64,000 nt of DNA. It comes from Desulfomonilia bacterium (GTDB lineage Bacteria; Desulfobacterota; Desulfomonilia; UBA1062). The notes under the pieces were generated by a model that had not been told where the DNA came from, ran no database searches, and saw only the letters and a list, made by a program, of their open reading frames with translations. A program made the translations under genes and the position numbers. This document shows, piece after piece, positions 1 to 64,000 of this stretch. Within the stretch, counting starts at the first letter, position 1. Each line of letters begins with the position of its first letter. The stretch is taken from contig JBEKDT010000001.1 of the NCBI GenBank assembly GCA_050014195.1, positions 320,001-384,000 on the forward strand. The letters are read 5' to 3'.

Positions 1-1488
1 TTGTCTTCTCACTTCTGCAAGTTCCACGTATCCGGTTCTCTGGATGATACCTCTGAATGATCCTCCTGCTTCGATTGACTGAAGCTGTTCGTTGTCTCCC
101 ACCAGGATCACTTTTGCTCCTGCTTCATGGGCGTGCTCTAAGATCTTGTGCATCTGTCTGGTGCCCACCATACCTGCTTCATCTATCACCAGGATCTGGT
201 CTTTGCTGAGTAGATTTCTCTCATTTTCCCAGTCCTCCAGTTGTCTGAAGATGGTTGTGCTTTCGATCCCGCTTTCATTCTGCAGACCTTCTGCTGCTAT
301 GCCCGAAAGGGCAAGGCCTCTTACCCGATATCCTCCTGCTTCATACGCCTCTTTTACAGCACCCAGTGTGTAGCTTTTCCCTGTTCCCGCTCGACCGATC
401 ATCACGGAGATGTCGCCACTCGCAGAGATGTTTCTGAAGGCTTTTTCCTGCTCCTCGCTCATGGTGTAGTTCTTCGCTGTCTGGTTGATGATATCCCGTT
501 CCAGGACGTGTTCATTTGAAGATATCATGACTCTCGCATTATCGAGCATGGTCTTCTCATTCATCATCATGGTACGGGTGGAGAACAGGTCTTCTCCCTT
601 CTCGTTCTTCCCTATCTTGATGAGCTCGGGGCTGTTCTCAAGGGCGGATAAAACCCGGTTGAACTGATCTGCATCAGCACTGTGCCGGAATGCAAAATCC
701 ATGATGTCTTCCCGCTTGAACACAGCATCGTAGTGTCCCACGTGCTTGAGGGCCTTCCCGGGATCTTGGATAATACGGTCTCCGTTTTCACGGCATATCC
801 TCTGGTACTCTTCTAACCGATCAAGTCCTCGGGTTTCTTGCAAGTGGAGGTAGCCTTTGGGTAGGTATTTTGCAGCTATCCCTATCTTCGTTGTTGGTTC
901 AAGATCAATGCCTCTTTCTTCAAAGCTCCTATGGTCAACCTGGATATCGTGACCTGACTCCAGCAATTTCCGGTTCTGGATATTCGCCCACTCTTCCCTC
1001 CAGATAAGGATATTTGCTCTATCGTTCCAGGATCTTTCCTTATTGCCGAATCCGTTTGGTGTTACTTCTCTTGTGGTAAGTAAGATATGAACATGCGGGT
1101 TCTTATCGCTCTTGTGGATACAGATATCAGCTATCATTCCTCTATCTACGAATTGTGCTTGTACATATTCTCTGACCAGCACAATCTGTTGTTCGAGGTT
1201 AAGCTCCTTGGGTAGCGCTAATTCAACTTCCCGTGCGAGCTGGGCGTCCTTCCTCTTCTCTGCTCTTTCTACTTCGTTCCAGAGGGTTTGCCGGTCTCTC
1301 ATTCTCTCCGGGGCATTTTCCGGGAGGAGGATCTCCGCATGGGCAAGGTCTTTCTTCTTCGAGTAATCAAAGGTAAGGTCCTGACGCTCATCATAGAGTT
1401 TTTCACGGCTTCGATATGCAGCAGCAGAAACTGCGCTTCTTCCTGAAGACCTGCTTACTATCTTAGTTGTGGAATGATAACACGCCAT
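1..1488 (-). CDS. traA: Ti-type conjugative relaxase-helicase TraA (MOBQ/MobA-MobL family), runs off window start
   Basis: Not in ORF track. Manual translation from ATG 1488: MACYHSTTKIVSRSSGRSAVSAAAYRS...DAQLAREVELALPKEL...ADICIHKSDKNPHVHILLTTR, then helicase motifs GRAGTGKS, LVIDEAGMV, LVGDNEQLQSIEAG. Confidence 0.95.
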   Translation of the reverse strand, partial: MACYHSTTKIVSRSSGRSAVSAAAYRSREKLYDERQDLTFDYSKKKDLAHAEILLPENAPERMRDRQTLWNEVERAEKRKDAQLAREVELALPKELNLEQQIVLVREYVQAQFVDRGMIADICIHKSDKNPHVHILLTTREVTPNGFGNKERSWNDRANILIWREEWANIQNRKLLESGHDIQVDHRSFEERGIDLEPTTKIGIAAKYLPKGYLHLQETRGLDRLEEYQRICRENGDRIIQDPGKALKHVGHYDAVFKREDIMDFAFRHSADADQFNRVLSALENSPELIKIGKNEKGEDLFSTRTMMMNEKTMLDNARVMISSNEHVLERDIINQTAKNYTMSEEQEKAFRNISASGDISVMIGRAGTGKSYTLGAVKEAYEAGGYRVRGLALSGIAAEGLQNESGIESTTIFRQLEDWENERNLLSKDQILVIDEAGMVGTRQMHKILEHAHEAGAKVILVGDNEQLQSIEAGGSFRGIIQRTGYVELAEVRRQ

Positions 1489-1528
1489 TCTTATTTCCGA
1501 TTAATCCTTATCCGGTTCTGCTTTCCGC

Positions 1529-1560
1529 ACACGACGCTTGCGTTGTATTAGTGCGCCTTT
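1529..1560 (+). promoter_or_regulatory. oriT, MOBQ-type nic site
   Basis: ACGACGC-TT-GCGTTGT inverted repeat followed by ATTAGTGCGCCTTT, resembling the RSF1010/Ti nic consensus TAAGTGCG^CCCT; lies between divergent traA and mobC. Confidence 0.8.
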
Positions 1561-1740
1561 CCTTCGTAAAGTATTTAGCCCTTCGGTCTGCTCTCGCATG
1601 GGGGTTGCCTCGTACGTTACGATAAATCCCGATACGCTATCGGGCTCATGAAAAACCTTGAAGTGCTCTCGCTTGACATCTAACCTCACATAATTTAAAA
1701 CATAACAACATTTGTATTTATATTACTTTGAGAGGGCAGA

Positions 1741-1995
1741 ATGCAACCGAAAAAACCAGATTCACTCACAAAACTTCTGCAGAAAAAACAGAAGATCGAA
1801 CAACAGATTTCAAACGCCAAGACCCGCCTAAAGAAAGTGGAACGGGCCGCAGACACGCGGAAGAAGATCCTCATCGGCGCTTACTTCCTTGAAGTCAAAT
1901 ATAAAGGCAAAGAGGAAGAGCTCACCAAGATCATGGATGGCTTCCTTATCCGTGATAATGACCGGGCTCTCTTCGGCCTTCCGCCAAAGGGGTAA
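1741..1995 (+). CDS. mobC: Mobilization accessory protein, RSF1010 MobC/MobS-like
   Basis: DTRKKILIGA...DGFLIRDNDRALFGLPP closely resembles the MobC C-terminus; divergent from the relaxase across oriT. Confidence 0.8.
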   Translation: MQPKKPDSLTKLLQKKQKIEQQISNAKTRLKKVERAADTRKKILIGAYFLEVKYKGKEEELTKIMDGFLIRDNDRALFGLPPKG

Positions 1996-2013
1996 TGATT
2001 CTCTAAAAGTTAG

Positions 2014-2529
2014 CTAGTCGAATAAAACAGCCCTTCTCGGCCTTATTCTTCCGGCTCCGGGTATTTCCCTTTTCTCGGCCTTTCTTTTATGGGTTGGGAC
2101 AGTCGAAATTTGCATACCTGCTGCGTATATTTCGTGCTTCCTGACGACGTCGAGAAGACCGTCGAGGTAGTCTTCGATGTCTTGTCCCTCTTCTGTTGAT
2201 TCATAGCGATACGTTTCTATCATATCGCCAAGGCAATCGGCTATCGCTGCCTTGATATCTAGAATGGCCAATGGTTTTAGATCACTGCTCACTTTGCTTA
2301 GGAAGTCATTGAGCTTCTGGGAAGGAATCTCATAATTGATTATCTTTTCATAGAGGTCACCGATACCGGAAACATATTCATAGGGTTCATCCTCCTTTGA
2401 GATGGAAAGGATACCCTTATATTTTTCTTCAATCTGACGGTAAAACTCGGAGAAAGGGTCCCGTGAACTTTTTGATCTGCTTGTGCAACTCTCATCGTTC
2501 TGTTCCGTCTTCTGAATGATAGCTCCCAT
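2014..2529 (-). CDS. Hypothetical acidic leading-region protein
   Basis: ORF with GAGGAG RBS before ATG 2529; preceded by repeat copy 1. Confidence 0.65.
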   Translation of the reverse strand: MGAIIQKTEQNDESCTSRSKSSRDPFSEFYRQIEEKYKGILSISKEDEPYEYVSGIGDLYEKIINYEIPSQKLNDFLSKVSSDLKPLAILDIKAAIADCLGDMIETYRYESTEEGQDIEDYLDGLLDVVRKHEIYAAGMQISTVPTHKRKAEKREIPGAGRIRPRRAVLFD

Positions 2530-2565
2530 TGGATAACTCCTCAAACTTAAACTTTCCCAAAAACA

Positions 2566-2737
2566 TTTTTCCTGAACCCCTTCACAAAGCCCTGAGGGGT
2601 TTCAGAAAAATGATTCAAAAGACTGCGGAGCCATCCTTAGTGGGTATTGAGATCCTTGAGCCTCTGTAACGCTGCAAGCGGAATGACAATGGTTTTCCCA
2701 TTGGCGTGAGGCTTATCGAAGCGAGTGAAAGGGGCGA
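2566..2737 (-). repeat. Conserved upstream two-hairpin repeat, copy 1
   Basis: Shares GACTGCGGAGCC, CCTCTG, TGCAAGC-N4-TGACAA...TTGGC-N5-GCTT and the T-rich/CCCC..GGGG/A-rich stem with the other copies. Confidence 0.85.
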
Positions 2738-2821
2738 TGATTTAAAGAGATCAAGACCACAAAGTTGTCCCTCATAAAGCTGCCTTAAAAAATAACAGGA
2801 GATAAGCTTCCAAGACGATCC

Positions 2822-2850
2822 GGCCTCCGGGTCCATAAGACCCGGAGGCC
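2822..2850. terminator. GC-rich hairpin downstream of DUF4942 gene
   Basis: GGCCTCCGGGTC-CATAA-GACCCGGAGGCC perfect 12-bp stem; no clear U-tract. Confidence 0.5.
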
Positions 2851-2859
2851 ACTTTGATT

Positions 2860-3636
2860 TTATACTGACTGCAGCTTGTCACATCCGGCAATCTTGTTAA
2901 TCTCACAAACTAAATCCATGCGTTTGAACCGGATATGCATGTTTCCATTTTTATGCCATGTGCATTCAAAGTATTCTGTTTCTGTTTGCCATTTCTTTTC
3001 CCTCATGGCGTCTCTGATTCTTGTGAGAAGATTACCCGGGTACTTTGGCATGCCCGCACCATCCAGCAGATGAAATATCTTGTCCATGTCCCATAAGCTG
3101 TCTTCCCTGTAGCCGGAGAGGGTTGTCCAATACTTGTTATGGTCAATCATTCCCGGGATGATGGCTTTTTCTTTCAAGGCAGTGCGCTGGTTGGTCTTGA
3201 GGCCGGTCCTCTGCGGCCTCAGGAAGTTGAACACGTCTTCAATCATCTGCTTTTTAAACTCATCCCCACGGGTGATAAAGGAAAACATCAGCTTGTGTAT
3301 ATTTTCCTCCGTAAATTCGGGTACGTTCCCATCAGAAAGCTGCTTCTCGATACTCGAAATTTCTCTGGCCGGAAGAAGGTTCTTGATTCGCGAAAAGAGG
3401 ACTTTCCAGCAGTTAATCCGTACACCCTTCCTTGAGTCCTCTTTGTCCCTTTCAGGGTCGTATAAATCCATATCATAACGCCCTATCTTGCATGGGAAGA
3501 ACCGTCCCCCTATGATCTTCTCATAGAGTCCTTTTATTCTGACGAGCCTTGCATAAGCCTCATCCAGATCGGCCAATATTTGCTGATAGGCTTTAACGAG
3601 ATCACTTGTTTTCATTTCAGTCAAAAGATCGTTCAT
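2860..3636 (-). CDS. DUF4942-like protein (mobile-element associated)
   Basis: C-terminal ETEYFECTWHKNGNMHIRFKRMDLVCEIN and LWDMDKIFHLLDG resemble DUF4942; strong RBS GGGAGG before ATG 3636. Confidence 0.7.
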   Translation of the reverse strand: MNDLLTEMKTSDLVKAYQQILADLDEAYARLVRIKGLYEKIIGGRFFPCKIGRYDMDLYDPERDKEDSRKGVRINCWKVLFSRIKNLLPAREISSIEKQLSDGNVPEFTEENIHKLMFSFITRGDEFKKQMIEDVFNFLRPQRTGLKTNQRTALKEKAIIPGMIDHNKYWTTLSGYREDSLWDMDKIFHLLDGAGMPKYPGNLLTRIRDAMREKKWQTETEYFECTWHKNGNMHIRFKRMDLVCEINKIAGCDKLQSV

Positions 3637-3692
3637 GGATATTCCTCCCTTTGAATTATTGGCCTCCAGGGAGTTCCACCCCAGAAAACCAA

Positions 3693-3860
3693 TTTTTTCC
3701 ATGACCCCTTTCACAAAACCCTTAAGGGGTTAGGAAAAAAGGATGATAAGTTCGCGCAGCCACCTTGAATAATCCTGGGCATCCTGGATGCCTCTGGAGC
3801 ACTGCAAGCGGCATGACAACTCAGTTGGCAGGACGCTTTGAAAGCAAGAGAAAGAGGCTA
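3693..3860 (-). repeat. Conserved upstream two-hairpin repeat, copy 2
   Basis: TGCAAGCGGCATGACAAC-TCA-GTTGGCAGGACGCTT plus proximal stem with TTCACAAA loop. Confidence 0.85.
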
Positions 3861-3898
3861 GGCACTATTTTCCAGGATTAAAGCTAAAAGCATAAAAC

Positions 3899-3922
3899 GG
3901 ACGCGGCGCATGCGCTGCGTCC
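3899..3922 (-). terminator. Probable intrinsic terminator after ardC
   Basis: GGACGCGGCGCATGCGCTGCGTCC hairpin, followed on the minus strand by GTTTTATGCTTTT. Confidence 0.55.
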
Positions 3923-3935
3923 GGGAGCAGAGGAA

Positions 3936-4817
3936 TTACCCCTGCCCTGTTTCATCTTCGTGGTCATCGTCCTCTTGCCTGCCCGTGATGTAGTTGACTG
4001 CTTTCTGGGCCTGGGCCGCCGCCAGAACAACAAGCTTTGAATCCTTGCTGATAGAGTCCCTCCACCCTTGGATATATGCTGCTGAGTTCTCAATGGTGGC
4101 ATGGGCAATGCCGGAGATCCCGCACAAGTAAGCTGCACCCATCTCGGCAACAAGCTCTTCCCGGGCGTAACTCTTCGAGCCGAAAGCCGCCGGTGTGGTC
4201 AAGGTTTCCCGGTTGAGTCGTGTTTCTGAGCCTGTGCTGTGGGTTGTCTCATGAAATAGTACACTAAAATATTTCTCCTGGTTCACAAAAGCTGACTTGT
4301 TCGGCATCTTCACCACGTCCTCGATTGGGTTATAGCAGGCCTTTGTGAATCCGTGCTTTATCTCAGGCCTTCCCTTATATCCTTCTATAATGGCCTCTGC
4401 CTCGACTATGGGGTCTGAGTGAGACTCTTCCGGCTGGTCGGGATAGGTGATCCCTTCGCACTGCAGGACATTGAATACCCGGTAATACTTCAGGAAGGGT
4501 ATGTTCTTCTTTTCCATCTCGCTCGTTGCCTCGTTGAGCTCCTCTACTTCCTTAAAGTTCCAGAAAACCACTATAGAGCTTTTCTCACCCTTCTTGATGG
4601 TCCCTCCAAGGGTCTTGGCCTGGTTGAAGGTGAGCCAGTAGGGAGAGGCATAGCTTGAAGCAAGGAGCAACCATATATTGATGCCCCGGTAAAGCTTGCT
4701 CGTTACCAGGTTACGCGGAAATAGGATCTTGCTGGTCCATGGTTTTTTCCAGGGAATGATACCCTTGTCCAAGTGCGATAAAATCTGCTCGGTCACGATC
4801 TCGAATACGTTAGCCAT
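3936..4817 (-). CDS. ardC: ArdC-family ssDNA-binding antirestriction protein with zincin-like domain
   Basis: IPWKKPW, YRGINIWLL, WLTFNQAKTLGGTIKKGEK, VLFHETTHSTG, YAREELVAEMGAA; RBS GAAGGAGG. Confidence 0.93.
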   Translation of the reverse strand: MANVFEIVTEQILSHLDKGIIPWKKPWTSKILFPRNLVTSKLYRGINIWLLLASSYASPYWLTFNQAKTLGGTIKKGEKSSIVVFWNFKEVEELNEATSEMEKKNIPFLKYYRVFNVLQCEGITYPDQPEESHSDPIVEAEAIIEGYKGRPEIKHGFTKACYNPIEDVVKMPNKSAFVNQEKYFSVLFHETTHSTGSETRLNRETLTTPAAFGSKSYAREELVAEMGAAYLCGISGIAHATIENSAAYIQGWRDSISKDSKLVVLAAAQAQKAVNYITGRQEDDDHEDETGQG

Positions 4818-4844
4818 TTGTCTTTCCCTCCTTCTAAAAATCAA

Positions 4845-5002
4845 TTTTTTTCAACCCGTTCACTCCTGACTCATGGGTTGAGAAAAAATCGGAGAGATAA
4901 AGACTGCGGAGCCTCCTTTCATAAAACCTCTGAAGCGCTGCAAGCAGCATGACAACGAGTTCTATGTTGGCAGGATGCTTAGAAGGCGAGCGGAAGTGGC
5001 GA
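4845..5002 (-). repeat. Conserved upstream two-hairpin repeat, copy 3
   Basis: TGCAAGCAGCATGACAAC-N9-GTTGGCAGGATGCTT plus proximal stem. Confidence 0.85.
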
Positions 5003-5518
5003 AGGTTCTGAACATTTCAGAATTGTGTATAAAATCTGTTCACCATTAAGCCTAGGTTGCGTTCAAAGAACCGGGCAAAGGGATGGCTTTTTCGATCTTA
5101 ATATATAGAATCCACATGACTTATAGAGACCTATGATCTTTCCTGATTAAGTCGATTCTTAGATCTTCCAGAGATAGATTCATTCCCGACTGATACAATC
5201 AGGTTGCCTTATCTCAGAGTAGCTTATCTGGTTGATTATTGAAGGATGTTGAAATTCAGGATCTATTGTACTTGAGAAGCTCCTAATCATCGTATAGAAT
5301 TCAATTTAAGAAAATGCTATTATATTAATTAATGGTACACTGTATCAATTGACATCGGGCTTCTAAATCTTACTCACAATATGAAAAGAGGAGACCTGAC
5401 TTTTGTTCCCATTCACCGCTAGAGATATTCTTTTTAAAACTCTGAATCAACCTAAGAATTTCGATCATCCGGCTTTTGGAAGTGATGCTAAAACCTTCAT
5501 GGGGTTAAGATAGAAAAA

Positions 5519-6916
5519 ATGCTGACGACATTCGAGATCTATCGAAGAGCTGAGAAGTGCTTCGAGAAATGTTTACCACCTGAGTGGATTCCTACTAAAC
5601 CCAGGGATGACATCGGAGTTGATTATTGGGTGCAAATAACACGACGCGGAAGCCCAACCCCTTTAAGCTTTTTTGTCCAGGTCAAAGGCACAACAAATAT
5701 AAAGGAGACAGGGAGTTCTCTAGTTTACTCATTGTCGACGAAGAAGCTCAAGCAGTACATGAAGACGCCACTACCAGTTCTGTTTGTGCTTTGCGACATT
5801 AGAGAAGAAGAGGATGCCGATATTGCCTACTTTTGTTGGGTGCGCGAAGCCATAAGGGACGAGGTTCTTGCTGGGAGAGTGAACGAGGCAAGCTGGGCTT
5901 CCCAAGAAACGGTGTCCTTAGCCATACCTATTAAGCAGAGGTTATCTCTTGACATTTTTTTAGAAGAGATACAACCAGTCATCGATACTTTTGCAATTAG
6001 ACATGTCCAACAAGAAAATGAACATTTGGCTGTAGTAGATAAATCGAAGAAAGCCATTACATCCTTGCTGTCTTCTGGAAGGCTTAAAGAATTTGGATTG
6101 AATACCGAAGATCCAAAGACCGTAACAGCCTTAGAGTTTATGTCTGAGGGGGGCCGGTTACAGGATCAAGCCCGCCACATGGAGGCGATCTACTATTTTA
6201 AGGCGGCCGAAAAGCTTCTGCCCCATGATGAAACATTCCTTGCTGAGAGCTTCAGTTGGGAAGCATTAGGCAATTTACAAGAAGCGGTCAGTGCTTGCGA
6301 AAGAGGATTGGTTCATCATCCTGGACACCCTTATCTTTTATCACAATTAGGTGTCTATTATTTTAGAAGTGGTCAAATACATGAGGCTTTCGATCTTCAT
6401 GTACGTGCGGCACATGCAAAACCGGAGGATGGCGGTCTTTGGGCGAATGCAGGAGCAACTGCTGAGTTAATCGCTTCAACTCTTCATGGGGAAGATGCAC
6501 AAGCCGCTCTGGAGGCATCTGCCCGGTTCTTTGAGAAAGCACATCATTGCAATCCGCAGAGTGATTTTATTTTGAATGACTTTGGGCTAGTTTGCTCAAG
6601 ATTGTATCGCTTCCCTAAGGCCGTAGCTTTATTTGAAAAAGCTATAGCCATTAACCCCAAGAACATAACTGCACGCAGAAGGCTGGCCAGGGCTTATCTC
6701 TCATTGAAGCAGTATGATGAGGCTCATGCTCAAGTCCTTACAATATATGCAATGGGCGCACGAGATAAGGAGACCGAGAATATGGAAGCTTTGATAGAAG
6801 ACAACAGAGCAGGGCCTAGAAAAGACAGTTATGCCCAAATGATGAATAGTATGCGGAGATTCGAATTCGGTGCTACGAAGAAGGGACCAAAACGGAAGAA
6901 AAAGCGGAGACGTTGA
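5519..6916 (+). CDS. DUF4365 (PD-(D/E)XK-like) domain + TPR protein, putative defence cargo
   Basis: DDIGVDYWVQI...FFVQVKGT...LPVLFVLCDI at the N-terminus; multiple TPR-like repeats (e.g. KAVALFEKAIAINPKNITARRRLARAY). Confidence 0.75.
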   Translation: MLTTFEIYRRAEKCFEKCLPPEWIPTKPRDDIGVDYWVQITRRGSPTPLSFFVQVKGTTNIKETGSSLVYSLSTKKLKQYMKTPLPVLFVLCDIREEEDADIAYFCWVREAIRDEVLAGRVNEASWASQETVSLAIPIKQRLSLDIFLEEIQPVIDTFAIRHVQQENEHLAVVDKSKKAITSLLSSGRLKEFGLNTEDPKTVTALEFMSEGGRLQDQARHMEAIYYFKAAEKLLPHDETFLAESFSWEALGNLQEAVSACERGLVHHPGHPYLLSQLGVYYFRSGQIHEAFDLHVRAAHAKPEDGGLWANAGATAELIASTLHGEDAQAALEASARFFEKAHHCNPQSDFILNDFGLVCSRLYRFPKAVALFEKAIAINPKNITARRRLARAYLSLKQYDEAHAQVLTIYAMGARDKETENMEALIEDNRAGPRKDSYAQMMNSMRRFEFGATKKGPKRKKKRRR

Positions 6917-7212
6917 TATTGGGTTTTAAATGCGCATTCTCGTTTTCGAGTTGTGCCACGGATCTTGAACAGGATACGGTACTGAAAAGAAGGTTTAAGA
7001 TCGTGGAGACAAAAGATCCCTATCCAAATCGCTTTTTCAAAGGCTTCTGAAGTAATATATACTTTTAAGTCCTTATGACTGGCGTATAGATAGTGGTACG
7101 CTAGTTATACACTCTCTTCCTGGCCTTGGAAGTTTAAAGAACATAATAAAAAATCTCTCTCCTGAAGATCGATTCTCATCTAACCAAGACTGAAAAATAA
7201 CAGAAAATAAAA

Positions 7213-7404
7213 GCCCCCTCCGCTCGCTCAGAAAGCAGCACGCCAACATTGTGACCATGTTGTCATGCTGCTTGCAACGCTACGGGTGTCTCCTATGGTC
7301 ACTATCCGTGACCACCTTCTTATATGGTGAGCCTTTCAGGCTTGCTTTTCTCCGGTCGTTCCTCCCTTCCCCTTCAGTCGTTTGTGAAAGGGGCAAGGGA
7401 GGAA
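7213..7404 (+). repeat. Conserved upstream two-hairpin repeat, copy 4 (inverted, before xis-int)
   Basis: AAGCAGCACGCCAAC-N12-GTTGTCATGCTGCTTGCA is the reverse complement of the core in copies 1-3; proximal stem TTCCTCCCTTCCCCTT..TTTGTGAAAGGGGCAAGGGAGGAA. Confidence 0.8.
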
Positions 7405-7444
7405 AAGTTGGTTTTTATGTTTAAAGACTAAGGAGAGAAAGACA

Positions 7445-7693
7445 TTGGCTTCCTCTAACTCATCGGTATGGCTCACGGCAAAGCAGGCATCCGAATATGC
7501 GGGTGGTATTAACGAGAAATACATCCGAGAGTTATGGGCACGTGGCCTGATGCGATACTCAAAGCCCGATCTTGGACAGATGGTCACTAAGAGAGAATGG
7601 ATAGACGAATACTTAGAGAGCAGGGAAGTAAAGGGCGGAGTTGTACTAGACAATAAGATTGACAACATCTTGAAGGACGTTTTTAATGCGTAA
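7445..7693 (+). CDS. Excisionase-like winged-HTH protein
   Basis: WLTAKQASEYAGGINEKYIRELW...TKREWIDEYLE; small gene overlapping the integrase start. Confidence 0.7.
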   Translation: MASSNSSVWLTAKQASEYAGGINEKYIRELWARGLMRYSKPDLGQMVTKREWIDEYLESREVKGGVVLDNKIDNILKDVFNA

Positions 7694-8921
7694 AATGGGC
7701 GTAAGTGTTGTTGAACATCCAAAAGGATCTGGTGAATTATATTTATTGGTCTGCCATCAGTACAAGAAAAAGTACATCCATGTTGGCAAGAACACTAAAC
7801 CAAACCGTGTTATCGCAAACCAGAAGAAAGAGCTAATCAATCAGAAGATCAAAGAGCAGGGACATAAGGCGCTCAACAGACTCTTTGAAATCAAATCACA
7901 GGCTCCTACCCTTAAACAGTATCTAAATGGTTTTGATGATAATCCCGGCTGGCTTGCAAAGAACAAGAAGCGACTCAAATACAGCACCTATAAGGGATAT
8001 GAGAATCTTATCAATCAGAGGTTACTCCCGAGATATGGAGACAAGCCCCTGGATCAATTCGATAAGGAAGAGTTTGAAAACTATCTCTTTGAGCTCTCCG
8101 AGTTCAAGCCTAAGAGTTTAAAATATCATACACTCGCGAATATTAAGAACTGCTTATCGGGCATACTGGAATCCGCAGTACCCAAGTATATCAAATCGAA
8201 TCCTATTCATGGACTGATAATTCCCAAAGATAACCCAGATGAGAACAAGGATGAGATGAGCCCCTTCACCTGGGAAGATAGGTCGACATTTGAATCTAAA
8301 GTTAAAGAGCATAGGCCAAGATATTATGCACTTGTGGTAATGGGATTTAGATCCGGCCTCCGCATTGGTGAGATCATTGGCTTGAGGGTTTCAGATATTG
8401 ATTTTGTCCACAACTATATCAGCGTGAGGAATAACATTACCAGGGGAAGAGGCACCACTCCAAAAAGTGAAGCCGGAAGGCGTAAGGTTCGTTTGACAAA
8501 TGAATTGAAAACTATTCTCCAGAAACAGATCACTGCCGTTAAGGAAGAGGCTCTCAGCAAGGGTTGGAAGAAAGTGCCTGAGTGCGTATTTATAGGGGAA
8601 ACAGGGAACAGGATAAACTACGGCAATTTTCTTGATCGAGTATGGAATTACTGCATGGAGAAATCAAAGCTCTCTCGCAGGACCCCTCACGATATGCGCC
8701 ACACGTATGCAACCTTGAGACTCAGTCTTGGACATCCCATTCATGAGGTTTCAAAAGAGCTTGGGCATAGTTCCCCCAATATCACTTACAAGATTTACTA
8801 TCATTGGATACCCCAGATGAGCACAAGTAATATAGACGATTTAGATAGAAAACCTACTAGAGAATTACTAGAGAATAAACCTGAAAATATGGTAGAGAAT
8901 GTCTCTAGTAGCAATAGTTAA
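7686..8921 (+). CDS. int: Tyrosine recombinase / site-specific integrase
   Basis: SGLRIGEIIGL, TPKS, HDMRHTYAT, LGHSS...TYKIYYH catalytic motifs. Confidence 0.95.
   Translation: MRKMGVSVVEHPKGSGELYLLVCHQYKKKYIHVGKNTKPNRVIANQKKELINQKIKEQGHKALNRLFEIKSQAPTLKQYLNGFDDNPGWLAKNKKRLKYSTYKGYENLINQRLLPRYGDKPLDQFDKEEFENYLFELSEFKPKSLKYHTLANIKNCLSGILESAVPKYIKSNPIHGLIIPKDNPDENKDEMSPFTWEDRSTFESKVKEHRPRYYALVVMGFRSGLRIGEIIGLRVSDIDFVHNYISVRNNITRGRGTTPKSEAGRRKVRLTNELKTILQKQITAVKEEALSKGWKKVPECVFIGETGNRINYGNFLDRVWNYCMEKSKLSRRTPHDMRHTYATLRLSLGHPIHEVSKELGHSSPNITYKIYYHWIPQMSTSNIDDLDRKPTRELLENKPENMVENVSSSNS
8855..8910. repeat. Putative integrase arm-type binding sites
   Basis: TACTAGAGAAT twice in tandem (8855-8876), TAGAGAAT (8893-8900) and inverted TCTCTAGTA (8902-8910), 45-100 bp from the att core. 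Confidence 0.55.
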
Positions 8922-8953
8922 TCTATTGATATTGATTGTTATTTAATCAGATA

Positions 8954-9004
8954 AACGGTCTGCAAAACCGTTATTCACCGGTTCAAATCCGGTTGCCGCC
9001 TCCA
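8954..9004 (+). other. att site: duplicated 3' part of tRNA-Cys(GCA)
   Basis: AACGG-TCTGCAAAA-CCGTT anticodon arm, T-arm ACCGGTTCAAATCCGGT, 3' acceptor strand and CCA; the 5' acceptor strand and D-arm are absent. Confidence 0.9.
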
Positions 9005-9051
9005 GTTTTTTCAACGAGTTATAGCCCACCAACTTTGATCGATATCAATCA

Positions 9052-9504
9052 TTATTCTGAACTATCTGTGTCTGTACTCTCTTCCAAGACAATATCATCC
9101 ACATCTAAAGCATATTCAGCCTCGACTTCATTAACAACCTCGATCAGGTCATCCCTCTCTTCCGGGGCAGTAATGATGGGATCGGCTTTTGTCATGGTGA
9201 ACGGTCGCCGCCTTTTCTTCCGCTTGTGCAGCCCCTTTGCCTCTTCATTATTCTGGTCTTCTCCACATGAAGGGCAAAGGGGCTGTGGTCTGCCCAGGTC
9301 ATAAAACTTGGTCCCGCACTTATAACACTTGTATCGTGTCCCGAGATCGACTACAGAAAGCTCCTCTTTCTTGGGTTGAGTCTTCACGACTACAGGAGTT
9401 TCTTTTTTCTTGGGTTGCTTCTTCTCGACTGCAGCAAGCTCCTTCTTCTGGGGTTGCTTCTTCTCGACTGCAGAAATCTCCTTCTTCTTAGGTTGCTTCT
9501 TCAC
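9052..9504 (-). CDS. FYDLN-acid (TIGR02300-like) zinc-ribbon protein with N-terminal Lys-rich repeats
   Basis: DLGTRYKCYKCGTKFYDLGRPQPLCPSCG and acidic tail; four 13-aa repeats KKQPKKKExxxVE. Confidence 0.8.
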   Translation of the reverse strand: MKKQPKKKEISAVEKKQPQKKELAAVEKKQPKKKETPVVVKTQPKKEELSVVDLGTRYKCYKCGTKFYDLGRPQPLCPSCGEDQNNEEAKGLHKRKKRRRPFTMTKADPIITAPEERDDLIEVVNEVEAEYALDVDDIVLEESTDTDSSE

Positions 9505-9508
9505 AATC

Positions 9509-9784
9509 TTATTTATTCACCGCGTCTTTCAATAATTTGCCTGCCCTGAAACGAGGAGCCTTGCTTGCCTTGATCTTTATCTTCTGCCTGGTCTGGGGAT
9601 TTACGCCTTCTCTGGCTGCCCTCTTGGCAACATCGAAGGTTCCAAAGCCTACTAAGGTTACCTTATCGCCTTTCTTGAGGGCACTAGCAATTGACTCTGT
9701 GAAAGCATCTACCGCTAGTTGTGCAGCTGCTTTGGATATCTTTACTTTGCCTGCCATAACATCAACTAAATCTGATTTTGTCAT
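9509..9784 (-). CDS. hup: DNA-binding protein HU
   Basis: [11 protein letters not shown]...[10 protein letters not shown]...GVNPQT...[13 protein letters not shown]; RBS GAGGAGG. Confidence 0.95.
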
Positions 9785-9987
9785 AATATCCTCCTCGTAT
9801 TTACCAAACCACCTATTATCATGCTCAGCCCATTCTTCATGAGCTGAGTTCATGAAGAATGGCTCTTACTGTGGTTTGAACATTATTACTTCTATAATAT
9901 AACAATAAGACAATGTCATCTTTTTCATTATAAAACCACCTCTCGATATATATTTTTATATGATCAAACCATCAGGAGGAATGCCTT

Positions 9988-10125
9988 ATGACAACAACAG
10001 CGATTGGAGAAGAACTGCTATCCGAAATGCTTTATAACCCTGGGATCCATAGCCAGGAGATCATGGACCATATGTGCATAGCAGCGGGTATAGTTGAGGA
10101 TGATATAACCCATTCGATTGCCTGA
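9988..10125 (+). CDS. Possible small protein (45 aa)
   Basis: AGGAGG RBS 8 nt before ATG; MTTTAIGEELLSEMLYNPGIHSQEIMDHMCIAAGIVEDDITHSIA; no recognisable family. Confidence 0.3.
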   Translation: MTTTAIGEELLSEMLYNPGIHSQEIMDHMCIAAGIVEDDITHSIA

Positions 10126-10170
10126 ATCCAGGATAAGATCGGATTCTCAGCAAGGCATTGATGCATCTTC

Positions 10171-11196
10171 TCATTTGCTTTCTGTCTTGTGCTGTTCGTA
10201 TAGGTCGTAATGTACCTTGAGTATATCCGGAATCGGCAGCTCATAGGGGCAGCGGTCAACACATTCCCTACATTCCGTGCACAATGCTACGCTTTCCATG
10301 GGGATTTTAGAGAATTCGACTGCGACCTGGGGCGACATTCTGGATGCAATCACCTTGTAGCCCATGGCCGCGGTGATCATTACACCTTGAGGGCATGGCT
10401 GGCAGTATTCGCACCTCCGGCAGAACTGCTTACCAAGCTCGAGGCGATATTTTTCCATGAGCTTGAGGTCTGTTTCTGTCACCGTGTTCGGTTGCCGATA
10501 AAAAGAGACAATTTCATCAACCCTTTCTGAAGAATCGAAACCCGGCAGAGCTACAACATAGGGGTGCTCCCGCAGGAACTTGAAAGCAATTCCGGCATTG
10601 TCGATCATCCCTCCAGCAAAAGGTTTCATGGCAAGGATTCCCATACCGCGCTCGCGCGCAGCAATGTGGAGCTCGTCTTTTGCAGCATCCTCTATGAAGT
10701 TGAACGGAAACTGCACGGTGCTGAACATGCCTGTTTTAACAAGCTTCACCGCCATTGCGAGGTTGTGGGAAGTAACCCCGATGTATCTGATCTTGCCCTG
10801 TTCCTTTGCCTTGATTACAGCCTCCATCGCACCGCCTGGTCCGGTAACGATATCCCAATCTCTTTCTTGGGCTATTTGATGCAACTGGTATATGTCTATA
10901 TAATCCGTCTTCATCATGTGAAGAGAGTTCTCCAGTTGTTCAACGGCACCAGGGGCGTCTCTGCGAATCGTCTTGGTGGCAAGTATGATCTTGTCCCGCA
11001 CATCCCCCAAAGCACGTCCGATCTTCTTTTCACTATCGCGGTAGGCATTGGCCGTGTCGTATAGGGTTATTCCCGACTCATAAGCCCTACGCAGTACGGC
11101 CACGGCTGTATCTTCGTCCAAGCGGATTATGGGAATACCCCCAAAACCCACCTCGGATACCGTCAAACCCGTTTTGCCTAAGGGAATGTAACGCAT
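10171..11196 (-). CDS. Aldo/keto reductase with C-terminal 4Fe-4S dicluster
   Basis: LGKTGLTVSEVGFGG, YDTANAY, DYIDIYQLH; CRRCEYCQPCP and CTECRECVDRCPY. Confidence 0.92.
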   Translation of the reverse strand: MRYIPLGKTGLTVSEVGFGGIPIIRLDEDTAVAVLRRAYESGITLYDTANAYRDSEKKIGRALGDVRDKIILATKTIRRDAPGAVEQLENSLHMMKTDYIDIYQLHQIAQERDWDIVTGPGGAMEAVIKAKEQGKIRYIGVTSHNLAMAVKLVKTGMFSTVQFPFNFIEDAAKDELHIAARERGMGILAMKPFAGGMIDNAGIAFKFLREHPYVVALPGFDSSERVDEIVSFYRQPNTVTETDLKLMEKYRLELGKQFCRRCEYCQPCPQGVMITAAMGYKVIASRMSPQVAVEFSKIPMESVALCTECRECVDRCPYELPIPDILKVHYDLYEQHKTESK

Positions 11197-11232
11197 TATT
11201 CAACCTCCTATGGTCATGTTGCATTCTTCATG

Positions 11233-11352
11233 TTAAGCATTCTTTTGCTTATTGCAACCATTGGTTGCAGTATCATGCAAGGCTGTGCAAGCAGTTGACA
11301 TTGATATTTTTGCTTTGCCTGCAATAACATCAACTAAATCCGTTTTTGTCAT
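11233..11352 (-). pseudogene. Truncated duplicate of the HU 5' end
   Basis: MTKTDLVDVIAGKAKIS matches [19 protein letters not shown], then diverges and stops at 39 aa. Confidence 0.75.
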
Positions 11353-11497
11353 AACTACCGCCCCGTATGTATTGAAAAAATATGGTGGGAATCTACTGTA
11401 GGCTACTTCAACTTATATTGTTATATTGCCTTTGCCCAAGCTACCACTATTTCACGAGACATCTCAAGACTCCCTGGGAGTTTTGATAGCTGATACC

Positions 11498-11788
11498 CTA
11501 CTCAGTCTTCTCCCTCAGCTTATATTTCCCTTTGCCCAGGTAAATCAGATAGTCCCTGCCATTGCGATAATATTTCCAGGAGGTATGTTCCGGGGCTGTT
11601 GATATGACGGTCGTGTTGAAGCTTATCTTGTTCAGGTCGGGATATTTCTTGATTGCTTGACTGTCCGTGTTCCGGGTATAGTGCAAAGAGACTAGATAAA
11701 ATATTTTTCCATGTCTATGGAAACTATTTTCTCTAAAAATTACTTTCCATATTCCCGGCGAATCATATTTCTTTAGAATCATTGGCAA
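11498..11788 (-). CDS. Hypothetical protein, possibly a gene remnant
   Basis: ORF track only; no motif recognised. Confidence 0.25.
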   Translation of the reverse strand: MPMILKKYDSPGIWKVIFRENSFHRHGKIFYLVSLHYTRNTDSQAIKKYPDLNKISFNTTVISTAPEHTSWKYYRNGRDYLIYLGKGKYKLREKTE

Positions 11789-12191
11789 TTTAAAATAGAT
11801 CGCCTAGCATAAATTTTGCTTTAATATTTTGTATATGAGAAAGGGGAAATAATCATGGAACACATTATTGAGCAACAAACTCATGTCAAGCATGTCAGGA
11901 AAAGGATTTTTTCATTATTTACTATTTGCATTATAGACTATGAGAAAATAGTTACAACACCTCATCTTGTTGAAATGAGACCGACACTGCAATCCCACAC
12001 AGAGAAAGTTCAGAATGGCAGGGTTTCGTACCTCATAGACCTGCAGGTATGATTGCAACCAACGAACTCTTCTCTTACTCACGGATAGGTGTTTAAGATT
12101 TAATCAGTAAAAAATTCGAATATTGATAATAATATCGGGTATTGTAGTTTTGTCATAGAGTTGAATAATCAGGTCCAGGCTTCTTCAAAAA

Positions 12192-13730
12192 TCAATGCCG
12201 GTTTGTCGCTCTCGGTTTTATTGTCTTGAAGCGGTTTGTGTCGATATTGTATTTAGCGACCTTGTACTGCATGATGCGCTTGGTGGTTCCGAGGAGTCGA
12301 GCTGCTTTGCTCTGGTTGCCCCTGGCGGCTTTCATCGCATCCACGATTATGAAGCGCTCATAGGATGCTACGAGGCTTTCCAGTTTCCTCTGCTGCTTTT
12401 CCTCCGTGGTTACCATCTGCTTCTGCATCGAGAGGGGCAGATGTATGCCGTCGATAGTGTCACCTCTTGTGAGCAGAACGGCCCGTTCGATGCAATTCTC
12501 AAGCTCGCGCACGTTGCCAGGCCAATGGTATGCAAGCAGGAGGTCAATGGCTGGTGTGGAGATGTAATGAATGGATTTTTTGAGCTGCTTGGAGTAATTC
12601 TCCACAAAGTAATTTGCCAGCAGGATGATATCTCCACCGCGCTCCCGCAATGGAGGCATGTAAATAGGGAACACATTGAGCCTGTAGTATAAGTCCGCTC
12701 TGAACATGCCGGCGGCCACATCCTGTTCCAGGTCGCGGTTGGTGGCGGCAATGATACGCACATTGACCTTTACAAAAGTGTTCGATCCCAGAGGTTGAAA
12801 ATTACGCTGCTCGATCACCTTCAGAAGCTTAGCTTGAGCAAGCGGGGAGAGCTCCCCTATTTCATCGAGGAAGAGGGTCCCGCCGTTTGCCTCCTCGAAC
12901 CTTCCTTTCTTCTTCTTGTCAGCGCCGGTAAAAGCCCCTTTCTCATGCCCGAACAGCACACTTTCTATAAGGGTATCCGGAATGGCGGCGCAGTTCACCT
13001 CAATAAACGGGTTTTGAACCCTGGGACTATTCATATGGATGGCCCTTGCAACAAGCTCTTTCCCAGTCCCTGTCTCCCCATGGATAAGAACAGTAGTGCC
13101 GGACCCGGAAACCTGAAAGATGAGGTCGGAGACGTCTTTCATAGTCTTCGAGTTGCCGACAAGTTCCCTTGAAGGCTGCCTGCTTTTTTTAAGAATGTTT
13201 TTCAACATGATGTTCTCTTCCTCAAGAACTCTCATGTTTACGGCCTTGGCAATCAGTTCAGCTACCTCACAAAGAAGCTTCAGCTCATATTCCTGGTTGT
13301 CCGCCTCCATAGCCGCCTTATCAGCCGAGAGGACACCCACCACCTTGTCGTCATGGATGACGGGAACACAGAAAAACACAAGCTCCGACCGGTTCAACGA
13401 CCGCCTGGATCCGGTCCTGTCGAGGAAGTGCTTCTCCTCATCGAGGTTGGTAATGACTAAAGGTTTTCCGGTCTGTGCCACTTGGCCGGTGATTCCTTCT
13501 CCAGGTTTGTAGATAATCTCTCTGCTGTCTATATCCACGCCGTGGGCAACATCAAGGATGGCAATTCCACTGTCCCGGTCGAGTATGGAGATCATGGCCC
13601 TGTTCATCATGGTGCGGGTACAGAGTTCATCGAGACCTTGTTCAAGCTGATCCCTGAGGTCGAGTGGCGACGCCAGGATCTTTGCAAGATCATGGAGAAC
13701 ATCGAGATCATTGTAGGTAAAAGGCTCCAT
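12192..13730 (-). CDS. GAF + sigma54 AAA+ + Fis-HTH activator (NifA-like)
   Basis: GEGITGQVA GAF signature; GETGTGKE, GAFTGA, LDEI, WPGNVRELENCIERA. Confidence 0.93.
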   Translation of the reverse strand: MEPFTYNDLDVLHDLAKILASPLDLRDQLEQGLDELCTRTMMNRAMISILDRDSGIAILDVAHGVDIDSREIIYKPGEGITGQVAQTGKPLVITNLDEEKHFLDRTGSRRSLNRSELVFFCVPVIHDDKVVGVLSADKAAMEADNQEYELKLLCEVAELIAKAVNMRVLEEENIMLKNILKKSRQPSRELVGNSKTMKDVSDLIFQVSGSGTTVLIHGETGTGKELVARAIHMNSPRVQNPFIEVNCAAIPDTLIESVLFGHEKGAFTGADKKKKGRFEEANGGTLFLDEIGELSPLAQAKLLKVIEQRNFQPLGSNTFVKVNVRIIAATNRDLEQDVAAGMFRADLYYRLNVFPIYMPPLRERGGDIILLANYFVENYSKQLKKSIHYISTPAIDLLLAYHWPGNVRELENCIERAVLLTRGDTIDGIHLPLSMQKQMVTTEEKQQRKLESLVASYERFIIVDAMKAARGNQSKAARLLGTTKRIMQYKVAKYNIDTNRFKTIKPRATNRH

Positions 13731-13892
13731 ACCATATCTCAAGGCTTATCTTTATACTTCGCCGTCTCCTGTTTCACCGTATTGAGATACCCATTGGGGA
13801 TGTATTTCTACGCATATCTTGTAAATATCGATTATATAGTTTCACTCCCAATAATCTAGAACCTCATAATAAGCTTATCGTTCGATGTCAGG

Positions 13893-14231
13893 CTAGACAG
13901 CGGCTTCCCCGCGTTCGCCGGTACGCACCCTCAAGGCATCGTCCACCGGATGGATGAATATTTTCCCATCCCCTATCTCCCCGGTGAAGGCTGCATCGCA
14001 GATCGTTTTGACGATCATTTCCAGTTCACTTTCTTTTACGATCACCTCAACTCTGGCCTTGGTAATCAAGTCAACTTTATAGGTATTGCCGCGAACATGG
14101 ATATTTACGCCTTCCTGATTTCCATGGCCTTCAATCTCGGAGATCATCACACCGGGATGCCCTAATTTTTTCAATGCATTGAATACCGCGCTCACCTTGT
14201 CCGGCCGAATAATCGCTTCAATTCTTTTCAT
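13893..14231 (-). CDS. P-II nitrogen regulatory protein
   Basis: MKRIEAIIRPDK...GHGNQEG...RGNTYKVDL...TGEIGDGKIF...RVRTGERG; Tyr51 equivalent retained. Confidence 0.93.
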   Translation of the reverse strand: MKRIEAIIRPDKVSAVFNALKKLGHPGVMISEIEGHGNQEGVNIHVRGNTYKVDLITKARVEVIVKESELEMIVKTICDAAFTGEIGDGKIFIHPVDDALRVRTGERGEAAV

Positions 14232-14276
14232 CTTGCATCTCCTTTGTCTCATTATTTAAAACCCGGAATTATTACC

Positions 14277-16208
14277 TTATAAGGCGTATACCCCTTTTTC
14301 ACCTGTTCGAATCCTCATGGCGTCTCTGGCATCCAGCACAAAGATCTTGCCGTCTCCCACATTGCCGGTAAAGAGTGCATCCCGCATGATTTCCATCACA
14401 CCCGGGACATCCCAGTCATTCACAACGAGGTCGACCCTCACCTTGGGGATGAAGGAAATCTTGTCGTTAATGGGCTCCGCATCTTTGTCCTTTTGGCCTT
14501 TTTGCCTGCCGAACCCCTTGACTCTGGTCACGGTCATCCCCAGGATGAGCTCTTCATCTTTCAGGATCTCCACGAGGACATTGAGCATATCAGGACGGAT
14601 CATGGCGGAGATCATTTTCAAGCTGTACGACCGTTTCACACCCGTCAACGCAACATAGGCAAGGCTGATCAGGGCCCAGGCGCCCGCGATAAGGAAGCAG
14701 ATATCCGCTTCTGCCTTGGAGTCGGCATTGCCGATGGAATACAGATAGACAATGGCCACAACCATAACCACATTGCCGATGATGCCGAGCACCGGGATAA
14801 TGCCGTGCTTGAGCACGCTGAAGTCGTCCCTGTTCTTGAAGGCGATGATGGTCCACACGCAGGTCAGGCCGTAGAGCACGAAGGTCCCGAAGTTCGAGGC
14901 CAGTGCGATGCCGGTGAGGCCTACCACCGAACGCACGCCGATTGCTGCGATGACTGCAGAGACGATAACCATGGCGCCGATTGCCACATGCGGGGTGCTG
15001 AATTTCTGATGGATAAAGCCCATCATGTTCGGAAGCTCGCGATCTCCTGCCATGCCGGCGCTCACCCGGATTGCGGTGTTCATGCAGCTGAGCGTCGTGC
15101 CTATGATCGCGATTACCACCGTAACCGCCATGGTGATCATCAGACCGAATCCGATGCCATGGAGCAGATTGTCGCCGATGAGCTTCGCCAGGTCGCCGAT
15201 AGGCGCGGCAGAAGCAGCGGCGGCAGCCATTCCGGTGGTAAGAGTCTTCCCGCTGCCGTTTGTCAGTTTTTCACTGATCATGGTGCCTGTTGCAAAATAC
15301 TCGATCAGGTATGCGAACAAACCCTGGATAACAAGCGAGATGATGATGGCCTTGGGAATATTCTTCTCCGGCTCCTTGGTTTCCGCAGCGAGAGCGGTGC
15401 AGCTCTCGAAACCGACCAGTATCAAAATGGCAAGGGTCGATTGGACCAGGACCCCGCTGAACGTGTGAGGACGAATAACATCCCATGCGCCGCTGAATGC
15501 CCAAGTAGCGGCCCCTTGAGGATTGCCCAGCCTGTACCATATGGCCAGACCGCTGAAAACAACAAGGGTTATGAGCTGTATCACATTGATCCAGATGGAG
15601 GTTTTGGTCGAGCCGTTCACGCCGCGATAGGCAATGTATCCGATTACAGCCGCAATGATGACGCCGATGATTGTCAGGGCTATATTGGATAACGTTCCGC
15701 CGGTGAATTGCGTATAGATGTAACCTATCATGATAGCGAACATGGCCACCATGACGCCCGGATATACCCAGTAGAACAGGTGCGCAGCCCAGCCGGTTGC
15801 AAGCTTTGACATACGGGCCATGGAATTCGGTGCGGCCCTTTTCGTGCCCGAGTTGTCGAGGAATGCCTTTTCCGCGAAATAGGTAACGCTGGCAAAGCCG
15901 GCCTCAGGATATATCTTCGCCAGTTGAGAATAGGAAAGGGCTGTGAGAAATGCGATTATCAAGGCAACCACAATCCCTGCCCATATATCGCCCGCAACCG
16001 ATGCCCCGCTTGGCGCTGTTGCGGCAGCCTGCATCTGGTACGTGATCCATAGGAACGCTCCAGGCGCGATCAGCGCCATGGCATTCACAGTTGCACCCAC
16101 CAATCCGAGTGTAGGTGTAACTAAAGACGAATTTTTACCTTCAGTCTTGGCAGAGCTTACAACTTCAAGGGTAGGTGCGGCTAAAGATGAATTAATTTTA
16201 CTGGCCAT
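14277..16208 (-). CDS. APC-family amino acid/amine permease fused to a C-terminal P-II domain
   Basis: About 12 hydrophobic segments, LSYSQLAKIYPEAG and VGFESCTALAAETKEP APC motifs; the last ~115 aa are PII (LKMISAMIRP...VKGFGRQKG...TGNVGDGKIFV...RIRTGE). Confidence 0.9.
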   Translation of the reverse strand: MASKINSSLAAPTLEVVSSAKTEGKNSSLVTPTLGLVGATVNAMALIAPGAFLWITYQMQAAATAPSGASVAGDIWAGIVVALIIAFLTALSYSQLAKIYPEAGFASVTYFAEKAFLDNSGTKRAAPNSMARMSKLATGWAAHLFYWVYPGVMVAMFAIMIGYIYTQFTGGTLSNIALTIIGVIIAAVIGYIAYRGVNGSTKTSIWINVIQLITLVVFSGLAIWYRLGNPQGAATWAFSGAWDVIRPHTFSGVLVQSTLAILILVGFESCTALAAETKEPEKNIPKAIIISLVIQGLFAYLIEYFATGTMISEKLTNGSGKTLTTGMAAAAASAAPIGDLAKLIGDNLLHGIGFGLMITMAVTVVIAIIGTTLSCMNTAIRVSAGMAGDRELPNMMGFIHQKFSTPHVAIGAMVIVSAVIAAIGVRSVVGLTGIALASNFGTFVLYGLTCVWTIIAFKNRDDFSVLKHGIIPVLGIIGNVVMVVAIVYLYSIGNADSKAEADICFLIAGAWALISLAYVALTGVKRSYSLKMISAMIRPDMLNVLVEILKDEELILGMTVTRVKGFGRQKGQKDKDAEPINDKISFIPKVRVDLVVNDWDVPGVMEIMRDALFTGNVGDGKIFVLDARDAMRIRTGEKGVYAL

Positions 16209-16254
16209 GGTAAATACCTCCTTTCCACAAGCTCAAGTATTGATAGTTGTTTGG

Positions 16255-16269
16255 GCAAATAACATGCCA
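16255..16269 (-). promoter_or_regulatory. sigma54 -24/-12 promoter of the permease-PII operon
   Basis: Minus strand TGGCATGTTATTTGC (GG-N10-GC), 46 nt upstream of the ATG. Confidence 0.75.
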
Positions 16270-16969
16270 GTATAATGAAATGTTTCCTGATGACCGTAAT
16301 TAAATAGTTATTTCAATTTGTTAAAAGTTATTACGGAGTGGTTTGGATTTCCCTTTTAAGCCGATTGAGCTTTCTTGACATGCAAATCTATACATTATTG
16401 GATCATTGGAATATAATCTTGAATGGGTTCTTCAAGATGAAAATTGGTTGAACATATCTCCGAGATACAGGCTGGAAATCGAACCGGTTATCTCTCAAGG
16501 TGACCCGGTGGAAGTGACAATCACTCTCAAGCCTTCAACCCACCCAGGATCAAGTAAACATGGGTGATACCAGTCAATGTGCTCAAGGCACCCGTGCTTG
16601 TTATCCATCGAGAAAGCAATGCAAAAGGGTAGGTCCAGGCAGGTTCATATGCAGTATTAATGTATATATAGAATGCTACAAAAGGTACAAAATAGAATCG
16701 TTAATTATGTAAATAACCAAAATGAACCATCAAAATTAAAATAAAACATTAATAGTCCTTTTAAATGATCTTTACCTAGGATATAAAACATAATATCAAG
16801 GTGTTAAAAGTAGTTTATGGAGTTGTTTTATTAAATAACCTCTATAAACATATCGTAAGAACAGGGTAAATTCATACAAGAGTGTGATACTTGGTATGGG
16901 ATCTTTAGTTGTGGTCAGTCAGATATTAATTGAGGCAATCTATCCTACATAATAGCATAATAGAAGTGA

Positions 16970-17041
16970 CTGAGAGGGATGGATTCGAACCACCATAACG
17001 AGATCCAGAGTCTCGTGTCCTGCCAGTTAGACGACCTCTCA
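16970..17041 (-). tRNA. tRNA-Gln(CTG), divergent copy, CCA not encoded
   Basis: TGAGAGG-TC-GTCT..GGAC-A-CGAGA-CTCTGGA-TCTCG-TTAT-GGTGG-TTCGAAT-CCATC-CCTCTCA-G, followed by TCA. Confidence 0.88.
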
Positions 17042-17453
17042 TCAGCTTTGATTCATTTTATGATCATTTTATACCTGATTCAAGGGCTTTTCTAGGATCA
17101 ACAACCAGGATATGATAGGGTGCTTACCATATACCTCCAACAAAAATCAGAGCTTCTAAAACGCGGTATCAGAGAAGAACTGGTCTTTGCTGTCCACTGA
17201 GTTCAGTTCCAAGGGCCTATGGAGTTTGAGCAACACCCCTAGCCTTCGGTTTGCGCCTAATAACATGCGCTTTACTTCATTCAGACTACCATGTTTAGCA
17301 GCTTATATTTTGATCTTGCAAAAATCACATAAAAGAATCGTAAATATGAAATAAAACGATAATGTGTATATACATGGCGCCTGCATATTGTTAAAGTCAA
17401 TTATATCAATAAGATAAAATGATTTATTGTTCTGGCACAGGAATTGTATTTAA

Positions 17454-18212
17454 TTGGTAGTCGGTCTTTATTTAGAGAAAGAGGTATGCCATGAGAGATG
17501 CCTATGCCGGAGACGATATATCCTTGTTCACCTCATCGCTTTGTTACTGTGTGTAACGATCCTTGTTGTCACCATAGGGGTAAAGTTCAAAGAAGGCGGG
17601 TGGATAACGCTGCTCATTACTACTTGTCTAATAGCTCTTTGCTATGTCATTCACGGTCATTACCGGAAAGTAAGAAAAGGGGTGCGTTCGCTTGATGACA
17701 TACTCATGGGGATGTACCTGGAAGGCTCGAAAGTGAATACCGACCCGTGCGATCATGAGAATTTGACGGCTATACTCCTTGTAGGTGGTTACAGTGGATT
17801 CGGCCTCCATTCCTTTCTTTCGATCATAAGGACATTACCGAACGTGTACAAGAATTTCATCTTCATCACAATCGGCGAGATCCCCCCGGGCTCTTTCAAG
17901 GGTGCCGATGAAGTGGAATCTCTGAAATGGGCTGTGAAAGACGGGTTGAAAAAATACGTGAATGTCGCACGCAAGCTCGGGTTGCGGTCAGATTATCGAA
18001 TGGATATCGGGATTGATGTGGTTGATACGGCAACAAGTCTTTGTGAGACTGTAGCGATAGAGTTTCCCAGGTCAACAGTTTTCGCGGGCAAGCTGATATT
18101 CATGAAGGACGGCATTTTTCAAAGATTTCTCCACAATGAGACGGCATTTGCCATACAGCGCCGCCTCCAGTGGGATGGCGTGGCCATGATGATCCTGCCC
18201 ATTAGGGCATGA
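17454..18212 (+). pseudogene. C-terminal remnant of an APC-type (KimA/YdaO-like) transporter
   Basis: KFKEGGWITLLIT...IHGHYRKV...FLHNETAFAIQRRLQ; only the last two TM helices and the cytoplasmic domain are present; the RBS-linked ATG near 17491 is in another frame. Confidence 0.65.
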
Positions 18213-18536
18213 TTGTTACGGATAGCTTTTTACGCAAGTTCACCCAGAAGTATATATTACTGCGGAGATTGTTGCCCAAAAAATGGTTTGTACATTGATA
18301 AGGTTCCGGAGGTCTTGATCACTCGCTGACGTTACCAGAAGGATTCCTGATTTACTGGGTCTGACCTTCCCCCATATGACAGAACCGTTGATTCCTTTGA
18401 TTCCATATCGGGGTTTAGATGTCTGAAAACTGAACATATCGGTTTAAGATCTATGGTATTCAGCGCGTTTTTCGAAGATGACATGTGGAATAATCCAGGA
18501 TGATCAGATATAAATATATGTAGGGAGTTCACTTTC

Positions 18537-18722
18537 GTGGCAGATCAAAAGACGCAGCCATCAGAGATTAACTGTTTTACCTGTCAGCATTTCTACATCA
18601 CCTATGATCGCAACTTTCCTTATGGCTGTAGAGCGGTTGGTTTCAAGTCTCGATTAATGCCTTCTAAGGAGATGTATGTTAACTCAGGGATAGAGTGCCT
18701 GCTCTATAAGGAAAAAGATTGA
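18537..18722 (+). CDS. Small Cys-rich conserved hypothetical protein
   Basis: CFTCQHFYITYDRNFPYGCRAVGFKS..P...SGIECLLY; GGGAG RBS. Confidence 0.65.
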   Translation: MADQKTQPSEINCFTCQHFYITYDRNFPYGCRAVGFKSRLMPSKEMYVNSGIECLLYKEKD

Positions 18723-18942
18723 AAGCAATCTTCGCAAGCTTTCCCCTGGTTACAGCTATGCTGGTTCTAGATATTTTGAGGGACACATTTCATTTTCAAA
18801 TGACAACTTTCGGGTACATCCACGCACCGATTCCGACGAGAAGGGTTATTGAAATGAGCAATATAACCACATCTGTACCTACGCCATAGGCACTTACCGC
18901 CCCACTCACCATCAATGCACGCAATGCATCCACTTCATATGT

Positions 18943-19110
18943 CAATGGATCACCTCCGACATTGGAAATCCGCACCTAGAAAAGCAAGTTGCTGTTGTAA
19001 CCACTCTGATGAAAATATCACCCAATTGGAAGCCATTTGAAAGGAACTTTCGAAGAGCTTTCCCCTCTGGTCCCGAGCAAATGGAGTGGATTGAAGAAGA
19101 CGATATTTAA
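18943..19110 (+). pseudogene. C-terminal remnant of a P63C-domain protein
   Basis: Manual translation QWITSDIGNPHLEKQVAVVTTLMKISPNWKPFERNFRRAFP...; N-terminal part missing. Confidence 0.65.
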
Positions 19111-19124
19111 CTCAATTCGAAATA

Positions 19125-20480
19125 TTAGAAGTCGGTAATATTCCCCACTTCAAGTCCACGTTTTTTCATTGCGGCCCGGAATGTATTTTCGTCTGCTCCC
19201 GAGTTAACTAAATCCTCAATAAATTTACAGTTGCCCTTTCTAATGCCATCCATTTCTTTTTTGTGTTTTGTGCTAGCGTCTGAGTATTCTATAAATCCGT
19301 TTTTATAAATGACACGCTCAAAGTAAAAAGCTTGAGAATACTTTTTCTTTGAAGTTACATCCGTATAATGAATATAATAAAACGCATATTGATTGCCCTT
19401 GAGCTCCATCATTTTTATGCTCGGCTCATGAACAAATGTACTTCGACCAACCTGAATTTCATTTGTCCACGATTGAGGATGAGTAAGTAACGTCGGTATT
19501 GGATGAAGTTGAAAAATAAATGAGTATCCAAACATAGGCATAGCAGAACTCGTCCCAACATTAGTAATCTTAAAGTCTAATGATAGAACATTATTTAGTT
19601 TATCCATAATAAGTTTTGGCTCAGCAGTAAAAGATGGACGCCTTGCTTCGGAATTAGGCTGTTTAGGTAGTTTCTTAATAACCTCTTTTGCTATTTCTTC
19701 GGCTGATGGTGGTATTTTCTGTTCAGATTCTTTGGATTGTTCCGGGTTCCCTGGTTGTGGTAGAGGGGCCTTTAATGGTAAATTCATGCCAGGATATGGT
19801 TTAATCTGATGAGTTCTGTGTGAATGGTGCCAGTCATATTTACTTTCAATTTTATTTTCATTAATGTCGTAGCAACGCAAAACATATATAGCGGCGGTTC
19901 CCAATTGATTAGCATCATCTACCGTAAGATCATGTATAATGAATGGCAAAAATCCTACAATTTTCATCCCGCTCTTAATGGGTTCTTTCATAGTCTTATT
20001 ATATAGGGTTTCTGATTCATCAAGAACTACAGTTTCTCCGCCAATCATATCAAACATATTCTTTGGAGAAGAGCTTCTTATAATTTCTGGAGAATAACGA
20101 TGTGGAGTGGGGTTGTTTGGTAAATAAATATCAAGTTCCCAATGATCCGCAATACTTGGCTCACCATTGTTCTTAATGGCGGCACTCATGTATACAAAAG
20201 GCCTTGGTGGGACAACGTCCATATCTGCTCCCACCGCAACCTGATATACATTAAGATGAAGCCCTGGTTGAGTTTTTTTGTATTCATTCAACCACGCTAT
20301 ATAACAAGCCCAAAATAAGATCAGTAATGCAACACAAATACCCGATTTTCGTGTCATATGCTTTTCTTTGAGGACATGCCATAGCCAAATTACAGCCATA
20401 AAAATGCCCCCTGTAACATATATTGCCCAATTGGAAATGACGGACAAAAGAAAAATGGGTAAATTAGTAATGTAATCCAT
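19125..20480 (-). CDS. Hypothetical membrane-anchored protein (AT-rich)
   Basis: Two N-terminal TM segments, Pro-rich linker, two beta-rich domains. Confidence 0.7.
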   Translation of the reverse strand: MDYITNLPIFLLSVISNWAIYVTGGIFMAVIWLWHVLKEKHMTRKSGICVALLILFWACYIAWLNEYKKTQPGLHLNVYQVAVGADMDVVPPRPFVYMSAAIKNNGEPSIADHWELDIYLPNNPTPHRYSPEIIRSSSPKNMFDMIGGETVVLDESETLYNKTMKEPIKSGMKIVGFLPFIIHDLTVDDANQLGTAAIYVLRCYDINENKIESKYDWHHSHRTHQIKPYPGMNLPLKAPLPQPGNPEQSKESEQKIPPSAEEIAKEVIKKLPKQPNSEARRPSFTAEPKLIMDKLNNVLSLDFKITNVGTSSAMPMFGYSFIFQLHPIPTLLTHPQSWTNEIQVGRSTFVHEPSIKMMELKGNQYAFYYIHYTDVTSKKKYSQAFYFERVIYKNGFIEYSDASTKHKKEMDGIRKGNCKFIEDLVNSGADENTFRAAMKKRGLEVGNITDF

Positions 20481-20617
20481 GAAAAAACCATGTTATCATT
20501 TCTCCAGTTTATTTAAAATATGTTTAATGACACTACCTTTAACTGGGACATTCCGAAAAAGAATGATGTAGATAATTTAACACATGAAATATTAATATTT
20601 CGATAAATTTAGAAACC

Positions 20618-20917
20618 ATGAAGAGAAAAGGGTTCACACCTTATGGTCCATCAAAGGCTGCGTTAGAATCAATGAGCATAATTTGGGCTCAAGAATTGGA
20701 AGGGAGTGGAATTAATTTGAATATATTATTGCCAGGTGGGGCAACACTAACTGGAATGATTCCAGAAAACTTTTCTCAAGAACAAAAAACATTATTATTA
20801 AAACCTGAAATTATTGGACCAGCTGCCGTTTATTTAGCCTCTGATGAAGCAGAACATATTAATGGAAAAAGAATCACCGCTACAGAATGGAATAAAGAAA
20901 ATGGAATTAATATCTAA
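20618..20917 (+). pseudogene. C-terminal fragment of a short-chain dehydrogenase/reductase
   Basis: PYGPSKAALE (YxxxK) and NILLPGG..TGM; Rossmann N-terminus absent. Confidence 0.75.
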
Positions 20918-20999
20918 TTCATTAAAAGTATCTCGAATTGGATTAGGCTGTATGGAAATGTCAGAGTTTTATGGACTGAATCTCTGAATAGTTAGCAGG

Positions 21000-21239
21000 T
21001 TAATTTTCTCTTTGTATTGACTCCAACCTGAGTAAGTTGATATCGGTCTTCGGCTGATATTTGTGAATCAGTTCACCGATGGCCTCATTCACGAGAAGAG
21101 AAAGCTCTTTTCCCGTCAATGCGGAAAGAACAGTAAGGGCTTTTGCATACCGCTCTTCTATATAATAATTCCTTTTTATAAGCTTTGTATTCTTACCTTT
21201 GTTTCTCAGATCTAGTGGTTTCCTTCCTCTGGTGGCCAT
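21000..21239 (-). CDS. Small ribbon-helix-helix-like DNA-binding protein
   Basis: KRNYYIEERYAKALTVLSALTGKELSLLVNEAIGELIHKY pattern. Confidence 0.55.
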   Translation of the reverse strand: MATRGRKPLDLRNKGKNTKLIKRNYYIEERYAKALTVLSALTGKELSLLVNEAIGELIHKYQPKTDINLLRLESIQREN

Positions 21240-21410
21240 ATTACCCTCACTTTTCATTATTTTAATTCTTCTCTGTTATTCTATTCACACAATTTTAGAT
21301 GAGAAACCTTAGATACTGATTCATATTTCAGTATTTTGCAAAGGGCAAGTAAGTAAAAGCCTTGCATTACTAAAACTCATACTCCTCATGGTCTACAATC
21401 GAAGATTTTT

Positions 21411-23225
21411 TTATCTCAAGGTCTGCAGGTAAGACCTCAGGTTCACCTTGCTGTTTTTCAGCCCTGTTTTTGTGCGAATCTTATACCGGTACGTATGGAC
21501 AGTATTGAGAGAAATATTCAATATCTCTGCGATATCTTTCGAGTTCTTACCTTCTTTGATCAGTGATGCAACCTGTATCTCATTTGGTGTGAAGCCAAGG
21601 AATTCTGAGGAGACATTCCTGATAAAGGGCGAAATAAGCTCTCCCAAAAGGGATTTTATCATGGAGCTGACCCTCACCTGGCCCTCTGCAAGGCCGGATA
21701 ATTCCAGTTTTTCGATGTAAGGCAGGACAGAGGTCTTGATATTCGAGATAATATTCATCTCCATGTTGACCTTGTCCTCTTCCCTCTGTTTGAGCAGGAC
21801 TTTCAGTGCAGAATTCATCTCTTGAAGCTCCTGCCGCCCCTTCTCCAGTTCGAGCTCCCTATATCTCAAAGCAATTTCACTCGTTTTCCTTGCCTCGTTC
21901 TCCTGATTCAGCTGTTCGTATGCTTTTGTGAGTTCTGCTGTTCGTTCATTGATCAGATCTTCAAGTTTTTCACGGTGCTTCTTCAATTCCATCTCAGCGC
22001 TTTTGCGGTCGGTGATATCCCTGCCGAAGCCGCAGATATACTCCCTGTCCCCCATCTGAAGATAGGCGCACTTAATTTCCTTCTGTACCAGACGTCCGTC
22101 TTTTGTCCTGTGGACAGTTTCATACAGCGGATGATCTTTTGCCTTGATCTCCAGGAAAACGTCATAATATTTATTTCCGTAGATCGGATCGAACCCTGAA
22201 ACACCGATCTGGATCATCTCATCTATGGTATATCCGAGGCTCTGTGCCGCCGCTTTGTTCACATACTCAATCGACCCGTCAGGGTTGACGAGATAGATCT
22301 CTTCACCGGTCTCCTCCACCATGAACTTGAATTGCCCGAGTATCTTTTCGGCCTGCTTGCGGTCGGAGATATCACGCGATACCCCATGGATCCCAATGAT
22401 TTTACCTGAATCGTCCCGTATTGCAGTCACAACACATTCCATCCATACGGTGGAACCATTCTTGTGGTAATATTCCAGCTCCAACTTAATACTTCTGTTC
22501 GGGTCAGTGCCTTCATCCTGATCGCGCTTGAGTTCTGCACTCCAGACTTCTAGCGCTTGTGCATAAGATTCCGGGGTCAACGTTGCGGTGGCCTTTTGTC
22601 CCATACGCTCCTGTGCCGTATACCCCAAGATCCTTTCAACAACAGGACTGTCATAGGTGACATTGAAATCCAGATCCGCCGTCCAGACGATGTCGTTCAT
22701 GTTTTCTGTAAGAAATCGGTACTTGGCCTCGCTCTTGCGCAATGCCTCCTCGGTCTGCCTGCGTTCGGTGACATCCCTGCTCACCCCACGAAATCCGACA
22801 GGTCTGCCGGAATCATCCCTGATGAGGGTAACGGACATCTCGTGAATGCGTTTAGCTCCATCTTTCATGATGATCTCATAATCCCTTAGTAGTACGGGTT
22901 CTCCAGTTTTATAAATTCGGAGAAAGTCTTTGTAAAGGACTCTTGAAGTCTGTTCGGATGTATATTGATGGTAGGTCATGCCCACCAGTTCTTCCCTTGA
23001 GTACCCAAGCATCTTCGTTTCCGCGTCATTTACGAAGGTGAACTTACCGGAAAGATCAATCTCTGTGTAACCTTCTTCCATGGTATCGAGAATAGTCCGA
23101 TGTCTCTCATCACTCCCGCGCAGAGCGTCTAAAGCATCTCTGTAAGCTCTCACCTGCCTTTGCAGATTCTTACACTCACTCATCAATTCATCGTATGTCA
23201 GCTTTTTGGTCATACCACTCCCCAT
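21411..23225 (-). CDS. Triple-PAS + LuxR-HTH transcriptional regulator
   Basis: Three PAS/PAC repeats (RDVTER, RDISDR, RDITDR); FTPNEIQVASLIKEGKNSKDIAEILNISLNTVHTYR. Confidence 0.9.
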   Translation of the reverse strand: MGSGMTKKLTYDELMSECKNLQRQVRAYRDALDALRGSDERHRTILDTMEEGYTEIDLSGKFTFVNDAETKMLGYSREELVGMTYHQYTSEQTSRVLYKDFLRIYKTGEPVLLRDYEIIMKDGAKRIHEMSVTLIRDDSGRPVGFRGVSRDVTERRQTEEALRKSEAKYRFLTENMNDIVWTADLDFNVTYDSPVVERILGYTAQERMGQKATATLTPESYAQALEVWSAELKRDQDEGTDPNRSIKLELEYYHKNGSTVWMECVVTAIRDDSGKIIGIHGVSRDISDRKQAEKILGQFKFMVEETGEEIYLVNPDGSIEYVNKAAAQSLGYTIDEMIQIGVSGFDPIYGNKYYDVFLEIKAKDHPLYETVHRTKDGRLVQKEIKCAYLQMGDREYICGFGRDITDRKSAEMELKKHREKLEDLINERTAELTKAYEQLNQENEARKTSEIALRYRELELEKGRQELQEMNSALKVLLKQREEDKVNMEMNIISNIKTSVLPYIEKLELSGLAEGQVRVSSMIKSLLGELISPFIRNVSSEFLGFTPNEIQVASLIKEGKNSKDIAEILNISLNTVHTYRYKIRTKTGLKNSKVNLRSYLQTLR

Positions 23226-23594
23226 TTCATTAATTAACTTATTATATCACAAGCTGACGTCTATTCTAGCACATCCCATTCCCCCAATAGCCGCTTGGTG
23301 GCATAGATGAATTGGAATTAGAGAGTTATCTTTGGGTGGCATGTGCAGGGTCGAAGGCTTGCCCATGGAAAAGATCTTTTTAGTCAGTATAATCCCAGAG
23401 TGTATATTCCTTCGATATCTTATCGGTTTTGAGAAGGCTGAAAACTGAATATCTATTATAGTACTCTTTTCCCTGAATGAACACCTATCAGTTTACGCAG
23501 ATTAGGAGCATCATCCCCTCGATTTTGATAGCTAGTAGGGTTATAAAGTCATCAAGAATGGAGTGTTTCAGCCAATGTACTAAAGGAGGTACTC

Positions 23595-26510
23595 ATGCCC
23601 AAGCAAGGCTGGGAAAAGATGGTGAGTGATATCCCCTATGATCACTTGAAAGGGCCTTTCCAAATCATGGCTTATTCCGAATTCATGCCGGCACCACGTA
23701 TTGGGTGGCGTCCATATGGCATGAACCATCGTGCACCGCGTAATCCCGTAAACCCTTTTAACTGGCTGGTTAGTGAACGTGAACAGGCCTTTGAATTGAC
23801 ACCGGGTCTTCAGTTCATAGCAGGAGAGGTATTGCATGTTTTACAGCATCTGGAACAGGAACAGCCGGCATATGGCATCAACCGCACCAAACTCGATGGG
23901 AACTGTTATTGGCCGAAGGAGCTGGCTGAACTATCTGATAATCTCCCACATGAGCGTAATGTGATCTTCATGCCGCTGGCCCTCTCGAAAACACAAGATG
24001 ACAAGGGGCGTGTGCGCTGGACGTTCTTTGGCGGTAGTGAGCAAGGACCGGATCGCGCCTTCTGGAAGAGCTTCTATTACGCTCCCGGCCGGGAACGACC
24101 TGTCGATTATGCCCTGGATTTCGTACGCCGGTTACTGCAGGCTGCATATGGAGAGACGAAAGAGCAGCTGACCGACCTGCATCGTACAGGCTTCCGTATC
24201 ATGGAAGGTTCAGGAGAAACAGCCTGCAGACTCTGGCGGCAAGACTCCTTGCCAAGTTGGACAAAACCATTTTTGTTCAAGGAGCAGGAATCCCTCAGGG
24301 GGGTGAAATACCTGCTTACCTTCCGGCCATTCGGGACTTTACCACAAAAGGTTCGAAAGGCTTATTTAGCAGGTGATCTTCATCTTCTCCCCTGCCCCGG
24401 AAGCCTGATCTTTTGGGGTACCCCCCCTTTTATAAAGTTGCAGCGGGAACTTCCATTGGCAATGCAGATCCCTCTGCTCAACGTCTGCGAACGTCATGAA
24501 GCACTGCGCGGGTTACGAATTCCACAGTCAGGCTGGTTGCACGAACCGCGAATCGATAAATCCGAGTTAGGGCAAATTCAGGATAAGTTGCGCAACACCT
24601 ATCGGCGGACCCATCGCTGGGAGCGGGTTTATCGCTTCCAGGATGATCTTGCTGTATCCGGAGGAGAAGACCGTCTAGCACATGTGCTGTTCAGCTCTGA
24701 CCCGGGGGTTGTAGAACTTTACGGCAAGCCCATGGCACGGAACTCCCAGATCTGGAACGAACAGTATGAATTGCTTCTGGATGGGCCACGCGCCGGCCGG
24801 CAAGAGCTGATCAACGCCGCCCAGGTATTGCGCAAGGGAGGCAGGTTCGGCTACCGTTTTTATTTCCCACCGATGCGGGTTGGAAAATACGAGGTTTTCT
24901 GGCATCTCCCCCTGGCGGCCTTTCTTGACCCAAGGTCGCGCAAACCTCAACTGCTGAATGATGCACCATTAGGATACTTTACAGCTTATAACAGTGATAA
25001 ACCCGACTTGGCGAGGCCTGTTGAGCTCTGGCCCGAGTTGTTACATCGCCCAGAATATCTTGCAACTCTGAGCGGTTATGAGAGGCCTTATGAACATCAC
25101 GAACACCAGGTTGCACTGAATGCCCACAAACTCATGGAGGTCTCTGATTTTTTGGGTCAAAGTGAATTACCCAATGATTTCGCACGGGCTATTCTGAATA
25201 TCCCGAAGGATCAAACCATCAAAGAGTGGCTTGATCAGGTAGCTGCAGGGAACAGCCCGAATGCAAATGGGGATCTGCTATACCATACCCTGCGCAGGAT
25301 CATTGCTCCTCAAGTCGAAACATCTTTGCATTCATTGCCCAAACCGATAACTTTTCAATACACGGCAACCCGCGCCTTTGAGGTTGCATACTGGAAGACT
25401 ATCGCCAAGCTGGCAACAGGTCGCTTCATCAACAAGGACACTGCTGATTGTATAACCGATTCAGCCTCGCAAAAGCTTCTTAAGCACAAGAAGCGTGATC
25501 TGGGTGCACTTGGTGACTGGCTTCTTTCCTACTATCGAAGGGTCATCATCAAATACGGAATGCAAGGCAAAGCCTTGGCAGGTGATTTACCATTCCAGTG
25601 GCATACTGATTTCGATTTTTCATGGATGGGTGGTTGGAATGCCAATCAATCGGGTAAAGAGTATGAGCGCAATTTGTTAATAGTGATTCCGGGAAAGGAT
25701 CACGGACGCGCAGTAATCATGGCCGATCACTATGACACGGCTTATATGGAAGATCTTTATTATAAAAAGCTCGGGGGCACACTTGCCCGCATTGCCTCTG
25801 CCGGTGCGGATGACAACCACTCCGCAACCGCTGCACTCATGTTGGCGGCACCGGTTTTCATGCAGCTCAGCCAGGCCGGGCAATTAAATTGCGATATCTG
25901 GCTGGTGCACCTGACCGGCGAAGAGTTCCCATCGGATTGTTTGGGAGCAAGACACCTTGCACAGGGATTAGTGGAACGTTCCCTCAGGTTGCGTATGCCT
26001 GGTCAAAAGTCAGTTGATCTGTCGAAGGTTACCGTCGAAGGTGTTTATGTGCTCGACATGATCGCTCACAACCGTGATCATGACCACTACGTTTTTCAGA
26101 TTTCCCCCGGTCTTTGTCCGCAATCTTTCAGATTGGCATATCAGGCGCACAAAGCAAATATGATATGGAACACTGGGATAGAAAAGTGGAACAGACGCCC
26201 AGAACGACGCAAGAGTGGACCCTCTCATCGCAGTTCCGACGGCTTAACTATTCCAGAGCTTGCCCGGTACCCGCGCTTGCATGGAGAAGTCCGTCTTCCG
26301 CGTGATATGCGTAGTTCGCTTTATAACACCGATGGTCAGATCTTTTCTGATGTGGGAATTCCAGTGGTGCTCTTCATGGAGGATTACGACATTAGTCGAG
26401 TAGGCTACCATGACACTCATGACAACATGTCCAATATTGATCTTGACTATGGAGCAGCAGTGGCGGCCATTGCGATCGAGTCAGTAGCACGTGCTTGCAG
26501 TATATGCTGA
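23595..26510 (+). CDS. M28-family metallopeptidase with large uncharacterised N-terminal region
   Basis: ADHYDT, GADDNHSATAAL, TGEE, LDMI and YHDTHD in the C-terminal ~290 aa. Confidence 0.8.
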   Translation: MPKQGWEKMVSDIPYDHLKGPFQIMAYSEFMPAPRIGWRPYGMNHRAPRNPVNPFNWLVSEREQAFELTPGLQFIAGEVLHVLQHLEQEQPAYGINRTKLDGNCYWPKELAELSDNLPHERNVIFMPLALSKTQDDKGRVRWTFFGGSEQGPDRAFWKSFYYAPGRERPVDYALDFVRRLLQAAYGETKEQLTDLHRTGFRIMEGSGETACRLWRQDSLPSWTKPFLFKEQESLRGVKYLLTFRPFGTLPQKVRKAYLAGDLHLLPCPGSLIFWGTPPFIKLQRELPLAMQIPLLNVCERHEALRGLRIPQSGWLHEPRIDKSELGQIQDKLRNTYRRTHRWERVYRFQDDLAVSGGEDRLAHVLFSSDPGVVELYGKPMARNSQIWNEQYELLLDGPRAGRQELINAAQVLRKGGRFGYRFYFPPMRVGKYEVFWHLPLAAFLDPRSRKPQLLNDAPLGYFTAYNSDKPDLARPVELWPELLHRPEYLATLSGYERPYEHHEHQVALNAHKLMEVSDFLGQSELPNDFARAILNIPKDQTIKEWLDQVAAGNSPNANGDLLYHTLRRIIAPQVETSLHSLPKPITFQYTATRAFEVAYWKTIAKLATGRFINKDTADCITDSASQKLLKHKKRDLGALGDWLLSYYRRVIIKYGMQGKALAGDLPFQWHTDFDFSWMGGWNANQSGKEYERNLLIVIPGKDHGRAVIMADHYDTAYMEDLYYKKLGGTLARIASAGADDNHSATAALMLAAPVFMQLSQAGQLNCDIWLVHLTGEEFPSDCLGARHLAQGLVERSLRLRMPGQKSVDLSKVTVEGVYVLDMIAHNRDHDHYVFQISPGLCPQSFRLAYQAHKANMIWNTGIEKWNRRPERRKSGPSHRSSDGLTIPELARYPRLHGEVRLPRDMRSSLYNTDGQIFSDVGIPVVLFMEDYDISRVGYHDTHDNMSNIDLDYGAAVAAIAIESVARACSIC

Positions 26511-26577
26511 TTCTCAAAGAATCTGACTTTCCAACTATTTTATCTATAAAGATAAGAATAAAGTTATCGTTTATGCT

Positions 26578-28068
26578 TCAGACATCTTTTAAGGTACCGA
26601 GGATCTCTTCCAGTGAGTTGATACTCACATAGAGCTCCTGAGCATCTTCAGCAAGCTTTACTGCAGAGTCGGCATTGTGCGCAACGATATCCCTAGTCCT
26701 TGATATTGCCTCATTGATATATTCAATACCTGCACTGTGCTTTCTACTGTCCTCGGCAATGTGAGATATCTTCGCAACAATCTCAGTACCCTGCTCGACG
26801 ATCATGTGAAAAAATTCTGATGTCTCTTTGGCGAGATCCACACACTTCCTGGTAGCATTGACGTCCTTATAAACGATCTCCCGGATGTCTTGGGATGATT
26901 TGATCGTCTTGCGGGCAAGATTTCGTACCTCCTCAACCACCACCCAAAACCCCATACCGGCCGCTCCGGCCCTTTGCGCTTCCACTGATGCGCTCAGGGA
27001 GAGCATATTCGCTTGGAATGCAATCTCGTTTATTACAACTACGATCTTTTCAATCTGGGTGCCCAAAGCACAGATATCCTCCATGGAATCTCTCAGAGAG
27101 TCGATGAGATTCATGCGGCCAAGGACTGCCTCATTGAACGTCTTGAGATAAGACTCTACACCTGCAACTTCCTCGGTACTGCGACCGATTATCAGGGCCA
27201 GGTCTTCAAGGGTCTTTGATGTCTCGCTGAAGGCATTATTTTGATCCAGGTTGCGCGTTACCAGCTCGGCGCTCTCGGGAATAAAGTTCTTAGATGTCTG
27301 AACAATCTTTTCTATGGAGGAGGTGAACCGCCTGAGAAAAATAATTGAGATGGTCATGGTGGATATGAAGAGGGCTGCTCCTATCAGCAGTGATTCCCTA
27401 AAGCCTTGAGCAAGCACAGCATGAATAGAGCGAATGTCAAGGTCTGCCACCATTATATAGACCTTCCCGGAAGGCATTATTACCGGGATGATGACAGAGC
27501 GGAAATCACCATATTGATCGTGCGACTCCTCGAAAGAGACCCGCCTTTTGTCAAAGGCCTGTTTCAACTGGGTGGCAGCGCCTTTGTAGACCGTAAAGAA
27601 GGGATTGAAAGTGCCTTTTTTGAGTTCCTCATCTGTAGCGCTCGTGGAGGTGAACACTATGTTCCCACCTGATTCCATCATGGTATACAGATAGGTTACG
27701 TGAGCGTATTTTGCATACCGTGAAAGCTTGTGAACATTGATCAGATGTTCCTGAGAGGAAACGGAAGCATCTGAGGTGATCCTGATGTGGTATCCCTCAG
27801 GGAGGATGTAACGGACAGCATTGGCACTTGCGAGGAGCCTGTTGTCGATATCCCTCATGGCCGAGATTTTCTGGTCCTGATAGAAATAGAGAGAGAAGAC
27901 GCCTGTGGAGATGATGTTGAACAATACCACAAGGAGAAGAGCTTTTATTTGGAAGGACAGCCTCCTTTTTACCTGTGGCCGTTTGCTTTCACTATGCTCC
28001 TGAGGCATTGCAACGCAGATCCTTTCACATTCTTTCATCATAACACCATCTCTCATACTATCGGACAA
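26578..28068 (-). CDS. Methyl-accepting chemotaxis-like protein with divergent signalling tip
   Basis: Two TM helices, periplasmic domain, INEIAFQANMLSLSASVEAQRAGAAGMGFWVVVEEVRNLA. Confidence 0.8.
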   Translation of the reverse strand: MSDSMRDGVMMKECERICVAMPQEHSESKRPQVKRRLSFQIKALLLVVLFNIISTGVFSLYFYQDQKISAMRDIDNRLLASANAVRYILPEGYHIRITSDASVSSQEHLINVHKLSRYAKYAHVTYLYTMMESGGNIVFTSTSATDEELKKGTFNPFFTVYKGAATQLKQAFDKRRVSFEESHDQYGDFRSVIIPVIMPSGKVYIMVADLDIRSIHAVLAQGFRESLLIGAALFISTMTISIIFLRRFTSSIEKIVQTSKNFIPESAELVTRNLDQNNAFSETSKTLEDLALIIGRSTEEVAGVESYLKTFNEAVLGRMNLIDSLRDSMEDICALGTQIEKIVVVINEIAFQANMLSLSASVEAQRAGAAGMGFWVVVEEVRNLARKTIKSSQDIREIVYKDVNATRKCVDLAKETSEFFHMIVEQGTEIVAKISHIAEDSRKHSAGIEYINEAISRTRDIVAHNADSAVKLAEDAQELYVSINSLEEILGTLKDV

Positions 28069-28226
28069 TTACACCCATTCTCATGAGAGGAATTCCATCT
28101 ATATATCCCTGAAAGACTCAATACACTTAAGTCTTTGTTGATCCATCCCGCAGGTATGAGATTAAGAATTTGACACATCCATACCTCTGTGGCACGGTGA
28201 ACCGAGAAAGTACCATCAGGTGGAAT

Positions 28227-28643
28227 ATGTCTGAACTCGTGAGATTCGGTGTATCACTCGAAGACAGTTTGCTCATAAAATTCGACAGGCTCATCAAGAA
28301 GAGGGGCTATGCGACACGGTCTGAGGCCCTTCGGGACCTTATCCGCCAGGAGCTGGTCAAAAACGAGTGGGAGGAAGACCAGGAAGTTGCCGGCACCATC
28401 ACCTTCATCTACGACCACCACAGGCGGGGCCTTTCCAGTCAGCTCACCGACCTGCAGCATGACCACCAGGACACGATCATCTCAACCCAGCACATCCACC
28501 TCGACCATCACAATTGCCTGGAGATAGTGGCCGTGAAGGGCAAGGCCAGCGAGGTTCAGGAACTCGCCGATGCCCTAAGATCGGTCAAGGGTGTGCGCCA
28601 TGGGGCCTTAAGCATGACCAGCACCGGTAAAGAGATCGAGTAG
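28227..28643 (+). CDS. nikR: Nickel-responsive regulator NikR
   Basis: LVRFGVSL...RSEALRDLIR...YDHH...HIHLDHHNCLE. Confidence 0.95.
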   Translation: MSELVRFGVSLEDSLLIKFDRLIKKRGYATRSEALRDLIRQELVKNEWEEDQEVAGTITFIYDHHRRGLSSQLTDLQHDHQDTIISTQHIHLDHHNCLEIVAVKGKASEVQELADALRSVKGVRHGALSMTSTGKEIE

Positions 28644-28849
28644 TATTCTTTAGGATCTGCACGATAAAAATTAAGGTTCATCTGTAGTAATGCATACTCG
28701 GATCATTGAGGAGCACACAAGAGGGAAACCTTACCACGAAGGATGAAATTCTTATGACAAACAAGAGGTTATGCATGGGATTTCAGATGATGTACCTACA
28801 TTGTCAACGCCTTGATTCGTGCTACGAAACATATTTTTAATAATTTATC

Positions 28850-28876
28850 ATGGCACTTTTATTAATTATGTGTTAC
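28850..28876. promoter_or_regulatory. Putative NikR operator
   Basis: ATGGCAC-N13-GTGTTAC, similar to the Geobacter-type GTG(T/C)TAC-13-GTG(C/T)TAC site; extra GTGCTAC half-site at 28819. Confidence 0.55.
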
Positions 28877-28948
28877 TGGGTTTTTAACGGTTCCCTTCCG
28901 TGATGAATAAATGGTCGTAGATTATTATGAGAGAGGATTTGGTCGAGC

Positions 28949-29635
28949 ATGCATATCCCTGATGGCTACCTATCCCCGCAAACCTATGTGCCCTTTTACG
29001 CCGTTATGATCCCATACCTGGGTATTGCCGCCCGGAAGGTCGGTAAAGTTCTCCGATCCCGGCATGTACCCCTCCTTGCCTTGGGTGCGGCCTTCTCATT
29101 CGTGATCATGATGTTCAATGTCCCCATCCCCGGCGGCACAACAGGCCACGCAGTGGGCGGGGTGATAGTCGCCGTCATCCTCGGCCCCTGGGCAGCGAGC
29201 ATCGCCGTGTCCATAGCACTCATCGTCCAGGCGCTATTATTCGGAGACGGAGGGATCACCGCCATCGGCGCCAACTGTTTCAACATGGGGGTTGTCATAC
29301 CCTTTGTGGGCTACTACACCTACAAGCTCATTTCAGGCAGCTCCGAAATAACCTCAACCCGCCGCTGGATGGCGGGCGCCATAGCAGGGTACATAGGGAT
29401 CAACGTAGCTGCGGTTCTAGCCGGGATCGAATTAGGGATTCAGCCGATGATAGCCTCCGGCCCGGATGGCCATCCGCTCTATGCACCCTACCCGCTCTCC
29501 GTCGCTGTACCGGCCATGGCCATAGAGCATCTTATCCTTTTCGGGCTGGTGGAGGCCCTGGTCACCGCATTGATCATTAAATATCTTCAGAAGGCCGATC
29601 AATCGCTCCTTACTATCTACGGAGGTGACAGATGA
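28949..29635 (+). CDS. cbiM: ECF Ni/Co transporter S component CbiM/NikM
   Basis: MHIPDGYL N-terminus; GGTTGHAVG, QALLFGDGGITAIGAN. Confidence 0.93.
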   Translation: MHIPDGYLSPQTYVPFYAVMIPYLGIAARKVGKVLRSRHVPLLALGAAFSFVIMMFNVPIPGGTTGHAVGGVIVAVILGPWAASIAVSIALIVQALLFGDGGITAIGANCFNMGVVIPFVGYYTYKLISGSSEITSTRRWMAGAIAGYIGINVAAVLAGIELGIQPMIASGPDGHPLYAPYPLSVAVPAMAIEHLILFGLVEALVTALIIKYLQKADQSLLTIYGGDR

Positions 29636-29976
29636 GTAACGGGAATTCCACCATGAAAAAGATGTGGATCGGGCTTGTGGTCCTTGCCCTTTTGTCCCCT
29701 GTGGGCATCATCATCCCGGATAAAGTAAAGGCTGGATCTGCATGGGGGGAATGGGGCACGGACGAGATCCAGAAGATGGTGGGATTTGTCCCGCAGGGCA
29801 TGCAGAAGCTCGCCGATATCTGGCAGGCCCCCATGCCGGATTACGCCTTCAAAGGTTGGGACAGGATGGGCCTTGGCATGCTGAGCCTGGCCTACGTCAT
29901 CTCGGCAGCCGTGGGTATTGGCATTATCGCTGCGATTACCATGCTCTCCGGAAAAATTGTGAACAAGAAGGAATAG
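29632..29976 (+). CDS. ECF accessory membrane protein (PDGLE/NikN-like)
   Basis: LSPVG...AWGEWG...APMPDY; two TM segments. Confidence 0.82.
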   Translation: MSNGNSTMKKMWIGLVVLALLSPVGIIIPDKVKAGSAWGEWGTDEIQKMVGFVPQGMQKLADIWQAPMPDYAFKGWDRMGLGMLSLAYVISAAVGIGIIAAITMLSGKIVNKKE

Positions 29977-30915
29977 ATGATCCCTGACTGGCTTACCCAA
30001 GACTGTTCGTCAATACCGCTGCCTGCCTCGCCGCACCGGGGCAGGTCCGGTTTTGTGGAAAAGACCATAGGCAATGCCGCGCACTTTCTCAGGGACACCA
30101 TGGTCTCCGAGGCCGTTGCCAGGCGCAGCGGCCTGATGCAGGCCCTGGACCCGCGTATAAAGCTCATAACCACCCTCGCCATTATCGTAAGCGTGAGCAT
30201 CATGAGGTCTCCGATTACCATCTGGGGAGTTTATGTGTTCACGCTTCTGCTTGCTGTCGCCTCATCCATTTCCCTCATATTCTTCATCAAGCGGGTCTGG
30301 CTCTTTATCCCGTTGTTCTCTGCCGTCATCGTCGTTCCGGCTCTGTTCAATGTGGTAACACCAGGAGAACCCGTCTGGACCGTATTTCGTCTTGCACGGG
30401 GCTATGATATCGGTCCATACCACATCCCCGACACAATCGCAGTGACCCGCCAGGGCGTGCTCACTGCCGTCACATTCATCGGCAGGGTCTCGGCATCGGT
30501 CTCTCTGGCAGTGCTGCTGACGCTCACAACGCTGTGGAGCGAGTTGCTGCAAGCACTCAGTGTCCTCAAGGTACCGCGGATATTCATCCTTATCCTCGGC
30601 ATGACATACCGGTACATCATCCTCCTGGTGCATACGGTCTATGATATCCATGTGGCCCGGAAGAGCAGGACCATCCAATACGGCTCCACCGGGAGCGAGC
30701 AGCGCTGGGTGGCCTCACGCATGGGCTACCTTCTGAAAAAAACCTATATGTTGAGCCAGGACGTGCACAGCGCCATGTTGTCGCGTGGGTTTTCCGGGGA
30801 TGTGAGAACGCTGAATGCATCCTCGATAAGAGGCTACGATTATGCATGGTCGCTGTTCGTCCTATTCATCTGTGCGGTTGCGCTTGTTGCCGACCATACC
30901 ATGGTTCCATGGTAA
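29977..30915 (+). CDS. cbiQ: ECF T component CbiQ/NikQ
   Basis: LDPRIKL, MTYRYI, ARKSR, AMLSRGF. Confidence 0.92.
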   Translation: MIPDWLTQDCSSIPLPASPHRGRSGFVEKTIGNAAHFLRDTMVSEAVARRSGLMQALDPRIKLITTLAIIVSVSIMRSPITIWGVYVFTLLLAVASSISLIFFIKRVWLFIPLFSAVIVVPALFNVVTPGEPVWTVFRLARGYDIGPYHIPDTIAVTRQGVLTAVTFIGRVSASVSLAVLLTLTTLWSELLQALSVLKVPRIFILILGMTYRYIILLVHTVYDIHVARKSRTIQYGSTGSEQRWVASRMGYLLKKTYMLSQDVHSAMLSRGFSGDVRTLNASSIRGYDYAWSLFVLFICAVALVADHTMVPW

Positions 30916-30925
30916 AGAGGTATGG

Positions 30926-31720
30926 ATGAGAACTCCCCTCTTTGAACTCTCGGCAGTAAGCTATCGCTATCATGCCGCCATCCCTGCCATTGAGGGGATC
31001 AACCTTTCGATCCAATATGGCGAATCCCTGGCAATACTCGGGGCCAACGGGTCGGGAAAATCAACCCTCATGCACATGCTGGACGGACTCATATTCCCGA
31101 CCACCGGGGCCGTAAGGGCATTCGGCGAGGTCCTCACTGAAGATAAACTTGAAACCGATACTTTCCGCCATTTTTTCAGGAGCAGGGTGGGCTTTGTCTT
31201 CCAGAACCCCGATATCCAGCTCTTCTGTCCCAAGGTCTATGATGAGATCGCATTCGGTCCGCTTCAGCTCGGACTTCCGGCAGGGGAGGTCATGAAAAGG
31301 ATCGATGACGTCCTTACCATGCTCGGTATCTCTTCTCTGAAAGACCGGACACCCAGCCAGCTCTCCGGAGGGGAAAAGAAACGGGTCGCTATTGCATCGG
31401 TACTATCGTTGAATCCCCAGGTCCTGCTTATGGATGAGCCCACCAGTTCCCTCGACCTCAGAACGCGCCACTGGCTGATAGGGCTCGTCAGCGAGCTCCA
31501 AAAGGCCGGGAAAACCATCATCACCACGACCCATGACATCTCCCTGGTGAAGCAGATCTCCTCACGGGTGATCGTGCTGGGGGAAGACCATAGTATCATC
31601 GCCGACGGGACACCCTCAGAGATCATCACGGACCATGAACTCCTGCACCGGGCCAATATCATACATGAACACGATCTGGACACATTCGGATATTCGAAGG
31701 AAACCCGAAGATCTGTCTAA
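30926..31720 (+). CDS. cbiO: ECF ATPase CbiO/NikO
   Basis: GANGSGKST, FQNPDIQLF, LSGGEKKRVAIA, DEPT. Confidence 0.92.
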   Translation: MRTPLFELSAVSYRYHAAIPAIEGINLSIQYGESLAILGANGSGKSTLMHMLDGLIFPTTGAVRAFGEVLTEDKLETDTFRHFFRSRVGFVFQNPDIQLFCPKVYDEIAFGPLQLGLPAGEVMKRIDDVLTMLGISSLKDRTPSQLSGGEKKRVAIASVLSLNPQVLLMDEPTSSLDLRTRHWLIGLVSELQKAGKTIITTTHDISLVKQISSRVIVLGEDHSIIADGTPSEIITDHELLHRANIIHEHDLDTFGYSKETRRSV

Positions 31721-31779
31721 GATGAGATATTCCAGATGATAAAATTGATAATCCTGATGTTATACCTTGAGCCTGATAA

Positions 31780-34227
31780 CTATTCCCGTTCTTTCTTGAT
31801 GCACGGAAGGTAGATTGTGAATGTGCTGCCTCTGTTCGGAGCACTTTCAAGGATGATCTCGCCGTTCAGAGAACTCGCTATTCGCTGAACCGTCGCCAGG
31901 CCAAGGCCCGTGCCCTTCCCCTGTTCCTTGGTGGTGAAGAACGGCTCGAATATGTGTTTTCTGGTCTCATCATCCATGCCGCACCCGGTATCACTCACCG
32001 AGAGCACCACATGCGGGCCGGGCTCAAGGCTTGGGTACCTGGCTGTGAAATCAGCCTCAAGGACTGTCTCGCACAGACACACACCCAGGATGCCACCGGT
32101 TTCTTCCATGGAGTGGAATGCATTTGTGCAAAGATTCATGACAATCTGGTGGATCTCTGTCGCATCGCAGTAGACCACGCCTGAGACCTTGTCGATGAAG
32201 CTGTTTATCTCTATGGTTGTGGGTATGGTCGCCCGGAGGAGCTTGAGGGCCTCTTCCACAACCGGATACACACAAATCGGTTCCCTATGGGCCTTATATG
32301 AACGGCTGAAGGAGAGGATCTGCTGTACAAGATCCCGTGCACGCATACCGGCGCCGGTGATCTGCTCGCAATATGCTGTCGAACGGCTCCCTTCCGGCAA
32401 ATCATGCCTGAGCAGTTCGCTAAAGCCCAGGATGCCCGAGAGGATGTTGTTGAAGTCATGGGCGATACCGCTGGCAAGTGCCCCGATGGTTTCCATCTTC
32501 TGGGCCTGTATAAAGCGCATCTCCTGCCTGACCCGCTCTTGCTCGGCCTCCTTGCGCTCGGTGATGTCCCGGACAATGCCCTGGAAGCCCACAGGCTCTC
32601 CCCGTGCATTCCTGATGAGCATAATAGATGCCTCGACAAACATCGGGCTCCCGTTCTTCCGTATCTGCTCCCACTCAAAGGCCTTGATGGACTTACCCGT
32701 CTGGAAGACCTGGTGAAACCGCTCAAAGACCTTCCGGGCATTCTCCTCATCCATGTAGTCCAGGTAATTCATACCGGAGAGCTCATCCTCGGTATAGCCG
32801 AGGTTGTCGCATATGACATGGTTGAAGAAGGTGAAACTGCCGGATAAGTCCACCTCGAAGTACCCTTCCTGCATGTTCTCAACAATATTCCTATACTTAT
32901 CCGTACTCTCCTTGAGGGCTTTCTGGGCCTTGATCTGCTCCGTGATGTCCCTGGCCGATCCCTGGATATAACTTGGGGTCCCATCCGGATGGCGTATGAG
33001 GACATTCCTGTATTCGACAACCCTGTCGTCGCCTTCTTTTGTCCTTACGCGCAGCAGCCCATCGTCACGGCCGTTTTCTATGATCCTGTGCAGGTATTCA
33101 TCAAATCCGTCGCGGTACTTCTCCGGGATGAGATCCCGTATGTTCATGCCCTTAAGGGCATCCGCCGTGTATCCGATACGCCTGACCGATGCCATGTTGG
33201 TCTCAATGATGGTGCCGTCCAACTCATGGATAATAAGGGAGTCACTGACGTTCTCGAATACCGTGCGGTACCTGTTCTCGCTCTCGCGCAGGGCCTCTTC
33301 CGCCAGCTTTTGGTCTGTGATATCACGGGCCACCCCTTGGATCGCATAGGGCTTGCCGTCACAGAAGATGAGGGCGCCGTTCGATTCAATGGTAATCCTC
33401 GTAGAGTCTTTCCTGGTGATGGTGAACTCACTCACCCCGTTCTGAGTTCCGTTCTTCAGGATCTCATCACGGATCTTTGCTGCAAGGGGGTATTGATCCT
33501 CCGTGATGAGTGACATGAAATTACATTGCGTGAGTTCCTGCAAGGTGTACCCGAGGGTATCGAGAGTCGCCTTGTTTGCATCGAGGTAATTCCCATCAAA
33601 GTCATGTACGTAGACAAAGAAAAGGGAACGGTCGAACAGGGCACGATATCGGCCCTCAACATCCTTGAGCTCATTCTGGATATTCTTGTAGGCGGTTATA
33701 TCCTTTAAAGACTCAATGGCGCCTATAATGTTTCCGCTAAAATCATACAATGGCTGGGCCTTGACCCACAGCACGGATTGCCCATGAGACTTCAGCAAAA
33801 CCTCTAGTTCTGCAAAAAACGCATCCCTATCAGAGGCGACGGAGGTATACAGATTGAGTATTTCATCATCCCTGCTTACGACATAGTCGATGAGGACAGG
33901 GCGTCTGTCTCCAAAGAAAGGCACTGCATATTCATATCCGGCCTTGCCGAGGATCTCGGATGTACATACGCCGGTGAGGTCTTCCATGGCCCTGTTCCAC
34001 GCAATCACCCTGCCCTCGGTGTCGATGGCATAGGTGGCATCGGGCTGACAATCAACGAGCTGAATGAGGAGCCTTTCCAAGCCGCTCAAGGTAAATCCGT
34101 CAGACAATTCAGGAAAATCTCCACCCCGGCGGAAACCCATGAGCTGCCTGATATCCTCTATCGAACTTGTATCTGATCGGTATGTGCTCACAACATTTCT
34201 TCTCGGAATATGCAGATAAAAAATCAA
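31780..34227 (-). CDS. Cytoplasmic multi-PAS histidine kinase (start uncertain)
   Basis: Four PAS domains; GIAHDFNNIL, NLCTNA, DTGCGM, GKGTGLGL. Confidence 0.92.
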   Translation of the reverse strand: MIFYLHIPRRNVVSTYRSDTSSIEDIRQLMGFRRGGDFPELSDGFTLSGLERLLIQLVDCQPDATYAIDTEGRVIAWNRAMEDLTGVCTSEILGKAGYEYAVPFFGDRRPVLIDYVVSRDDEILNLYTSVASDRDAFFAELEVLLKSHGQSVLWVKAQPLYDFSGNIIGAIESLKDITAYKNIQNELKDVEGRYRALFDRSLFFVYVHDFDGNYLDANKATLDTLGYTLQELTQCNFMSLITEDQYPLAAKIRDEILKNGTQNGVSEFTITRKDSTRITIESNGALIFCDGKPYAIQGVARDITDQKLAEEALRESENRYRTVFENVSDSLIIHELDGTIIETNMASVRRIGYTADALKGMNIRDLIPEKYRDGFDEYLHRIIENGRDDGLLRVRTKEGDDRVVEYRNVLIRHPDGTPSYIQGSARDITEQIKAQKALKESTDKYRNIVENMQEGYFEVDLSGSFTFFNHVICDNLGYTEDELSGMNYLDYMDEENARKVFERFHQVFQTGKSIKAFEWEQIRKNGSPMFVEASIMLIRNARGEPVGFQGIVRDITERKEAEQERVRQEMRFIQAQKMETIGALASGIAHDFNNILSGILGFSELLRHDLPEGSRSTAYCEQITGAGMRARDLVQQILSFSRSYKAHREPICVYPVVEEALKLLRATIPTTIEINSFIDKVSGVVYCDATEIHQIVMNLCTNAFHSMEETGGILGVCLCETVLEADFTARYPSLEPGPHVVLSVSDTGCGMDDETRKHIFEPFFTTKEQGKGTGLGLATVQRIASSLNGEIILESAPNRGSTFTIYLPCIKKERE

Positions 34228-34412
34228 ATCCCCCTGAAGGGTTCCGGCTGATAATTCATCCCTATAATTTTCTTGCTTGATAAAAAGTGATCATGCTAAC
34301 CCAAAAGTCGATGAGAATAAGTTTGAGTCAGAACCCTGCATCAGGTCACTCCATAACCGGGACCAAGACCTCCTCCTCTAAACCGCCTCATAGCACAAAG
34401 GGTAAGGCGGCC

Positions 34413-35363
34413 ATGTCCATATGCCTCTCCGTGCTTGCCCTTGTTTCCATTATTTTCACGGTGGTCTCTTTATGCCCGGATGTATATGCGCTTAATCTTT
34501 CAGGGATGGTTTCGCTTGAGGCCGTCGATATGACCGGGCAAAACTCCTATGTGCAGAGGTTTGATGGCGGTCAAAGCACGTTGAAGTGGCCCATAGATGT
34601 AAAGGCCCTCGGTGTCAGGCTCGGCCTGGCCCAGGATAACCTCTGCGAGGCTGAGTTGGGCATTATCGCCGGGCCCTGGGAATCAACTTCAACGCCCATG
34701 AAGGACTACGATTATATCAACGAATCACTCTATGCCAAGCCTCCCCATAACGGGGTCGATATCTATTCAGAAAGCAAGCTGGATTCCAAAGTGCTCGTCC
34801 TTGATATGAATACAAGAGTCTTCCCTTTGCGCAATAGATTCTTTTCCGCAGGGCTTACGGCAGGTTATCGATATGAAAAATATGATTATAAGGCCTATGA
34901 CGTCCATCAAATAGGGTATGGCCCCTGGCAGAACCAGACAAGCACCACAACCGGACTGGTTTCTCTGTACTCCGTGGATTACGACATATTCTCTGTGGGC
35001 CTTGCTATAAGGACTGCTGTCAAAGACACATTTATCCTCACCGCTGAAGCATGCAGCCTCCCTCTTGTCTACGCCAATGACGAGGACAATCACCTCAAAC
35101 GCAACAGGATATCCACATCATCAACATCGGGTTCGGGCTATCAGGCCTCATTATCAGGCCTCTACAAGATCTATCAAAACTGGTTCATCTCCTCGGGATG
35201 CACCTACAGTACGATCACCACTGATGGCCACCAAAATCAATACTGGTATGGGGACGATCCTGCAACACCCAACAACGATACCGGGACCAGTCGCAATGGC
35301 TTACCCCTTAAGATCGAACAGAGAAATCTCCGCATCAGCCTTGGCGCTTCCAGACGATTCTAG
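34413..35363 (+). CDS. Omptin-family outer-membrane protease
   Basis: Signal peptide; MKDYDY and DEDNH matching the omptin Asp/His catalytic pairs; GYRYEKYDYKA; terminal Phe. Confidence 0.7.
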   Translation: MSICLSVLALVSIIFTVVSLCPDVYALNLSGMVSLEAVDMTGQNSYVQRFDGGQSTLKWPIDVKALGVRLGLAQDNLCEAELGIIAGPWESTSTPMKDYDYINESLYAKPPHNGVDIYSESKLDSKVLVLDMNTRVFPLRNRFFSAGLTAGYRYEKYDYKAYDVHQIGYGPWQNQTSTTTGLVSLYSVDYDIFSVGLAIRTAVKDTFILTAEACSLPLVYANDEDNHLKRNRISTSSTSGSGYQASLSGLYKIYQNWFISSGCTYSTITTDGHQNQYWYGDDPATPNNDTGTSRNGLPLKIEQRNLRISLGASRRF

Positions 35364-35417
35364 GCAAATAAATGCACCAACCTTGAGGCAGACTCCATAT
35401 CTGTCGATAGATCCTTC

Positions 35418-36758
35418 ATGGCATCGATTCGGAGGCTCATTCGGAAAAACACAGACAGGGCACGTCATTGGCTGCCTTATGTTCAGGACAGGACAAGAGA
35501 GCTCATCATGCTCGTTCCCAGCCTGTTCTGCCTTGGAGAGGATATGACGGGTATCTTCGCACATCCCACGTGCACGCTAGAGCAATATTCCCTCCTTAAA
35601 AAACATCTGGATGGAAAATTTGATGTAGCGGTTGCAAGGCTGCCGGATTATATCCTCATCGAGAGCCTGATCATGGTCCCTCGGCCGAGCATAGTGAGCA
35701 CGGACTTCTTAAACCTCCTCTTAATCATCATCCCGACCGATGGTGCGCCAATTGAGAAGATCGAGCAGAAATGCTCTGAGATTGAGCTGTTCTTCCGTGC
35801 AAGAGGCATTGGAATGGCCACTCATATCCTCCATGGCAAGCTGCCCCCGCTCACCCTGTATGAAGTCATGCGCCTCGGCATAGTGCTTGCCGGCAGGCAC
35901 CCTATCTTCCGGAGAAACGACGAGACGGAGATGAGTTTTTTTGCAGGGGAGATCGCGGACATCATCAGCGATACCCAAACCATATATTCATCCGAATGGA
36001 ACCCTTTCCAGCATATCCTGGAGTGCGAAACGGAAACAACCATAAGAAAGCACACGTATCATCCCCATATGAACTTACATTCGATGAACCCGTTCATAGC
36101 GCCCTATATGCCGATGCTCATCAGATACGAAGAGGAACTGAATGCAGACATGCTCCTCACCTTAAGACTCTGCATCAGCGCCCTCTTTTTCCATTTCGGC
36201 CCGACCAGGGAAACCTTGGCGGAGATGATGAGGGCATGGCGGCTGAGTGCCACGCAGATCCCTGATGTATCCAATCTAAGCCTTGACGAGGCCATGCGCC
36301 TCAGGAATATTTTTGTCCCCCTTGACGAGCATGAACTTCCCGTCTTCTCCTGGCCCCCTAACCCTTTTTGGCAACTGAAAAATGCAACGCTTGTATGGGA
36401 CGGACCCGGCTGGAGGCTTGGCGAATCAGAGTCATTCCTTCATAAGCATGCCTGGGTGGTCCTTGCCTGGGCGGCCATATCGGGTCTCATCGGGAGCAGC
36501 ACCCTGCTCAAGACCCCGGATGGCCTCTTGCTTAAGACCAATGCCGTGGAGACCCTTGCAAGCCTCAAAGATGCAATCTCCAAGGGAGCCGACATCATCA
36601 CGTCCAGTGATCCCCGCCAGGGATCCATACGCATCAACAGGGGCAGATTCTTCTTCTCTGATTCACCTTATGCAATCTTGGAACGCGGCAGAAAGATCAG
36701 TCTTGTGCTCTTTAAGGAAATAAAGAAAAAGGCCCTGCTCGACGATAGTGGTTTGTAG
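35418..36758 (+). CDS. Degenerate class I adenylate cyclase-like protein
   Basis: IEQKCSEIELFFRARGIG and LYEVMRLGIVLAGRHPIF resemble CyaA QRKCSLLESWAASLGVE and LDEFYRTAVRLAGKRILW; catalytic GS..SDxD not evident. Confidence 0.5.
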   Translation: MASIRRLIRKNTDRARHWLPYVQDRTRELIMLVPSLFCLGEDMTGIFAHPTCTLEQYSLLKKHLDGKFDVAVARLPDYILIESLIMVPRPSIVSTDFLNLLLIIIPTDGAPIEKIEQKCSEIELFFRARGIGMATHILHGKLPPLTLYEVMRLGIVLAGRHPIFRRNDETEMSFFAGEIADIISDTQTIYSSEWNPFQHILECETETTIRKHTYHPHMNLHSMNPFIAPYMPMLIRYEEELNADMLLTLRLCISALFFHFGPTRETLAEMMRAWRLSATQIPDVSNLSLDEAMRLRNIFVPLDEHELPVFSWPPNPFWQLKNATLVWDGPGWRLGESESFLHKHAWVVLAWAAISGLIGSSTLLKTPDGLLLKTNAVETLASLKDAISKGADIITSSDPRQGSIRINRGRFFFSDSPYAILERGRKISLVLFKEIKKKALLDDSGL

Positions 36759-36772
36759 GGAAAGGATATTAC

Positions 36773-37798
36773 ATGCCCATTAGCCCAGGAATAAGAATCC
36801 TCATGATCGGACCCAATGCCTTTTACCACAAGAACGTAGCGGCCATGCTCGGCAAGATCGGGTTCAACAACGTGGAGCATGCCGACGACGGACCCACCGG
36901 ATGGGAGATCATGAAGAGGATAAACCCCGGTATCGTCGTCGCCCAGTGGGAAATGCCCGAGATGAATGGTATGGCCCTGCTCAAACTTATCCGTTCGGAT
37001 ATGCAGTACTCGGATACACCCGTTATCCTCTGGACCACTGAGATCAATAAGAGCGACGTCATCAAGGCCGGAGAAACAGGGGTGAATGCCATCCTTGTGG
37101 AGCCCTTAAGCCTGGAGATCCTGGATAAAAAGATAAGCCTTATCCTGGAATTCGAAATGAGCCCGTCTGCAAAGAAGGCAAAGGCATATTTGGATAAGGG
37201 CGATTCATACATGAAGGCAGGTCTTTTTGATCTTGCCCTGAAGGAATATGAGCATGTCCTGAGTATCCTGGAATCAGCCGAAGTTTACTACAACATCGGA
37301 TACATCCATACGGCTAGAGGTGAATACGATGAGGCGCTGGCCGCCTTCAGGAAGGCCACCCAGATCAACCAGTTGTTTGCAAAGGCCTACCAGGCCATGG
37401 CTGAAGTATACATCAAGATGAACAATAATGAGATGGCCGAGAAATATCTCAACATGGCAGGCGAGATCTTCTTAGAGCGGGACATGCATGAAAAGGCCGA
37501 GAGTATCTTCAATGAGATTATCTCACTGAACCCGAATACGACAAATGTCTACAACAGCCTAGGCATTATCTATAGGAGGCAGAACCGGCACGCAGATGCC
37601 GTGAAGGTCTACCAGAAGGCAATCAAGATCGACCCTGCCGACGAAAACATCCACTTCAATATGGGCAGGGCCTATCTTGAGATGGAAGAAACCCACCTGG
37701 CAAAGGAATGCTTTATAAAAGCGCTTAAGATCAACCCGAATTTTGAAACAGCCTCCAACATGGTCAAGGCGCTTGAGTCCATGGAAAAGACCCCCTGA
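36773..37798 (+). CDS. Receiver-like domain + TPR protein
   Basis: AQWEMPEMNGMALLK (Gln at the usual phospho-Asp position); about six TPRs. Confidence 0.85.
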   Translation: MPISPGIRILMIGPNAFYHKNVAAMLGKIGFNNVEHADDGPTGWEIMKRINPGIVVAQWEMPEMNGMALLKLIRSDMQYSDTPVILWTTEINKSDVIKAGETGVNAILVEPLSLEILDKKISLILEFEMSPSAKKAKAYLDKGDSYMKAGLFDLALKEYEHVLSILESAEVYYNIGYIHTARGEYDEALAAFRKATQINQLFAKAYQAMAEVYIKMNNNEMAEKYLNMAGEIFLERDMHEKAESIFNEIISLNPNTTNVYNSLGIIYRRQNRHADAVKVYQKAIKIDPADENIHFNMGRAYLEMEETHLAKECFIKALKINPNFETASNMVKALESMEKTP

Positions 37799-37808
37799 GT
37801 CCAAGCCC

Positions 37809-39029
37809 CTAATAGTATTTCTTCAACTCGAACACCTTTCGGTCTTGTGTCGCCACGATGTGGTAGAACTTATCCTGGGGTATGTAGATGTAAGGCACAT
37901 CCTCTTCCCGCCGGTAGAGAAAGTGCGAGAGGATCATGCGGTTAACGGCCCTATGCCCGATGATCATAATGTTGTCGGGTCTCTGGTTTAAATAAAAGGC
38001 CTTTTTAATGCCGATCTTGATCCGCTCCTTCATGCTCACATAACCTTCGCCGCCGGGGTAGATATAGTTGTACTTATCCGCCTTCCGGGCGGAATAAATG
38101 TCCGGTTTGAAGCGCTGGATCTCGTCATAGGTCATGCCCTCGCAGATGCCTGCATGGATCTCGTTGAATTCCTTTAAGGGTACGATGGTACAATCATCCT
38201 GGAGGGCCTTAATGGCCCTGGCAGTCTGGATGGTCCTCTTCCTTTCGCTCGTAAAGATATATGATATTTTTTTATTTTTAAAAAACCGGCCAAGGGCGCC
38301 GGCCTGATCCTTGCCCTTGGGCGTGAGGTCCGGGTCCCCGCCGATGCGGTCCTCCACGTTAAAGAAGGTCTCGGTGTGGCGGATGAGGAAAAGGCCCTTC
38401 ACCACGTCGGTCACCAGGCAGTCTCTGATGCGGGAATAGAGCGGGAGCTGATCCTCGATCTGCTCGATGAGGACTCTATTATGCAGGGAATCCATGGTGA
38501 TGAAGTTTCGCTCCACATGCAGCGGGCTGTATATTATTCGATAGTATTCGATCCTCTTCTTGAACTCTTTGACAGCCAGCTTATCACTCAGGGATGAGAA
38601 CTCGGGGGCACGCACTTTGTGTTGGATGCTTACATCCACGATATCCTCGTCGTTGTTGATACATTCGATATACAGTATGGGATGGTCTTTCAAATGCTCC
38701 TCGATAAGCTCGCGCCTGTTGCGGCTTACGTTCGTGGCGTCCAGGATGGCCACTTGGCCCTTGTTCTTCAGGTACAGATTTGCTCGGTTGATGTTCATAA
38801 GGGCGAACTTCTTCCTGAGCTCAGCAGCGGCCTTGTTTTCAGGATTATAGAATTCCGCCCTCCATGTTTCCTTGGGTGCATATTTTCTTCTCAGCTCGCC
38901 GTTGTTGTAGATCATGGTATGGATGGAGTTCTTCTGAAAGATGTCCTGTAGACGGTATGCAATCGTGGACTTACCCTGAGAAGGCAGGCCCACCATTATG
39001 ATAAAGAGCTTCTCATCCTTGATGGTCAT
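37809..39029 (-). CDS. Bifunctional 6-phosphofructo-2-kinase/fructose-2,6-bisphosphatase-like protein
   Basis: IMVGLPSQGKS, AILDATNVSRNRR, FKKRIEYY kinase domain; IRHTET..N...IGGD..LT, LKEFNEIHAGICEGMTY, YPGGEGY, IIGHRAV phosphatase domain. Confidence 0.88.
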   Translation of the reverse strand: MTIKDEKLFIIMVGLPSQGKSTIAYRLQDIFQKNSIHTMIYNNGELRRKYAPKETWRAEFYNPENKAAAELRKKFALMNINRANLYLKNKGQVAILDATNVSRNRRELIEEHLKDHPILYIECINNDEDIVDVSIQHKVRAPEFSSLSDKLAVKEFKKRIEYYRIIYSPLHVERNFITMDSLHNRVLIEQIEDQLPLYSRIRDCLVTDVVKGLFLIRHTETFFNVEDRIGGDPDLTPKGKDQAGALGRFFKNKKISYIFTSERKRTIQTARAIKALQDDCTIVPLKEFNEIHAGICEGMTYDEIQRFKPDIYSARKADKYNYIYPGGEGYVSMKERIKIGIKKAFYLNQRPDNIMIIGHRAVNRMILSHFLYRREEDVPYIYIPQDKFYHIVATQDRKVFELKKYY

Positions 39030-39241
39030 TGAAACTGAATAACATTCGCCTTCTGGCAACACAAGGCCTTTTGCTCATACGAATGCCTTTTGATCCGGCA
39101 TTATCAATCACTTTTTCCTCTAATGATTTCCCGACCCGATCGTGCCTTAAACCAGCACCAGGGCGCGCTCCACATCGACTTAAGACTTGAGAAAAACACC
39201 TTGACAAGCCCCTGCTCAGCCGTTAGAAGAGCTAAGTACGC

Positions 39242-39315
39242 TGGGGGATGGTCTAATGGCAAGACAGCGGACTCTGACTCCGCTTATCTAGGTTCGAATC
39301 CTAGTCCCCCAGCCA
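39242..39315 (+). tRNA. tRNA-Gln(CTG)
   Basis: TGGGGGA/TCCCCCA acceptor stem, GCGGA-CTCTGAC-TCCGC, CTAGG-TTCGAAT-CCTAG, GCCA. Confidence 0.95.
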
Positions 39316-39324
39316 AAATGTTTT

Positions 39325-39400
39325 GGTCCCATCGTCTAGTGGCCTAGGACAACGGCCTCTCACGCCGTAAACAGGGGTTCGATTCCCCTTGGGACTACCA
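39325..39400 (+). tRNA. tRNA-Glu(CTC)
   Basis: GGTCCCA/TGGGACT acceptor stem, ACGGC-CTCTCAC-GCCGT, AGGGG-TTCGATT-CCCCT, ACCA. Confidence 0.95.
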
Positions 39401-39660
39401 GGCAAATCCAAAGGGTTGCGTAATTAAGCGTGACCCTTTTTGTTTTTATAGCGTTTATTCCCGCCACTATTCCCTCCAGACACAGCGATCACGATGTTAT
39501 TGGGCAACGGGTCAATGGATTTGTCCACGATCAATATATCACCAGAATGTATCCCGGCATCGATCATAGATGTTCCCTCCACCCTGACGAAGAAGGTGAC
39601 TGTTTGGTTCTTCTGGTACCTGTGGGTAATGGATTTGATTATTTCTTTATGGTTTCACCC

Positions 39661-39888
39661 TTAATCAATTGGGATGTTCAAAGCCAAGTGTCGTGGAAAA
39701 TGTGGATGTCCACCATGCCTGTCTAGGGCAACAAGCAGATAGACCACTGTTACAACTGTGAGGGCTACGATGAGTGCAATATCTACTCCTTGTTCATTCC
39801 TATGATCATCTTCATTACCGTAGGCATACGCTGTTGAAAAGCCGAGAAAAGACAATATCACCAGTATAGATAGCATTTTCTTGATCAT
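39661..39888 (-). CDS. Small exported/membrane protein
   Basis: Signal peptide ending AYA, one further TM segment; AAGGAGG RBS. Confidence 0.6.
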   Translation of the reverse strand: MIKKMLSILVILSFLGFSTAYAYGNEDDHRNEQGVDIALIVALTVVTVVYLLVALDRHGGHPHFPRHLALNIPID

Positions 39889-39944
39889 GATATCCTCCTT
39901 ATCTCTTTTGCTGAGATCCAGACTGTCTTATTTCCTCAAATTTT

Positions 39945-39959
39945 GCATAAGATATGCCA
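39945..39959 (-). promoter_or_regulatory. Possible sigma54 promoter
   Basis: Minus strand TGGCATATCTTATGC (GG-N10-GC), 56 nt upstream of ATG 39888. Confidence 0.5.
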
Positions 39960-40015
39960 GATATATAGCCTGTAATATCATATAGATGATAGATGTAGTT
40001 GTTGTATTTCAGCCA

Positions 40016-40192
40016 CAGATGATCATAGACCAGAGTACCTTGATCACAGGATCATTCAACTTCACCAAAGCTGCTGAGGATAATAATGCTGAAAATCTGC
40101 TTATCATAAAGGGCAACAAGTCTTTGGTGGACAGATATATTCAGAATTTCAATGAGCATAGAGAGCATTCTGAAAGATATTCCTGGAGATAA
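40016..40192 (+). pseudogene. C-terminal fragment of a PLD/Nuc-family endonuclease
   Basis: MIIDQSTLITGSFNFTKAAEDNNAENLLII; the HxK start of the HKD motif is missing. Confidence 0.75.
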
Positions 40193-40232
40193 ATTTGCTA
40201 TACAGAACAATTAAGTTAGCTCTTATAAGTGA

Positions 40233-40860
40233 TCAAATAATCACTCCCATTAAACACAGAGAGCCAATCCACACCCTCTCGATGTTTATGACATTGAACA
40301 TCGTATTTCCGTACTCCAGCGGTATTGCCCATTCCACAGCCTCTTTTTCCACCAGATTCAATTGGAAATGACGGTTGAAACTCTCAATGGTTGATTCTAG
40401 ATTTTCTACCATGCTCTCAAGGGAAAGCCTGAGCTGATTCCTCTGCTTATCAAGCTCATGTCCAACATTACTCAACACCCGGGGAAAGTCTGTGAGGATC
40501 TTCGCTGAGACATGCCTATATGATGCGGTCACCTCAGTCTTTGAGATCATGCCATTGGTACAGACGAGCCGTAGAAAGAACGATGATATGGATAACGACG
40601 CTATACCCACTTCACTGTTTGATACAGATATACCCGGAGTCATCCTGTCTCAATTGACCGTGTACATCTTATCTTATCCCCATCCGGAATATTCACAGCG
40701 AGGGAATTATCATCCAACGAAGACTGTACCGGCGTATCGACGAATATCCCAGCTTCATGAGGTGTTCCAAGACCTCAACATTGTCCGTTGGGATACCGTG
40801 GTGTGAATATTGCCCTCACCTCGTTCCGGTCGAACCTGAAGAATAGCTCATGGTAATCCT
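40233..40860 (-). pseudogene. Frameshifted DUF932-like gene remnant
   Basis: SNSEVG...LRLVCTNGMI motif; upstream frame [18 protein letters not shown] is disrupted. Confidence 0.6.
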
Positions 40861-40989
40861 CACCACACCCAGGGCAATCATGTCATTAAAATTAGTCAAA
40901 TGTGTATGTCGGCGATTCAAAAGAAGGGAATACTATGGTATATCCAAAAAAACATAGAGTGCATAAAACCAGAATCGAGGAACAAAGCA

Positions 40990-43128
40990 ATGGCAAAGCA
41001 ATCAGACAATGACATCACCAGAGAGACCGCACCAGGCGCACCGCAATCCGTAGACTTCATCCGCACCATCATCAATGAGCACATGCGGACACTCAAGTAC
41101 GACGGCAGGGTGAACACCCGCTTCCCACCGGAACCAAACGGCTACCTGCACATCGGCCACGCCAAGTCCATCTGTCTGAACTTCGGCATAGCAGCCGACT
41201 ACAAAGGCATCTGCAACCTGCGTTTCGACGACACCAACCCTTCTAAGGAGGACCAGGAGTACATCGACTCCATCATGGAGGATGTGCGCTGGCTCGGCTT
41301 TGACTGGGAAAACAGGATATATTATGCATCCGACTACTTCGAGAAGACCTACGAGCTCGCCGAGGAGCTCATCAGAAAAGGCCTGGCCTATGTGTGCGAC
41401 CTGAGCGCAGAAGAGACCAGGCAGTACCGGGGCACGCTCACCGAACCCGGCAAAGACAGCCCCTACCGGAATCGAAGCATGGAGGAGAACCTTGATCTGT
41501 TCCACCGCATGAGGGCCGGGGAGTTCCCGGACGGGGCCCGGGTGCTCCGCGCCAAGATCGATATGGCCTCACCCAACCTCAATATGCGCGACCCCATCAT
41601 CTACCGGACCCTCCGCTCCACCCACCACCGCACCGGCGACGACTGGTGCATCTACCCCATGTACGACTATGCGCACCCTATTTCCGACTCGCTGGAGAAG
41701 ATCACCCATTCCATCTGCACCCTGGAGTTCGAGGACCACAGGCCGCTCTATGACTGGTTCCTGGAGAAGCTCGACATGTACCGGTCCCAGCAGATCGAGT
41801 TCGCCAGGCTCAACCTGAGCTATACCATGATGAGCAAGCGCAGGCTTCTTGAGCTTGTACAGCTCGGAATCGTGTCGGGCTGGGATGACCCGCGCATGCC
41901 CACCATAGCAGGGTTGAGGCGCCGCGGTTATACCCCCGAGGCCATCAAGAAGTTCTGCGACCGCATCGGGGTGGCCAAGAAGGACAGCATGGTGGACATG
42001 GCGCTGTTGGAGTACCACATCCGTGAAGACCTGAATGAAAAGGCTCCCAGGATCATGGCAGTGCTGCAACCGCTTAAGATAACCATCGAGAACTACCCCG
42101 AAGACGCAACCGAGGAATTCGAGATCCCCTATCACCCGGACAATGCAGCCATGGGCTCCCGGAAGGTCCCCTTCTCCCGGACACTTTTTATCGAGCAGGA
42201 CGACTTCATGGAAAACCCACCGGACAAGTTCTTTCGCCTGGCCCCTGGAAGAGAGGTGAGGCTCCGCGGTGCTTACTTCATTACCTGCACCGCTGTGGTG
42301 AAGGACAAGAAGACCGGACGGATAACCGAGCTGAAATGCACCTACGACCCGGCCACCAAGGGCGGAGATGCCCCGGACGGCCGCAAGGTGAAAGGAACGC
42401 TCCATTGGGTTTCTGCCGGTCACGCCGTCACCGCAGAGGTGAGGCTGTACGACCGGCTCTTCATGGTGGAGAACATCAGTGCAGAGGCCGAAAGGACGGG
42501 GAAGGATTACAAGGAATTTTTGAACCCGGACTCACTCGTATCCCTCAAAGGCTGCAAGCTTGAGCCGTCTGTTGCCTCGTCAAGGCCTCTGGGCCGCTAC
42601 CAGTTCGAGCGCCAGGGCTATTTCTGTGCGGACTCAAAGGATTCCACGGGGCAGGCCCTCGTATTCAACCGCACCGTCACCTTGCGAGACTCCTGGGCCA
42701 AGATCGAGAAAACAGCATCAGGCACAAAACCCTCAGCGAAGGGTAAAGCGCCCGAGAAAAAGACCCATGCCACGGAAAAACCTGCGCCCGGGAAACAACC
42801 TGAGATCACCATCGACGACTTTTCAAAACTCGACCTCAGGGTGGGCAAGATCATGGAGGCGTCTGACGTCCAGGGCTCGGACAAGATGGTGCGGCTCATG
42901 ATCGATCTGGGTGAAGGCCGGAACCGCCAGATCTTTGCAGGCATCAGGGGCGCATACCCCGACATGGCAAGCCTCGTGAACAAGAAGGTCATCGTGGTGG
43001 CAAACCTGAAGCCCCGCCAGATGAAGTTCGGCACATCCGAGGGCATGATACTGGCGGGCGGTAGAGGTGACATCTGGAGTATCTGCACCTTTGACGGCGA
43101 CCCCGAACCGGGAGACAAAGTTTCATAA
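40990..43128 (+). CDS. glnS: Glutaminyl-tRNA synthetase with C-terminal tRNA-binding (Trbp111/MetG-like OB) domain
   Basis: [30 protein letters not shown]; tail [16 protein letters not shown]...[19 protein letters not shown]. Confidence 0.96.
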
Positions 43129-43420
43129 CAAAGGCATCGTAACGATAGGCTCCAGGCTAAAAAATGTCTTCCTTCACCGATTGCCTCGTGCCTGTCGTAT
43201 CACACCTCATTCAAAACAAACCCTGCAGGTAAGATCCGATTGGGGGATACCTAAAAATGATATAAAGTTAAGGCTGAGACCTGACCGATGAATACCTTGT
43301 ACCTTATGGTGCGAATTCTCTGCCGGAACTGCCCTTGAACATTCAAGAGAAAGGAGCCTACGGGGTTTGGGGGATGAAAGACAGCACAACAACCAATAGA
43401 TCGCTTCAGTTGAGATTGGC

Positions 43421-45259
43421 ATGATGAGCCTGTTCGGATCAGTCAGAAATCTCTCAACCCATACCACAGTCAGGAAGGGAAACAATGAACCTGTAACACC
43501 GGAAACCGGCCAGATCTGGGCAAACTCACTTTCCCGGGTGGACAATATGCTCGACGGCCTCATTGCAGCGTCCGAGTCTGATTTTCTTACCATTGCCGAG
43601 AATCTCCAGGAATACCACATGCGCGCACTGAAGATGTGCGAAAAGTCAAGCGAAGTGGTCGAGATCATGACGGGTGAAGCCCTGAGATCCGCTACGGATG
43701 GGCTGAACGGGATACTCGATGAATTGAAAACCCATCTTGTCGAATCAAAAGGTCACTTTTCACAGATGAGCAGGGTCTTCCAAGAGCATCGTATGGAACT
43801 TTCCAAAATATCATCCAACATCGAGTCCTTCAGATTACATATCCTTAACTTGAACATGCTGGGTTTCCTCACCCAGGTGGAAAACGCACACATTTATACC
43901 CTGAATACCGGATTTTCAACCCTGACTGATGATGTGAGGCATCTCTCCGAGATGATCAAGCAGAAATCTTCACATATCAGTACCGTATCTGATAACGTGC
44001 AGTCATTCGTTTCTCTTGCACTGTCAAAGATCACCGATTTTGAAAAAACCCAGAGTGAAAGTGCGAGGATTACCCTGGAAAAGGCAGTGGCAAACCACCG
44101 CTCCCTTTCTCATAAATTTAAAAGCGCTTCAGAAGCAGCACGGCTCGTCGAGCAGGTAAGCAAAGACATAGCTTCAAGTATCGGTGACATCGTCATCTCG
44201 ATGCAATTTCACGACATCACGAGGCAGCAACTCGAACATGTGAAGGAGGTGCTTGACCATCTCTGCGCACAAATCGGTAAGGATGATTATACGAAACTCG
44301 AACAGGCAGCCATGGTGAGGGATGTCTTAAAGCTTCAGCATGCCCAGCTGAGGCAATCCCATGAGGAGCTTGCCAATGCGGTGTTCAAGGTCATTGCAAG
44401 CCTCCAGAACATTACCAAGAACGTAAGCGATGTCCTCATGGAAACCCAGGATGTAGCATGGGCCTCTGACACACAGGGGGAGTCTTTCATGGAGGGCATC
44501 GACAGCGGGATCACCTCGGTTATAGAGTGCATCAGAGTCATTGCAGAGGAGCATGCAAAACTTTCTGAAACCGTAAACTCAGCGAGCGAAATGGTTTCCG
44601 AGATGTCTGTGTTCGTTAAAGATATCGAGTCGTTAGGGCTGAACCTCCAGCTTATTGCACTGAATGCGCGGATCAAGGCAGCTCACCTGGGGTCGGAAGG
44701 GGCAATGCTTGATACCATTTCGGGAAGCATTTACGAACTCTCAAAGAATGCCCGTGAAGACACAAAGGACTTAAGCCGGGTACTGGCAACCCTTGTGGAC
44801 CTCTCCATAAGTTTCAAGGATGACATGCTGCATATGCAGGACAAGCAATCAAAGACTATCGGGCTCATGGTGGGTAAACTCAGGGACCTGATCGCCTCAC
44901 TGCGCAAGATAAACGATGCGGTTCATGCAATGCTCAACGAAATGAAGGGCTTGGGTGAATCTCTCTTGTTGGATCTCCAGAATACGGCAGATGAGATTAC
45001 GGTGCATGATAAGGTGGAGAATATACTGAAAAAAGTCCTGAAGATCATAGAAGATACCTCTGAGAGTGCCCGCCTTATCTGCCCCATAGGGTTTGAAACA
45101 GTCGCATTATCGCTTTTGTCAAATCTCAATAGACTCTACACCACAAAAAGTGAGAGGGACATCCATGATCAACACATCGAGTCGGGTCCCGAAGGGGCTC
45201 AGGAATCAGAAAAAACAAAGGCCGGTGATGATCATTGGGAGAACTTAGAACTTTTCTAA
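43421..45259 (+). CDS. Soluble atypical MCP-like protein (paralog of 57328-59163)
   Basis: No TM segments; LQLIALNARIKAAHLG, MQFHDITRQQLEHV; ends NLELF. Confidence 0.75.
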   Translation: MMSLFGSVRNLSTHTTVRKGNNEPVTPETGQIWANSLSRVDNMLDGLIAASESDFLTIAENLQEYHMRALKMCEKSSEVVEIMTGEALRSATDGLNGILDELKTHLVESKGHFSQMSRVFQEHRMELSKISSNIESFRLHILNLNMLGFLTQVENAHIYTLNTGFSTLTDDVRHLSEMIKQKSSHISTVSDNVQSFVSLALSKITDFEKTQSESARITLEKAVANHRSLSHKFKSASEAARLVEQVSKDIASSIGDIVISMQFHDITRQQLEHVKEVLDHLCAQIGKDDYTKLEQAAMVRDVLKLQHAQLRQSHEELANAVFKVIASLQNITKNVSDVLMETQDVAWASDTQGESFMEGIDSGITSVIECIRVIAEEHAKLSETVNSASEMVSEMSVFVKDIESLGLNLQLIALNARIKAAHLGSEGAMLDTISGSIYELSKNAREDTKDLSRVLATLVDLSISFKDDMLHMQDKQSKTIGLMVGKLRDLIASLRKINDAVHAMLNEMKGLGESLLLDLQNTADEITVHDKVENILKKVLKIIEDTSESARLICPIGFETVALSLLSNLNRLYTTKSERDIHDQHIESGPEGAQESEKTKAGDDHWENLELF

Positions 45260-45370
45260 ATCTGTAACTAATTTTTTATTGTAATATGTAAGACAAGATA
45301 TTGATATGAACACCATCATGCATGGTTTCCTCGTATATTCATCAGGGAGATAGAGGAGATATCTAAAGAA

Positions 45371-48300
45371 ATGGAACGCAAACAATCTTCAGGCAAAAAC
45401 CTTAAGGCAACAAAATTGCTCCTCTCCCAGACAATTGACTTCCTGCCCGACCCCACCTTTGCCATAGACCTCAGGGGCAAGGTCATCGTGTGGAACCGGG
45501 CCATGGAAGAGCTGACTCAAATCAGGGCACAAGATATGATTGGAAAGGCGGATTATGAGTATGCCCTTCCCTTCTATGATGAAAGACACCCCATCCTTAT
45601 CGATCTCGTACTCCATCCCGATCCTGATTTTGATACAAAATACACTTCCATCCAGAAGAAAGGAGACAGCCTCTTTGCCGAGACCGTCGCATTGTCTACA
45701 AAAAGATTCCTCTGGGGTAAGGCAAGTCCCATTCATGATAACAACGGGCAGATCATCGGCGCTATAGAGTCAATCAGGGATATCACCGAACTCAGACGGG
45801 CCGAAGAGGCCCTTTTGCAAAGCGAGAAGAAGTACCACGATATCTTTCTCAATGTTTCGGACCTATTGATGATCCACGACTTGAAGGGTAATTTCATCGA
45901 GACCAATCTCGCATCCAAGAAGAGCACGGGATATAGCAAGGCCGATCTGAAAGATATGAACCTCAAGGATATCCTGCCCGAACGCTACAAAACCCAGTTC
46001 AAAGACTACATCAACAGGGTGCTTGAGAACGGAAGCGATGAAGGGCTCATGACCATCGTAGCCAAGACCGGAGACGAGAGGATTCTGGAGTATCGCAACT
46101 CCCTCAGACTGGATCCGGAAGGCAGGCCCACAGGTGTCCGCGGCTCAGCCCGAGACATCACCTCCAGGATCAAGGCCGCAAAGCGGCTCAAGAAAGAGCA
46201 TGACTTCATCACCTCCATCATCCAGACATCTCCGGCCTTCTACGATGCCATCGATCCTGATGGCAGGACAATTTTCATGAATCAGGCCATGCTGAACGCC
46301 TTGGGGTATACATTATCGGATGTAGTGGACAAGGACTACGTTAAACAAATCATCCAGGCAGAAGACCGCAGGGCCTTCAAAGATGCCATGGACACCATGG
46401 TATCATCAAGAAAACCGGTGGTGCATGAGAACAGGGTCCTGGCAAAAGATGGGAAGACCTTGCTTGTCCAGTGGCAGGGCAAGGCCATGTACCATGAAAA
46501 CGGCGAGATCGAGTTCATCTTCGGCATCGGCATCGATATCACCGAGCATAAGCGCTCCGAGCAGGCACTTAAAGAGAGTGAGGAGCGTTACCGCATCCTT
46601 GCGGAAAATGCCAGGGATGTCATCTGGATACTCGACCTTGATCTGAAATATGTATACATGAGCCCCTCGATCAAACGCCTGAGAGGCTATAGTGCTGAAG
46701 AGGTCATGAAACAGAGTCTCGACCAGGTCCTTACACCGGAGTCCTACCGGAGAGCCATGGAGGTTTTCCATAAAGAACTCGGCATCGAACGTATGGGGCA
46801 GATACACGGCCCGGATTGGTCGCGGACCATCGAGATCGAGATGTTTTGCAAGGATGGTTCTACTGTCTGGGCAGAAGTCATCATCAATCTCCTCTATGAT
46901 AAAGAGGGTACGCTCACCAGCTTCATGGGCATCACCCGAGATATCACCAAGCGTAAGCGAATAGAGGAGGAACTTCGTGAGAGTGAGGAAAAATTCCGGT
47001 TGCTCTTCGAGAAATCGGGCGACGGGAGTCTGATCCTCGATGAGGGCAGGTTTATCGACTGTAACGAGGCAGCCATTAAGATTGCCGGATGTACCGATAA
47101 ATCCCAATTAATGAATTATCGCCCGGCCGAGATATCTCCCCCATTTCAACCCGATGGCCTCCTTTCTGCAGAAAAGGCGGAAAAGATGATGGATCTGGCC
47201 ATTAAAAAGGGGTTCCACCAGTTCGAGTGGGTGCACAAGCGGTTCGATGGGACCGAGGTGTATCTTGATGTGATGCTCACCGCCATCCCCATGAAGGGCA
47301 GGCGCCTCCTGTACACCACCTGGAGGGATATCTCCGAACGCAAATCGGTGGATGAGGCCCTGCGCGCATCAGAAGAAAAATTCTCCAAGGCTTTTCACAC
47401 AAGCCCGACTCTTATGGCCATCAACACGTTCGAGGAGGGCCGTTATATCGATGTGAATGAGGTCTTCCTCTCTATACTCGGATATACGAAGGAGGAGGTC
47501 ATCGGAAGGACACCTGATGAAATCGGGATTTTCCCTGATACAAGCTATTTAACCACGACCAGAAAGATTCTCGAAGAACAGGGAAAGCTCAACAACTACG
47601 AGCTCCAGGTCCGCACAAAGGACGGTCATTTCCGCAACGGCCTTTTCTCAGGGGATGTCATCAGGCTCCAGGACAAAAAGTATTGGCTGACCGTCATGAC
47701 GGATATCACGGAAAAAAGGCAGGCCGAAGAGGCACTCAAACAGAGCGAGGAGCGTTTCAGGAGAATGGCCGAGGTGAGCCCGGAGATATTCTGGATGGTG
47801 ACCCCGGATTGGGAAAGGGTCATCTATGTAAGCCCCGCCCTTGAGAGGATCATCGGCATGCCGGTCGATGAGGTATACCGGGACCCCAGGGCCTGGCTCA
47901 ACCTTGTTCATCCTGAAGATAGCAACTATGTTTCCTCCACAATCGGTTTCGGACAAGAACATGCCGCAGATGGAGAGTATGACTTCCGTATTATCCGCAA
48001 AGATGGCGGCATGCGCTGGGTCCGTAACAGGCGATATACCATACATGATGCACAGGGGAACCTTATGTACTACACCGGCATAGCCGAAGACATTACAGAA
48101 CGCAAGCAGGCAGAGGAGGACCGGAAGGTTTATGAGGCCCGTCTTATGCGCTCCCAAAAACTGGAGGCCATCGGAACGCTGGCGGGGGGCATTGCGCACG
48201 ACTTCAACAATATCCTCTCAGCCATCATCGGCTATTCCGAGCTTGCCCTGGATGACCTGCCCAAGGATAACAGCGCTAGTATGAACATCGAGGAGGTACT

Positions 48301-49279
48301 CAAGGCGGGTGAAAGGGCCAAGGAACTCGTCAAACAGATCCTCACCTTCAGCCGCCAGAGGGAGACCGAGCGAAGACCCGTGAAGATCGATCTCATCATC
48401 AAGGAAGCCCTCAAGCTCCTGAGGTCATCCATCCCCAGCTCCATTTCCATCACCGAGCGCATCGACCCATCATCGGGTCCGGTATTTGCCGACCCCACAC
48501 AAATCCACCAGGTCATTATGAACCTGTGCACCAATGCCTATCATGCCATGCTGCCCAATGGAGGGAATCTTACCGTATCGCTCGAACAGCTCTATCTCGA
48601 TACGGGGTTCATCTCCCGACACCCGCCGCTCCATGAGGGGACCCATCTGCGGCTCACCGTTTCCGATACCGGCTGCGGCATGGATCAGGAGACACTCAAA
48701 CGCATCTTCGATCCCTTCTTCACCACCAAAGAAAAGACCAAGGGCACAGGGTTAGGGCTCGCCACGGTCCATGGTATTGTGACCGACCTGGGCGGTGCGA
48801 TTTTTGTCACCTCCACCATAGGCAAGGGCAGCAGTTTTGAATTATACCTGCCGACCTTTGAGGAAGAAAGCGATGAACTGGAGAATTTCATCGAAACGCC
48901 CCCACAGGGTGGGGGTGAATCCATACTCCTGGTGGACGATGAAGAGGCAATACTGAACTTTTCAAAGACCATGCTCGAGCAGCTCGGCTATAAGGTTAAG
49001 GGCATATCTTCAAGCGTCGAGGCCTTGAAGATTTTTCGTTCGTCCCCTGACAAACTCGACCTTGTTCTCACAGACCAGACCATGCCCGGCATGACCGGAT
49101 CAACACTCGCAACCGAGATCCTCACGATACGACCTGATATGCCCATCATCCTCATGACCGGTTACAGCGAGACCATCACCCCGGAGGAGGTTATTGCCCA
49201 AGGCATCAAAGAGTATATCGAGAAGCCCTTCACCAAAAATATCATCGCTGCTGCCATCCACAGGTCCCTTAAGGGCTGA
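45371..49279 (+). CDS. Multi-PAS hybrid histidine kinase with C-terminal receiver
   Basis: About seven PAS domains, GIAHDFNNIL, HATPase, LLVDDE...TDQTMP...EKP. Confidence 0.93.
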   Translation: MERKQSSGKNLKATKLLLSQTIDFLPDPTFAIDLRGKVIVWNRAMEELTQIRAQDMIGKADYEYALPFYDERHPILIDLVLHPDPDFDTKYTSIQKKGDSLFAETVALSTKRFLWGKASPIHDNNGQIIGAIESIRDITELRRAEEALLQSEKKYHDIFLNVSDLLMIHDLKGNFIETNLASKKSTGYSKADLKDMNLKDILPERYKTQFKDYINRVLENGSDEGLMTIVAKTGDERILEYRNSLRLDPEGRPTGVRGSARDITSRIKAAKRLKKEHDFITSIIQTSPAFYDAIDPDGRTIFMNQAMLNALGYTLSDVVDKDYVKQIIQAEDRRAFKDAMDTMVSSRKPVVHENRVLAKDGKTLLVQWQGKAMYHENGEIEFIFGIGIDITEHKRSEQALKESEERYRILAENARDVIWILDLDLKYVYMSPSIKRLRGYSAEEVMKQSLDQVLTPESYRRAMEVFHKELGIERMGQIHGPDWSRTIEIEMFCKDGSTVWAEVIINLLYDKEGTLTSFMGITRDITKRKRIEEELRESEEKFRLLFEKSGDGSLILDEGRFIDCNEAAIKIAGCTDKSQLMNYRPAEISPPFQPDGLLSAEKAEKMMDLAIKKGFHQFEWVHKRFDGTEVYLDVMLTAIPMKGRRLLYTTWRDISERKSVDEALRASEEKFSKAFHTSPTLMAINTFEEGRYIDVNEVFLSILGYTKEEVIGRTPDEIGIFPDTSYLTTTRKILEEQGKLNNYELQVRTKDGHFRNGLFSGDVIRLQDKKYWLTVMTDITEKRQAEEALKQSEERFRRMAEVSPEIFWMVTPDWERVIYVSPALERIIGMPVDEVYRDPRAWLNLVHPEDSNYVSSTIGFGQEHAADGEYDFRIIRKDGGMRWVRNRRYTIHDAQGNLMYYTGIAEDITERKQAEEDRKVYEARLMRSQKLEAIGTLAGGIAHDFNNILSAIIGYSELALDDLPKDNSASMNIEEVLKAGERAKELVKQILTFSRQRETERRPVKIDLIIKEALKLLRSSIPSSISITERIDPSSGPVFADPTQIHQVIMNLCTNAYHAMLPNGGNLTVSLEQLYLDTGFISRHPPLHEGTHLRLTVSDTGCGMDQETLKRIFDPFFTTKEKTKGTGLGLATVHGIVTDLGGAIFVTSTIGKGSSFELYLPTFEEESDELENFIETPPQGGGESILLVDDEEAILNFSKTMLEQLGYKVKGISSSVEALKIFRSSPDKLDLVLTDQTMPGMTGSTLATEILTIRPDMPIILMTGYSETITPEEVIAQGIKEYIEKPFTKNIIAAAIHRSLKG

Positions 49280-49319
49280 TACGCACCACATTCTCCTTTT
49301 GAACGAAAAAGTGTTGCCC

Positions 49320-49334
49320 TGGCATACGCTCTGC
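49320..49334 (+). promoter_or_regulatory. Possible sigma54 promoter
   Basis: TGGCATACGCTCTGC (GG-N10-GC) upstream of the activator gene. Confidence 0.45.
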
Positions 49335-49479
49335 GGGTATATTATTTATTAAATTATGTTGGGGACAAAAAAGATATATTGTGTTTTATCGTGTAACAGG
49401 TGGTAGCGGCAACAAGGCAGTGCCGGGATGAAACCGAATAACCTGTCCCGGAGGGTATCAAAAATAGGGGATCGAGCCG

Positions 49480-51204
49480 TTGCTGAGCGCCAACATACTC
49501 GTCATTGATGATGAAGAGACCATCCGTCATACCTTCAGCATTTTCCTGTCCAGAGAAGGTTACAATGTTTCTACTGCACCCGATTATCAGACCGCTTTGG
49601 AGCTTATATCCAAGAACACATTCGATTTCATCCTGACCGACATCCTCCTGGGCCCCCATTCGGGCATCGAGCTCCTCCGGGAGATCAAGACAAGAGGCAT
49701 CCTGGCACCCGTCATTATGATCACGGGCGAGCCCAATGTGGACAATGCAGCCGCCTCGTTACGATATGGCGCCTTTGACTACATCACCAAACCCATCAGA
49801 AAAGAGACCCTCCTGCGGGTCACCAAGCATGCCCTGCAGCATAAGGCCCTGCTCGATGAGAAGCTGTTTGTCGAGACGGAGAAGGAGCGCTACAGGTCCA
49901 ATCTGGAGGCCATCTTCCGCAGCGTGGAGGACGGCATCATCACCGTGGACAATAACATGCGCGTCATCGAGGCAAATGATGCCACCGAGCGCATCTGCGG
50001 GATCTCACCCAAGAGCCACCAGTGGGAAGAAGGAAAAACCGATTGCACCAGAAAGTGCTGGAAGGTCCTCGAAGAATCGGTGGTCAAGGGCAGACCCATC
50101 CAAGAGTACCGGATCGAGTGCGATCACCAGCACAAGGCTCAAGGAGTGATTGTACTGAACATCTCGCCACTGAAGGGTAAGAAAGACGAGCCCATCGGTG
50201 CAGTCATGGTCATCAGGGACATTACAAGGCTTACCAATCTGGAGCGGGAGCTCCAGGAGAGAAACCAGTTCCAAAATATCATCGGCCGAAGTCCCAAGAT
50301 GCAGGAGATCTATAACCTCATAGAGGATCTCAAGGACATCGAAACTACCGTACTCATCACCGGACCGAGCGGCACAGGCAAGGAGCTCGTTGCACGGGCC
50401 ATCCACTATAGCGGGTCAAGGGCGCACAGACCCTTTGTGGTGGTGAACTGCTCGGCCCTAGCAGAAAACCTGCTTGAGAGCGAGCTCTTCGGGCATGTGA
50501 AGGGGGCATTCACGGGGGCTGTCCGCGATAGGGAGGGCCGATTCCAGCTCGCAAACCAGGGGACCATCTTCTTAGACGAAATCGGAGACATCTCTCCGAG
50601 GATACAGCTCAAGCTCCTGCGCGTCCTCGAAAACAAAGAGATCGAACGGGTGGGTGATTCCACGCCTCTGAAGCTTGATGTCCAGGTCATCTCCGCCACG
50701 AATGCCGATCTGATGGACAAGGTGAGGAAGACTCAATTCCGCGAAGACCTCTATTACCGCCTCAAGGTTTTGGAGGTGCGACTCCCGGCCCTTATCGAAC
50801 GAAGGGATGACATCTTGCTGCTGGTGGACCATTTTCTTTCTGTCTTCAGGAAAAGGTTCCGCAAGGACATCATAACCGTCTCAGCAGAGGTAGAGAAGAT
50901 ATTCATGGAATATGCGTGGCCGGGCAACGTCCGGGAACTCATCCACACCTTAGAACACGCCTTTGTGGTATGTCGGACACAGACCATCACCCTCGATGAC
51001 CTGCCCCCTGAGATCCGGGGACACATGGCGGGGGACAGACTCCGAAAAGAGGCACTCCCCACGCAACGCGAAGAATTCATCGATGCCCTGGAAAAGAGCG
51101 GCTGGAACAAGGCCAGGGCGGCCAAGACGTTAGGTATCAGCCGCCAGACCATCTACCGGAAGATGAGGGAGCTTCTCATATCCGAACCCGATAATCATAT
51201 GTAA
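49480..51204 (+). CDS. REC-PAS-sigma54 AAA+-Fis response regulator
   Basis: LVIDDE...TDI; GPSGTGKE, GAFTGA, WPGNVREL, LGISRQTIYRK. Confidence 0.93.
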   Translation: MLSANILVIDDEETIRHTFSIFLSREGYNVSTAPDYQTALELISKNTFDFILTDILLGPHSGIELLREIKTRGILAPVIMITGEPNVDNAAASLRYGAFDYITKPIRKETLLRVTKHALQHKALLDEKLFVETEKERYRSNLEAIFRSVEDGIITVDNNMRVIEANDATERICGISPKSHQWEEGKTDCTRKCWKVLEESVVKGRPIQEYRIECDHQHKAQGVIVLNISPLKGKKDEPIGAVMVIRDITRLTNLERELQERNQFQNIIGRSPKMQEIYNLIEDLKDIETTVLITGPSGTGKELVARAIHYSGSRAHRPFVVVNCSALAENLLESELFGHVKGAFTGAVRDREGRFQLANQGTIFLDEIGDISPRIQLKLLRVLENKEIERVGDSTPLKLDVQVISATNADLMDKVRKTQFREDLYYRLKVLEVRLPALIERRDDILLLVDHFLSVFRKRFRKDIITVSAEVEKIFMEYAWPGNVRELIHTLEHAFVVCRTQTITLDDLPPEIRGHMAGDRLRKEALPTQREEFIDALEKSGWNKARAAKTLGISRQTIYRKMRELLISEPDNHM

Positions 51205-51364
51205 CAACGTAACACATCTGTAACATCACCGGGCGTCACTTGTTACATAAACATGAGACACAAGTACCATCTTGCAACTGCCAATCCTATTCTATAACCA
51301 TATGATATTAAATTGTTTAATCTTAGAAAAACCCCTCTTTTTTATTCCGTGGCATGCTTCTTGT
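51200..51364 (+). promoter_or_regulatory. Putative enhancer (TGTAACA repeats) and sigma54-like promoter of the che operon
   Basis: GTAACA three times plus inverted TGTTACA (51200-51247), AT-rich spacer, TGGCATGCTTCTTGT at 51350 (non-canonical -12 GT). Confidence 0.5.
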
Positions 51365-51422
51365 GTAAGGTAGCCGGTACCCCGGACAGTCCGGAGGTCA
51401 ATGCCCAAAGACAGGAGCGAGG

Positions 51423-51827
51423 ATGCCAGGACCAGAGATTGTAACTCGCATCAGGATCGACACCATAGAGTCTGTGCTCAGGGAGGAGAAAACAGTTTTT
51501 GTGGCATGTATCAGGGATGACATTGATTACCAGGAAACCATGGGCGAAATTGAATCCGTGGCCCTCTTCGCGGGTCCCAACCTGAAGGTGTGCTACGTCC
51601 TTGAAGACCTCCTGCCCTATTTCGAGAAGCGCTTTTCCGTCTCAGGTACACCCTCATTCCTCATCATCAAAAACGGAGACCTCCTTGATTCCATCCTGGG
51701 CAAAATCTCTGCCCAAGGCCTGATGGACTTTATCAGACCCCATGTGCCGGACCTTTTGGACAGGGTGCCCCTCTTCGAGATCTCTGGAGCCAGGATAATG
51801 GCATCCAAAAGGCGGGGAATCATATGA
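51423..51827 (+). CDS. Thioredoxin-fold protein lacking CxxC
   Basis: RFSVSGTPSFLIIKNGDLLDSILG resembles the Trx C-terminal half. Confidence 0.6.
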   Translation: MPGPEIVTRIRIDTIESVLREEKTVFVACIRDDIDYQETMGEIESVALFAGPNLKVCYVLEDLLPYFEKRFSVSGTPSFLIIKNGDLLDSILGKISAQGLMDFIRPHVPDLLDRVPLFEISGARIMASKRRGII

Positions 51828-52065
51828 AAAGGTCTATTCATACCATATCGACAATCATGGCTCACCCCCATACCTTGCCCTCTTCCCCTGCCCGGGCAGA
51901 GGGCTGTTTTTTCAGGAACACCATCGGATCGAGACCGGTGGTCCAAGAAGGCGGAGCCATTCAATACCAACTTTCAAGAAATGAGCATGATCTGGTCGGC
52001 AGCCACACAGGCATCCTCGACAAGGATCATTGTTCTCATATCACTGTCGCTTCAGGGAGGAGACA

Positions 52066-54099
52066 ATGTTTAAGAATTTGAAACTAGGTACAAAACTTAT
52101 TCTTGTGGGGTCGATCCTGCTGTTGGTCCCGATCTCAGTTGTGGGTTATCTCTCGGTGAAACAGGCGAGCAAAGGCCTCTCCGAGATCGAGGACGAGCAG
52201 CTCGCAGGGGTCACAAAATCCCTTGCAGGGGCTATCAACAATGCCCTGGATGGGGAGATGATGGTCGTGAAGGATCTCTCCATTGGCCCTGAAACGATCC
52301 GGGCTGCTGCCTCGGTAGCCAATGCAGGATTTCAGGGGGCACAAGGAGATATCACTGCGCTCAATCAGAGACTCAGTCGTTTCGCACAGACCGATGGGTT
52401 GAAGGACAACTCACAGGTAGTCTATGTCACAGATCGCGAAGGCAAGGCATTTGCCGCTTCGGTTGATAAGTACATCGGGGTCTCTTTTTCTGAAAGACAG
52501 TATATCAAAGATGCCCTTGCCGGAACTCCGAACATCGGCAGACCGGATGTCAACAAGGTTACCGGCGAGCTCTTTGTCCCCATTGCTGCACCCATCCATT
52601 CACCGGACGGCAAGGTGGTGGGGGCCGTAGCAAACATCCTTTCCATCGGGATGTTGAGCGATCTGGTAGCCGGCACAAAGACCGGAAAAACCGGATACGC
52701 CTTCATGGTGGACAAAGAAGGGCGTTTCATTGCCCATCCGGACAAGGACAATCTGTTGAAGCTCAATGTAACAACCCTGCAGGGCATGGAAGAGATAGCA
52801 AAAAAGATGCTTTCCGGCCAATCAGGTGTGGAACACTATGTCTTTAAGGGGGTTGCGAAGACCGGCGGCTTTGCCCCGGTGGCTCTGACGGGCTGGAGTG
52901 TCGGGCTTGCACTCCCTGATGCGGAGTTCCTTGCCCAGGCCAATCAGGTTCGTAACATCGTCCTCGTGGTTGGTATCATATTCTTCATCGCCGCCTTTGT
53001 AGTGTTTTTCTTGTTTTCCCGGATCATCACCAGCGGTATCCGTAAGGGCGTCGACCTGGCGGTCCATGTGGCGGAGGGGGATCTCACCGCAAACATCGAC
53101 ATCCAGCAGAAGGACGAGATCGGCCAGCTGGCAGATGCCTTACGAAATATGATGACCAAGCTCAGGACTATCGTGGCGGATGTCCACAGCGCAGCGGACA
53201 ATGTGGCTGCGGGCAGCGAGCAGATGAGCTCCACGGCCGAGCAGATGTCCCAGGGCGCGAGCGAGCAGGCTTCCGCTGCCGAGGAGGCATCGTCATCCAT
53301 GGAGCAGATGGCATCCAACATACGCCAGAACGCGGACAATGCCCAGCAGACCGAGAAGATAGCCATCAAGTCTGCCGAGGATGCCCGCGAGGGCGGCAAG
53401 GCCGTGGTGGAAACAGTATCGGCAATGAAGACCATTGCAGAAAAAATAGCCATCATAGAGGAGATCGCCCGACAGACAGACCTTCTTGCCCTGAATGCCG
53501 CCATTGAAGCGGCCCGGGCCGGAGAGCACGGCAAGGGCTTTGCCGTGGTTGCAGCAGCAGTCAGGAGGCTAGCCGAGAGGTCCGCGGATGCAGCAGGCGA
53601 GATCAGCAAGCTCTCGGTGAGCAGTGTAGCGGTTGCCGAAAAAGCGGGGAAGCTCCTTAACCAGATTGTGCCCGATATCCAGAAGACCGCCCAGCTCGTT
53701 CAGGAGATCACCGCAGCGAGCAATGAGCAGAATACCGGGGCCGAGCAGATTAACTCCGCCATCCAGCAGCTCAATCAGGTGGTCCAGCAGAACGCATCCG
53801 CAGCAGAAGAGATGTCTTCCACATCCGAGGAGCTCTCGAGCCAGGCCATGCAGCTCCAGGCGGCCATTGCATTCTTCAAGATCGACAAGGAAGGCTCCAG
53901 GAAAACCGCAGCAGTGGCCCGAACAATAAAGACCGGTCATGTGGCGGCCAAACCACAGGTACTAAAGGCACACCATGAAGGGCCCAGGGTCATCACGGGC
54001 AGAGACGAAAACTCTTCCCATCACGCGGGTGTGCTCATCAACCTGAGCGACCATGAATCAACTATCGACGTGCATGATGACGATTTCGAGAAGTATTAA
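52066..54099 (+). CDS. Methyl-accepting chemotaxis protein (Cache-HAMP-MA)
   Basis: Two TM helices, Cache domain, [34 protein letters not shown]; C-terminal DFEKY pentapeptide. Confidence 0.95.
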
Positions 54100-54116
54100 T
54101 AAAAATGAGGCGTACG

Positions 54117-54189
54117 GCATGAGGCACTGGGCTTGGGGAGCTATCTCATGAACAGCGAACCGGACATAACCAAGCACAATGCCTCATGC
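54117..54189. repeat. Intergenic 20-bp imperfect inverted repeat
   Basis: GCATGAGGCACTGGGCTTGG / CCAAGCACAATGCCTCATGC (18/20 complementary), 33-nt loop. Confidence 0.6.
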
Positions 54190-54262
54190 TCAGCCAGAAA
54201 TAACATTGGTCATGAAGATGCAGTGACGGAGACAGACATATAAACGGAACAAGGAGAAGGCA

Positions 54263-54784
54263 ATGAGCGTGGAGACAATAAATGAAACCAGACAGTACCT
54301 TTCGTTCAAGCTCGATGAAGAGGAATTCGCACTGGACATATCCAAGGTCCGCGAGGTGCTCGACTTCACCAAGATAACCAAGGTGCCCCAGACCCCTGAT
54401 TTCATGAAAGGGGTGATCAACCTCAGGGGGGCGGTGGTGCCGGTGGTGGACCTCAATAGGAAGTTCGGGATCAAGGACACGGAAAAGACGGTGAATACGA
54501 GGATCATCATCGGCGAGGTCTCAATCGAAGGCGATGAGACAGTACTCGGAGTACTGGCAGACTCGGTTCACGAGGTCATGGAACTGGAACCCGAGAGCAT
54601 CGAGCCCGCTCCCAAGATCGGCGCAAAGCTCAACACGGACTTCATCAAAGGCATGGGCAAGCGCGATGATGAATTCGTCATGATACTGGACATAGATAAG
54701 GTCTTCTCAGCAGGGGAGCTCTCCTTTGTCAACCAGACAGACCAGCCCGCTGGCTCGGCCGATATGGTGGATCTGGTCGCATGA
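54263..54784 (+). CDS. cheW: CheW
   Basis: QYLSFKL, GVINLRGAVVPVVDL, GVLADSVHEV. Confidence 0.95.
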   Translation: MSVETINETRQYLSFKLDEEEFALDISKVREVLDFTKITKVPQTPDFMKGVINLRGAVVPVVDLNRKFGIKDTEKTVNTRIIIGEVSIEGDETVLGVLADSVHEVMELEPESIEPAPKIGAKLNTDFIKGMGKRDDEFVMILDIDKVFSAGELSFVNQTDQPAGSADMVDLVA

Positions 54785-54809
54785 GAGACAATGAGGACAT
54801 AATTCATTG

Positions 54810-55688
54810 ATGGAACACTCATCCATGCAGAACATACACCCGGAGGTTTCGGCAAAAGCCGCCTTGTCTCAAGAACTCTTTGCCCAGTTGGGCAAGTTCA
54901 TCTACGACACATGCGGCATCAAGATGCCGCCCACCAAGAAGACCATGCTTGAGGCCCGCCTCATTAAGAGGATGAGGTCTCTTGGTCTCGAATCTTTCCA
55001 GGAGTACTGCAGGTACCTCTTCAGCCCGGAGGGAGAGGCCAATGAGCTTGTGCACATGATCGATGCGGTCACCACCAACAAGACCGACTTTTTCCGTGAG
55101 CCGCAGCACTTCGAGTACCTTTTGAATAAAGCCATCCCCGACATTATAGCCGGTATCGGGACAGGCATCCGCAAGACCTTCATGGTATGGTCCGCTGCAT
55201 GTTCCTCAGGGGAAGAGGTCTATACCCTTACTATGGTCCTGGAAGAGTTCGCGAGAAAAAGACCCGGATTCAAGTATATGGTCCTCGGAACCGACATATC
55301 CACAAAGATGCTCGAAACGGCCAAAGCAGCGATATATGATGAAGAGCGTATTATACCTGTCCCCATGGATCTGCGACAGAGATACCTTCTGCGGAGCAAG
55401 GACCCGCAAAAAAAAGATGTAAGGATCATCCCTGAGCTTAGGGCAAAGGCGAGGTTTCGCTGGCTCAATTTCATGGACCAGGACTTCGGACTTCGGGAGA
55501 AGATGGATGTCATTTTTTGCAGGAACGTGCTTATCTATTTCGATAGGCCGACTCAGGAAAAAGTCGTAGGCCATCTGTGCAGGCATCTCACAATCGGGGG
55601 CTACCTGTTCACCGGACATTCAGAGACCTTGAGCGGCATGGATCTCCCCCTGGAGACAGTCGCCAATACCGTCTCGAGGAGGATCTAG
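54810..55688 (+). CDS. cheR: CheR methyltransferase
   Basis: TTNKTDFFRE, WSAACSSGEEVY, IFCRNVLIYF, GHSE. Confidence 0.95.
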   Translation: MEHSSMQNIHPEVSAKAALSQELFAQLGKFIYDTCGIKMPPTKKTMLEARLIKRMRSLGLESFQEYCRYLFSPEGEANELVHMIDAVTTNKTDFFREPQHFEYLLNKAIPDIIAGIGTGIRKTFMVWSAACSSGEEVYTLTMVLEEFARKRPGFKYMVLGTDISTKMLETAKAAIYDEERIIPVPMDLRQRYLLRSKDPQKKDVRIIPELRAKARFRWLNFMDQDFGLREKMDVIFCRNVLIYFDRPTQEKVVGHLCRHLTIGGYLFTGHSETLSGMDLPLETVANTVSRRI

Positions 55689-57322
<1,634 letters not shown>

Positions 57323-57327
57323 ATGTC

Positions 57328-59163
57328 ATGGGGCTGATGAACAGCATATTGCTCTTCATGCAAGAACGCACGGGCCGTACACAAGATGTTATCCGTCAAG
57401 GAGATGATACCGCCCACCAATGGACATCAACCCTCAGGCGGCTTGGAGAAGGTCTCGACGGTTTGGTCGCCTCCTCTGAGGAGAGCTTCCTTAATATCGG
57501 AGAGAAACTCAAGGAATTCTATCAACGGGCCCAGGAGATGTGCGGCAAATCGAGCGAGATGGTCGGGATCATGACCGGCGAGGGGCTATCCGAGGCCATC
57601 GCAGGCCTGAGTGCAATCCTGGATGAACTTAGGCAGTTCATGAATATACCGGAAAAAAGCTTCTCCCGGACATTAGATGTCCTCAATGAGCACCTGATGA
57701 CCCTGAAAAAGGTGTCGTCCTCACTGGAGGACTTCAACATGCTCGTAATGAACTTAAGTATGCTGGGCTTTCTCACCCAGGTCGAGAATGCCCATATCTT
57801 CACCAATAACACGGGATTTGCAAGCCTCACCGACGACGTGAGGAGCCTTGCAGAGACCATTAAACAGAAGTCATCCCAGATAAGCGCAAAATCCGATACG
57901 GTTCTGTCTTTCATTGCTCATGCCCGGGGCAAGGTGGCTGATTATAAAATAAATCAGCGCAAGCAGATTCACCTCATGCTGGAAAAGGCCATGGCCAACC
58001 ACAAAAGCCTTACATCCAAACACAGCACCACATCCGGATCGGCTCGGGCTATCGAACAAGGGACAAAAAAGATAGCCTCCAGCATCGGCGACATCGTCAT
58101 GTCAATGCAGTTCCACGACATCACCCGCCAGCAGGTAGAACACGTGAAAGATGTTCTGGAAAGCCTCTGCGTAAGAATCAACGAAGGAGGCCACACCCAT
58201 GAGGAAGTGGCGGTCTTTGTGAGGGATGTATGCAACCTCCAGCATGCACAGATCCGGCAGTCCAAAGACGAGCTGACAAATGCCGTGGTAAAGATCATTC
58301 ATAATCTCCATACCATCAGCACGAGTGTGGGAGAGATCCAGAAGGTAACCGAGGAGGTGGCCTTGGCTTCAGAGACAGGAGGTGTATCCTTCATGGAGGA
58401 CATCGATGCCGGAATCTCCTCGATCATCGAGTGCATGAGGGCCTCCTCCGACGAACAGGCAAAGATCACCGATACCGTGAACTCCTCAAGCGTTATGGTC
58501 TCGGAGATGTCCGTGTTTGTCCGCGATATTGAGACGCTGGGCATGAAACTCCAGCTCATTGCCCTGAATGCCCGTATCAAGGCAGCCCACCTTGGCCAAG
58601 ATGGTGCTGTGCTGGATACAATATCGGGCAGCATTTACGAACTATCCAAGAATGCCCGTGATGACACCAGTAACCTCAGCAGCATGTTGGCGGAACTGGT
58701 GAGACTATCCAGCAAGTTCAAGGAAGACTACCAGGGTATGCAGAAGGGGCAGCTGCAGGCCGTGGATCATGTGGTTGAGAAACTTAAACGTCTCATTGCA
58801 TTCCTTCAAGGCATCGATAAAACGGTGCTCGCAATGCTCACGGACCTTTCAGGCCTCAGTGATGACCTCATGAAGGATATCGAGGATGTTGCATGCAACA
58901 TCAAGGTGCACAAAGAGCTGCAGGCCAAACTGGAAGAAGTGATGGATACCATCCTCGATGTTTCTGAAGGCGCACAGGATATCTGCCCGACAGGCAGGTT
59001 TGCGGCAACTTCATCATTCCTCACCGACATAGACAAGCTTTACACCATGGAGAGTGAGCGTGAGATTCACATGATGCATACGGATGCCCCTAAGCAGGCC
59101 ACGATACAAGAAAGATCCAATGCCCCCTCGGATGATCTGGGAGATAATGTCGAGCTTTTTTAA
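57328..59163 (+). CDS. Soluble atypical MCP-like protein
   Basis: MQFHDITRQQVEHV, LQLIALNARIKAAHLG; ends NVELF. Confidence 0.75.
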   Translation: MGLMNSILLFMQERTGRTQDVIRQGDDTAHQWTSTLRRLGEGLDGLVASSEESFLNIGEKLKEFYQRAQEMCGKSSEMVGIMTGEGLSEAIAGLSAILDELRQFMNIPEKSFSRTLDVLNEHLMTLKKVSSSLEDFNMLVMNLSMLGFLTQVENAHIFTNNTGFASLTDDVRSLAETIKQKSSQISAKSDTVLSFIAHARGKVADYKINQRKQIHLMLEKAMANHKSLTSKHSTTSGSARAIEQGTKKIASSIGDIVMSMQFHDITRQQVEHVKDVLESLCVRINEGGHTHEEVAVFVRDVCNLQHAQIRQSKDELTNAVVKIIHNLHTISTSVGEIQKVTEEVALASETGGVSFMEDIDAGISSIIECMRASSDEQAKITDTVNSSSVMVSEMSVFVRDIETLGMKLQLIALNARIKAAHLGQDGAVLDTISGSIYELSKNARDDTSNLSSMLAELVRLSSKFKEDYQGMQKGQLQAVDHVVEKLKRLIAFLQGIDKTVLAMLTDLSGLSDDLMKDIEDVACNIKVHKELQAKLEEVMDTILDVSEGAQDICPTGRFAATSSFLTDIDKLYTMESEREIHMMHTDAPKQATIQERSNAPSDDLGDNVELF

Positions 59164-59186
59164 GGGGGATGAAAAGGGGGACTTAA

Positions 59187-59537
59187 ATGGCAAAAATTGA
59201 CAAGATAGACAATGACAACACCATGATACTCAGGGTCCAGGGCGCCCTTTCTATCCAGGATGCCTCTGCATTGAGGGACTGCCTTCTCAAGGCGCTCGGC
59301 TCTACCGAAAGCCTCGTCATCGACCTCTCCGGGGCCGAAGCCATTGACCTTGCATGCCTGCAGGTATTGTGCTCGGCGCATAAAACCTTTTCCAAAGCCC
59401 AAAAGAGTATCGGCATCACGGGTGAGCTGCCGGAAGGGATCGTGAGATCACTTTCTTCAGTCGCCCTTGTTCCTGATGCCTGCGATAGAGAATCCCATGG
59501 CCCATGCTTGTGGGCCACAGGAGGGAAAAATGAGTAA
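59187..59537 (+). CDS. STAS-domain protein
   Basis: VQGALSI...VIDLSGAEAIDLACLQVL. Confidence 0.85.
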   Translation: MAKIDKIDNDNTMILRVQGALSIQDASALRDCLLKALGSTESLVIDLSGAEAIDLACLQVLCSAHKTFSKAQKSIGITGELPEGIVRSLSSVALVPDACDRESHGPCLWATGGKNE

Positions 59538-59895
59538 AACAATCTTAAGCGTGGATGATTCGGCGAGTATCCGGCAACTGGTGGTATTCACCCTTGAGAA
59601 GGAGGGCTACGAGGTGGTATCAGCCGTGGACGGCCAGGACGCCCTTGTCAAGGCAAAGGGGCAGGCGGTCGACATGGTGATTACCGACCTGAACATGCCA
59701 AATGTGGACGGCATAGAGCTTATCCAGGCCTTAAGGGCAGACCCTGCCTTTAAGTTTACGCCCATCGTCATGCTTACCACCGAGTCGGCCTTGAACAAAA
59801 AGGATGCTGGCAAACTGGCCGGTGCCACGGGCTGGATCGTAAAGCCCTTTAAGCCGGAACAGCTCATAGCCGTGGTGAAACGGCTGCTCGGGTGA
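59530..59895 (+). CDS. cheY: CheY response regulator
   Basis: ILSVDDS, TDLNMP, MLTTES, GWIVKPF. Confidence 0.93.
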   Translation: MSKTILSVDDSASIRQLVVFTLEKEGYEVVSAVDGQDALVKAKGQAVDMVITDLNMPNVDGIELIQALRADPAFKFTPIVMLTTESALNKKDAGKLAGATGWIVKPFKPEQLIAVVKRLLG

Positions 59896-59959
59896 GTGCA
59901 CCTACAAAAAAAGATGATTCCATGAGAGAATCCAACATTTTTCATTGAGGAAGGTAGCT

Positions 59960-62071
59960 ATGGACGCACAGAAAAACTTGTACCGGGAAGAGGCATACGA
60001 ACTCCTTGCAAATCTGGAAGACGCCCTCATCGAGCTGGAGCAGCATCCGGATGACCTTGACATTGTCGGCCGCGTCTTCAGGGCTATGCATACCATCAAG
60101 GGCTCAGGGGCCATGTTCGGCTTCGATGATATTGCCGCATTCACCCACACCATTGAGACGGTCTATGACCTCATCCGGGACGGAAAGCTCTCCGTCACCC
60201 AGGACATCATCAGCCTGACGTTGTCTTCCTGCGACCAGATCAAGGCCATGCTTGATGCCTCCCAAGGCATGGAAACGGTATCTGATGAGAGGACAGTCGA
60301 GCTGACACAGGCTTTCACGGGTTACCTGCCCCAAGAAGAGACAACACCCGATAAAGGAATTCCTTCGCTGGAAAAAACTGGGAACCAGGCTGATGTGCAA
60401 AGACCATTAACCACCTTTCGCATCCGCTTCCAACCGCATAAGGACCTCTTTGCCAACGGGACAAACCCCGTACCGCTCTTAAACGAGCTGAGGGCCTTGG
60501 GTGAAAGTACCGTAGTCTGCCACATGAAGGACCTGCCGGACTTGATGGATATGGACCCCGAGGCCTGCTACGCGAGCTGGGACATCATCCTGACCACCAC
60601 AAGCGACATCAACACCATCAGAGACGTGTTCATCTTCGTGGAGGACTCAAGTGAAATAGCCATTGAGCCGGTAGACACTCTCGCAACCGAGAACCTCGAT
60701 GCAGAATATAAAAAGGTGGGTGAGATCCTGCTGGAGCGGGGTGCCATCCAGAAGGAAGATCTGGACAAGGCCCTTAAGACACAGAAGCGCATCGGCGAGG
60801 TACTCCTTGATAAAGGGGTGGTCGATAAGTCCGAGATCCGCTCCGCCCTGGCAGAGCAGGAGCAGATCAGGGCCATGAGAAAAAAACGTGCAGCAGCCGA
60901 TGAGACTTCCAGCATCCGGGTACCTGCAGCAAGGCTCGATGCCCTGGTGAACCTGGTGGGGGAGCTGGTCACGGTCCAGGCACGGCTGACCCAGTTCTCG
61001 GCAAAGAAGAGCGACCCGGACCTCATGGGCATTGCTGAGGAGGTGGAAAGGCTCAGCGCGGAGCTCAGGGACATCTCCATGGGGATCAGGATGCTGCCCA
61101 TCGGGACGACCTTTGCCAAATTTAAGCGTTTAGTACGCGACTTGTCCAACGAGTTGGGGAAGGACATCAACTTCGTAATGGAAGGGGAGGAGACCGAACT
61201 CGACAAGACGGTCATCGACAAGCTCTCTGACCCGCTGGTCCATCTGATCCGCAACAGCATCGACCACGGCATCGAGCAGCCGGAAAAAAGGATGGCTTCC
61301 GGTAAGCCTGCCCAGGGAGTTATCAAGCTCTCGGCCCAACACTCGGGTGCCCATGTCCTGATCTCCATTGCCGATGACGGAAACGGACTCGATATGGATG
61401 TTATCCGGGCCAAGGCCATCCAGAAGGGCATCATCTCAGCAGAGACGGCCATCACAGAAAAGGAGATCCACGAACTCATCTTTGCACCGGGCTTCTCCAC
61501 GGCCCAGAATGTCACAAGCGTTTCCGGCAGAGGGGTTGGCATGGATGTAGTGAGGAGCAGTATCGAAAGCTTAAGCGGAACCGTGGAGGTCCACAGCTCC
61601 AAAGGCCACGGCACCACCATCACTCTAAAGCTGCCGTTGACGTTGGCCATTATCGACGGGCTCTTGGTGAACATTGCGAGTGAGTCCTTCGTCATCCCGT
61701 TAGGTGCGGTAGTGGAGTGCGTGGAGCTCACAGAAGAAGGGAAGAACCGGGCCCATGGCCGCCACCTCATCAAGGTCCGCGAAGAGATCATCCCTTATAT
61801 ACCGTTGCGGGAGACCTTCGGTATCAACGGGGGCATCCCGGCCATCGAACAGGTGGTCATCACCGAGCTTGGGGATAAGAGAGTGGGCTTTGTGGTGGAC
61901 AGGGTAATAGGCCAGCACCAGACCGTGATCAAGACTATGGGACATATGCTCAAAAACATCGACAATATCTCGGGTGCCACCATCTTGGGTGACGGAACCG
62001 TGTCACTCATCCTGGATGTGTATAAGCTTATCCAGCAGACAGAATATCTGGAACGGGAGGGATTGCAGTAG
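59960..62071 (+). CDS. cheA: CheA histidine kinase
   Basis: FRAMHTIKG, HLIRNSIDHGIE, SGRGVGMDVV, C-terminal CheW-like domain. Confidence 0.96.
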   Translation: MDAQKNLYREEAYELLANLEDALIELEQHPDDLDIVGRVFRAMHTIKGSGAMFGFDDIAAFTHTIETVYDLIRDGKLSVTQDIISLTLSSCDQIKAMLDASQGMETVSDERTVELTQAFTGYLPQEETTPDKGIPSLEKTGNQADVQRPLTTFRIRFQPHKDLFANGTNPVPLLNELRALGESTVVCHMKDLPDLMDMDPEACYASWDIILTTTSDINTIRDVFIFVEDSSEIAIEPVDTLATENLDAEYKKVGEILLERGAIQKEDLDKALKTQKRIGEVLLDKGVVDKSEIRSALAEQEQIRAMRKKRAAADETSSIRVPAARLDALVNLVGELVTVQARLTQFSAKKSDPDLMGIAEEVERLSAELRDISMGIRMLPIGTTFAKFKRLVRDLSNELGKDINFVMEGEETELDKTVIDKLSDPLVHLIRNSIDHGIEQPEKRMASGKPAQGVIKLSAQHSGAHVLISIADDGNGLDMDVIRAKAIQKGIISAETAITEKEIHELIFAPGFSTAQNVTSVSGRGVGMDVVRSSIESLSGTVEVHSSKGHGTTITLKLPLTLAIIDGLLVNIASESFVIPLGAVVECVELTEEGKNRAHGRHLIKVREEIIPYIPLRETFGINGGIPAIEQVVITELGDKRVGFVVDRVIGQHQTVIKTMGHMLKNIDNISGATILGDGTVSLILDVYKLIQQTEYLEREGLQ

Positions 62072-62257
62072 GGGTACGCTTATACCTCTCTGATATAGCG
62101 GCTACATGGGAGCGCACACCGGTAAAAGGGGTGGATCTACTAAGAAAGCAGTCCGGGTCAGTGCATGAATGCGTTTGATATCGCGAACCCCACCCCCTTT
62201 GTCTTTAATGTCTCAAGTGCTTGCGAGATGCGCTCAGGCGGCGAGCCTACAGGCTTA

Positions 62258-62655
62258 CTAAGATCGATTATGAAATCCTTTACGAATAATGGCCTGTGCG
62301 GCGCATATATCAAGGTCGGTATGGAAGCTGGCACCGGGTGTCCCCTGGATACAGTGATCCGGCCAGAGCACAGGTCCTATACCCGGCTCCTGATGAAGAT
62401 CAAATGGTTTCTTCCCGGTATGTGCCAAAGCAAAGGAGTGGTGGCCTGCAGGATGCCAGTCCTGGGTCAGGACTATCGGCAGAGATAAACCGGAGAATAA
62501 CCTCATTACGGCGTTCACTCCCGGCACGATCGTATCACCTTCTGAAACAGGGAGCGCACCACCCGGCATGAAGTCATCCTGCATGTCCACAACGAGGAGG
62601 GCATCTCCTGGTTCAAGTCGATCCGTTTGACAAGCTCGAGATCCCCCAGTTCCAT
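62258..62655 (-). pseudogene. pncA: Nicotinamidase (isochorismatase family), frameshifted and truncated
   Basis: ALLVVDMQDDFMPGGAL, TQDWHP, LWPDHCIQGT, IIRKG then stop; the RBS-linked ATG 62655 is out of frame; catalytic Cys region absent. Confidence 0.8.
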
Positions 62656-62914
62656 GAAAATCACCTCCGTGCCGGTAATCAGGTACTTTGATTTATACTA
62701 ACTATGGCCTAAGGACCATAAGATTATGGTTTTCAGACCAATGCCACCTTATGGTTTGATTGTCACACGAGCCCATTAGATTTTCTTACATGTTGTTTTT
62801 CTATGGTATTTATTTTTACAGATATCTGGTTACCCTCACCGGCCCTCTGGCATGGAAATGGCAATGTATAGCATGACAGTCAAGAGACCCGTCGAGGTAT
62901 GAAAGGAGCATTCT

Positions 62915-63142
62915 ATGCAACCGGCTCTCAAACTTGATGTTTGCGCATGCGGCATCCATACCGAAATATCCTGTACCGGATGCGGGACCCCTGTGTGCAG
63001 GCACTGCAGCCACCAGGAGATCACTACCAACGACCCCAAAAACATCATTGTCACTTACTTTTGCCCGGAATGTAAGACAGATCCCAAAAAGAACCCCTGG
63101 GGCATCTTGTACTGGGACGGCTTGAAGGCACTGTACACGTAA
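62915..63142 (+). CDS. Small Cys-rich (zinc-finger-like) protein
   Basis: CAC, CTGCGTPVCRHC, FCPEC; AAGGAG RBS. Confidence 0.65.
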   Translation: MQPALKLDVCACGIHTEISCTGCGTPVCRHCSHQEITTNDPKNIIVTYFCPECKTDPKKNPWGILYWDGLKALYT

Positions 63143-63662
63143 TTTCAGCAGATACGGGGACATAGGCTTCCCATCTGACCGCGGGGAACAGCATGAGGCG
63201 CCACCCATCATGACAAGCTGCTTACGATCGCACACCGAAAAGATTTTCATCATGAGGCGTCAATCAATCACGAGGGGCTGATGGCAACAACCACATACTT
63301 TTAGCACCCAATGAAGATTTGCCATCAGCTCACCTCGCGGCTTTAAAAACATTTACCAGGAATCTAAGGGTAAAGAGTATCTCGTTTAATGTTGAAAAAA
63401 ATCATCTTAATGCCGCCGAACTCCCTTTTATTACATTGATATTGTTCATATAATAAATTTTTATGGCCTCTTGTCAAAGTAAGATATTATCCATCTCTTT
63501 TCATTTCATTTGATGGCAAGCTAGGCAGACTCCTCCGGTGTTAGTGCCTAGCACCTACTTTTTTTGAGGTTTGATCTATACATGTAGGATTTTTTGTGTA
63601 AAATAATGTTTATGAAGGGGTTCTACGGTTTCAAAACACGGTAAAACGGAAGCGAGGTTTTT

Positions 63663-64000
63663 GTGAAGACATTCAAAGAGCTGCGGAAATTAAAGGGATT
63701 AACAATGGGTAGATTGGCTGAGCTCAGCGGTGTATCGGCAAAGACCGTCTCCGTTTATGAGCAGGAGCCGCCCGCACGACCCAGCAGAAAGGTTTTAGGG
63801 AAGCTATCTAACGCCCTCAAAATCAGCCCGGAAGAACTCGTGGCATACATCTACCCACCCAAAAAGCGTACCGGGGAACGAGGAGGCGAGAGCACCGAGG
63901 GCGGCATCATGCTGGAAGAGATCCATGTGAACAGGCTCTTAAGGCTCATAGACAAAGAACTCGAAGAGCTCCGTTATGTCCTCCTGGAGGGGGTAGCGCT
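63663..64000 (+). CDS. XRE-family HTH regulator, runs off window end
   Basis: Not in ORF track. Manual translation MKTFKELRKLKGLTMGRLAELSGVSAKTVSVYEQEPPARPSRKVLGKLSNALKISPEEL. Confidence 0.8.
   Translation, partial: MKTFKELRKLKGLTMGRLAELSGVSAKTVSVYEQEPPARPSRKVLGKLSNALKISPEELVAYIYPPKKRTGERGGESTEGGIMLEEIHVNRLLRLIDKELEELRYVLLEGVA

Follow-up and report, generated by a model that had tools for sequence, protein, structure and literature searches.

The window analysed here, a stretch of 64,000 nucleotides from a Desulfomonilia bacterium, opens with the right part of an ICE whose right end is a 46-nt copy of the 3' part of a tRNA, repeated 60 kb leftward in the contig at C1:269092-269137 (Table 1). 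The tRNA match at this end is partial, its 26.6 bits lying below the gathering score, and there is no whole tRNA at this place. Between a relaxase gene and the integrase gene lie four copies of a repeated cassette of 170-200 bases, which stands in front of early genes of the element (anti-restriction and integrase). The sequence-only reading had reported four such repeats, each ahead of a gene; all four were recovered in the window at the positions it gave, with their motifs and with a co-oriented ORF behind each. Every copy contains an imperfect, promoter-like hairpin (hairpin b), which at about 78 nt is longer than had been described, and a near-perfect one (hairpin a) that adjoins the ribosome-binding site.

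Table 1. Features in the right part of the element (window coordinates)
Feature	Position	Strand	Details
Relaxase gene, 5' part	1..1488	-	MobA/MobL + AAA_30 helicase; PF03389 3.7e-76, PF13604 9.4e-50; open ORF, runs off the window
oriT-like site	1531..1565	+	Inverted repeat ACGACGC-TT-GCGTTGT, then TTAGTGCGCCTT; adjoins the relaxase gene
Copy 1 gene	2014..2544	-	176-aa protein, no known family
Copy 1 hairpin a	2564..2612	-	Near-perfect stem-loop, presumed 5' leader; conserved loop ..TTTGTGAA
Copy 1 hairpin b	2657..2736	-	Promoter-like stem, 71.1 bits; sense box TGTCAT-N5-TTGCA 2673-2688
Terminator-like hairpin	2822-2850		Behind the DUF4942 gene of copy 2
Copy 2 gene	2860..3645	-	DUF4942 protein, PF13708 8.7e-35
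Copy 2 hairpin a	3693..3740	-	
Copy 2 hairpin b	3787..3859	-	79.5 bits
Palindrome + T run	3898-3923		Terminator-like, behind the ArdC gene
Copy 3 gene	3936..4814	-	ArdC (ArdcN + zincin peptidase), PF08401 2.2e-32, PF18818 9.6e-34
Copy 3 hairpin a	4844..4889	-	
Copy 3 hairpin b	4923..5001	-	85.4 bits
Copy 4 hairpin b	7212..7292	+	Integrase type, 82.7 bits; orientation opposite to copies 1-3
Copy 4 hairpin a	7359..7404	+	
82-aa ORF	7445..7693	+	No known family; sits where a recombination directionality factor would; overlaps the start of the integrase gene
Tyrosine integrase	7686..8921	+	PF00589 7.1e-21
tRNA 3' part, 46 nt	8955..9000	+	Right end of the element

The cassette is a family rather than a local repeat. 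A profile search of the genome with nhmmer returned 15 full copies and one decayed piece, and a 17-mer pattern allowing at most one mismatch matched the genome 15 times as against none for its reversed control, so the repeat is not due to chance. The whole collection comprises 117 matches with 84 distinct sequences. It is found in 7 of 52 genomes of one host family and in none of 70 in the sister family, a range limited to a single family of anaerobic "delta proteobacteria" with Syntrophaceae-titled records, and the motif stands upstream of only 2 of the 74 other ArdC genes examined; because the lineage is this narrow, conservation of the cassette may partly reflect shared descent. Copies start to resemble each other at the stem base, the flanks of paralogous copies are unrelated, and no sequence upstream of the stem is conserved across the copies compared. 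Downstream, a co-oriented ORF with a ribosome-binding site follows at about 105-170 nt in 25 of 29 distinct copies examined, the genes served being ArdC (three), DUF4942 (two), DUF2958 (two), proteins of 169-189 aa with no known family (four) and integrase operons (four). The served genes have terminator-like hairpins of their own, and each copy is best explained as what appears to be a self-contained early-gene expression cassette of an ICE.

Two boxes recur in the arms of hairpin b. The gene-sense arms read TTGTCATTCCGCTTGCA (2673-2689, minus strand), TTGTCATGCCGCTTGCA (3803-3819, minus) and, twice, TTGTCATGCTGCTTGCA (4939-4955, minus, and 7260-7276, plus), while the partner arms of the four window copies, read on the other strand, are TTGGCGTGAGGCTTAT, TTGGCAGGACGCTTTG, TTGGCAGGATGCTTAG and TTGGCGTGCTGCTTTC. 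Across the family the sense arm is TGTCAY-N5-TTGCA and the partner arm carries TGGC in 84/84 distinct copies; TG-CA and TTGCA (84/84, and all 15 genome copies found by profile) are invariant and the spacing is fixed. The patterns used for collection fixed AAGC, G-CA, TG-CA, CTTGCA and some 3' bases, so invariance is inflated there but not at the two free positions. The T/G asymmetry between the arms and the spacing were predicted to hold among homologues, and they do: the sense-arm T is kept in 83/84 distinct copies, with a covarying spacer. On the duplex gene strand, the GG that in a sigma-54 promoter stands ten bases from the GC is GT in 83 of the 84 copies and GG in one; copy L264 reads TGGCAT-N5-TTGCA, a full canonical sigma-54 site, and in a divergent copy, G034, the partner TGGC is lost. 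In the -24 box, GT acts as a strong down mutation. The partner arm alone carries GG, and there the GG-N10-GC of duplex sigma-54 promoters is absent, since its GC is displaced by a bulge of 5-6 nt. The earlier description of this arm as "non-GC" needs amending in that respect, as beyond the bulge there is an invariant GC, paired to that of TTGCA.

The arms pair with each other over a stem that runs from 3-5 bp outside the TGGC/TGTCA box to about 13-18 nt past the GC; in sigma-54 numbering it begins some 3-5 bp ahead of the -24 box and ends near +3. In a set of 26 sequences 86.4% of positions are paired, compared with 27-42% when the arms are slid against each other, with 14 pairs changed on both sides and 0/500 shuffles as good; among the 84 distinct sequences the corresponding values are 86.3% of cells and 28-42%, with 15 double-changed pairs (183 cells) and again 0/500 shuffles, which bears out the proposed folding. 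No variation is seen in the two GC pairs behind the bulge, so covariation speaks neither for nor against them; a neighbouring pair that was tried varies independently, and the minimum-energy fold has the arrangement of bulge and GC pairs in three of the four window copies. The bases just 3' of the GC, which had been expected to be open, are unpaired in the fold, and this is the point at which sigma-54 melting nucleates (excerpt of PMC10083551). The fold also favours one strand, again as proposed: folding energies of the gene-template strand are -14.0, -15.5, -13.6 and -18.4 kcal/mol for the four window copies as against -12.0, -9.4, -7.6 and -12.6 kcal/mol for the sense strand, and mismatches turn into G.T at 45 places on the template strand versus 25 on the sense strand.

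Which strand enters a recipient can be judged from the oriT-like site. Its segment TTAGTGCGCCTT matches the core of the MOBQ oriT consensus, presumably written for the nicked strand, at 10 of 12 positions, with the GTGCGCC core on the plus strand. The inverted repeat and this core beside a MobA/MobL relaxase gene agree with the leading-region setting proposed earlier, and the same core occurs in two other elements of the genome after a different yet still complementary inverted repeat, the sites being rightly oriented in all three elements. The plus strand is therefore probably the one transferred, which would suit a single-strand promoter at copies 1-3. In all ten leading-type copies with a placeable oriT the probable transferred strand is also the gene template (three in element A, the present one; four in element B; three in the element of contig 7).

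This agreement between template and transferred strand does not extend to the integrase type, a class assigned by our own motif label that makes up 34 of the 117 matches and includes the fourth window copy. Integrase-type and leading-type copies are opposed in 12/12 loci that have both (several of these loci being near-identical), so the template strand of the former is not the transferred one. Integrase-type copies nevertheless keep the same boxes and strand bias, and their stems are the most regular of all, with 2 mismatches in 17-19 bp and, in copy 4, the lowest energy of the window copies. A purely single-strand mechanism leaves them unexplained.

From the sequence features we think that the cassette most likely serves as a hairpin promoter on the template strand, which would be a variant of Frpo, and would put a hairpin promoter of some kind at slightly better than even. 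The upstream 78 nt of the gene-template strand would fold so that the imperfect hairpin replaces a double-stranded promoter, from which transcription would leave at the base of the stem, cross a leader of about 100 nt with the second hairpin and enter the gene. Because the template of the leading-region copies (1-3 in the window) is probably the transferred strand, their genes (ArdC, DUF4942, DUF2958 and the small proteins of no known family) could already be transcribed in the recipient ahead of second-strand synthesis, as with the Frpo/ssi promoters.

Both invariant boxes in the stem would be those of sigma-54 and not of sigma-70. As a duplex, the gene strand presents TGTCAY-N5-TTGCA with a -24 crippled by GT, and under this reading the duplex would be silent. 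In the fold, TGGC comes from the non-template arm and the template arm still carries everything that pairs with TTGCA; three bases directly 3' of the GC are unpaired, and a 5-6-nt non-template bulge lies within the -12 box. The folded form could be bound by the sigma-54 holoenzyme of the host, and the disrupted -12 region might cut or abolish the need for an activator. This explanation as a whole is the best we can offer, with a probability of about 0.4 that averages between the hairpin promoter as such and its reading by the sigma-54 holoenzyme.

Sigma-54 as the reader of the hairpin is plausible but unproven, and on its own we regard it as doubtful. The host has rpoN, but so do 52/52 genomes of the family, which makes its presence uninformative. 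The host uses canonical sites, TGGCAY-N5-TTGCW occurring 28 times in its genome. Outside the cassettes there are also 8 further TGTCAY-N5-TTGCW sites, and a single arm taken by itself resembles a sigma-54 promoter only weakly. As at sigma-54 promoters, the TTGCW box has T or A on the template strand beside the GC. According to excerpts of PMC10083551, sigma-N binding is set by the template-strand sequence beside the GC, a flipped template T or A being captured there, and non-template mismatches beside the GC give robust sigma-N complexes. Binding may, on the other hand, be blocked and not helped by the bulge that interrupts the -12 box and by the G.A mismatch within the -24 box. In the available parts of PMC7057263 and PMC4551910, wild-type sigma-54 requires an AAA+ activator (bEBP) even with a pre-opened bubble and bypass is demonstrated for Region I mutants, while the latter source also describes activator-independent transcription in vitro once the fork-junction structure at -12 is destroyed. 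Of the 27 PF00158 matches in the genome, none falls within element A (C1:269-329 kb) or element B (about 76-122 kb), nor do the copies compared share an enhancer upstream. The host has some 25 bEBPs, which might act in trans. That these could be the first sigma-54-type single-strand promoters, silent as a GT-crippled duplex and firing in the fold without an enhancer-binding ATPase, we think unlikely; if true, they would be a natural activator bypass in which the strandedness of DNA is the signal, the oppositely oriented integrase copies would fold likewise on the strand that the donor keeps or once extruded from supercoiled DNA, and a sigma-54 promoter complete only when folded would, if experiments confirm it, be a new kind of single-strand promoter.

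The alternative that survives best, though improbable, keeps the hairpin as a promoter or priming site on single-stranded DNA and changes its reader to the housekeeping holoenzyme (with TTGNCA as a -35 next to an unconventional -10), core polymerase at the internal loops, or a primase, the sigma-54 likeness being coincidental. Known ssDNA promoters (Frpo, ssi) are of sigma-70 type and also make primer RNA (excerpt of PMC11541004). Sigma-70 would need no activator, TTGTCA and TTGGCR each agree with TTGACA at 4-5 of 6 positions, and the one-off sigma-54 motif has its background of eight. Yet none of 11 sigma-70 promoter-like sites found falls inside any of the four repeats and, in keeping with what the sequence-only reading saw at 17 nt, the scan at its threshold gave no -10-like hexamer at a distance of 16-18 nt from the two TTGNCA motifs, whichever strand is read (by eye, CAGAGG or GYGGAR lies 17 nt past it). 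TTGCA is moreover invariant although it would lie inside the sigma-70 spacer, and to a pure priming site gene orientation would be irrelevant, yet 25 of 29 copies precede a co-oriented ORF with a ribosome-binding site.

A duplex promoter, either a weak or specially activated one of sigma-54 type or another kind, that fires after second-strand synthesis would cover both orientations, including the integrase-type copies that cannot use the transferred strand. The hairpin would then matter only where supercoiled DNA extrudes a cruciform or a template-strand hairpin, as at the early promoters of phage N4, where the difference in stability between the two hairpins allows SSB to melt just the non-template one (excerpt of PMC4496689). 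The regular integrase-type stems, a template hairpin stabler than its complement and the canonical site of L264 fit this explanation, but long mismatched stems with loops of 3-20 nt are poor for extrusion, the -24 is GT, elements A and B have no activator gene and the copies no enhancer, and the 10/10 agreement of leading-type copies with the transferred strand in three elements also counts against it; we rate it quite improbable.

It is more doubtful still that the hairpin acts as transcribed RNA, be it a long and structured 5' leader, a site for processing or the target of a regulator, in a transcript begun at a non-conserved promoter upstream of each copy or read through from the upstream gene. 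AT-rich, vaguely -10-like sequence just upstream of several copies, a 9/12 sigma-70-like site 150 nt upstream of copy 4 and a second hairpin beside the ribosome-binding site, plausibly an RNA feature, could be cited for it; against these stand the unrelated paralogous flanks without a conserved promoter, the terminator-like hairpins between genes and a stem that is better on the antisense (template) strand, the commonest variable position being C.A in sense RNA in 59/84. A search of Rfam over positions 1-12000 returned only the partial tRNA, below threshold, and a miRNA match due to chance, and no family for the hairpins. Finally, promoter-plus-operator units of a zygotic-induction regulon, with a repressor of the element on the duplex inverted repeat, would account for a cassette before each establishment gene, integrase included, on either strand, but are very improbable, as compensatory changes of the arms within one genome point to intramolecular pairing and not to two half-sites for one protein, and loops varying from 3 to about 20 nt argue against a dimeric duplex-binding protein.

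Several known systems resemble the template-strand hairpin promoter proposed here. The CUP repeats of IncN plasmids (pKM101/R46) likewise place a repeated unit upstream of each leading-region gene; there, each unit is a sigma-70 promoter that works as a duplex and has repressor sites, whereas the evidence from the cassette favours intramolecular pairing. The early promoters of phage N4 share a template-strand hairpin stabler than that of the other strand and can serve in duplex DNA once supercoiling, together with SSB, has extruded them (excerpt of PMC4496689), but have stems of 5-7 bp, 3-nt loops and a single-subunit phage polymerase in place of a mismatched 78-nt stem. The fold also resembles the laboratory "early-melted" heteroduplex probes of sigma-54, with GG on the non-template -24 box, a template native from the GC on and 3' positions unpaired through non-template changes (excerpt of PMC10083551). 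Those probes still require a bEBP for transcription; the cassette is natural, folded from one strand, and has a G.A mismatch within the -24 box, a 5-6-nt non-template bulge between TT and GC and internal loops to +1. Frpo and ssi3 of the plasmids F and ColIb-P9 differ from the cassette in having -35/-10 sigma-70 hexamers (and an UP element) instead of sigma-54-like boxes, a longer stem, and enterobacterial plasmids rather than an ICE of an anaerobic deltaproteobacterial lineage as hosts. They also lack its 34 of 117 copies on the other strand before integrase genes, and blastn of the cassette against the 72,556 plasmids of PLSDB (E <= 0.01), which we take to include F and ColIb-P9, gave no match and so no similarity to known Frpo/ssi. 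What the cassette has in common with them, as far as excerpts of PMC11541004 describe them, is a probable leading-region position ahead of genes for anti-restriction and establishment, long imperfect single-strand hairpins that mimic, or in the cassette would mimic, duplex promoters, several to an element, and, for the leading-type though not the integrase-type copies, a probable transferred strand that is also the template.

The four repeats that the sequence-only reading had placed in the window lie where it put them, and each precedes a gene in the gene's own orientation, either one of three minus-strand genes or an integrase pair. The 17-mer TTGTCATNCNGCTTGCA, with at most one mismatch allowed, has 15 matches in the 4.2-Mb source genome compared with none for a reversed control, and a search with a profile made from these four recovers, besides 15 full copies, one decayed piece. 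The remaining copies are distributed over no fewer than four other elements of this genome; they stand before genes for ArdC (two further cases), DUF4942, DUF2958 (twice) and unknown proteins of 169-189 aa, and before integrase operons. In 25 of 29 distinct copies from this and related genomes, an ORF of the same orientation, preceded by a ribosome-binding site, follows about 105-170 nt downstream. Behind one cassette of the second element of the genome (element B, about 76-122 kb), the place of its gene is taken by an oppositely oriented IS200-type transposase. Near the far end of element B lies the decayed piece, a partial promoter-like hairpin with TGTTA for TGTCA, a 3-nt insertion and TTGTA for TTGCA.

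Gene content and a repeated tRNA fragment indicate that the first 9 kb of the window form the right-hand part of an integrative conjugative element roughly 60 kb long (element A, C1:269-329 kb). The partial tRNA scores below the Rfam gathering score, and ARAGORN makes no call there. The 84-aa ORF occupies the position of a relaxosome accessory protein and has a homolog at the same place in element B; family searches gave it no significant match. For the 82-aa ORF before the integrase, Pfam and NCBIfam searches gave no match, and it shows no detectable relationship to the HTH_17 protein that takes its position in the contig 8 element. The AT-rich island looks like cargo, perhaps defence, and contains the region's two best sigma-70-like sites.

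Coordinates of the features discussed (window positions unless a contig or locus is named; C1, contig 1 of the source genome)
Feature	Position	Strand	Remarks
MobA/MobL-type relaxase-helicase gene	1-1488	-	window opens inside gene
Intergenic region, 250 nt	after relaxase gene		oriT-like site on + strand
84-aa ORF	1741-1995	+	diverges from relaxase gene across oriT-like site
Gene for 176-aa protein without known family		-	first after 84-aa ORF
DUF4942 protein gene		-	second
ArdC gene		-	third
Copy 1	2566-2737	-	predicted start near 2661
Copy 2	3693-3860	-	predicted start near 3791
Copy 3	4845-5002	-	predicted start near 4927
AT-rich island, DUF4365 and TPR protein (465 aa)	5040-6916	+	between leading genes and integrase
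Sigma-70-like site	5272-5300	+
Sigma-70-like site	5348-5319	-
Copy 4	7213-7404	+	predicted start near 7288
82-aa ORF	after AT-rich island	+	pair with integrase
Tyrosine integrase gene	after AT-rich island	+	pair with 82-aa ORF
Partial tRNA	8937-8993
tRNA 3' part, 46-nt direct repeat	8955-9000 and C1:269092-269137		60 kb apart, bounding element A
Element B cassette before transposase	L011:1307-1969 (C1:91806-92468)
Decayed hairpin	C1:121878-121943
Copy with canonical site	L264:3035-3113	-	before DUF2958 gene

A hairpin is present in every copy, as had been proposed, and is longer than was first seen. The promoter-like stem (module b) is a 78-nt imperfect hairpin whose 5' block GCCCCTYCCGCTCGC pairs with sequence downstream of TTGCA, so that the stem begins a few pairs outside the TGGC/TGTCA box and ends about 16 nt past the GC. 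On the 3' side of the GC, the sense-arm bases A, R and C face two bases and are unpaired; beyond them come two pairs, then a 3x3 loop, then six more pairs. An extra pair adjoining the GC (columns 15/89 of alignment A5) was dropped because the two positions vary independently. Among 26 sequences 86.4% of cells are paired, compared with 27-42% when the partner is slid, 14 pairs are changed on both sides and none of 500 shuffles does as well; the 84 distinct sequences among 117 model matches give 86.3% of cells paired, 15 such pairs (183 cells) and 0/500, and the loop varies from 3 to about 20 nt. The suggestion that the repeat is a palindromic operator is excluded by compensatory arm changes among copies of one genome, which show that intramolecular pairing is selected. 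A second hairpin, module a, stands immediately before the ribosome-binding site; this stem-loop is nearly perfect, includes T and A runs and carries a conserved GTGAA in the loop.

Both the mismatches and the energetics of module b distinguish the strands. The template strand of the gene has 45 would-be G.T wobbles and the sense strand 25, or 28 and 7 without two speculative pairs, and the commonest variable position is, on the template strand, G.T in 59 of 84 sequences and A-T in 25. With DNA parameters, copies 1-4 fold at -14.0, -15.5, -13.6 and -18.4 kcal/mol on the template strand and at -12.0, -9.4, -7.6 and -12.6 kcal/mol on the sense strand. Taken together, wobbles and energies indicate that it is the gene's template strand that folds; the same count on module a gives 11 versus 11, with no strand preference. 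We consider the cassette to be probably a template-strand hairpin promoter of some kind, with a probability of roughly 55%.

By convention the MOBQ oriT consensus shows the nicked strand. In the intergenic region beside the relaxase gene, the plus strand carries an inverted repeat and then TTAGTGCGCCTT, which agrees at 10 of 12 positions with the MOBQ consensus core printed in PMC3832669, a 12-mer match that alone is insignificant in the window (6 matches versus 3.3 expected); in two further elements of the genome this core again stands behind an inverted repeat, one that differs in sequence yet keeps its complementarity. If the strand convention holds, the plus strand would be transferred, from about 1560 rightwards, and would be the template of the genes behind copies 1-3, in agreement with the idea of a promoter formed in single-stranded DNA. 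The transferred strand would likewise be the gene template for the four leading-type copies (those like copies 1-3) of element B and for the three of the contig 7 element. A purely single-strand mechanism does not account for every copy, for the template strand of integrase-type copies (those like copy 4) is not the transferred strand. Integrase-type copies, a label given by a motif of our choosing, make up 34 of the 117 matches and point away from the leading-type copies in 12 of 12 loci holding both, several of these loci being almost identical. Boxes and strand bias are nonetheless those of the other copies; the fold goes with the gene's template strand and not with transfer. Any activity of theirs could be accounted for by extrusion from supercoiled duplex, which the available text of PMC4496689 describes for phage N4 early promoters, by the retained strand serving in the donor, or by an active duplex form.

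Which polymerase would read such a promoter is a separate question, and the sequence-only reading had answered it with a sigma-54 site split between the two arms. TG-CA and TTGCA, at fixed spacing, are constant throughout the 84 distinct sequences while the 5-6 bases between them covary, an invariance inflated by collection patterns that partly fix these letters; the 15 profile-found genome copies, free of this constraint, show the same ones. The asymmetry foreseen in the -24 box is conserved at two positions left free in both patterns: T replaces the second G on the sense arm in 83/84 sequences and the partner arm has G in 84/84, and of the two single changes that could each restore pairing neither is observed. 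The prediction that the partner arm lacks the GC of the -12 box held in part, in that an invariant GC is present and paired with the GC of TTGCA, displaced by a 5-6-nt A-rich bulge. This arrangement is the minimum-energy fold in three of the four window copies; its two GC pairs never vary, so covariation is uninformative on them. One member, at locus L264, alone has TGGCA on the sense arm, forming the full canonical site TGGCAT-N5-TTGCA, and its partner arm has no GC after the bulge; one divergent copy (G034) has lost the partner TGGC.

With the GC placed at -14/-13, as PMC10083551 numbers it, the stem would extend from about -30 to +3, and the predicted starts lie 13 nt beyond the C of the GC. 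According to the portions of that paper available to us, sigma-N binding depends on the template-strand sequence adjoining the GC, a flipped template-strand T or A next to the GC is captured, and mismatches made at these positions by non-template-strand changes alone yield robust complexes. The template-strand base next to the GC is T in 84/84 cassettes, and as the folded cassette reproduces the arrangement so described, the split promoter is plausible rather than fanciful. The host genome has rpoN and holds 28 canonical TGGCAY-N5-TTGCW sites, compared with 5-22 for one-off variants; 15 of its 23 GT variants are these repeats. A scan of both strands found no sigma-70 -35/-10 pair in any repeat, as expected, and the sigma-54 signal is the only promoter-like signal recognizable in the cassettes. 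Against it, wild-type sigma-54 requires an AAA+ activator even on pre-opened DNA, and bypass is known with Region I mutants or, in vitro, once the -12 fork-junction structure is destroyed (PMC7057263 and PMC4551910, as far as their accessible text goes); the bypass described in vivo is of low level, in a Region I deletion mutant. None of the 27 PF00158 (activator) matches of the genome lies inside elements A or B, and no conserved sequence was found upstream of the stem among aligned copies. The G.A mismatch in the -24 box together with the bulge within the -12 box may abolish sigma-54 binding. That sigma-54 reads the cassette is possible, though doubtful, and a full split promoter with activator bypass seems unlikely. 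An ECF-type promoter (-35 AAC / -10 CGT), an RpoH-type promoter, a CRP-like site, a PhoB box (whose first half-site fits and second fails) and an intrinsic terminator (a T run follows the stem, on the antisense strand, in integrase-type copies only) were each rejected by eye.

The cassette family occurs in 7 of 52 genomes of the host family, a set identical at order level, and in none of 70 of the sister family. All 52 have rpoN, which leaves no rpoN-negative genome to compare for the proposed enrichment in rpoN-positive hosts. Among ArdC loci of other taxa from many phyla, the model matches 2 of 80, and of 74 ArdC upstream regions two hold the motif and none the canonical TGGYA-N6-TTGC; given these rare matches and one narrow lineage, there is no independent replicate of the design. 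Six ArdC loci titled Smithella or Syntrophaceae (L147, L162, L173, L174, L176, L185) have a different conserved cassette 200 nt upstream, with only its 3' end (GTGAAGTTGGTTTTT...) common to the window family. About a dozen titled Bacteroidota (L159, L163-L165, L169, L171, L175, L184, L186, L188, L192, L211) share a conserved region about 60-130 nt before the ArdC start, in reversed orientation to the gene relative to the window family. Its antisense strand has a perfect sigma-54 -24 box, TGGCACG, then TTAA for TTGC at the canonical distance. Some 45 nt further upstream, CTGACAT on the sense strand could pair with this -24 box, leaving a mismatch at the same position. A 7-kb contig titled Dehalococcoidia (L105) carries a promoter-like hairpin identical to that of the contig 7 ArdC copy of the source genome, either by transfer across phyla or by a binning error.

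Single-strand promoters let conjugative elements switch on anti-defence genes ahead of attack by the recipient. To our knowledge, those characterised are sigma-70-type and come from enterobacterial plasmids only, and if an ICE family of uncultured anaerobes has a second solution unrelated to these, the strategy would be shown to be general and able to employ a different sigma factor. Were sigma-54 to read the fold without an activator, this would be a natural case of activator bypass. If true, split boxes on two hairpin arms would also offer a simple sequence rule by which metagenomes could be searched for leading regions and early genes; our covariance model already flags cassettes of this kind and points to the uncharacterised small proteins encoded after them as candidate anti-defence genes.

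Overall, what the sequence-only reading observed is confirmed and extended, and its interpretation is only partly supported. In the literature searched we found no publication on a sigma-54-type ssDNA or leading-region promoter, the possibly similar Frpo candidates in the supplement of PMC11541004 lying outside this comparison, and nothing relevant in Rfam at E <= 1 for window 1-12000. We file the cassette, on its sequence features, as a putative promoter of the single-strand or hairpin kind, yet neither a member of the Frpo family nor a canonical sigma-54 promoter. It differs from Frpo/ssi in having no sigma-70 -35/-10 pair and no sequence similarity to any of the 72,556 plasmids of PLSDB (blastn in distant mode, copies 3 and 4 as queries). 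The Frpo/ssi promoters, as the part of PMC11541004 available to us describes, drive leading-region anti-defence genes from the incoming strand; the cassettes match them in size and repetition, as do the leading-type copies in setting and, on the proposed transferred strand, in strand.
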